This document shows positions 1-64,000 of a stretch of DNA of 64,000 nt, piece after piece. Source of the stretch: Yuukianura sp. NJ FZ-2021 (taxonomy: Eukaryota); assembly GCA_046563655.1 (NCBI GenBank), contig CM102290.1:8866001-8930000 (forward strand), written 5' to 3'. The notes below the pieces were generated by a model. The model had not been told where the DNA came from, did no database searches, and saw nothing but the letters and a program-made list of their open reading frames with translations. The stretch's first letter is position 1, and each line of letters begins with the position of its first letter. The position numbers were made by a program, and so were the translations under genes.

Positions 1-101
1 GCTTACGTAATCTGGAAAGTACAAACCGATTTGTTTTTGAACAGGTCTCGCAGATCTCCTTGTCGTGACTTGGAAGATTGACAGTCAGTCTCAGCGGAAA
101 T

Positions 102-931
102 ATGGCAGCAGCAGCGGCTGAGAACATTCCAAAATTCAAGGTGGTTCTTGTTGGCGACGGAGGAACGGGAAAAACTACGTTTGTAAAGCGGCACTTGACT
201 GGAGAGTTCGAGAAAAAGTACGTGGCGACACTTGGAGTAGAAGTTCATCCGCTAATTTTCAACACCACTCGCGGAGCCATTCGATTTGAAGTCTGGGATA
301 CTGCAGGGCAGGAGAGAACTGGCGCCCTTCGGGATTCCCATTACGTTGATGTAAGACTACGCGATCAGCTGAATTTGAATATTCCCGCTGAAGAGAATAA
401 TGTTTTAGTAATGTTCTTTTCTTTTCATTGTTGCATTCAGGGGAAATGTGCGATCATCATGTTTGATGTCACTAGCCGGGTAACATACAAAAACGTAGCC
501 AACTGGTATCGTGATTTGGTGCGTGTATGTGAGGACATCCCGGTAGTTCTTTGCGGCAACAAGGTTGATATCAAGGATCGGAAGGTTAAAGCCAAGAGTA
601 TTCTGTTCCACCGGAAGAAGAATATCCAGTACTACGACATCTCCGCCAAGAGTAACTATAACTTTGAGAAGCCATTCCTGTGGTTGGCTAGGAAGTTGCT
701 GGGTGATCCCCAATTAGAATTGACCGCCATGCCCGTTTTAGCACCACCGGAAGTTTCCATCGCTCCCGAGTTACAGAATGAAATGCAAAATCAACTTAAG
801 GTAAGCATGCGCTGTTCTTTTCCTTTGTTGTACTAAATTAAGCACTCAATTTTTGAAACACCCACTCTACCTCTTTTTTACAGGAAGCTGAGGCGATCCC
901 GCTTCCGGATGATGTCGACGACGACCTTTGA
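102..931 (+). CDS. Ran: Ran GTPase with divergent switch II; exons 102-350, 441-800, 884-931
   Basis: [10 protein letters not shown]-loop, [11 protein letters not shown] switch [25 protein letters not shown] and acidic tail [13 protein letters not shown] introns at 351-440 and 801-883. Confidence 0.95.
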
Positions 932-1581
932 ATTCCACCACCACAACAACAACACAAAATCAATTCTTCGCTCATTCGTGATGAAATCCTTAGGGAAGCT
1001 AAATATTAGCATTTGAAACGAATTTCAACTTTTGGAGGGGATTTAGAACTACTTAATTTGTCTAAGCATTGTCCAAAATCTTGTTACATACTGTCACGGT
1101 TTCATTTCTGTGGCGCCAAAATTTTTTTGGGATACATAGTTCCATTTGCTAGGTGTAACCTTAATAAATCCAGATTAACTCATACCTAATAAATCTGTAT
1201 TGAATTTGGAGTTTGAAGAGTATAACTGGAACCTATTATTCCAGTAGTCCTTCGTTTGCATTTGGTTGAGTTAACTTTACTTAATTTACAAAAATTAGAC
1301 AGCTTGACTTTCTGGCAATTACTTTATTTCAATTATAAAACTTCCTTCTAATTACTGTTCGTGTAATTAGTAGTATCTTCATGAGACAATTTACTCGAAT
1401 TTATGTGACAAACAATGACTTGATTTACATTCGAATATTGAAAATTGGCAAAGTAAGACCAATTTCGGACCAAATTGTTTGTAAAACGTTTAAACAGTCT
1501 AAAGTATTTTGTACTTCTTCACATTGCGCGTTTGGAAGGTTCTTTGAAATCATGAGTTTAAAGTTAACCGGCGAATATTCT

Positions 1582-2875
1582 TCAATCATTCGAGTGGTTA
1601 CGTTCACCAAAAATCGTTGAGCCAACTCGAACGTTGGAACTGCCCAATCGAATCTGGTAGAAAATGAAAAGTCATTTAAAACCTTATTCCAAATTGATTA
1701 TCATGATAAATAGAACCGAAGCGTGTTGAAACTTACTGCTTCCTCGAAATCGCCAGACATTCCCATTGACAGCTCAACATCTTTAGCCTCCCATTTAAAA
1801 ATTCTGCACAACGATTCACGTATTTTGACTAGCAACTAGAATAAGTAACACAGGGTTAAATGGAGACATCAAATCTTAGTATTGAGTTAAACAATCATTA
1901 GCATAAACCGCCCCGAACACTTACCACAAAATCGGGATTTGGTGTAGTTGGAGTTTCGTAGTCTCGCCCGATTGTCATGAGTCCACGAAATCGAATAAAC
2001 GGACAGTCACGGACGATGTAGCCTACTAAGTCATTCACGTGACTTGGTGACACTCCACCCTTGGCTATGGGAAAATGAATTTAGTATAACAAAGTTACTG
2101 ATGAAATAAAACTGAACTGAAAATATCGTACCATTTTCCCCACTTGTGTTGACCTGCACCATAACATCGAGAGGGTCCGAACCTCGTCTTTCGGAATTAC
2201 TTTCAATCCACTTTTCTCGTTGACTATTGATTGTTCCGGCAATTCGCTGAGAGTCAACTGTTTCAATGACTGATAATTGCGCTCCGACGGAAATCAACTT
2301 GCCTATTTTGTTAGACTGAAGATGTCCGATAAAATGCCTATAAAAATACACAACAAATGAGATGTCTCACTTGATAGATAGCTTTCGCTATCAATGTTGA
2401 ACAACATACCATTTAATATCGGGACATTCCTTCTCCTAAATATAACGAACAGTTGTAAATTAGTACAAAAAGTTAAGCATTCCAGCAAGTGGTAAGGACA
2501 CTAACCAGCGCTTCAGCCTTGGTAACCAATTCTTGGACATAATTTTCTCCAAAATGACGGTGACCAGCATTATAGGCCTTCAGAATATGGGAAGCAGGCT
2601 TCAATTTACCAACAGCAACTAATCGGACCTCACTGGGAGATGAGTTTTTGACTTCCTGGAACAGGAAAAAACATTATCAATCAGATCAGATTAACACACT
2701 GGCAATTCAATAATGGTATCAAAGTAACCTCAGATCGCTCAGCAATGGCGAGTGTGATTCGACCACGAACTTTTTCTATATTCTTAGAGATGTGGTCCAA
2801 ATCAACGGTGGTCGTCGATGACACCAGGTCAGGAATGCTACTGGATACGGAAGTCTTTGACCCAGACGACGACAT
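1582..2875 (-). CDS. PLPBP: Pyridoxal phosphate homeostasis protein (PLPBP/PROSC/YggS family), multi-exon, including a 26-nt exon at 2435-2410
   Basis: Spliced motifs [47 protein letters not shown] and [18 protein letters not shown] at 2875, TGA at 1584-1582. Confidence 0.93.
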
Positions 2876-4054
2876 TTTTACAGTAGACAATGACAAAACA
2901 CGTCCGAAGTTAATCCGTGAGCAAATTCTTCTTCCTAAGTTATTGGATGTGACCTACATGACAACAAACACAAATTACAGAATCAACAATGTATTTGGAG
3001 ACTGTCAACCTGATTAACTTTAGTAGTCATTAGAAACGTGTAAATAATTAATAAATTAATTTACGGAGTTAAGCTCACCACCTACCAGCATTAGACGTTA
3101 CTCGTTTACAGGTTAGGCAGGCGTGAGGTGACAGCAAGTGATGGGTTTTATATGACCACTTCCTTCCGTTCTGTTATTTTCGTCCCTTGACAGTATTTCC
3201 TTGTTCCTTCTCCCTGAAATTTCGACTATAGTTAAAAAAAAACTAACAGAAAATCACGATTAATGGTTGGCGTTGATTAACCTTTGACCTCACGTCGTCG
3301 TGTTTCCTAAGTTGCATTGGTTAACCTTAACTAAGCCGGGTTTGGAACATAACAATGATAAGGCTTTCTGCCCATATCCGATGGAGCGGAGGCATACATA
3401 GAAGTGTCCCTTTGTCCAACCCCAAAAATCAGAAAATTGGGTTGGTATAAGGTTGAACGACTAGAATGTTAGTCACCGTATACTAGTCACCTCCGCCATC
3501 TTTAGTGGCTACAGTGGTAGCTATAATATGCAGTAACTTATGCTGCCATGTTACGTTGAGCTAAAATGACTAGTCAAGTTGCCACTCCGGTGTAGCCAGC
3601 CAGCCACTGCAGGGACTGAAAATGACGGAGCGGTTGAATGTGCGGCTACAACGGTGGCCGACAATCCTTACTGTAATTGAAAGTTGTCATGTCAGTTTTA
3701 TTTTTTATTTTTGAAATGACTTTTATAAGGAGTTTTATCGTCTCAGGAAGTCGTTTGCATTTAACACCTTGGTGTGCTTTTAATTAGGGTTAATTATTTA
3801 ATTAGTTTTAGTTTAAAGCTTTAGGTTGTCTCTTGATTGTCTCAAACTACGGTTACAAGATTTAAAGTAATCGTGCTCATCAGCTGTTTCTCACAAGTAC
3901 ATACTACTTTGGTATTCTCTCTCATCTCGGTGATACTGATAAGTCTCCTAGACATCTGCATCTTCAGGAAGCAGTAACACAAGAAGTCTTGTTAGTTATC
4001 GGAATCGAGAGGAGGTCATTGACCTTAAGGACAGGGGGTAACTTTAGGAGCACA

Positions 4055-4849
4055 ATGAGCGTCAACGCGAATAATTCAAATGCTAACTGTATCTCAACAC
4101 CGCCCTCTCAACGCGTCTTTGTTAAACGCGACTATCATTTAGGAATAAATATTCGTTTCAGTGTAGATTTTCCTCCGGAATTAAATGGAAGGGTAAAACA
4201 TGCATTTTAAAAAACTTATAAATATAAACATTTAAATGTAGGATATGTGTACCTAACATCATCTTTACTACTTTCTGTTTGTACTAGATTGACCAGAGTG
4301 CATTTGAGTACACGTTCAACCAGATCAACGAACTTTTTGAGGAAGCAGAAAGAATAAGCTGTTCTACATGTTGGGAGTCATTGTTGGGATTTGTAACAGC
4401 TAATTTAATTTACACTTGCAAGGACACCACTTACGAAAAAGTAAGTCATTTAACGTAAGCCACGGAATTTTAATCAATTGTGTGACTGTTTTAAAACTGG
4501 AATCGATGTGGGTGAATGAGACGCGGGTATTTTATGCCGTACTGGTACATGTCATTTACTTTAATGTTTTCTGTTCCTACGTTAGTGCTTGAAGAGGGTA
4601 TCCAAGTTCGTCCTAGAACAAAATCAACGTGTCTACCTGCCCCGAGGACTACGGATTTCTGATCCAATGGACCATGGTCTTCGTACAGTACGTAACCGAT
4701 ATATTATTGCCATTTGATTTCCAATTTTCGGTAGTTTTATACTGTTATAAAGGATTATAACGATTTTTTATAGGGATGATCTGATTTTCTGATTGTTTTC
4801 ATGTTCACAGATTTCCATAACAATTTTTGGTGAAGGAGGAATACCGTAG
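4055..4849 (+). CDS. GOLGA7: Golgin A7 / Erf4 family palmitoyltransferase cofactor, 4 coding exons
   Basis: RVFVKRDY...FPPELNGR|IDQSAFEYTFNQINELFEEAE...YEK|CLKRVSKFVLEQNQRVYLPRGL...GLR matches GOLGA7 family motifs. Canonical introns; TAG at 4847-4849. Confidence 0.88.
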
Positions 4850-5616
4850 ATGAACAATCTCAACAAGGAACAGCACTTCCGCAACCTTGCAGTTTTTGTA
4901 AACCTTTCAATGAGAAATTCAAATCCCCCCCAGGACTCCCAAGCACTGAACAGGTTAATGAAAATTCAATTTCAAATGTTGTGTACCCATCCCAATATTA
5001 TCTATTTTTTCAAAGCTTTATACGAATTGAACTTAACGAGGGTCAGTTTACTATCTTAAGTTCAACTTCAAAACGAATAGCAGTATTCTTGGTTCTCACC
5101 GCTTTAGAGTAATTGCCATAGCGCGCCAAATTGTTTTCACATCTCGACATTGCGATTTTCTTCCGAGATTTTCATTTAGTAGACTTAATTGCCCGAAATA
5201 TTCTTTCGATTTAGAAAGTTCGAAAATTAAAACATCAACTTTTAGTATTACTGACACAATGATTATTGATCAGAGCAGACGAACAGAGAGCGACAATGTA
5301 ATGTTTGTTTAATTTTGTTAGATTAATTGGAAAGTCCCTTCAAAAGGGCAAGGATTGTGATTGTGTGTCGCATTTGACAAATATTTTCTAAGTTAATGTA
5401 CAACTAACATAACAAATATAAATACCTAACGTAACGTCTTATATATACTCAGTTAAGTGTTCAGCCTCAGTAAACTCAAAAAAAAAATGAAAACGTTCAA
5501 AATGGCAATGAAACTAGTTTGAATTGGATTTAGTGTTGCATGGTTAGGTACAATCTAACTCGATTTCAAAGCGCGGTGAAACCGCCATAGTAACTACATG
5601 TATTGGTCAAACTAGC

Positions 5617-8600
5617 CTAACTTTCAGAGTTGACTCGGGACTTGCCATGGTTGTCAACCGTTTGATTGACGTAGATTGGTTTGCGATTCCTTGACGTTTC
5701 TGTTAAGTTAAATTCCGCATGGATTAAGCTCAGTGGGGATGAAGTTGTGGCAGTAGTGTTGTTCGGCACTGGTATCGTTCCCTGTCCTTTCCTAGACAAC
5801 TCCGGTCGAGTTTCAGTCGTGTCGGTTGTGGTGACAGAATTTCCATCATTTCGTTTATTGTAGAATTTTGGTGGTAGCTTGATGTAGAATTCACTGGACT
5901 TGGATTTCGGAGGGGGATCTGCTGGAACTTGCTCCTTTCGTTCATCGTCTGTTTTTGTGGTCGATGTAGCATTACTGCTAGATGCACTTTGTAGGGACAT
6001 TTTACGCATTTCGCGCTTATACTTCTTCGAGCTTCGACGCAAGAAGTCTTTAAAAACGCTGGAGGAATGGCTGGAGGTTGTCTATCAAAGAGGGATAGTT
6101 AATTTTAAGCTAGTCCAAAATTAGTTCAAAAATAATCATAGCAAATGTGGAATTCATGGGATTACCTTGGCAGAAAGCTGATCATCGTCAAAAAATTGAT
6201 GAGTTTCGGATGGAGGAAACTCTGTTATGTGCGTCGTAAACTCTTCTTCTGATTTGTGGTCTCCTATTTGAAACAATAATAAAGGAATACGAATAACTGA
6301 AACTTTGAACACAAAATTCTGGTTTGACTAGTTTTTTTTTTAGTAAGTTCACCTTTTGTTTCGACACTGAGGTTATGTCCATCAACTTTTCCAACCGGAC
6401 ACTTCAACTCCACTGGTTGCCCAGTCTCCAGCTAGAAAAACAAATTAACGCATGAAATTCCATATTGAACCCAACTAGATAAAGAACGGATTCAATCAAA
6501 TTATTCTTACGTCGTGTATCACAATGTTATCCAGCTTGAGTGAATGTTGTGCAAGAATCGGCTTAAGTATCTCCGCCATTTTGCGGGCAGGATTTGCACG
6601 AATTCCAACCTTCCAACCTAAGGGAAGTTCAATCCCAATGAAAGCTCTTGGTTCTACCCTAATTTCACGTGCTGTAATTTCGGAAACTTCGGTATTGAGA
6701 TCCATCGCCTGCAACACAAAAAATTCACTGTATTATATTATAATCCTTGATTCCGTTTGTAGTGAAAGGTTGAACTTTTAATTCGAATTCCATTAGTACC
6801 TTCCCAGTGGAAACAGACACAACTTCAAAAGCAGAGTACGGGAATTCACGCTTCTCCAAAAGTCTTTGAACCACAGTTGAAAGCGACTCTCCCGGTTTAC
6901 ATGGCAAAACGGTTGTTGAGCTGTCCGGAAGCACAACTCTGCATACTTTACAACTTTGACGACGTGTATCCTCATCTTGGTCGGACTTTTCGCACTGAAG
7001 AACATCAGGAGATGAAAAGTTTAAAAAACCTACCCTATGAAAATATTTAGAAAAAATAGTACGCTTACCCCACCACCTTGACTTAGAGCTGTTTTCTGGA
7101 TGAAAGACATGTCAGAGCTTAACCCTTGATCATCCTAACAAACAAAAACGCTTTCAGTTTTAATCTGTAGGCAGATTTGAGAATTCCATGATTGAGCTGA
7201 CCTTATTCCTTTGCTTCTTCTTTGATCTATTTTTCATGTTCCACGGAAGGAGAGATTTTCGTCTAGCGTCAGCATTTAGCTTTGACTGAGACTTGACTGA
7301 ATCCGCATCTGAGTCTGTAAGCTCTCCAACGGACTGGACAGACGATGTTCCGTTCATGTGATCTCGATAAGTTTCAGACTTCAAGAATCTCGGATAACAA
7401 TCAAATTTGAGAAGATTGAAGACTTGTGACAAAGGGAGATCAAACATTTCAAGAGTCGGTTGAGCCAGGGCTTTCTCCACTGTGTTTCTAGCCTGTGAAG
7501 AGACAATAAATAGAAATAGTTAATGACCGCTTCAAAATCACGTTAACCTTTACAATTTTAGCTAGTAATCACCTTGTGATCAACATTGACAGGATCTGTA
7601 GCTCCATTTTGTAAATGCTTCTGAAATACTGTTGAAGCTAACGAAATCCTCTGAGAATTTGTCAAATTCGGGTAGCATTCCTTGTACTGGAGGCAAGCAG
7701 TATAGAAGTGTATATTCTCCGCCGAAAATTCACGTTCCAGGAACTCCTGCAAACACAAACAATGCACAATTTTAGGTCGTAGCTCAATCACTTATTTCAT
7801 ATACTGTACGCTGTGCTACACGCTTTTCTTGTTGGAAAACTTGTTAATTTTAAACTCAGTAAACTCAAAACCATATTTGGCACTCTGGGATTTAAAAAAA
7901 ATTACCCACAGGAACAATAAAAACATTAATAGTTGCATTGAACACAAAAGTCTTATAATAAATCATTTCCATCGACACTTAAACTTTTATAGCTACGTTT
8001 TAATGGCATTTCATGGTAAGCTGTAGTTACAGTTCTCCCACACCTTAATTAATCATCCTAATACTTGGGTGTCCTTTTACGACTCTCATTTCCTCCTGTG
8101 CTCTTGTGGCGCTGACTTTTGAAAATGCGGGTTACTTGCTAAATGGTTGTTAAAACATGGACAGGGGCATCAAACGATGATTAATTCCCCCAAGTTATGC
8201 AACGTAAAGAGGAAGACCAGCTCAGTTGCAGTCCATTGCCCTCGTCCAATTCACAGCAATAATTTTGAATAAAGTTCGTTTCAACAAACGGGCATACTGC
8301 AAAATACTACTTATCGGCCTACATACAAATATTTGCGTTACGTACTTCCCTGCCACCACTCGTACAGAGTAGAGATTCTCAGTAGAATCGAGTTTTAATC
8401 CACATGTGGTCTACCATACAAAAGTCGCCGTGACAAACGTCCCGTTTGTTAGAACTTTATGACTTACCGTCTCTAACCCTCTGTTTGAAAAAGCCTAAAC
8501 ATCTTCTAAATAGCATGAAATCTTGGAAACTTGGCCTTGACAAGAGGTACAAAGAAAATGATGCCATTTTGCAAAAATAAAAATTAGCAAAAGAATGAAG

Positions 8601-11358
8601 CAAGAAGAGAGGCAGTCATTTGTGTAATTGGCAGAACAACGTCGAAGTGGATTTTAAAAGTGAGAAACACACCTACATCACGCATAGGCAGGAAAAGAAG
8701 TCAACAAAGACATGATTTTGATTTTGATAAAGATGATGGAGAGGCTCATTGTCTCAATTCAATGGCAAACGAAATTCAAACAATAAATAGTTACAAAGGT
8801 TTTTTGAAAACTGAAATGCAGCATTCACAATTCATAAACTCTTCTGGCCTATCCTTATCCATTCGTTATCTACAAACAACCACAAGCATTGTATTTTTGT
8901 ATTGGGAGAAAGTAACACCAAATCTTTGGCCTTGTATGACATCCCAGCGCTCTGCAACTGAAAATCTGAACCATTTTCAATTGGAATTGTGAATTAGAAG
9001 CTAAAAGTACCAATGCAACGAACTCTCCCACGCTCTACAGATACGGAAATAACAGGATAAAGTTTCCACAACCCCTTTGCATGTTTAGTAATTGATGAAA
9101 TATAAATCAGACTTGTAAGTAGCCAACTCAAATTGAATTTGTAGATTGTGTTGATACTGTTGAGGTGTAACTTACGGTAAATACTTCTAATCCATTTGAA
9201 TCACTGAGCAGCTTCTCAACTGACTCCGCCCATTTCTTGGCAGGATTCGCTTCTAAGTTTGGCTTCGGTGCTTCCGGCACTTTGAATTCCCAAAATTCAT
9301 CTCGGATTGGTTTCAGCACTTCCTGTTGCAAGAAACAAGAAAAAATCACAATGTTAACAAATTTACTTTCTACAGTATCATGGTATAGCATATAAGATAA
9401 GTCACGACATTCATGCCTCTAAAGTTACAATTACTTAGACACGAATTAGAACATCTCAACTTCAAACTTTCCCCATACTGTATCCATCAATGCTTACAAG
9501 TCGCAGTACTTGCCCCAAAAGTCATTGGAAAGTTTTACTGTCCGGTAAAATGGTCGTAATTTTGGTCAATTTAAAAATTAAGTTTGGAATTATTACATGT
9601 TGCCAGAGAGAGTTGCTCAAGTCTTCGTCTTCTAGTGAAGAATTGTAGTAATCTTCAATGTCAATTAGTAAGTCAAACTGAACAAGATTTATACATTGTA
9701 AAAGTGAATAATTAAATAATTGTCGGTCACGGCCTTCCATTGTTGAAGTACCCCACCGAGTAATTCCTACGTAAGGGACTGCATTAATTCGATTCTGTCT
9801 TTTATGCATTTAAAAGTGAGAACAAGGAAAACTAACTACAATTAAACTGACAACAGAATGCAACGCAATGAATTTGATGGGAAAACACAAGGAAACTAAA
9901 CTTGGGTGTGCTTCCTACAGCACAAAAAAATTCAATTACGGTTAACCTAAAAAAATTACGTTAGTTATAAAGTATAATGTAGACGGAAATTAATATCAAT
10001 ATGAAAAAAACACAGCCTAACCCTACGGGATCTAAAAAAAAATTCAATAAAACCGCACGCAATAGTATGCGCTTTTGTTTTTGCGTCGGTAATTTCCCAT
10101 TTACACCGCTATTATGCTATGCATTGACACTAAGAACGTGCAGAACTAAATCACCAAGCAGAACTTAAATTACAAACACAAACTAAATTGTTTCACACAT
10201 GACACTTACTTGATTGAGGGCAGGCGTAGATGATCCAATGATTCCTTTCTTCTCTAATTTCTTTCCGTTAATTACACATCCAGATCCATTACGACCAGTG
10301 TCCAAGATATCTGGAGAACAGAGATTGTCCAAGCTGCGAGTCACTCCATTTTTGGCACTTGATACTGGAACTGGTAAGTGATGCATGGGTGGATACAGAG
10401 CGGAACTGTTGAGTTGCCCCTCACTTTCTTCGGAATTGGTTGATGGCCTTCCAGTACCATCCATACTTCGTCGCCTATCTCTTCGCTCATTAGACCTTCG
10501 AGGAGATGTAATTATCACGGAAACTTCTAATGGACGTTGAGGTCTTTCCACATCAGACTCAGATTCTGGTGGCTGAAGACGGGAGCGACTATGTCGCTGT
10601 CGCTGCTTGATACCGTTTAGACTAAACCGAGAAAGCAGCGAGGCTTTTTCTGGATGACTCAGCCCATTCCCGAAGCTTCGATCTCGATCATCCCCCAAAA
10701 TCTCATTCATGGAATTGAGATCTGTTTCAAAGTCATCATCAGACGGAAGGGAATGTTGTTTTGGCACTGGTCGAGATGAAACAGTTTTCTTGGCTGGTGG
10801 CGTAGGAGGGAAGAGGTAGCCAAAAGCAACTGGTCTTCTAGGCGACACTTTTGTAGTATAACGCATGGCAGTAGGATACGAAACCATATTTGTAACTGGA
10901 TCTCTTCTCAGCAGTCTCCGATTTCCAGGTACCGGAAGTGGAAGTGCCGTTGGACTTCGAAGTCGAGTTGGCAATGATTCATCGTCGGAACTTTCACTAA
11001 AGTAAGAGTCTGCAACGTGAAGACGAAGAAATCCAGTGGACTTTCCGATGATCTGGACCACTTCGTCATGAGCCAAATGAGTAACTTCTCTACCATTGAC
11101 TCCTATCAAGCAGTGCCCTTTACGAAGTCCGGCAAGGGCTGCTGGACTGCCGTCGATAATTGACCTGAGGAGACACGGCTTTTGTCCAGAGATTGTAAAT
11201 CCGTAGCCAGTACTTCTTCGAACCAACTCCACAACACGAATATTACTTCGTCTTAATCCAGTGAGAGATGAGCCGAGTGGACCGCCTGTCATGTATCCAT
11301 GTCCACCAGATGACCTCTTCTTTCGTCGACGTATATGAGTGACACTCGGAGGCTCCAT
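5617..11358 (-). CDS. loco: RGS12/loco-like regulator of G-protein signalling (PDZ, RGS, two Ras-binding domains)
   Basis: PDZ GYGFTISGQKPC; RGS WAESVEKLLSD...EFLEREFSAENIHF...FNLLKFDCYPRFLKS; RBD1 LPDSSTTVLPCKPGESL; RBD2 IELPLGWKVGIRANP. Exons are joinable in frame by GT-AG introns. Confidence 0.9.
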
Positions 11359-12212
11359 TCCTTGCCTTGTTTTCTAAACGAAACTGTTCAGTTTTAAATC
11401 TCCAATTAACCTCACCTCTTTAAATCATCGTCTGTCCACTCGTCACTGTTCTTAATCCTCTTGTTTCGTAAATCGCACAATGTATCCAATGACGGGATCC
11501 CAAATCCCTTCATTCATCGTTACTGTCATATGTCGGCTTAGAAGTACTAAATGGTCCGCCACGTTATAACTGATTAATTTACCCGAGTCCAAAATGATGG
11601 TGTAATCTATCTCGTTTTCTTTTTCCCCCTTCAGAACAATGCTTCTGACAATTGTTGGATGACTGCAGACTTAGTAAATACTAAACTTGCGTCAACGGTG
11701 ACAAGTTGACGGTAAACACTTGAGTGTAACTGTTAATCTGTGCAAAAGTTGATGATAGAGCATGTGACACGGTGTTTGTTTGAGTCCCAAGTCCCAATGT
11801 GTCCAATTGACTGTTTACGGTTGACTGTTGTGATTGAGAAAAACCAACTTGGTTTTTCGTGCATAAACGCATATGATGATGAGGATGGAAGGGGGAGGAC
11901 GAGGGGGATGATGAGGGCGAAGGGAGATCCTTTTTAAGGAGTCCAATGGACGTGCATACCACGCGTCCAAGTCTTTCATTCTTCTGCAAAGGAATGTGGC
12001 ATGGTTCCACCATTTGTAATTTACTAGAAAATACTTTTTAAATATGTACCTCTTTTACTGACTGTCCAAAACAGGCCTGGAGTTGTATCAAAGTGCCAGT
12101 TTTATTTACCGTTTATTCCGATACTGAGTAACTGAATAACCGATACTGAATTCGTACTACATCGTAGTAGTTGGTCTGCTCGTCAACGGTATCCTCATTA
12201 ATCGTTTCAAAA

Positions 12213-14397
12213 ATGGACCCCAACGACTCGAATAATAACAAGACTTACCAAAAGTATAAACTGGACGAACCGATTGTTCTTGACATTGAGTAAGTACTAT
12301 TAAAGTATTGAGGTTAAAGTTCCTTGTTTTCAATTGAATGTAAAATCCTATAATTATAGGATAACTTATACTGTTTGCTACAGTAGAGGGTTTGAAATAC
12401 CATTAATTTTGGAGTCAATCTTCGTTTAGTAGTTCGTATCACTTAGTACTTAATTAATGTATACTTACTTTATGATTGTCTGTAGAGTAGATTGACTGTA
12501 TGAGTTTGTTTATGAATGCAGGAAAATCCAAGGAGAGGGCATCCATGTAAAACCGAATGTTGCTGCTGAAGATTGGTTGAGCCGTCGCTGCAGCTCGTTG
12601 TCATCATCGGATGACGAAGAGGAAGACGATGGCATTCGCTTTAAAATGGGAGTCGGGACATGGCTGCCTAAACTTGAAGAGGCAGGGTTAGCTAAAAGCT
12701 GTTCATCCGGAAACGTAAAGGCAGTGCCAGGCATATCACAAGTTTTCGACGGCCTCAAGATGAATGAGTCTACGGAACTCGTCCCGATTCTGGACGATGG
12801 CAACGAACAAGACGACTGGACTCCTTTGACGCCTTTCCGAAAATTGGAGAAGATTTTTGACAACATCACGGATGACGGATCACTGAAAAAGAAGGTAAAG
12901 TTAATGTCAACATTACATCCGCAGTAGTAATTAGTGCAATTTTCAGTTAAATAACTATGCATTTTAAATTATGTCAGCTCCTCCAAGTAGGGACAGACAA
13001 GAAGGTACCGCTCCATGCGGTCGTTTGGATACGCTACGACATGTATTGTGATGGCATGGATGAAATTGTCTATCAAACAAAGAAACCGTTCAAGTTTCGG
13101 CTTTTCCAGCCTGATATCATGCCTTGGATTGACCTTGCCGTTACTACAATGGATTTGTACGAGACATCTTGGTTTCTGGTTCAACCTGAACTGGGATTCA
13201 AGAAGAACGGATTACCAGGATTTGTTCCTCCAAGTAAATTAGTTCAAACCATGTCTTACTCCTGTATCGAAGTGTTTACTAATAGTCGGTTAACACGGAC
13301 AGTATTATTGTGATTGTAGATTCCAAATTACTGTTCAAAGTTGAACTGGTTGACTTCCGGGAGGTTGGGGCACCAGGACTTACTCGATTGGAAGAAGAAA
13401 CTTTGCAGACACGCTCGTACCAAGAAATCATCGCTTGTGTTGTCGAATTAAAAGACCGTGCAAGTGCTTACTTGAACAGAAGAGAGCCGTGTTGGCGAAG
13501 TGCTTATAATTTGTAAGATGGTTAACCTTTTAGTATTTGTTATACTTCGCAGTTATGACATAAATCATCATTCTAAAGCTTTTTTGGCTAGTTAGGTATC
13601 GCAGAGCAGCACACTTTCTGGAAAAGTACTTCGTTTTTGATCCTGCCTTGGAACAAGATATGTTGAAGAATGTCTTCAACCTTCACAATAACATGACATT
13701 GTGCGCCACTAAAATGGAATGGTACGAACGGGCAGTCTTCCATTCTGAAAAGGCACTGCAGACACCAGCATTTGCGCATTCGAATCTCCAAAAGCTGTAT
13801 TACCGGTAATACGCTACATACACGTTACAAACATAGGAAACAACTGGATACTACGCGCATTTGATCTGTCTGTATTGATATTAGTCGTGCCACGGCCGAA
13901 TTGGAGATGGGGCAGCCGGAAACTGCGCTGGAGGACATTCTTAAGGCTAAACAGTGTAATCCAACGGATACTGAGATTCAAGCGTTAGAAAAACGGGTAA
14001 AACTTCATTTCCCTTGTACTGATTCGCTCGGATTGAAAGTCGGCTTATGCGTTGCAGCACCAATTAACTTATATTAAAGAATTGAAAATGTCAATGCAAG
14101 GAAAAATCGAAAAGAATCTTAGTAATCCAAATGTTTCCCCAGTATTTTTGTTTGAATCTTCCTTAACATTTCTTAATAATTTTCATGCATTGGTGCAGCA
14201 GCGCGAAATAGTCTGATTTTCAGTTGGCGGGATTCAACAAGGTCACTAATATTTCCAGATACTGCGATACAACGTTAGCGCTAAGCGCTAACTGCTGTAG
14301 TTTTTTTTTTTTTGAAACAATACAGATTCGGGAGAAGTTAAGAGCAGACAACGCCGTTCAAAAGGACCTCTTCAAGAAAATGATGGCTGTTCCTTGA
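12213..14397 (+). CDS. shu: FKBP6/shutdown-like co-chaperone (degenerate FKBP PPIase domain + TPR repeats)
   Basis: Acidic N-terminus, FKBP-like VWIRYDMY...LAVTTMDLYETSWFLVQPELGF...LLFKVELVDF and TPR-like KLYYR|RATAELEMGQPETALEDILKA. Ends FKKMMAVP*. Architecture matches FKBP6/Shutdown. Confidence 0.82.
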
Positions 14398-15038
14398 ACA
14401 AGATTGTTGCCAATGAATTAGTAACTACTAGTTTTACTTATGTAGTCACTACAAGCTAGTTTTCTTTTTAGTTTATTAGGACTTACTTAGCACTTTTGCT
14501 ATAATTTATTTATCTCAGCAAATAAATTTTCATTCCTGGAGCTAATAAATCTATACTCTTTAACCTTCCCGTTCAACTCCAGTTCTCTCCACGATTCCGC
14601 AAAATGACCGACCAGAATTTAGCAAAACCTACCAACAGTTTAAAAGTCGAGTTCTACTTTACCATGGAAGTTTCTAATGAAGTTTCTAGAAACCAAGAAA
14701 TAGTTACCTTGTTTCGAAATTAAAACCAAACTAAATGAAAAAAATCGGCGATGCAAAGTCAAGATTTTGTTTTTGGAATTTAACGTTAATTTTAATGGCA
14801 ATACAAAATTAGAAATTGAAAAATGTGAAAGTTTAATTGCTTACAAACTAGAACAACAAAAAAATTTTAACTTAACTATTAACTTAATTATTAGCCTAAA
14901 ATTATTGAATACAATGGAGCACAAAAAACTTAAATTATGAACCTTAGAATTAGATAACTTATTCAAGCTTACTAAACTTAAGTACAAAAATATAAGGAAA
15001 TTACACTTCGGAACAGCGAGACTTAAACTTAGGGAAGA

Positions 15039-16571
15039 TTAGCCTACGATGATCCTGCCGTTGAAGTCGAAGATGGCGATGAATCCAGCCTTCAAGACGG
15101 TGACATCGGTGGGAAGCTCCAGGGGAAGATGTCCAATGGCACGAACGGAATCCAAGGGTTGTCCAGACGACGAGAAGACCTTGATGGAGTGGTTCCGAGT
15201 ATCCGCCACGAGGAGGTTTCCGCAGTTGTCCAGGGCCAGTCCAGAGGGTCTCCAGAGTCCAGTATCCACGATCTTCTGGCAGAAGGCGAAGTCCACCGGC
15301 ATCTTGAAGACGGCGTGGGCGTTGAAGTCCGAGGCGTAGAGGTGCTCTCCTGATGACGAAAACAAGGAATCCGTTTTAGACTTCTGCTTGCTTCATCTTG
15401 GATTCTTCGTCTTCTTTGAGCTGCTGGCTGTCCCACCGGTGAGGTCGAATGTGAGGCCGCGTGGAAACTCCAGTCCTGGTTGGTACATCATCCCCAAGAT
15501 GCCTCCGTCCGGGTTGAAGAGCTGGATCCGATGGTTCCTGGAGTCGGCCACCGCGATGAGTCCATGCTTCGAGACGGCGATCCCCCAGGGGTAGAGAAAT
15601 TGTCCAGGATACTTCCCTCTGCTGCCGAAGAACGCGATGAAGGTTCCGGTTGGAGTGAAGGCCTGGATGCGATGGTTGTCCTTGTCCGTCACGACGATCC
15701 GGTCCAGAAGGGGGTCGTAGGCAATTCCAGTTGGGCGGCAGAAGAGTCCAGCTGAAGTCCCGAGTCCTCCGAAGGCTGTGATGAAGTCTCCCTCCGGTCC
15801 GTAGACGACAACTTCGTGGTGCTCCCGGTCCGTGATGAAGATCTGCAAGGAAGAACGAACGAAAACGTTAGAGATTGCTTCCAAGCCAAGCAGAGAAGCT
15901 TCCTCACCTGCTCGGTTGAAGGATTCGTCGTGATTCCCCAGGGCTTCCGTCGCTTGGTCAATCCGTCTGGTAGTGGCATCTCGGCGTCCATGGTGACGAT
16001 TGGCTTGCTGATGGTGGCGTAGCTCCTCTCGATGAAGATGTGGAACGGTGATCCAGGAAGATGGAAGGTCCCAACGAAGGCGGATCCAACGAAGAGTCCA
16101 GTTTCCAGTGGCAGGAAGGTGCAGTAGAGGTGGTGGTCATCTTGGCGGTGAATCCCCACGGTGTACTTCGATCCGGATGGTCCAACGACGGAGATGTCCA
16201 GCGATGAGGTGTCCAGAAATCCATGTGGTCCAATTTGGATGGTGAAGGTTGTCTCCTGTCCAGCGTAGTGGTGGTCCCCGGATGGCTCGAAGACTGCTGT
16301 CCCAATGATGTTGAGGTAGTGGTCCAGATCCAAGTTGAAGTCATCTTCCGGAGTGGCAACGGCAGAGGAGAATCCAGAGTCCGTAGTGTTGTCCAGGTCC
16401 AGGGTGAGCAGTTCCTGAAATTAAGCAAAGAAAAGATATTAGTAACGATCGTCATCTCTAGTTCTAGGCAGGATCACTGCGGAATTAGAGACCCACCTTC
16501 GTCATGTTGAGAGATGAGCCCCGAGTGAATGGTCCAATGGCGGCGAAGAGATCCGGCTGTGAAGTGTCCAT
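15039..16571 (-). CDS. Filamin-repeat + six-NHL-repeat protein, LIN-41/TRIM71-like C-terminal half (about 432 aa); exons 16571-16497, 16414-15908, 15842-15437, 15349-15039
   Basis: Filamin-type AGQETTFTIQ...ISVVGPSG...YCTFLPLETG...HLPGSPFHIFI. NHL blades PWGI..IFITDRE, RPTGIA..VTDKDNHRIQAF, YPWGIAV..VADSRNHRIQLF, FPRGL..ASDFNAH, RPSGLALD..VADTRNHSIKVF, LPTDV. Three GT-AG introns keep frame. An alternative in-frame ATG lies at 17099. Confidence 0.88.
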
Positions 16572-16607
16572 GCTTGGCTTCAAGGTCGTCTGCAGTTGTA
16601 GTCTTCT

Positions 16608-16967
16608 GGGTGTCCCGGTCGTCGTCCAATGGAAGCCCGCGATGTCCGGTCGTCGTCGTGTGGTTGAAGAGGTGGGTGTCCCGGTCGTCGTGGAGTAGAA
16701 GCCCGCGATGTCCCGGTCGAGATACCCGAGCCTTTCGACCCAGAAGTATGAAGAATCCCTCAGTGACTTTCTGGGCGGTACTTGGCCAAGGTCTCGTGTC
16801 CCGGTCGTCCTTCTTGTGTAGAGCTCGTGTCCCGGTCGTCCTTCTGGTGTAGAGTCCGTGTCCCGGTCGTCCTTCTGGTGTAGAGTCCGTGTCCCGGTCG
16901 TCCTTCTGGTGTAGAGCTCGTGTCCCGGTCGTCCTTCTGGTGTAGAAGCCCTCGTGTCCCGGTCGTC
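16608..16967. repeat. Tandem repeat array: five 31-bp units (16795-16952) plus a partial unit, and four degenerate core copies (16608-16720)
   Basis: Unit CGTGTCCCGGTCGTCCTTCTGGTGTAGAG(CT/TC) starts at 16795, 16826, 16857, 16888 and 16919 (fifth unit 3 bp longer), with a partial copy at 16953. Core TGTCC(C)GGTCG also occurs near 16611, 16643, 16677 and 16709. Confidence 0.95.
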
Positions 16968-17030
16968 GGCTGGCTGGTCCTCGGAGCGGTGGTGGGAGAG
17001 GTCCTTCTCCTTCGGCTGCTGGCGAGCGAC

Positions 17031-17144
17031 TGTTGAGCTCTCACTCTCTGCAGCCGCTTTTATACCCCCGGCCTTCCCATCCTCTCCATGGAAGGCCATG
17101 ACGTCACGGCATTTCTAAAATTAGCCTCCAGCGCGAAATTCAAA
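17031..17144 (-). promoter_or_regulatory. Putative core promoter of the filamin-NHL gene: TATA box, CRE, E2F/CHR-like composite
   Basis: Minus-strand TATAAAA at 17064-17058 in GC-rich flanks, Inr-like TCAACAGTC about 30 nt downstream, palindromic TGACGTCA at 17099-17106, GCGCGAAATTCAAA at 17131-17144. Confidence 0.55.
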
Positions 17145-17382
17145 TTCCAAAAAAAAAAAAAAAAACAAGTAAACAAACCACTCTCACTCCCTCGTAAGTC
17201 GTACTTATAATACCGTAAATTAAAAAAAAAACACTAATAACAAAGAAAAATAGAGATTCATCAAGTTCTGCGATTGATTCTTGTATTTCACTTAACATTT
17301 TCACCTACATCTTCCAGAATTGATAAAGTTTATGAGTTATACTAATTATATCATTATGTAAAGCGCAGATTTTAGCATTTTT

Positions 17383-19038
17383 TCACCCCGAAGATGCCGG
17401 GACTGGGTAAATATAGACCTTCTCATCGAAAGTGACGAATGCCATACAGAGCTTATTGACGATCTCGTCTGTTGTCGATGAATCTCCTTCCTCCCGAACT
17501 CCATAGAACCCGGGAATGAAAGTTGCAACGCTATCTTCAAAGTGGAATCGTGTAGGAACTTTGTCTTGGATGAAATACGTGTCTCCGTCCCATGTACACG
17601 CAAAAATACTACCATTTACTTGGAATAACGACGTGATTTGATGTTCGACTTCCAATTTCCTAAGAAATAAGACAAAATTCACGACAAATTCTAATTTCGT
17701 GTCCATCCAGAAAGAATCTAGAATTACTGATTGTAATTGGAATTTACCACTGGACGTCGCTGTTCCTTGCAATGATAATCTTTCCATCCATTGTAGCTAC
17801 AGCATAGGAATAATCATGTTCTCCTTGTGATGCAATTACATTCCCAGTGACTTCACAGGAAATGGATTGATTAATTCCATGAGCAGTGTCATGAGCGTCA
17901 TGAGCAGTGGCATGTGCAGTGTCTATGGGCATAAAATAGTCGATAGTGATATTCTCCACTGCTGAGACAGTTCTACGGGAAATTCTGTGGTAAGTGAAGA
18001 TAAAGTACTGAAAGTTATTGTCCATAGGTAGCTCATTGTTAAACCTAAAGCAACATCATCGATTCTAGTGGTCGAATTTACCTATCCGGTTCCTTTTTTA
18101 GTGTCTCGGATGGAGTTCGTACTGCGGGCGGGTGACTCCCGCCTTTTGATGTTAATGAAGATGTAATAGTGGAGCTTCCAGAGGAAGCCACAGGTACAGC
18201 GGGAAGTCCCTCTTCAGTCGTTTCTTCAAGAGTTTCGGTGATCTTCTTGATCATACCACCGGGTTGACTAACCAGAATTGACAGTGATCCTACTTCTCGA
18301 TGAAGCGCAATACATCCAACTTGACTAGAGAATTCCCATTTGTTCAGCCCATACAATCGACCATAAAATAATTCTTCCCGCTTCCCGTCTTTACAAGGTT
18401 TTCCACTGTCCAGCCTTTCTTCCTGAAACAACGAGATTTAAACCTGTTATTTCATATGACAAAGTGTAAGTGGTACAAAGGTGGCATCACATCAACTACA
18501 ATCATTTGGTTTGTCTTACTGAGTTGTCCAATCCTTCGGACTTCCACTGATATGTCCGGACTACTCTGTCTGTCAGGCCTAGGACCATTTCGGTTAGTCC
18601 ATCACCGTTGACGTCTCCGAGATGCAGTGACTTGGTATTCGGGGGAATCCGTTGAGAGTGATATGGCCAAATCATGGACGTCTCCGGCGGTAAGAACTGA
18701 GTTGGTGAATCTCCTTCCGTTACATGAAAGGCACGGTCGAATGATGCAAGTTCAGACTCTACGTCAAAGATGTGACACCAACCCTCAATAGTTACTGCCA
18801 CGAGCACATTCTTTTCAATGTTGAGCAAATCTCCGACTGCCAAAGCTGCGATAGCACCTAAATCTGAAGACGTACAGAGACATTGATCCTCCCGAAAAAT
18901 GCTTAACTCCCCCTCGGAAGAACCAATGATGAATTCGTTTAATCCATCGTTGTCCACATCTCCAAAGCAAATAGCATTTTTCAGAACACTTCCATTAAAC
19001 TTCAAAACAACACAATCCACAAGTGACAGCGTCCGCAT
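17383..19038 (-). CDS. ITFG2: KICSTOR subunit ITFG2 (integrin-alpha FG-GAP repeat protein 2), about 4 exons
   Basis: MRTLSLV..LKFNGSVLKNAICFGDVDNDGLNEFIIG, QRIPPNTK..LGDVNGDGLTEMVLGLTDRVVRTYQW, ILVSQPGG, YAVATMDG and ACTWDGDTY match ITFG2 motifs. Confidence 0.9.
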
Positions 19039-19127
19039 CCTTTCGTTTTTGCTGTTGGAAACTTGCGCAACAAGTAGGTCGATATGGGCAAGGCGTATGC
19101 TTTCTTATGTGATGTATGACGATGTCC

Positions 19128-19750
19128 TTAAGAGTTGAAGGGCTGGGGAAACAGAACTTGAGGTTGCGACGATAACATTTGCCAGCGACTAGGAGGCCAC
19201 ACGATACACTTTGCTTTAGATTTCACAAGACCCAAGGCTACTGGACCGAATGTGTTCGAATCTAATGAGTGACCATGGTGATCTCCTTCAAGCCAACAGT
19301 GTCCTGGTGGTATTCGCACGAACGGTTCTGGATGGCCTCTTGTTTGGACAACGTCACCCTACACATAAATTATTCCATTAATAGTCACATATTATAACTG
19401 ATTTTAAGTATTTGTATTCAAACGAAATAAGACGTAAAAGGTATAAGTTAACTCACGCTAAGGCCAATCACTCGCTTGATGATTCTTTGTTTTGGATTGG
19501 TAGGACTAACTAATGCAACAATGTCTCCTCTCTGTATTGACTCGAAGGCGTTGTTAGCAATAGGCCAAGTATTAAGAAAGACGTAGTCTGTTACAGCTGA
19601 CTTATTGTCAATTGGGTTTAGTACTGGTTGCATAGACGAGCCCTCGACTTTGGCAACATATCCAACAACATCGATAATAGTTACTCCTGCTGGGATGCTG
19701 ACAGTCAATGTAGCCACTAATCGTTTGAACCAGTTGGATACTGTCGACAT
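19128..19750 (-). CDS. IMMP2L: Mitochondrial inner membrane protease subunit 2 (S26 peptidase), 2 coding exons
   Basis: [16 protein letters not shown] (catalytic Ser), [18 protein letters not shown] (catalytic Lys), [31 protein letters not shown]. Confidence 0.93.
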
Positions 19751-20403
19751 TGGAGTCGCGACCAAACTTCTTTTAAGAACGCAGAGTCCCAATGCGTTAT
19801 GGCATCTAAAAAATGTAAATACAGAGAATACAATCACGTAAGCTATTTAGTACAACTAGTCCAGTTACTGTAGTCTATTAGTTTCTGATGCAATAGTAGT
19901 AGCAATAGTTAGTAATCCACAATATAACGATACTTTACTGTATAAATAACTTCACCATATAGTCTTTATGTATGCGTGACTGACTTACCAGTAGTTCGGA
20001 GTTATTTGATCATCACCTTCGCTGCAAAGTTGACAAACCCGCCAACCACAACACTGCTCTTCAATTAAGTAGTGAACTAGAAAAATAATCTACAGATTTG
20101 AATCTTTTATTATTGTTTTGTTTTCCAAAGAAAGACAATACACAATGACGAGTGTACCAAGTAACATAACCAGTAAAAATTTTGATCGGAGATCGGAAGA
20201 GAACTCTCATGTCTCATTCAAGAATTTCCCCAGAACCGGAGATGGGCAATTGACTGCCAACGTTGAGTTTAATACAAAACTAACGTAATAAGGTTTGACG
20301 TTCTTCATAGCAATTAATCGTCGCAATCGTCTTATTAGTCAGTCTTCACAAGGCCCCAATTGTAATTGCAAGGAATGTAACACATTATGTATTTCAAAAA
20401 ATA

Positions 20404-21265
20404 TTATTCGGCTCTTCGAATTCCCTTCTCGTTCTTCAAGTTACCAGGATGCGTATCTTCTGCCGAAGAATTCATTTCTGGCAAAATGTTGTATTGATCC
20501 TAAACATTCATAAAATAATACTTAAGTCAATGTTAAATAACGTTTGCGGAAAGGCGTTAAAATAATTCTTACATAATGTTTCATGTATGATAGGAAAACG
20601 TTCCAGAAAACGGTTGCTACATTTATGTAGAGAACCCGGTACTTGGGAGGCACCAACCAGAAATTGAGAATTTGACACGGCGGCCATAAAATGCAATCGA
20701 CCTATTTCGAAAATTCAGGAAAATTATTTGAACCTTTGCAATATGAATATGAAATGCCAATTTAAAACCTAAGCAAGCTATTACCAGATACACTGTAGGA
20801 AATTTTCGAACAAATTCATCCCAGCACTGTGGAAGCGGCTTGCCCTCCAACCATGCCATTCCAACGAAAAATTGGAAATTAAAGAACGGGCAAGCGATGA
20901 CTTGATCCACAAAAATCTTCTTGGTAACTGTAGAAGCAGATTTTCCTGGTAGGAAAACATCCATGTACTTGTAGAACACATAGTGTGGAGGGCCTTCCAG
21001 AAGACCGATTATCCCAATCCGTTCTGTTCAAAACAAGTTTTAGAAGTAAAATTCCTAGTAACACTGATCCAATAATTGTTTTACTTAAGCGATCCACGTC
21101 GTATTTCGTTTGTAGCTGACTGTTAATTTCTAATTTCTGTTCAACAGCATCTCCAAGTACAAATAGAATACATCCAGTGACGGTATTGGTGATGAGTGAG
21201 TACTGTTCCGAAAATAGTGTATTGACTAATTTCTTCAATCCAGCTCGAACGCCTGTTATGGACAT
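20404..21265 (-). CDS. Mpv17/PMP22 family protein (MPV17L2-like), 4 coding exons
   Basis: SLITNTVTGCILFVLGDAVEQ, GPPHYVFYKYMD, KKIFVDQVIACP, DCILWPPCQILNFWLVPPKYRVLYIN, FLSYMKH. Confidence 0.88.
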
Positions 21266-21973
21266 TGGACATGAATTACCTAGAAAGACCAAGAAGTGGT
21301 TTGAAAGGCTTTCGATCAGTATAAAACGATTATTAATAAGTTACTTTACCACAAACCGGAAGTATCGGATTGGATGGAATCTGAGTTCACTTCCCGAAGT
21401 TTCAAAATTTTGAAAAAATCCCAAGGTTCGGTTTAGTCTTTGGTGTCAGTGGTTCATGCAAGTCAGTCAGACATCTCAGTGGTCAAACCAATGCAACTGC
21501 CGTGATTAGGAAAAACGATTAATCGCATGCAAGCATAGGACTAAGCGGCTACCGCCCAGTAATTGGATTTACTTCGACCCTGACTCACCTAACGTTGACC
21601 TTTGACCTTAACTGCAAGTAGCGTGTAAAAAACGTAAACTCGAAGTGCAAAATGGATACGAGTTTACATCATGACTTGTTTAGTTTGCAATGCAAACTTT
21701 ACATGTGCGAATTCACCTTGACAGCGTTTCCCACAATTTTTTGGAATTTTCTTTCACCAAGTCTCAGTTCGCCTCAAAAAGATTATCATCTGTCAACCTG
21801 TGCCAACAATTAACAAGCGTAAGATGTTAAATTTTTGCTTTAATTAGTTAACTAACATCATTGAAAATAACACGTTTTTCAAAATTCAATTGACGTGTTA
21901 ATAAGCACACTAACGTAAGCGACTTCGATTGAATCTGGATAATAAAAATTCAAGTATCTTTCCATTGCATACG

Positions 21974-21989
21974 CCGCTAGATGGTGGCG
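21974..21989 (+). promoter_or_regulatory. CTCF-like insulator motif between the MPV17-like and SPH genes
   Basis: CCGCTAGATGGTGGCG resembles the arthropod CTCF core CCACTAGATGGCGC. Single motif only. Confidence 0.25.
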
Positions 21990-23020
21990 TAAAACGGCGT
22001 CTTACGGAGGAGGCTATTCTAATGACAACGGTTTCTATTCCATAGTTTAACTTTAATTTAAAATTTTACGGTTTTCAAAACGTCGAAGTACGATCATGAA
22101 CTTCGGCAGATGAATTTGGAAGTTTGAAATACTTGAAATAAAAACCACTTGCATGCAGTCAGCCCGCTTACAATTTCGGTTGATTTCGGCTATAGTGTTA
22201 TTTACAATTTAAATGTAATTTCGGATGTAATTTCTTGCACTTTGCATCATCACAGCCAACTTCCTGGAAGTTCCGGTAATTAAACTTATGTAAATTGTAA
22301 AAGCTGCATACAATTTTTACGGCTCAAGAAGAATTTACTAACATCCAGATATGAAGATGTCCTCTGAACTGTAGAAATATTTGTAGGAGATGACGACAGG
22401 TTGTCTTGTCATGCAGCATTTTCCAGGAATTAGAAACTGGAAACCCAGATTCCCGTCTATATCAGCCCAAAAGTTGTAATTGTTAAGTTTGTAAAGCAGA
22501 ATTCTTGTGATGACGTCAGAAATTTTTCACCTCCTTGGTCAAACTAAAAACTGTTTTTTTACGAATTGTTTTTTGTTGTTTTCTGGAACTTTTTAGTTAT
22601 TCCTAAATGCACAAAGAACAAGTTAGCCTCGACGACGAAGAATAAGGAATATATGCTCAGCAGCATATTATACTGCCACCACCACGCACTGCCTCTGTCC
22701 ATTTCCAAGTCAATTCGTTCCCTTCAGTTCCCAAGGGATAATCCTAACCTTTACAATGCCCATTTAGCAACCTCACAATCTTCCAACTTCTAACCTATTG
22801 TCCTTTTCCATTGACAAACTGGTTTTTCAGCACTATTGCTTGGCACTTCTGGGCTGTCCCAACCTAGCAGTCCACTAAACTCGTCAACCAACGTAGTCAA
22901 TCACTAATTCTATTCCGCAATAGGCAGTTACTCACCTAACGTAAAAAAATCCAAGATTTTTGCAAGTTTTGTTCAAATTAGCATTTTCAAACTTCCCCGC
23001 TTGTACCAACCGGAAGAACG

Positions 23021-25132
23021 ATGGTAAGTTACTGTAAAACTTAAACGGTATTCTAGGATTTCATCTGTAAATTAATTGAAATACATCAAATAATTCTGTG
23101 TTGTTGTATTGCAGAAGGTGGGACTCATTATTGTATGTCTGGCAGCACTTTTACAACCGCTAGGAATCAATGGACAAGACGACGAAGAGTCAGATTTGGA
23201 CATCATTAGACAATTCGAACAAACGCTGGGTGGAGGAACACACGAGGATACTGCGTTGCCGAGCGATCCTGCAAAACCAACCAATCAGAAACAAGTATCT
23301 ACTCCGGCAGTACAACCTCAGCCAAAACAGCCCGTTTCAGCGGAGAATAGGCCGAGTCATTCTGCCAACACGTCACTGGACATAATTCCAGAAAAGGATC
23401 CGTGCAGTTGCGTCAAGTACTTTCTGTGTGACATTGACAATGGAGCAGTCATTGACAACGGAGATGTCATTGGACTCATTGACATTCGTCTGGGTGGACT
23501 TGCCAAGGGGTCCCCTTGTGACCACTACTTTGACATTTGCTGCAAGGTAACACCACTTCGCCTTTATTCTTAACTAAGGTGGTTACGTTTTTTAAGTTTA
23601 ACTTAACCAAGGTTCGTAAACAAAAATGTTTTTTTTTCTACACCAGGTTGTCCAATAATTCGTATTTATTTGAAAATATCAAATCTTCCGATTTACGGTA
23701 TGTTATCCAAATGGAATTGGTACCAAAAGTTGTTTCAAACAAGATTTTTGAAAACCCGTGGAGTTATTGGACAACCTGTTGTATGAATTACAATTCGGTT
23801 GTCAAGGAACCTTGAATTTGACTAAGCATGGTCTCATGAAGTTTTTATTTTGTGTGACTAGAATATGAAGGACCCCGACGACAGAGTCCTTCCTGAACAG
23901 CCTACGTTCCAGCACAGCGTTTGCGGAAAACGGAATATTGGCGGAGTTGGATTTCGCATTACGGGGGCAATGGATGGAGAGGCGCAATTTGGCGAATTTC
24001 CTTGGATGGCAGCCATTGTGAAGCAGGAACCTCAAGAAGACAAGCAACCGCTGAACATTTTCCTATGCGGTGGATCACTCATTCATCCCAAAGTAGTCCT
24101 AACAGCATCACATTGTGTTTTCGGGTAAATGCGGAAATTTTAAATTTTAAATTCAAATCTTGTTTGAAAACTAACGTTTTCTTGGTTTTTGTTGTTCTTC
24201 AACAGGAAAAATGCGGCAGAACTTAAAGTGCGTTTAGGGGAATGGGATACACAAACTCCAGATGAACTTTACCCTCATCAAGATAGATTTGTCACAAGGG
24301 TAAGATAGAAAACTTTTTTTAAACTTTCATTTCCACCTTTTGGAAAATTGTGCTAATTTTAAATCCAAAAAACCCAATTCAATTGTTTGAAAAGCCTCGT
24401 TTTAAGAGAACTTTGTTCGTTTTCAAATTGTTTCATAGATTGTTGTACACGAGGACTACTATGCAGGCGCTCTGTACAACGACATTGCCCTTCTCTTTTT
24501 AGACGAAGAAATCAAATTTGCCCCAAACGTTGACACGGTGTGTTTACCACCGCCGAATGTCAACTTCGATGGGCAGCGATGCTTTGCTTCGGGATGGGGC
24601 AAAGACACTTTTGGTAAGTTAGAAAACAATACGCAATTCATGAAAAAAAAAAGTTGAAATTGCTTATTCCTGGCAGGTCAAGAGGGAAAATACCAAGTAA
24701 TTTTGAAAAAAGTGGACGTTCCAATTGTTCCACGCGGAAAGTGTCAGTCGGCACTTCGGAGAACAAGGCTTGGTCCGTACTTTCGCCTTGACGAGTCGTT
24801 TGTGTGTGCTGGTGGGGAACCAGGGCGTGATACTTGCCGTGTACGTACATTTCCATTTCCAATTTTCCGCGAATCTTCAAATTGCCTGTCATTTGCAAAT
24901 TGAAATTGCATTCTTCGTTTTATTTGTGTTTTAGGGAGACGGAGGGTCACCGTTAGTTTGCAAATTACCCGATTCGCAATCCTATGTTCAATTTGGAATT
25001 GTGGCATGGGGAATCGGGTGCGGGGAAGGGGGAACTCCGGGAGTATACGTTAACGTACCGAAGTTTGTTCCTTGGATTGAAAGCAAACTGAAGGCAGCCA
25101 ACTTGGATACAAAGTATCACAAAGCTTCATAA
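23021..25132 (+). CDS. Secreted CLIP-domain serine protease homolog (PPAF-II/masquerade-like, non-catalytic)
   Basis: ATG alone before intron 23024-23114. Signal peptide KVGLIIVCLAALL, clip cysteines CSCVKYFLC..GLIDIR..CDHYFDICC, EAQFGEFPWMAA, LTASHC and YNDIALL. GDGGSPLVC shows Ser-to-Gly at the catalytic site. Confidence 0.93.
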
Positions 25133-26070
25133 GTAAAATACAAACAAAAAACTAGGGTTGTACGCACTCTGCTGAGATTCTAAGGAAAACTTTGTAAAAC
25201 TCGGAACTAGACATTTCCATCTTTATTCTGGTTATTTTATAGTTAACTCAATTAATTATGAACTACAATTAAACACCACACGCATACTTTTTCATCATTC
25301 TAAGCATCTGTTCCGTACCATTCTTATATTATGAGTCTTTTGGTAAAAAATAAATTTGAAAAGTTCCATTTTACCCGCGTTTTTTCAACTTGAAAGTTCA
25401 GACGTAAAAAATGCATGAACAAAGAGTTTGCTCTGCATAAACTACAAATTGAATTGAAAACATTCAAACTAACAAACTGTGTTGGTGTAACAAAATCAGT
25501 GTAGTCTACAACGATTTAGTTAGTGTACGATTACCAGTTGATTAACGAAATATTAATAACAACGATAATAAACAATTTTCGCACCAATATACCCCTCTTA
25601 ACCCAAATTTTGAATCGTTAAACTTCAGCGGTGGGCAATTAATATTTGACTTTCGTCACATACTAAAGTGGGTTCCAGCAAATCCGAATCAATTAAATAT
25701 TTAAGTTAACGTGTTATTTAGGTTAAATTGAAGTTGGTACCACTAAAACGCAAGTAATTAATTTCCTGTTGGAGTGATTGATTGGGGATCGGTGTGTGAA
25801 TTTGCGTAGCGAAATGCATTGGTTGGAGTGAGAGGTTGCAGTGCGTGATCTCCCTTCTTCCCACCGTGTCTCCTGCCCTCTCGCTCCTCAGTCCAAATGG
25901 AGATTTCAAAGGATACACAGCTACTTCGTCACCTCTGTCTACTCTCTACTACTTCTCTCAGTTCTCAGTTCATTAGCACCTATTAATCAACTGTTTAATT
26001 AACTAGTGAAACAGTGACACAGTCTCTTCATCAAGAATCATACTAGAACAAGGAGGGATCAACTCTGGCC

Positions 26071-29000
26071 ATGGGATCCATCAAGGAAGTCCAGGTACGA
26101 TTGACCTTTCAATTCCATTTACATTGTAGCTTAAGATGTTTTTGCTTAGAAAGCTCACAGATCAGAGGATGGAGTAACTTAATTTGGCAATGTCATACTT
26201 ACATGGGTTAATCCTAGACATAAAGTGCCAAAAGTCGGGTTAGAATGTAAATAGTGTAGTAAGAGTAGTGAGAGGTCATGAGATCTCCATCCTTTTTGGT
26301 CTGGACTTTGAGTTTTTTTTTCATATCTCAACACCACCGGTCTCACTAGTCTTTTGAAAACTTGCGTTTAATGTCTATCTGCATTTCTGAAGAAACTAAA
26401 AAGTTAAAAAGTGCAGAAAAGTGTAATCAGCTTTGAGTTGAACTGGTCAAATCTTCCGCTGTTCCTGACATTAATCAATTTCAGTTTTTGATTCGAAGTA
26501 ACTAGAGGTCCATGAGGGTAACTTTTTTACGTAATCCATTCTGCATGTATTATCATTATCATTTCAGCTAAGTACTGTGTCAGCAAAACTATAGAGTAGC
26601 TCCAGAGACACCAGTCACTTGGATACTGTTATTACGCTCGTTCAATTAGTAACTAACGGTACTTCAAACTTATTTTAAAAAGGATTTAGACGTTTTGACT
26701 AACTACATTTTTCACTTTTAAATTTTAAGTTTGACCTGTGGCCCCAACAAATGAATTTCTTACGTCCAAACTCAAATCAGTTGTACAATTTACAGAGTCA
26801 TGTACATAATGCCAATTCTCATTCTTTTTTAAACTACTTCGTCATTATAGTCCGATTGTCTCTTCATTTTAATTAAACTTGTTTGTATTCATATAATTTA
26901 AAATTAGTGATTTTTAAAAATTAATTTGCCAGAGGTTATCAAATAGCTGGAACACTCTTTATCGTGTTTTAGTCGCTAGAATTTTTAGTTTATATTCCGC
27001 AACTGGTAAGTCCATTTACCTCTTCACCTCCCCCCCCCCCTTCTCACCCGACAAACAATGGGAAATAATAATTTCTAACTAGGTTTTCAAAATTTCCATT
27101 AGGTTTCCCAATGTTTCATGCTATGGTGGGTGAGGAGGTCGGTTTTGTGTGTAGGCGTTTGCTGCAACTGAACTTCAGTTTCCCAGTGTACACAGCTAGT
27201 ATTGAGATTTTTAGAGTGTTTACACAGTTGTTGTTTCCGGTAAACTTCGCATCTATCTCCATCCATGTAGTAGATTTGAAGGACCCAATTAATTTACTCT
27301 CATAAACCTTATTTACCTTCAAAATTTCGGAGTTGTAAAAGTAAAAAAAAAATTGTCGTTTTTTTGTCATTTAAAAAAATAAGTAGTGCTTACACCTTGA
27401 CCTTTTAAATCCTAAATCACTAAAATCAGAAAAAAATGTTTCCAGCAGTTATAGTCTTTTGACCTGATTACCCCTTTTTTTGTGTAAACTTTTTGAATTT
27501 TTTGTTTCAAATGACCATTCCACTTTAAAAGAAAGCACAATGGAGAAGTGGTTTATTGATGGGCTTTTGTTACTTGGCACTTTGGTTGCCTTATATGATC
27601 TATGATGGCTACAAGGGTTTAGTTTAACTTTTCTTGTAGAATATACAAGGAACTTCTGTTGTATGCCTCTGATGAATTCGGTTCCACCATGGTCTGAGTC
27701 TCCCTTGTGCCCTGCTGCCCCATGATGACAGGTTTTGGCTCGGGTCTGGACTTTCTAATTTTATGACTCCCCTTGCCACCATATGGAATAAGAGCTTTGT
27801 TGTTGCTCAAGTGTCATACTGCGTTTCGTTCTTATGAACTTCAGTTAGTAACAAATACTACGTGGAAATATTTTGGTCATGGGTTTATTTCTATTATTTT
27901 GTTGAAACTTAAGACATGAAGGAAGTTACTGAATGGGACATAAAAATTATTAGTACTTTTTACTTAACCAAAATCAGCCTACCAACTCTTGTTTTCTATT
28001 ACATTTTGTTAATTCCATAGAAAAATGAGTTGTGTAGGGAATTTTCTTGAGAATTGTAAGCCGGTAACCTTGGACCTTGATTTTCAATGTCAATACTTTT
28101 TTTTTCGTCAAAAGAGAAATTTGTCTGTGTAAATAACAAATTTCATGCGTTGGGTTTTGATGATACAGACACACGATACGGTTCGTTTATCGTTCGGTAT
28201 TGGCACTATTGAAGACGATAAGCACAGTAGATGTAACTGTGTGTAGTACGTGTTTTTTTTTTGTGAGTTGGTGCGTTGCTAGGCTGCAAGCGGAATGACA
28301 AGTGATGATGTGAAGGTCTTCCTTTTGCAGATTCTTCGTGATTTTGGATTCTGCGAAATTTTTGCTCTGCTTGCAAGTCATACTTACATCCGTAGACAAA
28401 AAAATTGGGTTTGAGAGCAAAGCAAGGAGAATGTGTACTAAAGTGTTACAAAACATGAGATGACGACAGTATATGCTTCTTTTCAGCTTCCTTGTAATTT
28501 TTTTCTGCACTGTCTTTGAAAATTGATTGCCTCAAAGCTTACTTGTAGGATAGGTGGGTATTGATTTATTAATTAAGACGAAGGTGCAAGGTTGCAAGGG
28601 AATAATTAATGTAGAATGTGGTAATGGCGAGGTCAGCATACTAGGGCAACATCACTTCCAAATTGTAATAATAAACTAAAATTAGTTTTTCCAATCACTT
28701 TCTGAATGAAATTGAAAATCCTGTTTTCTTTGTACAGTAAAACCTCGAAACAACTAAATTTGTTCGACTGTTACCATTCAGTTTATAATTAAATTACGGT
28801 TATGCTAAACTAATATTCCATTCAGGGGAATATCTTTGTTTAGAATTATAATTAGTACTAAAACATTTGGGTTTTACGGTAGTCCGCCGTCAAATTAAGC
28901 AAAAACGTGTTGCGCAATGAGGGATTTTACTGTAATATTTAAACTGGTAAAAATAAGAATCGAACTAAAAACGTTGACTTTCTTAACCTTGACTGTGAGA

Positions 29001-32000
29001 AGAACACGAGGCTTGATTGAATTAAATGTGAATGGAAGTAATGAATGTTGAAAGACTTCCTCCCGCCCTCAACTTTCTTTTATTCTATTCAGGATTTACA
29101 TTGAAACGTTGATGTTATACCACCGAATTCTCAAATTCAATTGAGTTAGTGTGTGTAATTTTAATTTTTCTTCAGAATTTAGATAGGAAGGTGAAAGAAT
29201 TGAGGTGACTTTGCTCTAAAAAGAAGTGTGACAGAATGATTCAAACTCAATTAATTTGAAATGGGAAAAGTGATTGTTGTTAAATTTCGACGGTGTGGGC
29301 TAGGTACGAGGGACATGTAATCGGATACAAAAGTGATCTCTGCAACTTGGTTACTATCTTCCTCAAAGTGGAAAACACTCACTCTACGAACTCATCCTTT
29401 ATTTCCATTTTGTAAACAAGTTTACACTTTCCTTGGAATAAGATCTTTTCAACAGTTACTTTCAGCCATTTCGTTCCTTTTGTTTTCAAAGTGTAGCCCA
29501 AGGACCTGTAAATTCTACTTGATGCAGCATCCATCATAGGAAGCACAGAATTGTTCGTTAGCAATCTTGCATTTTTTCCAACGACCATAGGCATTAGGTA
29601 TAGGATGATGTTATGGGTAAAAAAAAATATTTTTTTTTGTCAAACTTTGGAATTTCGGATGAGCAGTTTTGCTGAGTTTGCATTTTGTTGAGAAAGGAAC
29701 GTAAAAAGAGGACGTAGGAGTCAGTGGGCTGAATTCTCATTTTAAGCGCCGAATGGTTTTCACTTCCAACTTGGTATAAAAAGTTTTAAAAGTTTGTCGT
29801 CTGCAGAACGAAGAGTTGTTGATTGAAATTGTGGCTTAAATGAGTATGCGTAGGATATGCTACAATAACTATAACTTGAATTTATTTCAATATATGATTA
29901 AACGACTTTTAGCAAGTTTAGCTTAACTTGTTGAGTATAAGTTTGACAACCTTCCTCTCCCATATCTATTTTCCCAAGGCCAAATTGATTTTTTTTCTCT
30001 TCACACTACTAGTTTAGTTACTTCAACGTCAAGGTTCATGCGGCTGTGTGAAAGAAACACGTAATCCTGAATGCAAAAACAGATTTTTTTCTGCAATTGA
30101 AATGAATTTGTATTGAAATATTAGAGAAGGAAAGTTAAAGTAAAATGAAATTAAAACACACGCAGTAGACCGAAATTTTAAAAATTTGGAATTTAACAAA
30201 ATGTCTTGTCAAATTTAAATTTTGTTTTTAATTTCCCCCTGTTTTACAAAATTTGTGATTTTTTTATATATACTTTTTCGATCTTCCAGGACTCTTTATC
30301 CATTCAAAAGTATTCAAGTATTCAAATAATAAGTGAATGTAATTAACTCAACACTAATTTTTTGTATACTAAAAACCGTCCTTTGTAAGTTACGTTGCTC
30401 AAGAACACCATTTAATTTTCAGTTTATTTCGACCAAAACTTGTCCTACGAGAAAGGTGTGCTAATGAAGTAATAGCAGGATTAATACTGTTGCTATGCTG
30501 CTTAATGTTGGGTTGAGGTTAGGCAGTAGTAAGTAGTAATGGCGGACATAGCATGTGCAGTTATATGTCATTATTTATTTAAAAGCTGTGTCGAATTGTA
30601 ATATTTTGGCTCAGTTGCTGCGTGTGTGTTTGCTCATGCCTCTTTGTTTTAAAAAATGGTTTCCTTCGTTTAATTTTGCTAATGCAAACTCTGAAGCCAC
30701 TGCACGATATAAAAATAAGTGATGAGAATTGCTAATTTTTTCGTACAGTAGCTCTGCGGACGAAGTAGCGTTGTAGTCTTTAGCCATTTTTTTTAGGATT
30801 TTCCTTCAAAAGTCATTTCGTAGAGCAGGAGGCGTGCAGAGGGTAAATTTCATTGAATTGTGTAATTTGGCATCTCTTCCGATTTACTATATAAAATGTA
30901 GAATCAAGGATTTCTGGTTCGTTCGTAAAAAATGGAGATGAGTTATACATTTTTATAGCAACTTGAGCACATTCATATCTTATGCATAAGTTGGATGCAT
31001 GGGAGAACGAGGAGTAGATTTTAGTTGAAGATTTGGAACAAACTGAATCTGCTCCCATTTCATATTCACTCACTTTCCTTTTAAATATTCTTTGAATATT
31101 TTTTGAACTTTTTTTTTCTAAACGAAAACCGTAAACAGTCTGTCCTCCTTTGAAAAAGTTGAGTGAATTTGAGATTTATTTCGCTGATGTAGTTTCCGTG
31201 ATGAGCCAATAGGAATTTTTTTTTACAATTTGTGATGTTGTTGCCATTCAGTGAAATGCATGGTAAAATGGTTGTGATATAGGTATATCCTAAGCCGATA
31301 TGTCGGTATAGTGTATATCTAATTATGAATAATGGATACGTTTTGAGTGTTTTTGTTGATGTATGGATTCTCTGAATATTTTTGTCGCTAAAAATTCCCA
31401 TTGTTTTCAAAAAGTAAAGTGCAGTTGCGTTGTTTGGAGTTTAGAAATAAGCAAAGTAAATGTTTTGTAGTATTAATTTGTTGGGAACTGTTATGTGGGT
31501 GAGTAATCAAAATGGTTGAGATTATTATGCAAACTTTGCCCTTTGTATTTCTTTTTGCTAGTTTTAATTTTGAAGTAGGAATTTATTCAGCGGAAGTATG
31601 TGGTTGATTAATTTCTCTTGCGCCATTAATTACAACTACTTTATATTAGTCATGAACTCGAGCCCAACGCTCTATTTATTAATTGTAACAATTTGGATTC
31701 AAACTGAAGTGTTTTTAGACAAAACATTGGAGTCTGAATCCCATAACGTAATTAAGACACAAAATTTGAGTAACCCTATCGTGTGTGTTTTTTTTTGCCG
31801 CCAGTTTACTTTTCAAGTTGATTAGTGAGTTAGTAGTTTTCTTTCCTTTTTTAAATTAAACTCGATACTCTCATGTTGTCTACTCAAAGTAAAAAAAGAC
31901 TTATAATGCGTTTGCGCTGTCTGCTGCGGTGGTTAACTGGGAAGAAGTATTTTTATGTGGGGAAGAGCATGAGCTAAATGTCATCTCCACACTCCCAGGC

Positions 32001-35000
32001 CTCCGTCATCTTCCCAACTTTTGTCTTTACCCTGTTTGGATTTTATTAATGTTTTTTTTTATTCTCATTTCTAAGATTTCCCATCTTCCCCTTTGTTCCC
32101 TGGTGGAGGAATATTATGGGGAAACAAGAATACAATGGACAAGGCACGACTCATGCTCAAACTAAACGCAACAACATTTCAAACTTTCTTGAATTTTTTA
32201 CCATGCATTTCACACAACAGCAGCGTAGAACTGCTCCTCCTCTTCGTCAAACACCATTTTTCTCTTATTAGAAACTGTTCACAGACGCTCATAAAAAAGT
32301 AAATCTAACCTTGGGAAAAGTGTGCACATTCTAATTTGGCACGTTAGAACAATTGATTCTAGGTCTAGTACATGGCATTGCAAACTTGTGAGAATTCCAC
32401 TTTCTATAAGGGCAGGGGTTGGACTATTTAACAATTTGGAACTGATGTGTTTTTGATTTTAAACGCATTTTTGGTATAGATGTAACGTACGCTTCAACGT
32501 ACGCCTTTATGTATTCTATTTTTTTTAAAGGCAGGTTTAAAAAAATTCAGGAAAAGCGGAAAAGTGCGTAGGGTAGACAAGAAAATGCAAAATTTTGCAA
32601 TTCATGTTGTTAGAATCTTGTATTTGTCATGGAACATTACTGTATGTTGCATGTATTTAGTGTTTATATCATATTGCATCATACCGCAAATCCCTTGTGT
32701 CTAACAATTAATTAGGTGTTGATTTGAGACAGATTGGGTGAATTCGCTTGGAATATGGTGGGTAGTAGTAGAGTAGGAATTGGAGTAAGTTTTCTTTGAT
32801 GCTTGATTAAATGCGGTTTGGTTCTTGTGACTGTCTTCTCTTGAGTGAAATTTGGTTCATTGGGCAAGATAAGTGAAACTTCATGGTTCTCACTTCTGGA
32901 AAATGCTTGATTCCATTGCGTAGTTTACTACTTACTTTTTTTTTTAGTAGTATTTCAACATTGAGCAATTTTTGGTAGGATTCTGAGAGTATGAAATTAG
33001 GAATTATTTAAGATGGAGGATGGAAAAGTGCCAGAAAGTGAAGTTATCCAAGCGAAAAATAATGTCACTGAATATAACTCAAAATATAATAGGAACTGAA
33101 ATAAGAATTATTGTAAAATGTTGAAAGAGAGGGAAAATGCGTGCATTTGGCCTGATGAAAATGAAAAATTAACATAATTTCCACTTTCAAGGCTAGAGGA
33201 TTCTCTTAAATGCATTGTGATTTGTGTGAAGTCAAGGATTTGTACCTATTCGTTTGTATTTTTTCCTGATGTTTGTCTGTAACTCTTTGTAGTTACGATG
33301 GATACAACAAACGTTGGATGTTAGACTTATATATTGAGGTTGGTGAGCTATACAGGTCTGCTGGGATTGATAGGACTACGGATGAAGTCTAGCCTGACGC
33401 CCAATAAAAAAGTGTACTTGAGATGAGTCTTTTGAAAATGGTTGGATAAATATTTTTTTTCACTTTTTTCTGCTCCATCTTGTCTTCTTCCTATTTTCAA
33501 ATTTGAAATAGGAGGGCTTTTTTTTTCAAAGTTTTTAATGAGTCTCTATACTGTAACTTAACTGAAAAAAAATAAGGGAGACTTCTGAACTGTTGTGAAG
33601 TCAACGACGACGGGAGGGGAATTAGAATTACAAAGTTACCCCACCCCGACCTAGCTCCTGGGCTATGTTTTCCCCCCATCATCTGTCTTGGCTGGGTTCC
33701 ATGTCAAAAGAGATCAAATTCAAAATTGCACACAGGAGTATGGACTTCTGACGCTCAATTTATGCTTTAAAGGACCAGCTTCTGGAAAATGATTTAAATA
33801 TTAATAAGGTAGACAAATATTTAATGAAACAAGATGAGAGTATTTGATACTAAAAAGGGCAGTAAATTTGCACAATTGTAGTTGCAGGAAGCTTGTGCCA
33901 AGTTAATTAAATTGAAACAAGAGAATTGGGCGTGATTGCCAAGAGAGTAAATTATTACGAGAGAAAAAAAATGAGGAGAAATTAAAAACTTTTTGTTTAG
34001 TTTTTGAATTTTACTTTGGAGACTAACGTTATTAGCCCAAAAGTTGACTCCATACCTTTCCCTTCTTCCAGCACATTAACCAACATCAAACGAAACTTTT
34101 TCATGTCAAAAGTTCGTAAAGTTTGGTTCGATTTGGCGAGGCACTCCCGTCTGGAGGAAGATGTCTTTGATGGGCTAACTTTTAGCTAAAGGAGAGATTA
34201 TAATACAAAGAGCAAGGAAAAGGTCGTGCCAAAAAAATAGAGAGAAAAAAAGAAAGCAAAAAAGTTTTTAATAAGACAACTCCCCTGTTGGAACTATACA
34301 GCTTTGCTCACAATTTGAAGAAGAATAGTTTAGTTCTTTGTCTAATAAAATGGCGATTTACTGAAGCGTAGGATAGGTAGAGCTTCCACTTTGAGTTTTC
34401 CTATGTACGTCTCTCGTGTTGGGCCATATAATTTTCTTTACAGAAAGACTGCTCATTCCGCAACACTTTTTTTTAGCGATGGGACACCGTAAAACTTCAA
34501 GTAGTTGAACTTTAACCTAATCCAAACCTTTTGAAACTATAGTAAACTTTCAGTATTTATTGGGTGATCCATTATTGCAATCAGAAAGTTTACGGTAGTT
34601 CTAGGTCATTAGCGCGAAAACAATAAGCGCGAATTCCACAAATCGGCAACACTGAACTTACATGATCAATATAACTTAACACACTCCCTTTTAAAAAACC
34701 TAAACTACATCGCAACAACAGTTCCACTGTTGCCAACTTGTCGAATTCGCGTTTATTGTTTTCGCGTTAATGACCTGCTAGGGTGTACGGTAGGCTCCTC
34801 TCAAGCAACTAATCATTCAAAGTATGTTACGGAATGAGAGGTTTTGCTGTAGTTTTTGAGCAGGACTGTATATTTATTATGAGAAGGTAAAAGGTAACAC
34901 TCTCGTTGTGCCTATGAGTGGCACTCTACAAAGGCAAAAATCTATTTCTGGTGGAAGGTTTTAAACCATTTACTTTTTTTTTAACTTTTTGTTGCCACCT

Positions 35001-38000
35001 TTTCTTCAAAAAGTAAAATTGCTGAGAAAGTGTCAGAAAATGTTACGTACCAGCATGAGTATTTTTGTGAGTTTTGCCTATTTTGGAATGAGAGGGGTGA
35101 TTGAACTAACGAATAATCGTAAGAATATGAATTGAAGCCGTGAATCGAAAAAAAATAGTCAAAAATTGAAACTTTTGGTGTAATTAAGTTTGAAGCAAAG
35201 TTCGTGATTTTATGAGATGAAGATGATCTGTTCTTTGTATCAATCTTTCTTTGTCGGAAGCATGAGGAAATTTGTTGTAGAGTTATTACAAAAGAGCCTA
35301 GGGCTATGTGGGAACTGAAATAAGATGTGCTTCTGTGGGACAGAGCCTAGAACAGTGTGTCAGTTTACTACGTGAGTTAATTATTAATTTAGGAGTGTTT
35401 GAGTGGTACTTCCACATATCTTGCATGGAAATAAGAGGGGGGGGGGTTAAAATTGTGAAGATGACAACAATGGCTGAGTTGTGAGTGAGTTTTGAGTAGT
35501 TGTAGTTTTTTTTTTGAGTTTTTGAAGAGGAATTGATTCAACATTTGAAAATATCCAAGGAGAGGAAATAGGGGAAAACGCTTTCTTTCTTTGAAGAGTC
35601 AGGGAACAAATGCATAGTCATAAGAATCCATTCCATTGTGTCTCGTATAATTTGTTATGTGATATGGCTACAGCATGCACCATAGACAGGTTACGCCATT
35701 TGAACTTTTTCACGTTCACTGTGCCTACTCCTTTTTCCTCTCTGACATGAAGTTGTAGTAGGAGATATAGCAAGGTTTGTGCAGACCATAAAAAGCTAAC
35801 GACTGTTCTTTGAAGTCAGTTTTAAGCAAAAGTAGAGCGGTTCAAAGAAAATTTGAGTGTGAAATTTGGTGACCTGAAATGTAAAAATTTGACAGCCTTT
35901 TTTTACTCAGTTTTTTGATGATTGTTGACAACAAATTTGGAGGTCAAAATGTTGTAGTGGTACGATTTTGAAATTGTTTTCGTTGGGTATTTTCCATAAA
36001 TTTTGAAAATGGAAATGAAAAGTTTTAGTAAACCGTGTTACAATGGAAGTTGAGTTAATGTTTATTAACTAATTTGGTGAAGAGCTTTTGGATGCAGTTG
36101 GAGTGTTGGTGCTTCCACTTGAATTTTGAAGCCTAGGGCTTATTTTTGTGAAGATGAGAGAGGGAAAACGTCGTTTTTGTAACTCTGTTCGCAAAGGGAG
36201 TTTTTGGAGGTTCTGTAAATGACAGGAAAAGAGAGCGTGAGTGATTTAGGCGCATGAAAGTTATTAAGGAAAATCCGAAGTTTGCCAATGTTTAGAAGCT
36301 CTGTGAATTTTTTTGAGTAATTAACATGGTAGGGCAAGGAAGGTCTGAGGTTGAAAAGAGCTTTGCAACAAGACGTGTTGTTTGGTTTTGGGGCTGGGCA
36401 CAGGGACTGCGTTGGGTTTGGCATTGGCTTCCTAGCCTTGTTTCCATGGGGAACGAGATCAAATTGAGGAAATTGCCATTGAAGCAGGTTTCTTCTTCAC
36501 TTTACACTAATCTCCCCTCCTTTTGTCAAATCTTTTTCATTTCGTATGCGTCTGTTCTTTGAACTCAAACCAAAAGTTACAAGGAAAAGAGGGAGGGGGG
36601 CTGGGTTAAACTAAACCTAAACCCAAACCCTAAAACCTACCGTAAAGCGGCGCAATAGTGCCTCAAGTCATTCACTTCTCTGGACAAAAGTTGCCGAAAT
36701 CAGGCGCTTTTGAGACAAAAAGTATAGTTTATGCGGTACGCCTTTGGATAGTGTTAACTGAAGTGGCATTTAACACTCGCCAACAGTTTTGGCACAAATC
36801 ACATTATCGTTAAGAGCAGCATTGTTTATGGTAATATTCAGTTTCACGTGACCTCTGCCTCTACATTTGAGATGACCATAAAATATTTAAAGATCTGTTT
36901 TCAAACAATAACAGTAGAATCAATTGTCTGGAATCGGTGATTCACTCTCTAATTTCGGAGCAGTGAACGGAGATTTCGGCTCTAGAATCTTTTAAAGTGT
37001 TTTTTCCCCCTTTTTTTCATTACACCAATAATATACGCCCCGTTTCCATCGAAAACACTTTGAAATTAAACACCTCTGTTTCTGGTGAGTCGGCGTTTCC
37101 TATTTGGAAGTTGATGGTAGTCCCTATTTCTACCTCATCTATCACACAAGAACGTCCCTAAAAACTTAAAAGCATAGCATTTGAGTTTGTCAGACCCACG
37201 CCTAAGCTACAACGTGTATAACGACTATTCCTATTACAAATTTCACAACTAACCTCGTCGACTCACTTGAAGTTTTTATAAATATGAGTAGTACTATGCC
37301 AAAGTGCCAAAAGAAAATAGTTTGTTACTGATAATATTCCTAGGCAAAAGTTAAGCTAAAATAAAAACTGTTCCACTTTTTCTTCTTTGCATGGAAATTT
37401 TAAGCCAAAAAGTAGCAATACAGAAACCTTCAAAAACCGATATTTTTTAAATTTACGTTAATTTTCTGGTACATTTACACATTTATGTTTGCGCAGTATT
37501 ACATAATAATATATAGACTGTTATATGTATTATATGTATATTTTGTAATTATGTATTCGAATGTAGCATTTAAATGAGTTGTACACGTATACCGTTATAA
37601 TTACATACTCATACTATATACTATATCATATATTATGTGTTATATGTGTATTATGTAATTATATATTCCAATTTAATATTTGAAGGCGTTGATTGGATTT
37701 GTACTTAAGCTGATTCCTTTTGAGCAATGTCCCTTTGTGTTTGACACATTGGGTGACTGCAGCAGCCAAAGGCGGAGGAGAAAGTACTACAAACAATGGA
37801 ATTATAATATGACAGTTTTTTTTTGGCGGAGAGAAGTTAGAGAGCGGAAGGGAAAGTGAAAGAAAATATCGATTGAACATGTATCTTTTGGGCTTAACTT
37901 TGCACTACTCCTTGTCACGTTTTGCTCGCATTCCCGGATAAAAGTAATGAAATGGTAGAATGAGCTTTCGTGAGGGGAAACTAGAGTTTACATTCGGGAA

Positions 38001-41000
38001 ATAAAATAACATAAAACCGTTCTTTTTTTTATATTTCTGGCTCTGCTCCCAGGGAATTGGATTTAAAAAGAAGAAGCATAGGAAAAAAATAAGTGTGCCG
38101 ACGAGGATGTGAAATGGTTTGGTGCAGGAGTGACAGAAATATTAAAGTTAATGACCTCAATTCCCTACACTTTTCTCTTTAATTAACTTTTGAAAGGATT
38201 GCAATGGAAAGCACTATCTGTTTCATGCGTGTGTGGTCACTTGATGTTCTTAAAAATTAACTTTTTCCAATTTTAAAATACTTTAGAAATCAAAATTTTC
38301 ATTGGGTTTGGACTTCGACCAGAGTTAGATTTTGACTCTCTGGCGATGGAAAGAGTTTTAAATTTTTGGTTTTGCTGTGTTCATTAATTCAAAACGGAGA
38401 TTTTATTGCATATTAAAAGTTGTTAACGCGCAGAAGTAAATCAATCATGCGCCCGTACATGATGTTGCCGTGAAGTTTTAGTACAAAAAAAATTGTTGAC
38501 TTCAACTCTGTTGATTTCTTGTTTAGCTGAGGGACGAGCATTAGTCGTGTAATGAGTAATAAGTGTATAGAGGGAACTTTTATTATTGCCGAAACCGAAA
38601 GCTCCTTTGTACTGCCTATAGTGAAGTTGTTGAGCAAAGGCAGGCAACTTCCACAGTAGCACTTTGTATTTGAAAATGGAAAAAGTTGGTGCATGAAAAT
38701 CAATAAAAAAAAACTTTTTCATTTTGTAGTTACAGTTACTATTAAGGTTGGACCATTTTCCTCGAATAATCAATAACTTTCTAAAAACTACTCAAATTTA
38801 AAATTCTCTCCTATTTGGCACAAGGGATTTGTGATTTTTCTTATTCCGATGGCATTTGTGCCAATTTCTTTGCTACGATTCATTTGTGTTTTAATGAAGA
38901 GAATTTCTTTAATGGCAAGGCACAACTTTTTTGAAGTTGCACAACAATCAACTCAAAAGTTGGTCAAAAACATGTTTTGTTTGTCATTATTTAACGGCAA
39001 TAAAAATGCGAATAGGCATTTTTTGTAACTTTGGACTAACAATGCCACCATAGTTTGAATTAATGAATTTGAGATTTAGTTCGATTTAAGTGGAATTTGG
39101 CAGCGTTGGTTTTGGCAGGACTCTGGACTGTAGAGGTTATATTGTTAGTTGCACTATGTTATGTGACATTGCCATTTTAAGTTTAGGGCTAAAGAGGCAC
39201 CTTTACCTTTATTTTTCGTTCCTGCTTAACTTTTGTCATTTTTGTTTCCTACATTTCAAATTTTGCCTCAAAATCTAATGGAATGTGTTTTATTTTCAGT
39301 TTTCAGGATGTTTGGGACATCATGGTCCATACTCCTTCTACAAATACGTCAAGATCGACGGTAGAGTTTTGGCACTGTCATCTTTCTTTCCCGTCAGGAT
39401 TTTTCCTGATTCAGCAATTTTCAGCATTGCAGAAGTACAGCTACTCTGGTCAGATCGTGCAGAAAATTTTGTGAGTCTCCGACTCTACTTCTTACCTGAG
39501 AATACACCAGAAGGACGTCTCAGACACCACGGAGAGGTAAGGTGTCATGTTGAATCTCTCTCAACTCACACTTCCTAATTACATCTGTAATGATCAATTA
39601 CTTTCGCTCTTTCGCCTGTATTCATCTAACGTTTGATCCATCTCCTCTCAAACGTAAGCGTAAGAGTCAATTTACTCTTACTAATGCAATATTTACCTGG
39701 ATTTTTGTTTACTATGACCTATATTTTCATTTTCCACTACAATGTGCATTTTTTTTACAATTCGCAATTTGCACAGCAGCACTGGTACGGGAGGCATGTT
39801 AAATAAGCAGGGTAATGACATGGTGGCAACTGTAATAATAATGACAACTTTCTTGAATGTGTCTGCCAACTTGTATCAATTGTCCATTTTGAAATGTACC
39901 ATTTCAAATGTTATTATTGTCAAAGGCAGAAGTGAATGCTAAATTGAGAATCATCTGTTTCAAGTTTCTACGAATTTTGCAAAAGAAGGATGGAGGAGAT
40001 GACGCATGTTTAAGTTTAAAAAATAGCTGTAACTTCTTGCAACATTTTGGTGTGAATCATTGTCAAGTCACAGGATTCAGTGCAAACTATTTTTTATTGA
40101 GCCTGAAGCCACGAAAATTGGCAGTTGACAATGTTTAGACTAATTAAAATAGACGAAATGATTTTGTTCCATGTCGTAACTAACTCAAAGTTCAAGTGAA
40201 GCGAGACGGAGGGGTTTACGTTGAGCCTGGTGTTGTGGGAGATGCGTTGGATTGTGATCTCGACATCCGATGAGGAAGCTCTTAGCCTTTCTTCTATTCT
40301 TTTGTAGGTTTTCATTTTGCATTATTAAAGAAAGAGCGTCTTCATTGCCCATTAGCTGGAAGGAATGAATTTGAAGCGCTCAATTCAAAGGCAGAGGAAA
40401 GGAACGTTGTTTTGGGAAGATGTTTGGACGGGGGAGGCTGTTTTTGGAAGAAAGTCTAAATATGAGTGAGGGAAGAGTAGGGAATGCATTTTAGCAGGGG
40501 AACGTAAAATGCTTTCTTAGATCCCCTTCGTCCTAATGCAATCCAATGTCGTTGTACAGATCGATTTTGAGAGGTTCAAACCAAAGCGGGGGTAGCCAGG
40601 CCTCGAGTTCCCGCCGCTGGTCCATGTCGTAGCCAAAGATGATTTTAAATTAAGCGGAAGTTTTGCTCTTGTTCCAAATGTTGCTAGGCACCAAGGGGTA
40701 AAAGCTACGACTGTTTGGTTTTTGAGTTTCAACTGCCAAACAGCAGATTTGGACTGTGAGTGTGCTGTAGTCAGGTCCTGCTAACCTCGCATAATATTCT
40801 TTTCAAAAATGGAATTGAGCAAAAAAAATTTGGCAGTGACCCTAGGCTTTGATCTCGAAGGAATTTTACACAGATGCTGGGGGTTGAGGAAAAAATTCCA
40901 GTGATTGTTGTTAACCAAAGTGGTTTGGAAAATTTATGGATAAAAGTGTAAAAAATTTTAAGGTTTTTGGATGACATCACACTTTTTTCTTGTCAAACTT

Positions 41001-44000
41001 TGGACTTTTTTGTTTATGATTATATTTTTGAGTACTGTCATTTTCTAATTTTAAGTTTGTATCAGTTCAACTCTGTAGTGCTAATCATCATTACTTTTGT
41101 GTGAGTAATCAGTTGTGTCGTTTTTATCATTTGAATGGAAGGCGAAAGTTTGCCAAGAATTGTCAAAGTAAAGGTTAGGTAATAATGCAGGCTGCTATAA
41201 GTTACTGCTTACATGCATATGTACAAAATGTATATTATAATAATACTAAAACTTAGAAATTATAATCCAAAATTTGGTATTTAATTTTTAATTTTGTTTA
41301 TGCTGTTGATACTTCAAAAGCGAAATGAGTCACAAGTTCTGAAATACCTCCTAAATCCGAACGAGATGAAAGATAAAGAGAAAGCCTGGTACCGTAAAGT
41401 TTCTAATAATCCTTCCCTGAAGAAACTATGCCAATTTGAAGCGTACAATCCATAATGTGTTCCCTCCCTAATTCAAGCTTTACAGTATTCCGCCTTTGGG
41501 TGAAAGGACGCCAACTCGTTCGGATTTAGCAGGTTGAACTTTATTTTTTAACATGTTATCTAAAATTATTTAGAAAATGCATCAATTTATTTACTTGAAG
41601 GATGTGTGTAGGACGGAAATGGGGCAGTAGGTTTTTGTACTTTGTGACAATGGGAGCAACATGCTAAGCATTCTTATACTAATACTACCATATAAGTAAG
41701 GTATATGAGGCGCATCTTATGCTAAAAGATGTTTAAATGAAAATTCTGTAAGGAGATGAAACTTCTTGGTATGCATTTGAATACTTATAAGGGAAAAAAG
41801 CAGCGGATCAAGTCCGCATGGGATGTGGTAGAAGATGAAAAAAATCTAAGTACTTTGCGTCTCTTTTCCATTTCATCTTCTTTTGTCGTCGTTGAGTAAT
41901 TTTTGGACATTGAAGGAAAGGACGTTGGTTGACTTGACTTGGTTGATTTAGAATCTGGTGCCGTTTCCCCCAGTCGTGCTGAAGATACAGATTTAATGCA
42001 ACGAACGGAAAACTTTTTTACCAACTTTTTTCGAATGCCATTTCGTTTTTTTTTCTCTCCTTCCTAATTTCTTTCTAGTCCAAGTTTAGAAAAGAAAACA
42101 ACAAAACATTGGAAACGGAGATTCATTTTCTCCTTACATTTTTTTTCTCCTCTCTTTTTTCTTTGGAGTGGAGAAAGGCATGTCTTTTGTGTTTCGGATG
42201 GTAAAAGCCTTATAAGAGTTTCTGGATTTTGGTTCTTCTGTGCTACCACATGAGTTATAACAAACAGTTTACTTTTCCTGTTTTAGAACAAAATATTCCC
42301 ATTCTTCCTTTTTTGAACCTCCGTCTTCGCTCTTTTTCTCTGCCTTGGCTCTTCTTGGAAACTGAAAAAAAACGGAGAAGAAAGTTTCTGAGAAACACTT
42401 TCTGCCAAACTTTTCATTTCATTTCCTCGAAAAAAAAAAGTAGCAGGCAAAAGGATAAGTAATTCATGTACTAAAGGAAAGGAATTGAATTTAAATGGAA
42501 TCGATACGAATTGTCTGACCTATTTAGTTAGAAATTTCTTTTGTTCTGGTTCTATTGACTGTGAAAATCTACTTATTTCGTAATGGGTTACCGTTTTTTT
42601 TTTCACATTGGGACCTCAAATTGACAAATTTCGAAAACGTTGAGGCTTCAACTTTGCAGCTTAGTTTGAAATGGAAATTGGAGGAGTCGAATTTTAAGTA
42701 AATGAGTAACGCCAGTGTGAAGTTAGATTAAAATAATTTGAGATTGTAAGTTTGTGGCTAAAAGTTCTTTGGAAATAAGTCGTGTTTAAAGTAAGTTACA
42801 AAGTTTTTTGTTTCTTTTTATCACTTTACCACTTTTTGAGTATTTGAAAAGCTGTTTATACATTTTCTTTGAATAGGCTGAATTACGATATGACTTGAAA
42901 TAACCTAAGCTAACCATTTCCATTGTCTTTCAATCTTTAAAAAAAATAAGAGGAAAGTTTTTTTTTCAGTTTTTTATGAAATTCAAGGCAGTGGATGTGG
43001 GGATTTTGACGGAGGTAGGGTGGAGGGTATGGGATTTGATGATGTCAGAAGATGTATAGGAAACGGACGAAGCGAGCGCCTAGAAAAGCACCGAATTGTA
43101 GGACATGACAACTTTGAAATTTTTTTTCCCAGAACCAAAAAGTCTTTGTTATAACTGCAAGGCCCTTTATTCTTTTGTTGTTGTTAGTCTATGCTATGTT
43201 GCAGTGAAAAATAATTGAAAGAACCCCTCTCTTTTCCTTCTGAACTCAAATAACGCTTTAGTTAAGAACAACGTTAGGAAATAAACTCCTTTTTTGAAGG
43301 AGGATGCAGGTTAGTATTCTGTTTTAACAATGCAATGTACAATTGACGAAGGAGGGGAGAAAAAAAAAACAAAACTAAAAGTCAAAAAATATTTCAGTTT
43401 CTGTGGATTTTTTGTTGATGTAAAAAATCGACAGGGTTGGTACAGGTATTGTAATTATCAATTTGAAATAAATTTGGGTAACTTGAACTTTGTTTTTATT
43501 GCGGCATTAATTCAAATGAGGTCATTGACCTGAGGCATGAGTTTATGAGTTTCATGTCAAAAGTGAAGTGTGAACTGTTCAAGTATCGAGTCAGCAACAA
43601 GCATTTACATAAGTGGAAGTAATAAGAATAATATGAAGTGGTTTTGCCTGTGTTTAAATGAGCTTAAGAGGTGGAACTTTATTGGATGAGAGGTTTACTA
43701 GCTTCTGGTGTAATAGTAATACAGTAAACCTCCTCATTGCGCAACTCGTTTTTTCTGCTGCATTTGACAGTGGGACATCGTAAAACTCAAATTTTATGAG
43801 ATTTTAATTGTAAACAAACCTAGACTTCGAAAGATTGAATCGATAATTTGTGTTTAAATTAAGTGCACTTAATTAGAAATTTATGTAAAAACGGAAGAAT
43901 TTTCCGTGTTGCAGAATGAGAGGTTTTACTGTAGTTCTGCACATTGTTGGTCCTAATTTGTGAAGAAGTGTACGCGTGAATTTGAAATGAAACTAAGGAT

Positions 44001-47000
44001 TTTGTGTATGTATCTTTTGTGTCGGTATGAAAATGATCTGTGTTGGAGGGAGTAACTATAGTCCTACTCTTCAACCCGCTATTTGTATTAATTTTGAGAA
44101 TAAGAAATGAGAAAAGTTTTGAGGTGGATGAGGAAGAAAGGACTTTTGGGGGGATCGATATGAGTAGGAGTGGTGGAAGCAGTTTGGACTAACTTTTTGG
44201 AGGGAACCTTTGAAAACTAACATAGCATTAGGTGAAGCTGCCTTGGCATCACCACAAGTGAAAGCAAAGTGAAAGAGAAAGCAAAAAGTATCCTTCCCCA
44301 CCAACCTTCACAGGAATAACGGCACAGTAGAAAATTTATTATGTCCAAAGTCCTATGAAATTGGAAGTTTGTCCTTCCCTCTCTTTTTTTCCTCTTTCCT
44401 AACTTAGTTTCTACGTTCTTGGAAATGGGAAAGCAAAACTTGTTATTTTATGCTTTTTTTTCCTTCTTTCTCTAAGCCCAACTTCAAAATTGTTAATGCA
44501 AAGGCACCTTCATATCTTTTTTATTTTGTAAAATGCTTTTCTTTTTAAGTGAAAGCAATTTTTTGTTTGAGTGTGAGGATAAAAAATGGATGACATGCAA
44601 TTTGTCCTCTTCGTGAACTTTCTCCGAGTGCCATGTCTACTCTTCTCTTTTTGCTTGTGTTCCAATTCTTAAAAGGCCTTCACATTTCATGTTTTTTTGT
44701 GGTGCGTTTGAGCAGGAGTGGAACGTGTTTTGATTGTGATTTGATATACGGAAGGAAGTAAAAGGAGGTTAGTGTAAGTAAATAGAATGTTAAACTCGTC
44801 CTTAGAGACGAATTCCTGTCTTTGTCAAATAATAACTTTGAGAAGGCGAAGAAAGTGAATATATATGACCTAAGCTATTGTTTTAGTGTTTAAAACTTAA
44901 AACCATGGACTGGTCATGCAACAAATTCACATTCCATGCTTTTCCTGTTTCTTCTTTGAAAAAGCCTCAAGAAGCGGTTTGTGTATGTAATGGGAAGAGA
45001 CAGAGATGATGCATTGCTGAGATACTGATCTTGCCTAGAGTCATGACTCCTGAAAAACTTGGGGTTAGAGCGCATGGGTCAACACTTTGACTTTTATACA
45101 ACTTTTTACAACAGCTTGAGCGGAATTGCAATTTGGACTAGGAATTTTAGACTTCCTTTCCCGCCCTTGTAACTTTGACTTTCTCCGTAGCTTTCTAGAA
45201 CACAGTTTTCCTCTCGTTTTTTTTCTGGGTTTTTGAATATTTCGATTTTTTTTAAATTGGTTTAAACACTTGATGGGCTTAAAACATAAAAAAAAAGTTG
45301 GCAAGTTGTTGAGTTTTTAGTCGTGTTTAAGTTTCCACCTTGTTTCATTATGTACCCCGCAAAGACATGAATATTTGAAGGCATTGTGGCAATAGAGTTG
45401 CCAACATTAGAGAGTTTGAAGGTTTTTTGTGTGACTGGTTAAAGTGGAAATTGTGTCAGTCATTGCCTGGAATAAAATTCACTGTTTAATAATTTGTTGG
45501 CAGTGGACCTAAATAGGTCAACATGCTACACAAGTGGAGGAGTGACACTTTGGGTTTGTTTGTTTATAAAGAATCAATTGTTAATTTATTGATTAAAAGG
45601 AACTAGGGGGAAAGTGGAGTCACGGCGTAATAAAAACTTTTTTTGTGCAAGGCTTCCTACTAACTTTCTGTGCTAACTTCCTCTGAGAAATTGTAAACTT
45701 TAATTATGGAACTTTGAAGTGTTGTTACTAATAATCAATTAACAGTACGAACACCTTTCTCTTTTGGGGTCAGGCATGTAGTTTAAACAGAAATGTTTGT
45801 TTTAACGGACAAACTGTAGTATGTGTTGTTTAAAATGAGGAATAGGTTGCGTGTTTTAGCAAGGCGAGACCCTGAGTAATTAAAATGAACAGTTTTGATG
45901 TCAAAAGGCGGAATATATTCTAATAAAAATTTACTTAAGTTGGAATGCAGACGAGGTCCCAATTGAACATGCCTAGATTCTCTTTTTCAAATACAAAACA
46001 ATTTAAATATTTAAACCGTAAAGTTTAAATAATTTAGAAACCACAGTTGTAAATGAAGGGGGCAATTTCGATACTAAAGTTTTTGGAATGCTGCTATGAT
46101 GTAGTTCTGTTGAACCTTTTGATTAGTCAAAGTTTGAGTAAGTGACAAAGTGACAAGTTGAAAACCTTCATAAAAAGCCTTGAATGACAACGAGTAGTGT
46201 TACTACATTTACCAAACAATGCCAGGAAGAGTGACAATCAATAATACAGGGGGATCCAAGGATTTGTGAATAATTCTAGCAAGTGGAATCTATTAATTTC
46301 AAATATGTTCTGTATTTTGTAGTATTACTCGTCACGAAGTAATGATCAGACGGAACTTGTAACGATCGCAAAGACTGTAATCTAGATTGCGGCATGAAGT
46401 TCCACATGTTACAAATTGTTTTAGGAAATGGTAACAGAATTGTTGTGATTTGATTATTTTCCTGTTTTGGAGTTAAATTGGGTCAAAGGAGAGGAAAATG
46501 GACGGAAATTGGATTTCATCTGAACTGGAGACATTTTTCTCTTTTTTTTTCTTTTGCTTTTGGCCGAACTTAGAAGTGAGTAATTGAAGTCGAAAGGTTA
46601 AACTTTGCATGGAGTCGCAAGTTGGATAAGTTGCTTTCCTTTCTGCTTGAATTCGTTCGCGGAGAAAGCAGCGGGAGAAAGTGTTCTTGGTATTAGCAAG
46701 GCTCTTGTGTCGTAAGAATCAACACAAAGTAAAGCGAAAGCAAAACGAGCCAAATTCCAAAAAAAAAAGTTGGCTAAAGTAAACATTTATTGTAATCATC
46801 CGAACTTATTAAGCATATAGATGGTTGTATCGTTCGTCTACTTCAGTTGGACCTACCAATTTAAGCCTGGATTCTTCGGATTTAGCGTTAATTTCTTTGA
46901 CGCGTTTAGGTTAGGCGCTTTTGCGTTGAGTATTTTTGAGTTGAGCCGTTTTCGGTTGGTTCATGTGACTGCTAGGATAAAGAAGTTGCTGAGATTCCTG

Positions 47001-50000
47001 TTGGCATTCTGCTGATCGATACACATAGAAGATTTGGCAGGGAAGGGAGAAAGGAAAAGGCGTTTAGTTCGTAGTTAAGCGGCGTGGAGGGGGGAGTTGT
47101 AGAAGAGAAAAGTAAAAAGAAAGTTGATAAAAAGTTTGGCCGTCTATGATGGCTTATTGATGAAAATCAAGGAAACTTTCTTCCAACAACTCCTTTCTAA
47201 CTTGAACTTTGGAAACTCTTCACTTTCCAACGAGCAGCAACCCGACCAATTCCAAAGTCCAAAGAATATTCACCACCACCTTATACAAAGTTCTTATGAT
47301 TTATTTTCCAAACGCAACTTTTGTTAAAGCATCCTAACTTCCTTTACGGCTTCAATTTCCCTAAGTTTGTCTTTTCTTTTTGTCCTTAGCCTCGGTGTTC
47401 AGTTTGCATTATATTTATATCCTGATTCACCGCATTAGCTGGAACAAAAGTAGCTAAATACTCCATCAGTTTTTTTCAAACTGGAATTGACATTTGTATA
47501 TTTTTAGAAATTAGAAGCTGTTAGTTTGTTTATTAAGTATCGTCAGATACTTATAGGGATTGTAATGGCCGTCCGTCCGTCTGTCCGTCCGACTATACTA
47601 GCCACAACATCTCTGGAACCGCTGGACCGATTTTCAATCTGTCTTCACAGATGAACTGCACATGGTCCAGGGGTGAACAAGTTGTTTCCGTTTTGACCGG
47701 AAGTGGCCAACTTCCGGGTCAAAGGTCAAGGTCAAGTACATTTTCGACGGAATTTGGACAAATGGCCTCTACAAAAGTTGTTCATTTCATTGAGGGGAAC
47801 AACTTTGCTGTAGGTGACCTTGACCTTTGACCTACGGTTCTGGAGATATAAACGATGAAAGTTGCAAAATGGCGTCGCTCATTCTACGCGCGTCTATAAC
47901 TCAGGAACCGCAGGACCGATTTTCAACCTGTCTTCGCAGATGACCTTCACATGGTACAGGGGTGACTAATCGGTCTCTGGTTTGACCGGAAGTGGCCAAT
48001 TTCCGGGTCAAAGGTCAAGGTCAAGCACATTTTTTCACGGAAATCAAAAAAATGACCCTTACAAAAGGTGTTCATCGCATTGAGACAACAACTTTGTGAC
48101 CTTGCAGCTTTTTAATGAGTAACTACAAACCAGACGACTAAAAATCAGTTTTTGGATTCACCTTAAGTGACCTCTATTGGTGTCATAGGTCAAGGTTATG
48201 CTCCATTTACATCACGGAAACGGATGGGCAGACTCGGAAGGGGAATGCGGGGATCCCATTTTGATGAGCTTGAGTGGCCTCTAGCAGGGTCAAAGGTCAA
48301 GGTCATCTTTTTTTTCCACAATTCGGGGATGGATTTTTGACGCCGCGAGGATTAATATTATTAATAATATATTAATTAATATTAATATTATATATATATT
48401 AAAATTAATTAATTTTAATATTGTATATATTAATATTAATTAATATATACATATTAATATTAATAATATTAATTAATATAATATTAGCATTAATATTAAA
48501 ATAATGCCGAATGCTCTTTGACCTCAAGTTACCTCTAACAATATCAGAGGTCTAGGTCAACAATATCCGGCGCGGGAATTCTCTATAATTGATCTGACGA
48601 TACTTATTTACATCGTCTTTGCAAGAAGTTTATTTAGTTTTGGTTTGTATTGATTAGTAAAGTGTTGATGAGTAAGGCTACGTTAAGAAGCCATAAGGAA
48701 GGATTATGTTCTGAAGACAGATACCGTATTGAAGAGTTCAAATCCGGATGAGTTGTGTTCATTGTGAAAGGTCTCGTTGATTCCGTGACCTCTTGATAGT
48801 GACTTTGTATGGAGGGACTCTGGTTGAAGGTTTAACTTTGGAACTTTAAGCTAACATTATAAAGATGGATGGTTAAGTGGTATTTTTGGACATAGGATAA
48901 GTGTAAGACGGGCCATTGCGTTTACAATGTCGCATATCGTGTGTGTAAAAGTACGGCCGGAGGTCTCCTTGTCGCTGCGATAATAGAAAGTGACATGTAT
49001 GTCAACTGCTGAGGCTGATAAGACAAATGCATCAGGTTTCTGGTCCACTTGCATTTCCAGTCACTAGTACTACTACTGCCTACGAGAGAGTTCTGTGGCA
49101 GCATTAAGCCTCGTCTGTGCTTCCCAGGAGTGTCAATTCTTCAATCTAGATACTTAAGTTAGGAACTTGGAAGTACTAAATTTGGGTGATATTATGGAAG
49201 AGAGTGAGAGAATAATTGAATTAATTCCAGGTTGTGACTGATTTGTTTTTGCAGGATGAAGTCATTGCTCTCCAGGACAAAGTGATTATACGGGCATCGG
49301 ATCTCAGTTCATGGTTAGTTGAGGAATCAGAATGGGACTGGGGCTATGTTCTGCCCAGCAGCGGACCTCCTAAGACAGAAGATGTTCCAGCCGAAACGAC
49401 CAAGTCCAACAGCATCCCAACTGGCAAGGGCCCTACAGACTCCAACCACAAGAGAGCCTTACAACGTGACAAATTTCTTAAAAACGAAAGGAATCGTGAT
49501 AGTTTCGAAAATGGTGAGGCATATTGGATTTTATTTGGAGAAGATGGTGGGCACTGTGCAAAAGTTATAGTGGATCGGTGTTTGGTGGCTGGAATTCTTA
49601 AATTGCCGGCTACCAAACTTTGTTCTACTCGTCATCACCACGTTAGAGTCTAATGCCACTCAAGTCCTTGCCAATCAATGCATTTCCCTTTGTTTTTGAC
49701 TTCTCAAGAATGGAGTGGGAAATAATTAATTTATTACAAGGAGTTTGTAGAATTAATTTTGTAGTTGAATTATTAATGAATGGCACAAAGTGAGTATTTT
49801 TTACTTAGGTGTGGGAGGTGCTAAGAGGTTTGTAGGTGTCGTATCATCCCAGAGTCAAGAACCCAATTCAATTGTTTAGTTCTCTAATGGAATTTTTGTG
49901 AGAACTGACAAAACAGGCGGGCTGAGAACAGGGAACGGGGATCACTAATCCTCTTCATCTGAAACGAAATCCTGTTCCAGCTGCTTAGCCGTATGTATGT

Positions 50001-53000
50001 TAGGCGTAGCCAGACACTAATGTACGGCCACTTATGTACCGTTGGTTATGGACATTGAAGTTATGGACGGTGACCTTTGAACATTTTTATGCGCGGTTTG
50101 GTTAGGTTCTGTATGTCCGTCGGTGTCCATCCGTAAGAATAACGGTCCGTAAGTAACCGTCCATAAGAGTCATAGAATCTTTGGGAGATGAACTTGGGCT
50201 TAATTCTTTCGTTTGTCTGTTTTCCAAATGGCAGGGCGGAAGTGGTTGTTGAAAAGACGTAAACTTCAAAAATCACTAAAACCTTTGAATGTTTGAATCT
50301 GATATTCCTATTCATAAGAATACGTTGTTGGTGGCTAGACAAACAAACAGTCATAAATTCAAAATGGAAAGTAAAACAACATTTTAAGAAAAAGAAAAGA
50401 AGATAATTTGAGAGACCACTCTGGTCAAATTGAATTTCAGGAGTTGAGAACCATTAATTTTGACTTTGAAACAATTTTGGAGTCATTTGTCTTTTGTCAT
50501 TTTGTACAAAAATTCCGCATAAAAGAATGTTTCGACGCAACTTGGAAATTGTTATAATGTTACTTCCAACGATATTTTTTGGCAACAGGATCATAAACGT
50601 GTCTTGGAATCTAATTTGAGTCTAAGAATTTGTTTTGTTGTGTTGTTGCGAAAATGGGATGTCAAGGGCATTCCGATTGCCTTTGGCGCAGCATCCCCTT
50701 TTACGGCTTGCCTCAAATGAATCTTTAGTTTTTTTTTCAATTGATGAGATGACTCAAGTTAGACAAGATTTTTAAGAAACTATAACTTGGATATGAGGTT
50801 AATATTATGACGTAGATTTTGTGGGTGCGTGGTATAAACTCACTTAAATATGCCTATTAATTTAGTTTTCTTATTTATTTAATTAACCATACTTAAATTA
50901 ATTGTTTTATGGATACTGATACTAAACTTGTGGGAATAAGTTTAGGCGTGTAAATCGTTTTCAGATTTGTCTACTTGAAGTGTGGGTGGGGCGGAAGGTG
51001 TTTTTGCGCAAAGTGATTTAATTTCATGATGGGATTGTCATGAAGCTTAAATTAGTTCTCGAATATTGTAAAAACCTCAACACAAAGATGAAATTTAACA
51101 AAACCTTTGAACAAAGATGCAAAAAGTGTGAAAATGGGAGAGTGATGTAACAATGAGGGCAGAAGACAATCGGTTGTCAGGAGTTGGTCGTATTTGGGAA
51201 GAATGGGTTAAGTCCATGTTATGCTAAAGTGGTTTCCACTTATTTCCTTTGTCACAATTTCCCAGCACTTTGGCCCAAAGGAAGTCCCCTCTTGTTCTTC
51301 CGTTCGTTTGTCAAGTCTCACAGTAATTTTAATATTGTTGTTTTATTTTGCTTAGCAGGGTCAAGTCGTGTGTTAGTGGTCAATTACCAACGCTATGTTC
51401 GAGTTCGTACGCTTGTAAAGAGATTGGAGGGGTCTTCAGAAATAAGTAACTGGTTATCGGATCCACTGGTGCTGGCCCTTGGTGGACTCAATGTTGGTCC
51501 AGACTGTCGTCTTCTATTCTCCAAGGAAGTCTTTGACTATCCTGAACTGGAAGATCACGAGCTCCTCTGCAATCACTTGGGTAAGTACGCCAGGAATTGA
51601 CATATCATTCAATTATCGTCTTTTGGTAACGCTTTCATTTTAGTTGAGTTACATTTCTGTGTTGAACAAGGTCAGCTCAAGGGGGACGCATTTCTGTGCG
51701 TCAGTCAGGCTTTGTTAGACTCCATTTGATAAAATTGTCTAAAATGGGAGAGTAAAATTGACCAAATTCTGAGAATAGGAGTTAGGGTCAAAGCTTTTCA
51801 TTGTTTTCCTAAACTGTTTCAAGAGAAAGGCTCTTTTTATAACCAAGTAAAGCAATAAAAGCTTTTCAGAATTCAAAGAGCAATGTTCGTGCTATTTTAA
51901 TTAGCGTCTCAGGTAGTAAGTAGCCAACTCACAGTCTAAAAAAAGTACACTGACCCTCTGCGTTTCGTTGAACGATTTTTAAAAAAGTTTGTTTTTATTT
52001 CAACAGCCCCGAAACTTAAAGGAAGGCCTAGGAAACGGACTCGAAAGCGCGATTTCTCTGGAGAATCTGAGTCAAATAATTCAACGTCATCTGTGACCAG
52101 TGCTTGCTCTGAGGTAACGGATTAAGCACATTTTTATTTGTCAATTTATTGTTCATTTCTGCCATTTTTGTCTTTGCTAAGATTCTGGATATCACAATCA
52201 TGACAGTAAAGGAAGTAAAAGTTCTTTCACTCTGTCACAGATTTTGGTACACGATTTATATACATTTTCTTTTGAATTTTTGGAAATGAAAAATTGGTTA
52301 AATTGGATTCTGTAAGGAAAAATAGGATTGAAAGGCGGATGTGATCGAGACACAATGATCCTATTGCATAAAATATTGATTTTCAAGAAATGTAATAACG
52401 ACTTCTTTTTTTTTCAGGCACGAAAGAAATCGTTGAACGGAGGACTTACGATAAATCCAAGCGCAGCAGAACTTGAAAAGCAACAAGTTGCTTGTGAAAG
52501 TCCAAAATCAGTTACATCTGAGGAGACTCCATCGCCAGCCTCCCCTCCAGATAAATTACCAAGCGGAAACGAGGAAAATGATGCACCCTTGAGTAATGAG
52601 CCCTGCGACACAATGCCTTTGTTGAACTTGATTGAAACAAAAATTGAAACGTTAGCCCCTACCGAACTCAATTCTACTGTCGAATCTCCGCCAAACGGTA
52701 AAATCCAATTCCATCTCCCGAAGAAGCGGAGACGAAGTCGAGTAACACCAAAATCCGCTGTTCCTGAACCAGTTCCAGCAACAGAAGAGTTGGAAGTCAA
52801 ATTAGAATCTACTACGATTAAAGTCACTACGCCCCCGATTCAGGAACTCGCTGCAGTTCCATCCCCATCTCCAGCCACTTCTATTCCCAATTCCATCAAA
52901 GAGCCAGAAGTACAACGAGTGCAACTAATTCCAGCCTCTCCAACTCCTGAACCTTTGGAGCCTTCCATAGCTCAACTGGCTGAAAAATTGGGGAAAACAA

Positions 53001-54959
53001 ACGCCATTCAAATTGTGCCAGTACGCCCCTCTGTGATTACGAAACAGTCAACTCCAACAGAAATGGACTCCAATTCTAACTGTTTGGAGTTAACACCGAA
53101 GAAGCTATGGGCTGGAAATTCTCTATCCAACATTCCATCCGTGACAACCGTGAAAGGAGTTCCAATCTCAGAAGGGAAAGTGAATTACTCGAGAATTGGA
53201 CCAGTTAGTAGTAGTGAGACTATCCACATTGAGCACATTGGTCCCGTGGGAGAGTCAGATAAAACAACGACGCTCACGATGACTGGGCCTCACAAGTACT
53301 TCAGCGGTCCAGTTCCAAATAAAGTGAATATTGTAAACTCCGAAGTTCGCAGTACTCTTCAAGGAATTCGGCCAGCTCATCTTGGTTCTCTTTCTTCAAC
53401 CCCGTCCTCTTATACAAAGACAAGCAATCATGGCGTCTGTGACAAGCCAACATTGTCAATCACAACAATCGAGACTGACGCAAAGAAGCACAATGTAAAG
53501 ACATTATTACTTTTAGTACATTGTTTTATTGTTCGTTGTAATCTATTTCTTCAAAGTCTTATGAGTACTTACACAGTTTCATTTGATTACTTAGATATTT
53601 CCGATGTCTTGGGGGTCTCCGTCACAGTTCCTTCCAACTAGCAAAATCTACGGTGATCCATCCATACGGCCACTATCGTCGCCTAAGCTACTGACGATTT
53701 CACCGAAGGTTAATCATGTTATTCCGGCTGTGCGTGCCAACGGTGTATCAATTGCTCATGCGCACAATGAAGGAGCACTTGACTTCAGTGTCAAACGACC
53801 CAAGTTCAATTCATACACAACATCCGAGTCAGCGTCTACAACCAACCATAATGGCACTACTAATAATGGTGATTGCTTAGATCTCAGAATGGACAAAGCG
53901 CAGCCAGTTTCAACCAACAGGAAACCCTTCCACACAATCTCTGATATTCCACCGCCAAGTGCTGTCAATCAGCATGGCCTCCGACTTACATCAGAAGTCA
54001 CACTTTTCCCGTCTAAGCATCAGAAGCAAACCAAAAAACCACCTCCGCAAGTTCACGTCAAGCGTAGCACTTACCGTGAACAAAATCCACCAGTGGTGCC
54101 AGTACCCTACAACAATCATCAACAATTTCCAGCGGAATATCTTCCTGTTCCAGCCCAACCCCAGGGAAACAACTTTCATAACTCACCTAGTCGCCAACCT
54201 CACTTGCCGTCTCCTATACCTTCGAAACGGCCTTCTGAATATCAACAACAGCAAGGAGAGCCTTTGTACCCTCGAAACAACATCAATCCGAAAGTAGTAG
54301 GTGCTAATACCTACAGTCAATCTACCGATAGTCCTCGCGTGTGGAAGACTCCAACGAATCCTGCTCCAGTTGCCGCAAGTCCAGGAATCCCCAATAACCA
54401 TAACCATCACTCCAATTCCTCTCCTTCGCGAAGCAACAGTACCCGAGAACTGACGACGCTAAATCATGGATCACCTAATAACGCCAACCAGGCCAAGTAT
54501 ACGAATACAGCGGCTCATCCAACCTATTCACCTACGTCAGACAAACGGTCGTCGTCTCAAGCACCGCATCCGTCAAAAGCTAGTCCTACCTCGGCGATGC
54601 AAGTTACAGACCAGGACAGACGCTACCGTCATCGTTCCGACAGCAACGCAAGAGACAGAGAACGAAGCAGTCGGAATTCAGAACAAGTTCAAGTCAATTC
54701 CCCGTATGGGAACTTTGTGCTTCCAACACCGCCACCACCGCCATTCAATTATCCGTACGCTCACGCTTTGGATCCAGCTTTCTTTCAACCACCTTTCCCG
54801 GGTTCTTATGGGATTACGCCGTCTCTCCTAAGATTCCCGCCAGGAACGATGGAATCACTTCAACTGGCATACATGCAACAGGGCTTCTCACCACATCCAC
54901 ATATGCTCAACTGGCCAGCAGCACCAGGAAGAGAATCCAGAAGTGGAAGTCAAAAGTAA
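26071..54959 (+). CDS. ARID5B: ARID5B-like protein (BAH-type N-terminus, AT-hook, long low-complexity tail; no ARID domain found); exons 26071-26094, 39300-39536, 49255-49513, 51359-51580, 52007-52113, 52418-53494, 53595-54959
   Basis: GHHGPYSFYK, IAEVQLLW, LYFLPENTPEGRLRHHGE|DEVIALQDKVII, NYQRYVRVRTLVKRLE, LVLALGG and FDYPELEDHELLCNHL|APKLKGRPRK parallel the ARID5B N-terminus. Splice phases are consistent throughout. Exon 1 (MGSIKEVQ) is the least certain. Confidence 0.85.
28733..28934. mobile_element. MITE family A copy (TA-flanked, CAGTAAAA termini; Tc1/mariner-pogo-like)
   Basis: TA|CAGTAAAA...TTTTACTG|TA. The right half is the reverse complement of the 43720 copy (CTCATTGCGCAAC..TTTGAC..CGTAAAAC). 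Confidence 0.7.
34439..34851. mobile_element. MITE family A copy carrying a nested insertion
   Basis: Starts TACAGAAAGACTGCTCATTCCGCAACAC..GGGACACCGTAAAAC and ends GGAATGAGAGGTTTTGCTGTA. Both ends resemble the 43720-43933 copy. Confidence 0.65.
34603..34776. mobile_element. MITE with about 48-bp terminal inverted repeats, nested in a family A copy
   Basis: AGGTCATTAGCGCGAAAACAATAAGCGCGAATTCCACAAATCGGCAACA pairs with TGTTGCCAACTTGTCGAATTCGCGTTTATTGTTTTCGCGTTAATGACCT. Confidence 0.8.
37495..37670. repeat. TA-rich low-complexity tract
   Basis: Dense TATA/TGTA runs. Confidence 0.6.
41346..41534. mobile_element. MITE with 20-bp TIR, with a probable nested TA-flanked element at 41390-41487
   Basis: ACCTCCTAAATCCGAACGAG vs CTCGTTCGGATTTAGCAGGT (one mismatch). 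Inner TACCGTAAAG...CTTTACAGTA. Confidence 0.65.
43720..43933. mobile_element. MITE family A copy
   Basis: TA|CAGTAAACCTCCTCATTGCGCAAC ... GTTGCAGAATGAGAGGTTTTACTG|TA: imperfect TIRs with TA flanks. Confidence 0.75.
47531..48630 (+). mobile_element. Non-autonomous Helentron/DINE-1-like element (HINE)
   Basis: 14-bp subterminal inverted repeat AAGTATCGTCAGAT (47535) / ATCTGACGATACTT (48592-48605), 5' palindrome AAGTATC-GTCA-GATACTT, (CCGT/CTGT)n microsatellite near 47569-47590, internal ~289-bp tandem duplication (47611 vs 47900), T-rich flanks. Confidence 0.75.
50031..50167. repeat. Small foldback/MITE-like relic
   Basis: Left arm repeats TTATG(G/T)AC, right arm repeats GTCC(G/A)TAA, with a central GGTTAGGTT. 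Confidence 0.45.
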
Positions 54960-55695
54960 GAATCCTCAGAGAAAGCGGTTGTTCAACTTAAACAAGTTTA
55001 ACTACACGTTTTATACTACTGGCAGGCACTCAAACAACTTATTTTTCCGTTTCCTCTCTCCCTTGCAAATTCCTTTTTATAATTTCTTACTTCTCATGTG
55101 CTAGTATTTTCAATTGTAAATGGAAAGGATCCCTTTCCATTTCCCCATGGTTTTATCCTGTTTCAAAATTATGAAATTCTAATTCATTTTGTTACATACG
55201 AGTTACCGCAACATTATGTAGCTACAAGTCCTGCAGTAAAGGCATTCGTCATTATGAAACAAATCACAGCGGTTAGAAAGTTGTTTTCCCTACATGAAGA
55301 AAATTCCAAATGGATTCTAGTAGCTGAGTATTGAGAAACCATTATTTTGAGAGGAACAAACATTCTATAAATTCCGTTTCGTGCTGAATGAGATACTACA
55401 TTATTATACCTCTACCAAAAATATATTCGTATAAAATGTTATTTAATTATTCTCAAGCGTAAATGAATTATGAATAAATTATTAAATCTACGAACTACAA
55501 TTTTTTTTAAACTAAACAATTACATTCGCGGTCGAATCTATGTCGTACAGGAATGAAAGTTTATTTAACTCGAACTTAGTCAATCGATTTGCGTAACTTT
55601 AGCTTAACTTTAGTTTAAAAAGTGTCATATTCTCGTTGATACGATCGTCAGTGTTGAATAAGGTGGACATGGGACTTAATTAGGGCTCATCGCCA

Positions 55696-57355
55696 TTAAA
55701 AAGTAATTTGCCTGGCTTCAGAAGGATTTTGCTCTCCAGGACAGTATGGGCACTTAAGCCTAGAATTTGAATAGTAATAGTAATGGATCAATGTACGTTG
55801 CATTTGTATTATTGTGAGACCCTCAATTCCTCAAAACTAAATTCCTTACTTGTTGCCAGGCGCAAGCTTATGGAGGGCATCCCGTGATATTACATGTCCA
55901 CATGTTAGTCGCATTGGTGGATTTGTTTCTGACGATTGTTGCCTCAGAATTGGACAAGCAAAAATTGAATGGTAGTGAAATTCTTTCCCAAGATCAATTT
56001 CAATCTAAAAAAAAATCAACGGCAAATATTATGCCTAGAATGTTGTTAAGTAGGTACTAAAAGACTTTTGTTAATATTGTAAGTTACAGGCAGTTCGTCC
56101 TTGCCGTTCCAGATATTTGACACTTGCCGTGCCTGCATCACTTGGCAGATATTCAATAATGCTGGCAGAGCTATACAACCAGCCTGGAAACTGCAAAACA
56201 AGTATTTTCATCACAAGTATTCCACAGTAGAGTTATAATAGGAAGGCGAGATCATACCAAACTGCTAGAGGGGAATCCACCGATAAACCAAGTCGTGCGC
56301 ATGCGTCCTTCAAAAACGTTTCACGAATATCGTCCCATAAAGACGAGTCAAATAAGTGGGCATACGGTGATGTCTCAATGTTTCCAGGAATATAAAGCAA
56401 GGAACCCATCAGAACTTGTATTTCTAAACGGGGTAAACAAATGCAACAATCACAAATTCGAATGCAATTAATCGCGTGATCTATGTATTGAAATTGTGTT
56501 ACCTTTCTCATGTTTGCAGACAAATTCACGGAAGTTTTCCCGAGCATATTGTATCGCTTCTGCTTGGTAGCTGGGTCCCTTCCTAATCAAATCTATGAAC
56601 GCTAGACGATGAAGTTTAAATTCAAGACTGGATCCTTGAGCATTGAGCGCTTGATGATTCTCAAACGCCCACTTCAATGCTGGTTCCAGTTGTCTGGCAG
56701 CTAGCGAGTCCAAAATTCGATGTAACTCCACAAATGGTTCCTTGTACTTGGGCTCCAAAATCAGGCCTGATTCCTGACAAAGTGCTTCACCTATATCCAG
56801 TAGTCCTTGGCGATATAAATGTTGGCACACTACTTGGGTTAATATTTGTGCGCGTTCGCCGGAAAAGAGTCCATCCCTCGTGATGGCTCCGAAGTCGGGA
56901 TTGAAATTCTGTAGCACATATTGTCATTTTTGTAAGAATTCAGCGCTGTCAATTAAGAATGTTAATGTCAAAGAAAGAATGTGTCTTATACTCTGTCAAT
57001 TGCCTTCCCAACTTTAGACACTGCGCTATGAAGATCTCGATGATCAGTAGCAAGCCTTCCAACTAAATCTCGAACCCTGTTCAAAGTTTCGAACACAATC
57101 GTCGACTGACCAGACGTGAGTTCATAATTTTCGCCAACCACTGTAAAAAAAAACGAGACATTAATTTGCATTTTTTTCAGTGGTGTCTTAGGGGGAAAAT
57201 AGTTCAAATTAGTACTCGCCTTCACCATACTCCTTTTGCAGTTCAGTGATATGATCGCAGAGCTTGTCCACTTCTTTATTGAAGATTCCCTGGACACTCT
57301 TGATTTTGCTGGCAACTCTTTCGACTTCACGTTCCACTGCATCACAACACTCCAT
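55696..57355 (-). CDS. RMND5: RMND5/GID2 RING subunit of the CTLH/GID E3 ligase
   Basis: [19 protein letters not shown], Lis[46 protein letters not shown]...[26 protein letters not shown] at 57355, TAA at 55698-55696. Confidence 0.95.
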
Positions 57356-60225
57356 GATCAGCTGTTTGTAACAGCTGTAATGCTGGCATACACAACGTTG
57401 ACTTTCTTGTTGCACTGAAGAACGATATTACTCCAGGAGGATGTGCAAAAACCACTCCGCATATGTTTCAATCTGCTTCCTGTAATACAAACAAGATATA
57501 CTAACTATATCTGCAAAGAAAAATTATAATAATATAATAATAAATTATTATATTTAATTAAATGTGTCAAACCTACTAGCAGCAAATCGAATCTCAACTT
57601 TTCGTATAATACTATGTTCTGATTTAGCAAACTTGCCTTTTTAGCTTATTCCATCCTTCTGCGTCTTAATTTCAGTGTTGAGTTGACTAAATTGCCATTT
57701 GTTAACCAACTGCTTGAATTCCACTTTTGTTGTTTCTAAGTCCAGTATTTATAAGGTTATTTGAACTTTTACTTTAACAAATTCTGAAGTTTGAAATTTT
57801 GTTGTGTAGGAATGAATTCCTGATTCAAAAATTTGAGCGCATAATCTCTCCTCTCACCCACCTTACCAAAGAGAACGTAAAACGCCTACACTGAAAATTA
57901 CACTCACTGAAAACATTTAAAATCTGAGGTTAAAATCAACAATAATTAATGAATTAAGTGCAATTCGTGTTTCACACAACCATTCATAATTTCTAAACTG
58001 TCCTTTTTCCAAAATCTCCCTTGCAAAATAACCATTGTCCAGCATGACCTGAGGTTTCATAACACCGAGCAACATAATTCCACACAACGATTTTCAACTT
58101 ACGGTCTACTGCTTTAATTTCTCTATTTCCCGTTTATAGTAGATTGAAATTGGTAATTTGTTATAATTTATTATTATTACTATAAATTATTATAAAAGAA
58201 GCAGTGGCGTTTAGCCTGCGTTATTAAATGGCCCGGAGGGAGAGGAGTTGATGAGTATGGTTTTTCGAAGGCTTTTGGCAAAGGGGAGCTCCCACTGCAT
58301 CTCCCACGGAGAAGCATTTATTCCCAGTGCATCCCCACCAGGTAACTCATAGTCAACATCAACATACATCACTAATTAACAGCCACTAGTACTCACTTCA
58401 AAAATTAAACACCAATTGGTCTTCTAATCGTCATCAAATTATACTTTAACTGAAGTTAAGTAGCTCTCCATTCTAGATTTACTTCTATTTTTAATTGCGA
58501 AACAAAGCCGGAGAGTGAGTGCGGACGTTGGAGTTGATTGTGCCTCTGTCGGCAAATTCTCAGAGTCCAAAGTGGAGAGCCAAGTAGTCTCTCCGCTTAT
58601 ATACTGTTGTTGTGTCTACTGTTTATCAAAAACCAAATTAACCAGTTGTCATTGGCAGTTCCAGGTCCAGGAGACACATCTCTGTCACGGAATACCACTC
58701 AAAAACTACTGTACATACACACGGTACTCAATCACACAACAATCTACTCTAAACTTAGTTGTAGTAGGCGTAGATGCGGCAGAAACTGGACTCAGTTTGA
58801 AAAGTAACACTGAATCCTTCCAGACGTTATCCGGGTTATCATCGATAAATTGGAGTGGACTACTGACAGGAAGTCATCCGTTGGAGGGGTAGATTACACT
58901 TGACTTTGCCAGTTGAACAACATCCCGTACCGGACAATTGTACTATGTGGAGTATAAACGTAAACAATTGTAAAAGTGACATTTGGTGACAGATACTTGG
59001 GCTGTGGTCCTCAACAAGGGATGCTTCTTGGACTACTGCTAGTTCAGAAGCGGATCAACGTCACCACCTACTCTGTTGCAATTTGGAATCTACTGCTGCG
59101 GTGACATCCATACCCGATTGTGATGAGTTAAAATATACGAATTGATGGTCTCTGGTGAATACCCAGGCAGTTAACCAGAACTCCTGGAGGAGTCGTTCCA
59201 GCTACAGTAGCAGTCAAACGGCATCAATCTGAAACCCCCACGGTCATACGAAAGGTATGGAGTAGCGGTGAAGGAGTGGGTTTTGTTCATAACAAGTATA
59301 ACTGTATAAACTAATTGAACTGAGCATCGCACGTTGTGAATCACAACGTACGATGAAACATGATGAACCGTACGATGAAACGATCAAAACCCAATTCCTA
59401 ATCGTAAGTTACGTTAGAATCAGCTCAATTTTCTTAATTTTAGTGTTACTTCGTAAATTTTTAGAATAGTTTATTATCCTACCTTTCCATCTAACCATCT
59501 TCATTCGTAAGTTACAAATTGTAACCGTGAAAATGGAAACAGATTTTAGCTCAATGCAAATCTCCAGTCTAGCCGCCCATAGTTTAACGATTTGATTCGC
59601 AAACTACCACTACGATCTATATTTTCTGAATTAAATTTTGTGTAACAGGCCTTAGGAGTCAATTTTCAATTCACATACGTGAGGTGACTTTGGAGGGTAG
59701 GACGTCAGTCGTCGGTTAATCTACGTTTCTTGTTCCAGTCTAATGCAATACGACCTAGCAAATTGATAATTTTACTAGGATTCGGAAGCATTATTGTCAC
59801 TGTTCTGTACAGCCTAAAGATCAACACTGGACCAACGATGGTTGAGATGCTGAATGATATGAGAGATGTAGTCGGGGGGCTTAGTGCGAAAGTACTCCCA
59901 CTTTCAGCATCTTAAAATTAGTATCGTAGTTCTCGAAACCTAAGATTAACTATTACTATATGAGCCGGTTTTTGTTTATATTTTGCTAATCTTAATGGCT
60001 GTTTGTGATTCAGAAATTTCATTCGATGGCGTCATTACTACACGAGCGGGAATGAGAAGTAGGTCTTCTAGAACCGGTCATATCGACAGATCCATCGATT
60101 AACCATGTCATGACTCAGGGCCAAGCCATCCTGAATGTCCGCAGTAGCTATTATAGCTAATGTTACGTCCAAATCCAATCATTCGGTTTTGTATTTTGTT
60201 AATAATTTTGTTTCCGTCTTTTCAG

Positions 60226-61791
60226 CTCAAAGCTGGAGCCACCAGAGACTGTCCTGGGAACCTCTGGAAATTCTAGCTTGTGGACCAAGTCAATCATCTC
60301 TCCGAGCACGACGGGCAGCGATCCAACGGGGGGTACTCGGCCATTTGCGGCCACCCCCAACAATCAAACTACCTCCCCCTTTTCAGCCCCTGGAACGCCA
60401 AATGCCTATCAGGTTTGTCTCTCCACTTAATTTTTATACTAAAGTACACTCATAAATCCACTAAATCGCTGTTTGAATTTCAGGGGGGATCGGGATACCC
60501 AGGAAGCGTGCCAGCAGCAGGAAGTCCATTTACGCCACAAGGTGGGACTTCTGGTGGATCCTCAACACCATGTCCACCACCTCATTATGCGCATTCACCG
60601 GCGCCTTCAGGCTCTTCAACGCCTGTTGGGTTCAACTCCCATGGTCCACCACCAGGCCCTGCTCCATTTCCACCGGGGCTGTACAATGGTCCAGGCCCCA
60701 ATTCCCCATACTACAACAATTTCCAACAAGGTGGCCCACCACCTAGAGGACCACTCCAGCCACCTCCACGAAATGCCTCTTTTCCGCCCTACGCTGCCCC
60801 TGGCCCACCAAATCATACAAATAACTTTGGACCTCAGCCTTTCCCACCTCATTTCCAGCCTCAACTCCAACCAGGTACAGTTACAACGTACAAGTCTGAT
60901 GGCTTATCGAAAATGATAATTTGTTGAACTCAATTTTTAGCGAATCATGGACAATCTGCCTGCCAATTATTACTTGAAGGTCACCCAAGTCAGTCAGCAT
61001 CTTCTAATCTAGATAACTTCTCTTTATCTTTTACACATTGCACACACAGAATCTGCCTCTGCATCGTTGTTTTAGCATTGGCAGTGGAATTTAGTATAGT
61101 AGGATAGGACTTGAAGGCAAACGCAACAAAAATCTCTAAATACACTTTCCATTAACTCCCTCATGTACTGCATCTCCCTTCGCCAGTCTTACACTGGAGG
61201 TTGTTTATAAATCCATTGCACTATTTCAATCATCTGAGCCCAAGTTTTACATTTAGAGATTTGTAGATGTCCTCTTGGCGACTCAGTAGCAGATCACATT
61301 ACAAGATGCTTGTCCGTAACGTCTTTCAATGAGTCAGGTTAAGTTGGCTACTAGTTCCTTTGATATAATCAACTAAAGGCAGGTTCAATCTTTCTGAATA
61401 CCTCTAGTTTCATCTTTAGTTTAGTTGTAGTAGGAGCTAGAGACAGTTCGAATTTTAGAGTCGCGAAGTTGGATTGTTGTGATTTCCTGGAATCATGGCT
61501 TCGGTGCTGTCAATTGTAGCTGCTAGAAGGAGATCTAGAAGTGGAAGATTGGCTTGGCGTAAATCTATTACTAGTTTTCCCACAGAATTTGAGAATTTTC
61601 TCGGCCAATTCAAAGCAATAACAATCAATAATGTTTAACTTAGACATTGGTTTGTTGTACTTTTAAATGTTTTTGTTTTCATTCTTTTTTAAGTGATATT
61701 GTTTTTGTGTTGCAGGCCCTCACCTACAACCTGGTCCACAAAATCCGGGCGGGATGTCTGGACTAATTCCAGATAGGATACCTGACCATGG
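60226..61791 (+). CDS. Chi: Chip/LIM-domain-binding protein (LDB), N-terminal Pro/Gly-rich exons only (60226-60412, 60484-60874, 61716-61791); gene continues past the window, start codon unresolved
   Basis: YAHSPAPSGSSTP resembles the insect Chip N-terminal motif as recalled. The last exon ends PDRIPDHG at a GT donor, where the dimerisation domain would follow. The diagnostic LDB domain itself is not in the window. Confidence 0.6.
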
Positions 61792-64000
61792 GTAAGTGAA
61801 AAATTTGCAGTATTGATTTCTTATACTTAAGCTTTATTATTTCGCTGACTGGATTCACACTAGAAGTGTACTTGTTTTGTATTCAAGTCCCAAACAACAA
61901 CATTGCGATAGGACAACTTAGGAGCAGCTTTAATATCGTGTCAATTCACTTATTCATTGCGTTCCTCTCGTTTTACAACTACATATGAATGCGCATGATC
62001 ATGTTGCGAACAAATCGTTGTAAAATTATTTGTTTCATTCCTGATCATGCTACTTTTTGTTGTGGTTTTGTTTTGTTCCATTCCACTGCTGAAATTGTAA
62101 AGCACAAAGTTAGAATCAATTTGCGTCTGGAGGTCTGAACGGGAAACACGTTTAACCCATGTAGATATTATTAACTTGAATTAGCTTAGCAAATTACAAA
62201 TCGTTTTAGCAATGGCGTGGGAAAAAGCGTAACGAGTCTCGGAAGTTTTCTAAACTAATAGTACAAACTTCCCTGTTCCTTAACTTTACTAATTGTTTTT
62301 AATCCCGGATGGAGTGGGTTTTATAACTGAAAATGACTTTGAAATTTCATTATGTGAGTATCGATGAAAAACAAAACTAGCGCCGGATTTGGCCTTAAAT
62401 TGAACTTTAGTGTATCAAATATTGTTTACGTGCTGCACTTAAATTTGTATAAAGGATCACTGTATCTGTGAGCCTATTATTACCATGATATCAACTTCAA
62501 ATCTACCATAAAAGTCAAGTGTAAAAATGTTGCGGCTCCACCGCAAGCATACAGAAATCTGTATCGGTTTGAGAACGAAGCGTGGCTTACGCAGCTCAAT
62601 GTTTCGTGCCTATAAAATACCTGTTGCTAGAAAGAGTTTCAAATCATCAAAAAATCTAAAAGCAACGTGCTTTATGGAATTGCCGGAATAGTTTTCATGT
62701 TATTGACACTTCAATCAAAAATATACCATGGACGATAATATTTTAAGAAAAGTGACAGGAAAATATGCAGATTATCGGCGTTAACGCTATTTTTGCTCCA
62801 TTTCTTTTTGAATCGCTTGTGTTTCACGTTTGAAGATTATGTATGTCATTGTTGTCCAGAGGCAAACTTAGAAAAAATTTGATTCTTTTGAGTTGAGATT
62901 TTTGATGTATGTACTGACTGTACACCCACTGTCATTTCATTACTCTATGTTCTCGCAATGTAGTAAATTGGCAGGAAATTCCAATTGCGGAAAGGGGCGT
63001 TGCGTTGTTATGTTATGTCGAAAAGTAATTTTCAGTTTTGCTAAAACCTCTGCTTAGTACGATTCAATCCAGATTATTTCGCAGTGCCAGTAATATGCTG
63101 CTCTTACATTGTTGTTTAAATATGTCAATTTCCAAAAATTGAGTTTTTTTTAAAGATGAGGCTTACTCAGCAGGTCAAGGTTGTTTATTCGCATTTTATC
63201 ATGGTTTCGTTTATATTTCAATGCATTCATCCTGGGTCGCAGTCTATGGCAAAAGATACGGCACAATCCATACTAGAAAATGGTGTAGAAATAATCCTGC
63301 TTTACTAAATTTTTTTTCGGAGGATTTTAAAAGTAATTTTTGGAATCTGGAATGCTTTAGTTTAGTTATAAATAAGGAAAAGCTAATAATGGGATGTTAG
63401 AGTTGAAATGTTGGTGAAAGGTGGCTTAAGTTGGTGGTCGTTGTGGATCTGTGAGTTGGCATTTGAGGGCTACCGGCGGTCAACTCGTGGAAGTGCGGTT
63501 TGTTGATGGAAAGTTTTTTCTTTTTGGAAGGAGGGAATTGGCAGTCTGTGAGCGAAGACTGGAAAGTATTTTGTGCCGTGTGGACATGGAGTGGGAACTT
63601 TCCGTATTGGCGTTTTGAGTTCCTCCGAATGAGTAGAAGGGGTTTTTGTGTAGTAAAAATCGATATGCGGCCTCTCTCATTCTACCCAACCTCTCTTCGT
63701 TTCTACCAAAAATGTGATGGTAGTCACACCGAAGAGGAGGATTCGGCTAGGGGAATAATGCTAGAAGACGACAGTGGAACCATATGAACTCTTCTTGTTA
63801 AGAAGGTAAAACAGAAGAGCAAAGACAAGGATCAAAATACTTGCTGTGTTCGTGGTTGCTTAGGCGCTGGCACCTTAGGAAACGCACTTATTTTTAAAGT
63901 TTTTCAATTTTTAGAAACAGCCTGGATAAGATATGTTGAATAGCCAAAAGGACTTCTTCTAAAGCGGAAATGTTTTTTTTTTTGCATAATGTTACTGGTT

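What the first reader, a model, noticed from the sequence alone, without database searches (positions are those of the whole stretch)
15039..16571. Intact stand-alone LIN-41/TRIM71-type filamin-NHL protein without RING, B-boxes or coiled coil
Seen: a four-exon ORF of about 432 aa with a short acidic N-terminus, one filamin repeat and six NHL blades. ITFG2 ends about 800 nt upstream, leaving no room for RING/B-box exons. Known: the blade signatures PWG..DR, DKDNHRIQ, YPW..DSRNHRIQLF, PRG..DFN and RP.G...DTRNH are those of LIN-41/TRIM71, whose filamin-NHL unit binds RNA stem-loops while the RING provides E3 activity. Inference: an RNA-binding-only derivative that could act as a competitor or decoy of LIN-41, or as a retargeted RNA reader. 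Together with the repeat leader and alien composition, this is the best candidate here for an undescribed system.
Basis: partly seen in the sequence, partly recalled or inferred. Interest (0 to 1): 0.8.

Follow-up and report, generated by a model that had tools for sequence, protein, structure and literature searches.

The report
TRIM-less LIN-41-like filamin-NHL gene
This is a real, intact gene for a LIN-41/TRIM71-like RNA-binding protein that has lost its whole ubiquitin-ligase front end; it belongs to a small, so far undiscussed family whose named members are all from springtails.

Summary
A minus-strand, four-exon gene (16571-15039, GT-AG introns of 82, 65 and 87 nt) encodes 432 aa: a disordered acidic N-terminus, one filamin repeat and a six-blade NHL propeller, with no RING, B-box or coiled coil. 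ITFG2 ends 812 nt upstream. A TATA box and a 464-nt ATG-free leader lie between them.

It is not unique. It belongs to a clade of TRIM-less proteins of 397-586 aa. The three named members are springtail proteins (Folsomia candida 'protein lin-41', Allacma fusca, Orchesella dallaii). Five mRNA-like contigs of relatives carry complete ORFs with an in-frame stop upstream of the ATG, so the family is TRIM-less at transcript level.

The clade joins named TRIM71 proteins (support 100/99). The window protein keeps 11 of 14 zebrafish LIN41 RNA-contact residues; the three changes sit in blade 1 and are widely shared in the family. N-termini share a [DES]SG[YF]x[ST] motif.

The odd composition is real (GC3 0.68-0.77 against 0.34-0.49 in neighbours). 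The gene is nevertheless native, and extra, variant contigs in the DNA runs suggest more than one copy. Expression and RNA binding of this copy are untested. Verdict: a new variant of a known kind, of moderate interest.

The parts
17099..17106 (-). TGACGTCA palindrome (CRE-like site) about 35 nt upstream of the TATA box
   Evidence: Motif scan. The function is inferred from the recalled consensus only.
17057..17064 (-). TATAAAAG, putative TATA box of the gene's own promoter
   Evidence: It lies about 28-31 nt upstream of an ACAGT (Inr-like) at 17033. This is an inference, not shown by RNA data.
16572..17035 (-). Putative 5' leader, 464 nt, 61% G+C, U-poor (11%), with no ATG before the start codon. 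It holds 8 exact copies of GACGACCGGGACAC.
   Evidence: 0 ATG where 3.9 are expected (93 of 5000 shuffles also have none); 8 matches of the 14-mer in the window, all here, against 0.13 expected. The RNA fold is no more stable than shuffles (z +1.28).
16793..16967 (-). Tandem array, period 31, 5.5 copies, 94% matches, inside the leader
   Evidence: TRF.
16611..16719 (-). Second, looser tandem array, period 32, 3.3 copies, 67% matches
   Evidence: TRF.
16497..16571 (-). Exon 1: ATG (context AAGCATGG) plus 24 codons; donor AAG|GTGGGT
15908..16414 (-). Exon 2 (aa 26-194): acidic linker, DSGFSS motif, filamin repeat, linker, first strand of the propeller (KPWG...TEQ)
16364..16381 (-). DSGFSS (aa 37-42), the window's copy of the family motif [DES]SG[YF]x[ST]
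   Evidence: present in 7 of 7 family proteins with a complete N-terminus, and in 2 of 21 TRIM71-type proteins. It is also seen in the ORFs of L001, L007, L012 and L059.
16040..16279 (-). Filamin/Ig repeat (aa 71-150)
   Evidence: Pfam PF00630, E 1.9e-7, above cut-off. PDB filamin chains reach E 2.4e-9. The AlphaFold model of exon 2 finds the Lin-41 filamin domain 4umg as best fold match (E 1.4e-7, TM 0.78 on target).
15437..15842 (-). Exon 3 (aa 195-330, last codon split): blades 1-4 in part
15039..15349 (-). Exon 4 (aa 330-432 plus stop TAA at 15041-15039): blades 4-6
15042..15946 (-). Six-blade NHL propeller (aa 182-432, interrupted by introns 2 and 3)
   Evidence: The fold of relative P0120 matches TRIM71 NHL structures with TM 0.90.
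14815..15038 (-). Probable 3' UTR, with ATTAAA at 14837-14832. It holds no let-7 seed match.
   Evidence: The extra read depth begins near 14816-14846. The 3' end itself is inferred.

Best explanation
The gene encodes a stand-alone member of a family derived from LIN-41/TRIM71, probably springtail-specific, that has lost the RING, B-boxes and coiled coil. What remains is a disordered acidic N-terminus with a conserved [DES]SG[YF]x[ST] motif, one filamin repeat and the six-blade NHL propeller. Shown here: the gene structure, the domain content, family membership, the TRIM-less full-length mRNAs of relatives, the sister relation to TRIM71, and conservation of the basic stem-loop pocket. Inferred: the protein binds short RNA stem-loops with the top face of its propeller, as LIN41 does. 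The three changed blade-1 contacts, which in LIN41 read the flipped-out first loop base, would give it an altered loop preference. It has neither E3 activity nor the B-box2/coiled-coil effector, so it cannot repress in the TRIM71 way. It would therefore either occupy LIN41-type sites without repressing them (competitor) or act through its own N-terminus and filamin repeat. The N-terminal motif resembles a DSGxxS phosphodegron and may time the protein's destruction. The gene appears to have its own TATA promoter and an unstructured, ATG-free, repeat-filled leader. The public DNA runs suggest more than one copy.
For: Gene model and domains.
Own promoter and leader.
Family: full-length matches without a TRIM part to P0111 (Allacma fusca, 42% identity over aa 23-427), P0120, P0121, P0122 (Folsomia candida 'protein lin-41', 462 aa), P0124, P0326 and P0376.
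TRIM-less transcripts: 5 of 5 intronless contigs of relatives (L001, L002, L005, L007, L012) carry complete ORFs of 460-586 aa. Each has an in-frame stop before the ATG, a 5' UTR of 134-311 nt and a 3' UTR of 191-537 nt. L002 ends in a poly(A) run and L005 in AATAAA plus A7.
Gene structure: the positions of the window's introns 2 (after ...TEQ) and 3 (after ...DLTG) recur in genomic relatives L003, L044 and L059.
Tree: 49 rows, 386 columns; family 100/100; family plus named TRIM71 100/99.
PDB sequence searches: TRIM71 is best in register. For P0111, TRIM71 scores 215-228 bits, Thin 185 and TRIM2/3 121-125.
Fold search of P0120: Lin41 filamin-NHL at E 1.4e-37, then TRIM71, Thin, TRIM2, Brat.
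RNA contacts: 11 of 14 identical. C563R, R564K and S582E recur in 8, 9 and 7 of 10 family rows respectively (contact list from PMC5908797, passages).
Function of the parts: the NHL is necessary and sufficient for RNA targeting, and TRIM deletion abolishes repression (PMC3592402, passages).
Constraint: of the 10 listed coding differences in public DNA runs, 7 are synonymous and 3 are not. The one listed coding indel is 3 nt long.
Against: No RNA run was available, so expression, the transcription start and the splicing of this copy are unproven.
The frame upstream of the ATG stays open through the whole leader (ORF 16488-17114). So this gene, unlike its relatives, has no in-frame stop that excludes an N-terminal extension.
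Three RNA contacts differ, one by charge reversal (S582E), so RNA binding could be weakened rather than retargeted.
No labelled TRIM2/3, Thin, Brat or Mei-P26 sequence was in the tree. The non-TRIM71 TRIM-NHL rows are unclassified.
The sister position to all TRIM71 has only 90/83 support on a long stem (0.99), so long-branch effects are possible.
No let-7 seed match lies in the 640 nt after the stop, nor in 5 relatives' 3' UTRs. Heterochronic control like that of lin-41 is therefore not indicated.
Whether the same genome also has a canonical TRIM71 to compete with could not be tested, because no genome is held.
The degron reading rests on a recalled consensus. For it I saw only search listings.
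Confidence: 0.6

Rival explanations
1. The family is the springtail orthologue of LIN-41 itself, not an extra paralogue or decoy. The lineage would have carried the arthropod trend of TRIM erosion to its end, and the protein would do LIN-41's job through a new N-terminal effector.
For: Among the insect TRIM71/Wech hits with precomputed Pfam lists, none carries a RING family. They show B-box with or without filamin, or filamin alone in P0146 (P0044, P0092, P0102, P0146, P0167, P0171). No springtail protein with a B-box appeared among the 120+120 listed hits. NCBI names the Folsomia candida member 'protein lin-41'. The family is sister to TRIM71.
Against: The lists show only the best 120 hits, and names exist for about a quarter of them, so absence of a canonical springtail TRIM71 is not shown. 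The long stem and changed blade-1 contacts suggest a shift in function. There are at least two deep subclades and signs of several copies, which is not typical of a single-copy heterochronic gene. No let-7 seed sites were found.
Confidence: 0.2
2. The propeller is used for protein-protein contacts rather than RNA (a scaffold or adaptor role). RNA-contact conservation would then be inherited rather than used.
For: Per PMC5908797 (passages), Drosophila Wech works in muscle attachment, and the NHL surface evolves quickly. S582E adds a negative charge at the pocket rim.
Against: 11 of 14 contacts are kept, including all six basic residues of blades 2-5 and Y658, W660 and F722. Most are kept across family members from two springtail orders, which is hard to explain without selection for the pocket.
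Confidence: 0.1
3. The model is mis-bounded: it is the 3' half of a longer TRIM71-type gene whose RING/B-box exons lie far upstream or on another contig.
For: The leader is open in frame with exon 1 up to 17114. There is no RNA evidence for this copy.
Against: ITFG2, a signal-peptidase S26-type gene and an Mpv17 gene lie directly upstream on the same strand. No B-box was found among 296 scanned ORFs; the single RING belongs to a CTLH gene. A TATA box and an ATG-free leader precede the start. Five relatives' mRNAs are closed by upstream in-frame stops. The N-terminal motif aligns near the N-terminus in all complete relatives.
Confidence: 0.05
4. This copy is a silent or decaying duplicate of a multi-copy family, and its G+C richness is a by-product of gene conversion.
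For: Extra depth and many variant contigs over exactly the G+C-rich unit. GC3 of 0.68-0.77 with intermediate intron G+C fits GC-biased conversion.
Against: The reading frame, the splice sites and the contact residues are intact. Listed coding differences are 7 synonymous to 3 non-synonymous, with an in-frame indel.
Confidence: 0.05

Closest known systems
LIN-41 / TRIM71 (including Drosophila Wech)
   Same: It has filamin repeat plus six-blade NHL in the same order. It is sister to named TRIM71 in the tree (100/99 for the joint clade). TRIM71 is the best PDB sequence and fold match. 11 of 14 stem-loop contact residues of zebrafish LIN41 are identical.
   Different: It has no RING, B-boxes or coiled coil, so no E3 activity, no coiled-coil dimer and no B-box2/coiled-coil repression module. 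Blade-1 contacts are changed (C563R, R564K, S582E). The N-terminus is new and carries the [DES]SG[YF]x[ST] motif. No let-7 seed match lies in the 3' region. The stem branch is long (0.99).
Engineered human TRIM71 deltaTRIM (filamin plus NHL only), Loedige et al. 2013, PMC3592402
   Same: The domain content is the same as in this natural protein.
   Different: The engineered form failed to repress 3' UTR reporters and repressed only weakly when tethered (passages read). The natural family has an added conserved N-terminal region and has been kept across springtail orders, which implies a function of its own.
Brat (Drosophila), a RING-less TRIM-NHL protein
   Same: It is an incomplete TRIM-NHL protein that works as an RNA binder without E3 activity.
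   Different: Brat keeps B-boxes and the coiled coil, has no filamin repeat, and binds single-stranded RNA by another surface logic (PMC5908797). It is a far weaker match here (96 bits against 248 for TRIM71 with exon 3).
Springtail database entries: Folsomia candida 'protein lin-41' (P0122, 462 aa), Allacma fusca unnamed protein (P0111, 534 aa), Orchesella dallaii unnamed protein (P0148, 302 aa)
   Same: They share the TRIM-less architecture, the blade-1 changes and the clade. P0111 and P0122, the two with complete N-termini, also share the N-terminal motif.
   Different: They are only 39-42% identical to the window protein over most of its length. They are automatic annotations. I found no paper that discusses them.

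Membership tests
TRIM-NHL (class VII tripartite-motif proteins) | N-terminal RING finger | tested here: not met
   There is no RING family on any exon. The 60-aa N-terminus holds no Cys/His pattern. The only RING in 296 scanned ORFs belongs to a CTLH gene about 39 kb away.
TRIM-NHL (class VII tripartite-motif proteins) | One or two B-boxes | tested here: not met
   No PF00643 match on the exons or in 296 flanking ORFs.
TRIM-NHL (class VII tripartite-motif proteins) | Coiled coil between B-box and filamin | tested here: not met
   Only about 70 residues precede the filamin repeat. The exon 2 model shows one 8-residue helix and low confidence before the Ig fold. Relative P0120 is disordered over residues 1-65.
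TRIM-NHL (class VII tripartite-motif proteins) | Filamin/Ig repeat followed by a six-blade NHL propeller | tested here: met
   Pfam; PDB sequence matches; fold matches 4umg and 6fpt.
LIN-41/TRIM71/Wech subfamily | NHL domain groups with TRIM71 rather than with other TRIM-NHL proteins | tested here: met
   Joint clade 100/99. PDB bit scores rank TRIM71 above Thin, TRIM2/3, Brat and Mei-P26. Caveat: no labelled TRIM2/3, Thin or Brat rows were in the tree.
LIN-41/TRIM71/Wech subfamily | Basic top-face pocket: the 14 RNA-contact residues of zebrafish LIN41 | tested here: inconclusive
   11 of 14 are identical. R564K is conservative; C563R and S582E are not. The residue list comes from PMC5908797.
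LIN-41/TRIM71/Wech subfamily | Binding of tri-loop RNA stem-loops (LRE) | not testable with these tools
   This needs RNAcompete, RNA Bind-n-Seq or gel shifts.
LIN-41/TRIM71/Wech subfamily | let-7 complementary sites in the 3' UTR (recalled feature of lin-41 genes) | tested here: not met
   No CTACCTC or TACCTC in the 640 nt after the stop. No 7-mer in the 3' UTRs of 5 relatives' mRNAs; one 6-mer in L005. The seed is recalled from memory.
TRIM-less filamin-NHL family of springtails (defined here) | Start within about 25-80 residues of a [DES]SG[YF]x[ST] motif, then filamin, then NHL; total about 430-590 aa | tested here: met
   The window has DSGFSS at aa 37-42. The motif is present in 7 of 7 N-complete members; alignments.
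TRIM-less filamin-NHL family of springtails (defined here) | Shared intron positions after ...TEQ and after ...DLTG | tested here: met
   The window's introns 2 and 3 match exon breaks in L003, L044 and L059.
TRIM-less filamin-NHL family of springtails (defined here) | Monophyly with the named springtail members | tested here: met
   Ten rows form one clade at 100/100. The window is nested inside it. Taxonomy of the three named species.

The most novel reading that the evidence does not exclude
Springtails carry a conserved, multi-copy family of natural 'deltaTRIM' LIN-41 proteins. These would act as timed antagonists of LIN-41-type mRNA repression: they occupy stem-loop sites through a retuned pocket, cannot repress, and are removed on cue through an N-terminal phosphodegron. 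That would be a protein-level counterpart to let-7 control of lin-41, or a replacement of the canonical heterochronic factor in this lineage.
Probability: 0.15. Interest if true: 0.7.

Novelty: new variant of a known kind. Interest (0 to 1): 0.5.

Why it matters
TRIM71/LIN-41 is a central regulator of developmental timing and stem-cell fate. How its RNA-binding and ligase or effector halves divide the work is still debated. A natural, long-conserved protein made only of the filamin-NHL half is an evolutionary experiment on that question. It says the RNA-reading half has a selectable function by itself. Its shared blade-1 changes point to the residues that may set loop specificity. Its conserved N-terminal motif suggests a new regulatory handle. 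Folsomia candida is a laboratory species, so the family can be studied. The repeat-filled, ATG-free leader and the strong third-position G+C excess in an AT-rich genome are also a neat case for studying gene conversion or expression-linked codon bias.

Tried and rejected
Whole-genome search: no genome is held for this window. Paralogue counts and the presence of a canonical TRIM71 in the same genome therefore stay open.

Expression: no RNA holder was listed among the 5 runs found.

Exon 2 as a word-index query against longer proteins: 509 candidates, none at E<=0.001.

Exhaustive HMMER search with the family profile: the top 150 were swamped by giant multi-NHL proteins. Only 4 of 150 were single-stretch family members (P0111, P0326, P0121, P0376), so it gave no family census.

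First metagenome scan with alignment A1 failed, because the exon fragments left no conserved stretch. I rebuilt the alignment as A2 and reran it.

ESM Atlas with exon 2: the best cluster was 'TRIM71 (Fragment)' at 0.82, below the level that counts.

Earlier findings of this scan: nothing by place, sequence or words.

Rfam on 13500-18000: no match.

Other copies in the window: none by tblastn or blastn.

Labelling the non-TRIM71 outgroup rows as TRIM2/3 failed: P0166 and P0168 score about equally against TRIM71, TRIM3 and Thin.

Leader as a structured RNA element: rejected, since it folds no better than shuffles.

Foreign origin of the G+C-rich island: rejected as the main reading.

No complex prediction was run, because no binding claim rests on one.
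Full report
**1. What is in the sequence**

The gene reads on the minus strand. An ATG at 16571 (context AAGCATGG) opens a 75-nt exon with donor AAG|GTGGGT. Three further exons follow: 16414-15908, 15842-15437 and 15349-15039. They are joined through GT-AG introns of 82, 65 and 87 nt. The spliced frame is 1299 nt, giving 432 residues and a TAA stop. The finding's coordinates are exactly start to stop.

Pfam finds one filamin repeat on exon 2 (32.3 bits, cut-off 26.9). It finds NHL repeats on exon 3 (E 1.5e-23) and exon 4 (E 3.1e-12), and nothing else. The first 60 residues are acidic (11 D+E, 2 K+R) and rich in Ser/Thr. An AlphaFold model of exon 2 (mean pLDDT 69.9) gives low confidence for its first 29 residues and then an Ig fold. 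The best PDB fold match of that Ig fold is the Lin-41 filamin domain 4umg.

**2. No room for a TRIM module**

The last ITFG2 exon piece ends 812 nt upstream of the ATG on the same strand. Behind it lie a signal-peptidase S26-type gene and an Mpv17 gene. A PDZ gene, an FKBP/TPR gene and a CLIP-domain serine protease gene also lie nearby; the CLIP domain points to an arthropod.

None of 146 ORFs of 45 aa or more between 9131 and 25049 matched a RING or B-box. Of 150 minus-strand ORFs between 24968 and 62626, one matched a RING. It sits beside CTLH/CRA exons and belongs to that gene. Four ORFs beyond 63247, and any exon under 45-48 aa, were not covered.

Between ITFG2 and the ATG lie three promoter-like elements: TGACGTCA (17106), TATAAAAG (17064) and an ACAGT about 30 nt further on. 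They are followed by a 464-nt leader that has:
- no ATG (3.9 expected; 93 of 5000 shuffles also have none);
- 8 exact copies of GACGACCGGGACAC, found nowhere else in the window (0.13 expected);
- two tandem arrays;
- no more RNA structure than shuffled sequence (z +1.28).

One weakness remains. The frame upstream of the ATG stays open through the leader, so this copy offers no stop codon that closes the N-terminus.

**3. It belongs to a family**

With exon 3 as query, the most similar proteins were:
- an unnamed Allacma fusca protein (P0111, 57% identity over the exon);
- a 484-aa protein named 'tripartite motif-containing protein 71' by its source (P0120).

A profile search added:
- Folsomia candida 'protein lin-41' (P0122, 462 aa);
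- an Orchesella dallaii fragment (P0148);
- several unnamed proteins.

The spliced window protein aligns with these over nearly its full length at 39-42% identity. The matches start within 15-110 residues of their N-termini. Canonical TRIM71 proteins align only from the filamin repeat onward, at 33-38%. No protein over 57% identical turned up, so this gene's own product does not seem to be in the collection. All three named species are Collembola, from two orders.

**4. The family is TRIM-less at transcript level**

A scan of metagenome records returned five contigs of 1.8-2.4 kb (L001, L002, L005, L007, L012). All five hold one uninterrupted ORF of 460-586 aa. Each has an in-frame stop before the first ATG, a 5' UTR of 134-311 nt and a 3' UTR of 191-537 nt. 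L002 ends in a poly(A) run, and L005 ends in AATAAA followed by A7. I read them as mRNA-derived contigs. That reading is an inference from the missing introns and the tails.

Three other contigs (L003, L044, L059) are genomic. They break the reading frame at the same two places as the window's introns 2 and 3, after ...TEQ and after ...DLTG. So the gene structure is old and shared, and the gene is not a retrocopy.

**5. Relationship to LIN-41/TRIM71**

The maximum-likelihood tree has 49 rows and 386 columns:
- 10 family rows;
- 19 named TRIM71/Wech;
- 17 other TRIM-NHL or unnamed proteins;
- 3 bacterial NHL proteins as outgroup.

It recovers the family at 100/100 and joins it with the named TRIM71 proteins at 100/99. 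The family is sister to all of them at 90/83, on a long stem of 0.99.

The other TRIM-NHL rows could not be labelled as TRIM2/3, so the tree alone does not exclude every other subfamily. The PDB searches fill part of that gap:
- For exon 3, TRIM71 and Thin tie on total score (248 bits), but the best single stretch favours TRIM71 (102 against 82 bits). TRIM2/3 score 188-193, Brat 96 and Mei-P26 59.
- For P0111, TRIM71 scores 215-228 bits, Thin 185 and TRIM2/3 121-125.
- The model of P0120 (pLDDT 78.6, residues 1-65 disordered) finds zebrafish Lin41 filamin-NHL first (E 1.4e-37). It then finds TRIM71 NHL (TM 0.90, 37% identity), Thin (28%), TRIM2 (24%) and Brat (20%).

**6. The RNA-binding face**

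Kumari et al. (PMC5908797, passages read) list 14 zebrafish LIN41 residues that contact the stem-loop. I mapped them through a fish TRIM71 in a joint alignment. The window protein keeps 11: R581, R611, K628, D629, Y658, W660, R676, R707, F722, R752 and R770. It changes C563 to R, R564 to K and S582 to E.

These three lie in blade 1. In LIN41, C563, S582 and the aliphatic part of R564 hold the flipped-out first loop base. The same changes recur in most family rows: R at 563 in 8 of 10, K at 564 in 9 of 10, E at 582 in 7 of 10.

So the backbone-reading basic pocket looks preserved while the base-reading corner is altered. Published deletion work shows that the TRIM71 NHL is necessary and sufficient to reach RNA. 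It also shows that removing the TRIM motif abolishes repression, and that part of B-box2 plus the coiled coil and filamin form the effector (PMC3592402, passages). This natural protein has the domain content of that inactive deletion form, plus a new N-terminus.

**7. The N-terminus**

All 7 family proteins with a complete N-terminus carry [DES]SG[YF]x[ST]. In the window it is DSGFSS, at residues 37-42. The ORFs of L001, L007, L012 and L059 carry it too. Only 2 of 21 TRIM71-type proteins match the loose pattern. An upstream LDL-like patch is also shared.

The motif resembles the DSGxxS phosphodegron of beta-TrCP substrates. That consensus is recalled, and I saw only search listings for it. A role in timed degradation is therefore a hypothesis.

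**8. Composition and copy number**

The exons are 55-59% G+C, the introns 40-48% and the leader 61%. The downstream flank is 32% and the whole window 38.7%. The excess sits at third codon positions: GC3 is 0.68-0.77, against 0.34-0.49 in eight exon pieces of neighbouring genes.

Contigs of public DNA runs were laid on 14400-17500:
- In run X1 the summed depth is about 165-190 on both flanks and 301-1314 between about 14816 and 17103.
- X1 gave 106 laid pieces: 57 at 99% identity or more, 28 at 95-99%, 11 at 90-95% and 10 below 90%.
- Several contigs run on into unlike sequence.
- Run X2 is similar but noisier.

Summed contig depth is not a copy number. Still, the pattern suggests more than one copy or strongly divergent alleles of a unit running from the promoter to about 200 nt past the stop. 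No second copy lies in the window.

Run X5, from another study and labelled as another organism, covers the gene too. One contig (14903-15302) crosses from the AT-rich 3' side into the coding region. Another joins the promoter region to the upstream flank across a 120-nt gap. So the G+C-rich island is not an assembly chimera.

Among the 40 listed differences (69 more were not shown), 10 fall in coding sequence: 7 synonymous and 3 non-synonymous. The one listed coding indel is 3 nt long. GC-biased gene conversion among copies, or codon selection, would explain the composition. Neither was tested.

**9. Verdict**

It is plausible but untested on mechanism. It is too strong on uniqueness, because the gene is one member of a family already present, unremarked, in public protein sets. 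The family is probably springtail-specific.

I found no paper describing such a family. The searches were 'TRIM-NHL / filamin / RING-less' (45 papers held at least 2 terms; one listed) and 'NHL / springtail / Folsomia candida / lin-41' (848 held at least 2 terms; one listed). Subscription journals are not covered.

I rate it a new variant of a known kind, with moderate interest.

Noticed in passing
window 16610-16967 (minus strand): Eight exact copies of the 14-mer GACGACCGGGACAC, all in the presumed 5' leader and nowhere else in the 64 kb (0.13 expected). It is unknown whether this is a DNA site array downstream of the start site or an RNA motif.
   Followed up: partly
window 14877 and 17088-17209: The public runs differ from the window by an 11-nt deletion in a 12-nt tandem repeat at 14877 (all depth in X1 and X2). 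Some contigs of X1 and X5 carry a 120-nt skip across the poly(A/T) tract near 17135-17180.
   Followed up: no
window 12951-14397 (+): An FKBP-type isomerase exon and a weak TPR match belong to a plus-strand gene. Its 3' end converges on the 3' end of the filamin-NHL gene. AATAAA signals for both strands crowd 14477-14530.
   Followed up: no
window 55849-56923 (-): CTLH/CRA exons followed by a RING-type zinc-finger exon: a MAEA/RMND5-like CTLH-complex E3 subunit gene. It holds the only RING found in the window.
   Followed up: partly
window 23094-24900 (+): A CLIP-domain (PPAF-2 type) plus trypsin serine protease gene, which points to an arthropod.
   Followed up: no
window 54001-55000 and 60001-61000: Two further local G+C rises (0.49 against about 0.38). 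They were not examined. No NHL-like coding sequence lies there by tblastn.
   Followed up: no
P0111 (Allacma fusca), residues 447-534: The 88-residue C-terminal tail has no counterpart in any other family member. It looks like a gene-model read-through past the true stop or splice site.
   Followed up: no
P0102 (Blattella germanica TRIM71-like), residues 52-57: DSGISS lies near the N-terminus of a B-box-bearing TRIM71-like protein. This is one of only two loose matches to the family motif among 21 TRIM71-type proteins, so the motif may predate the loss of the TRIM.
   Followed up: no
L005, L007, L012; P0124, P0126: A deep subclade of the family (100/100) has a longer N-terminus (about 585 aa in total) with a shared PPPGFPP...IADTAAET stretch. 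It has S or T in place of R770. This suggests an old duplication with diverging pockets.
   Followed up: partly
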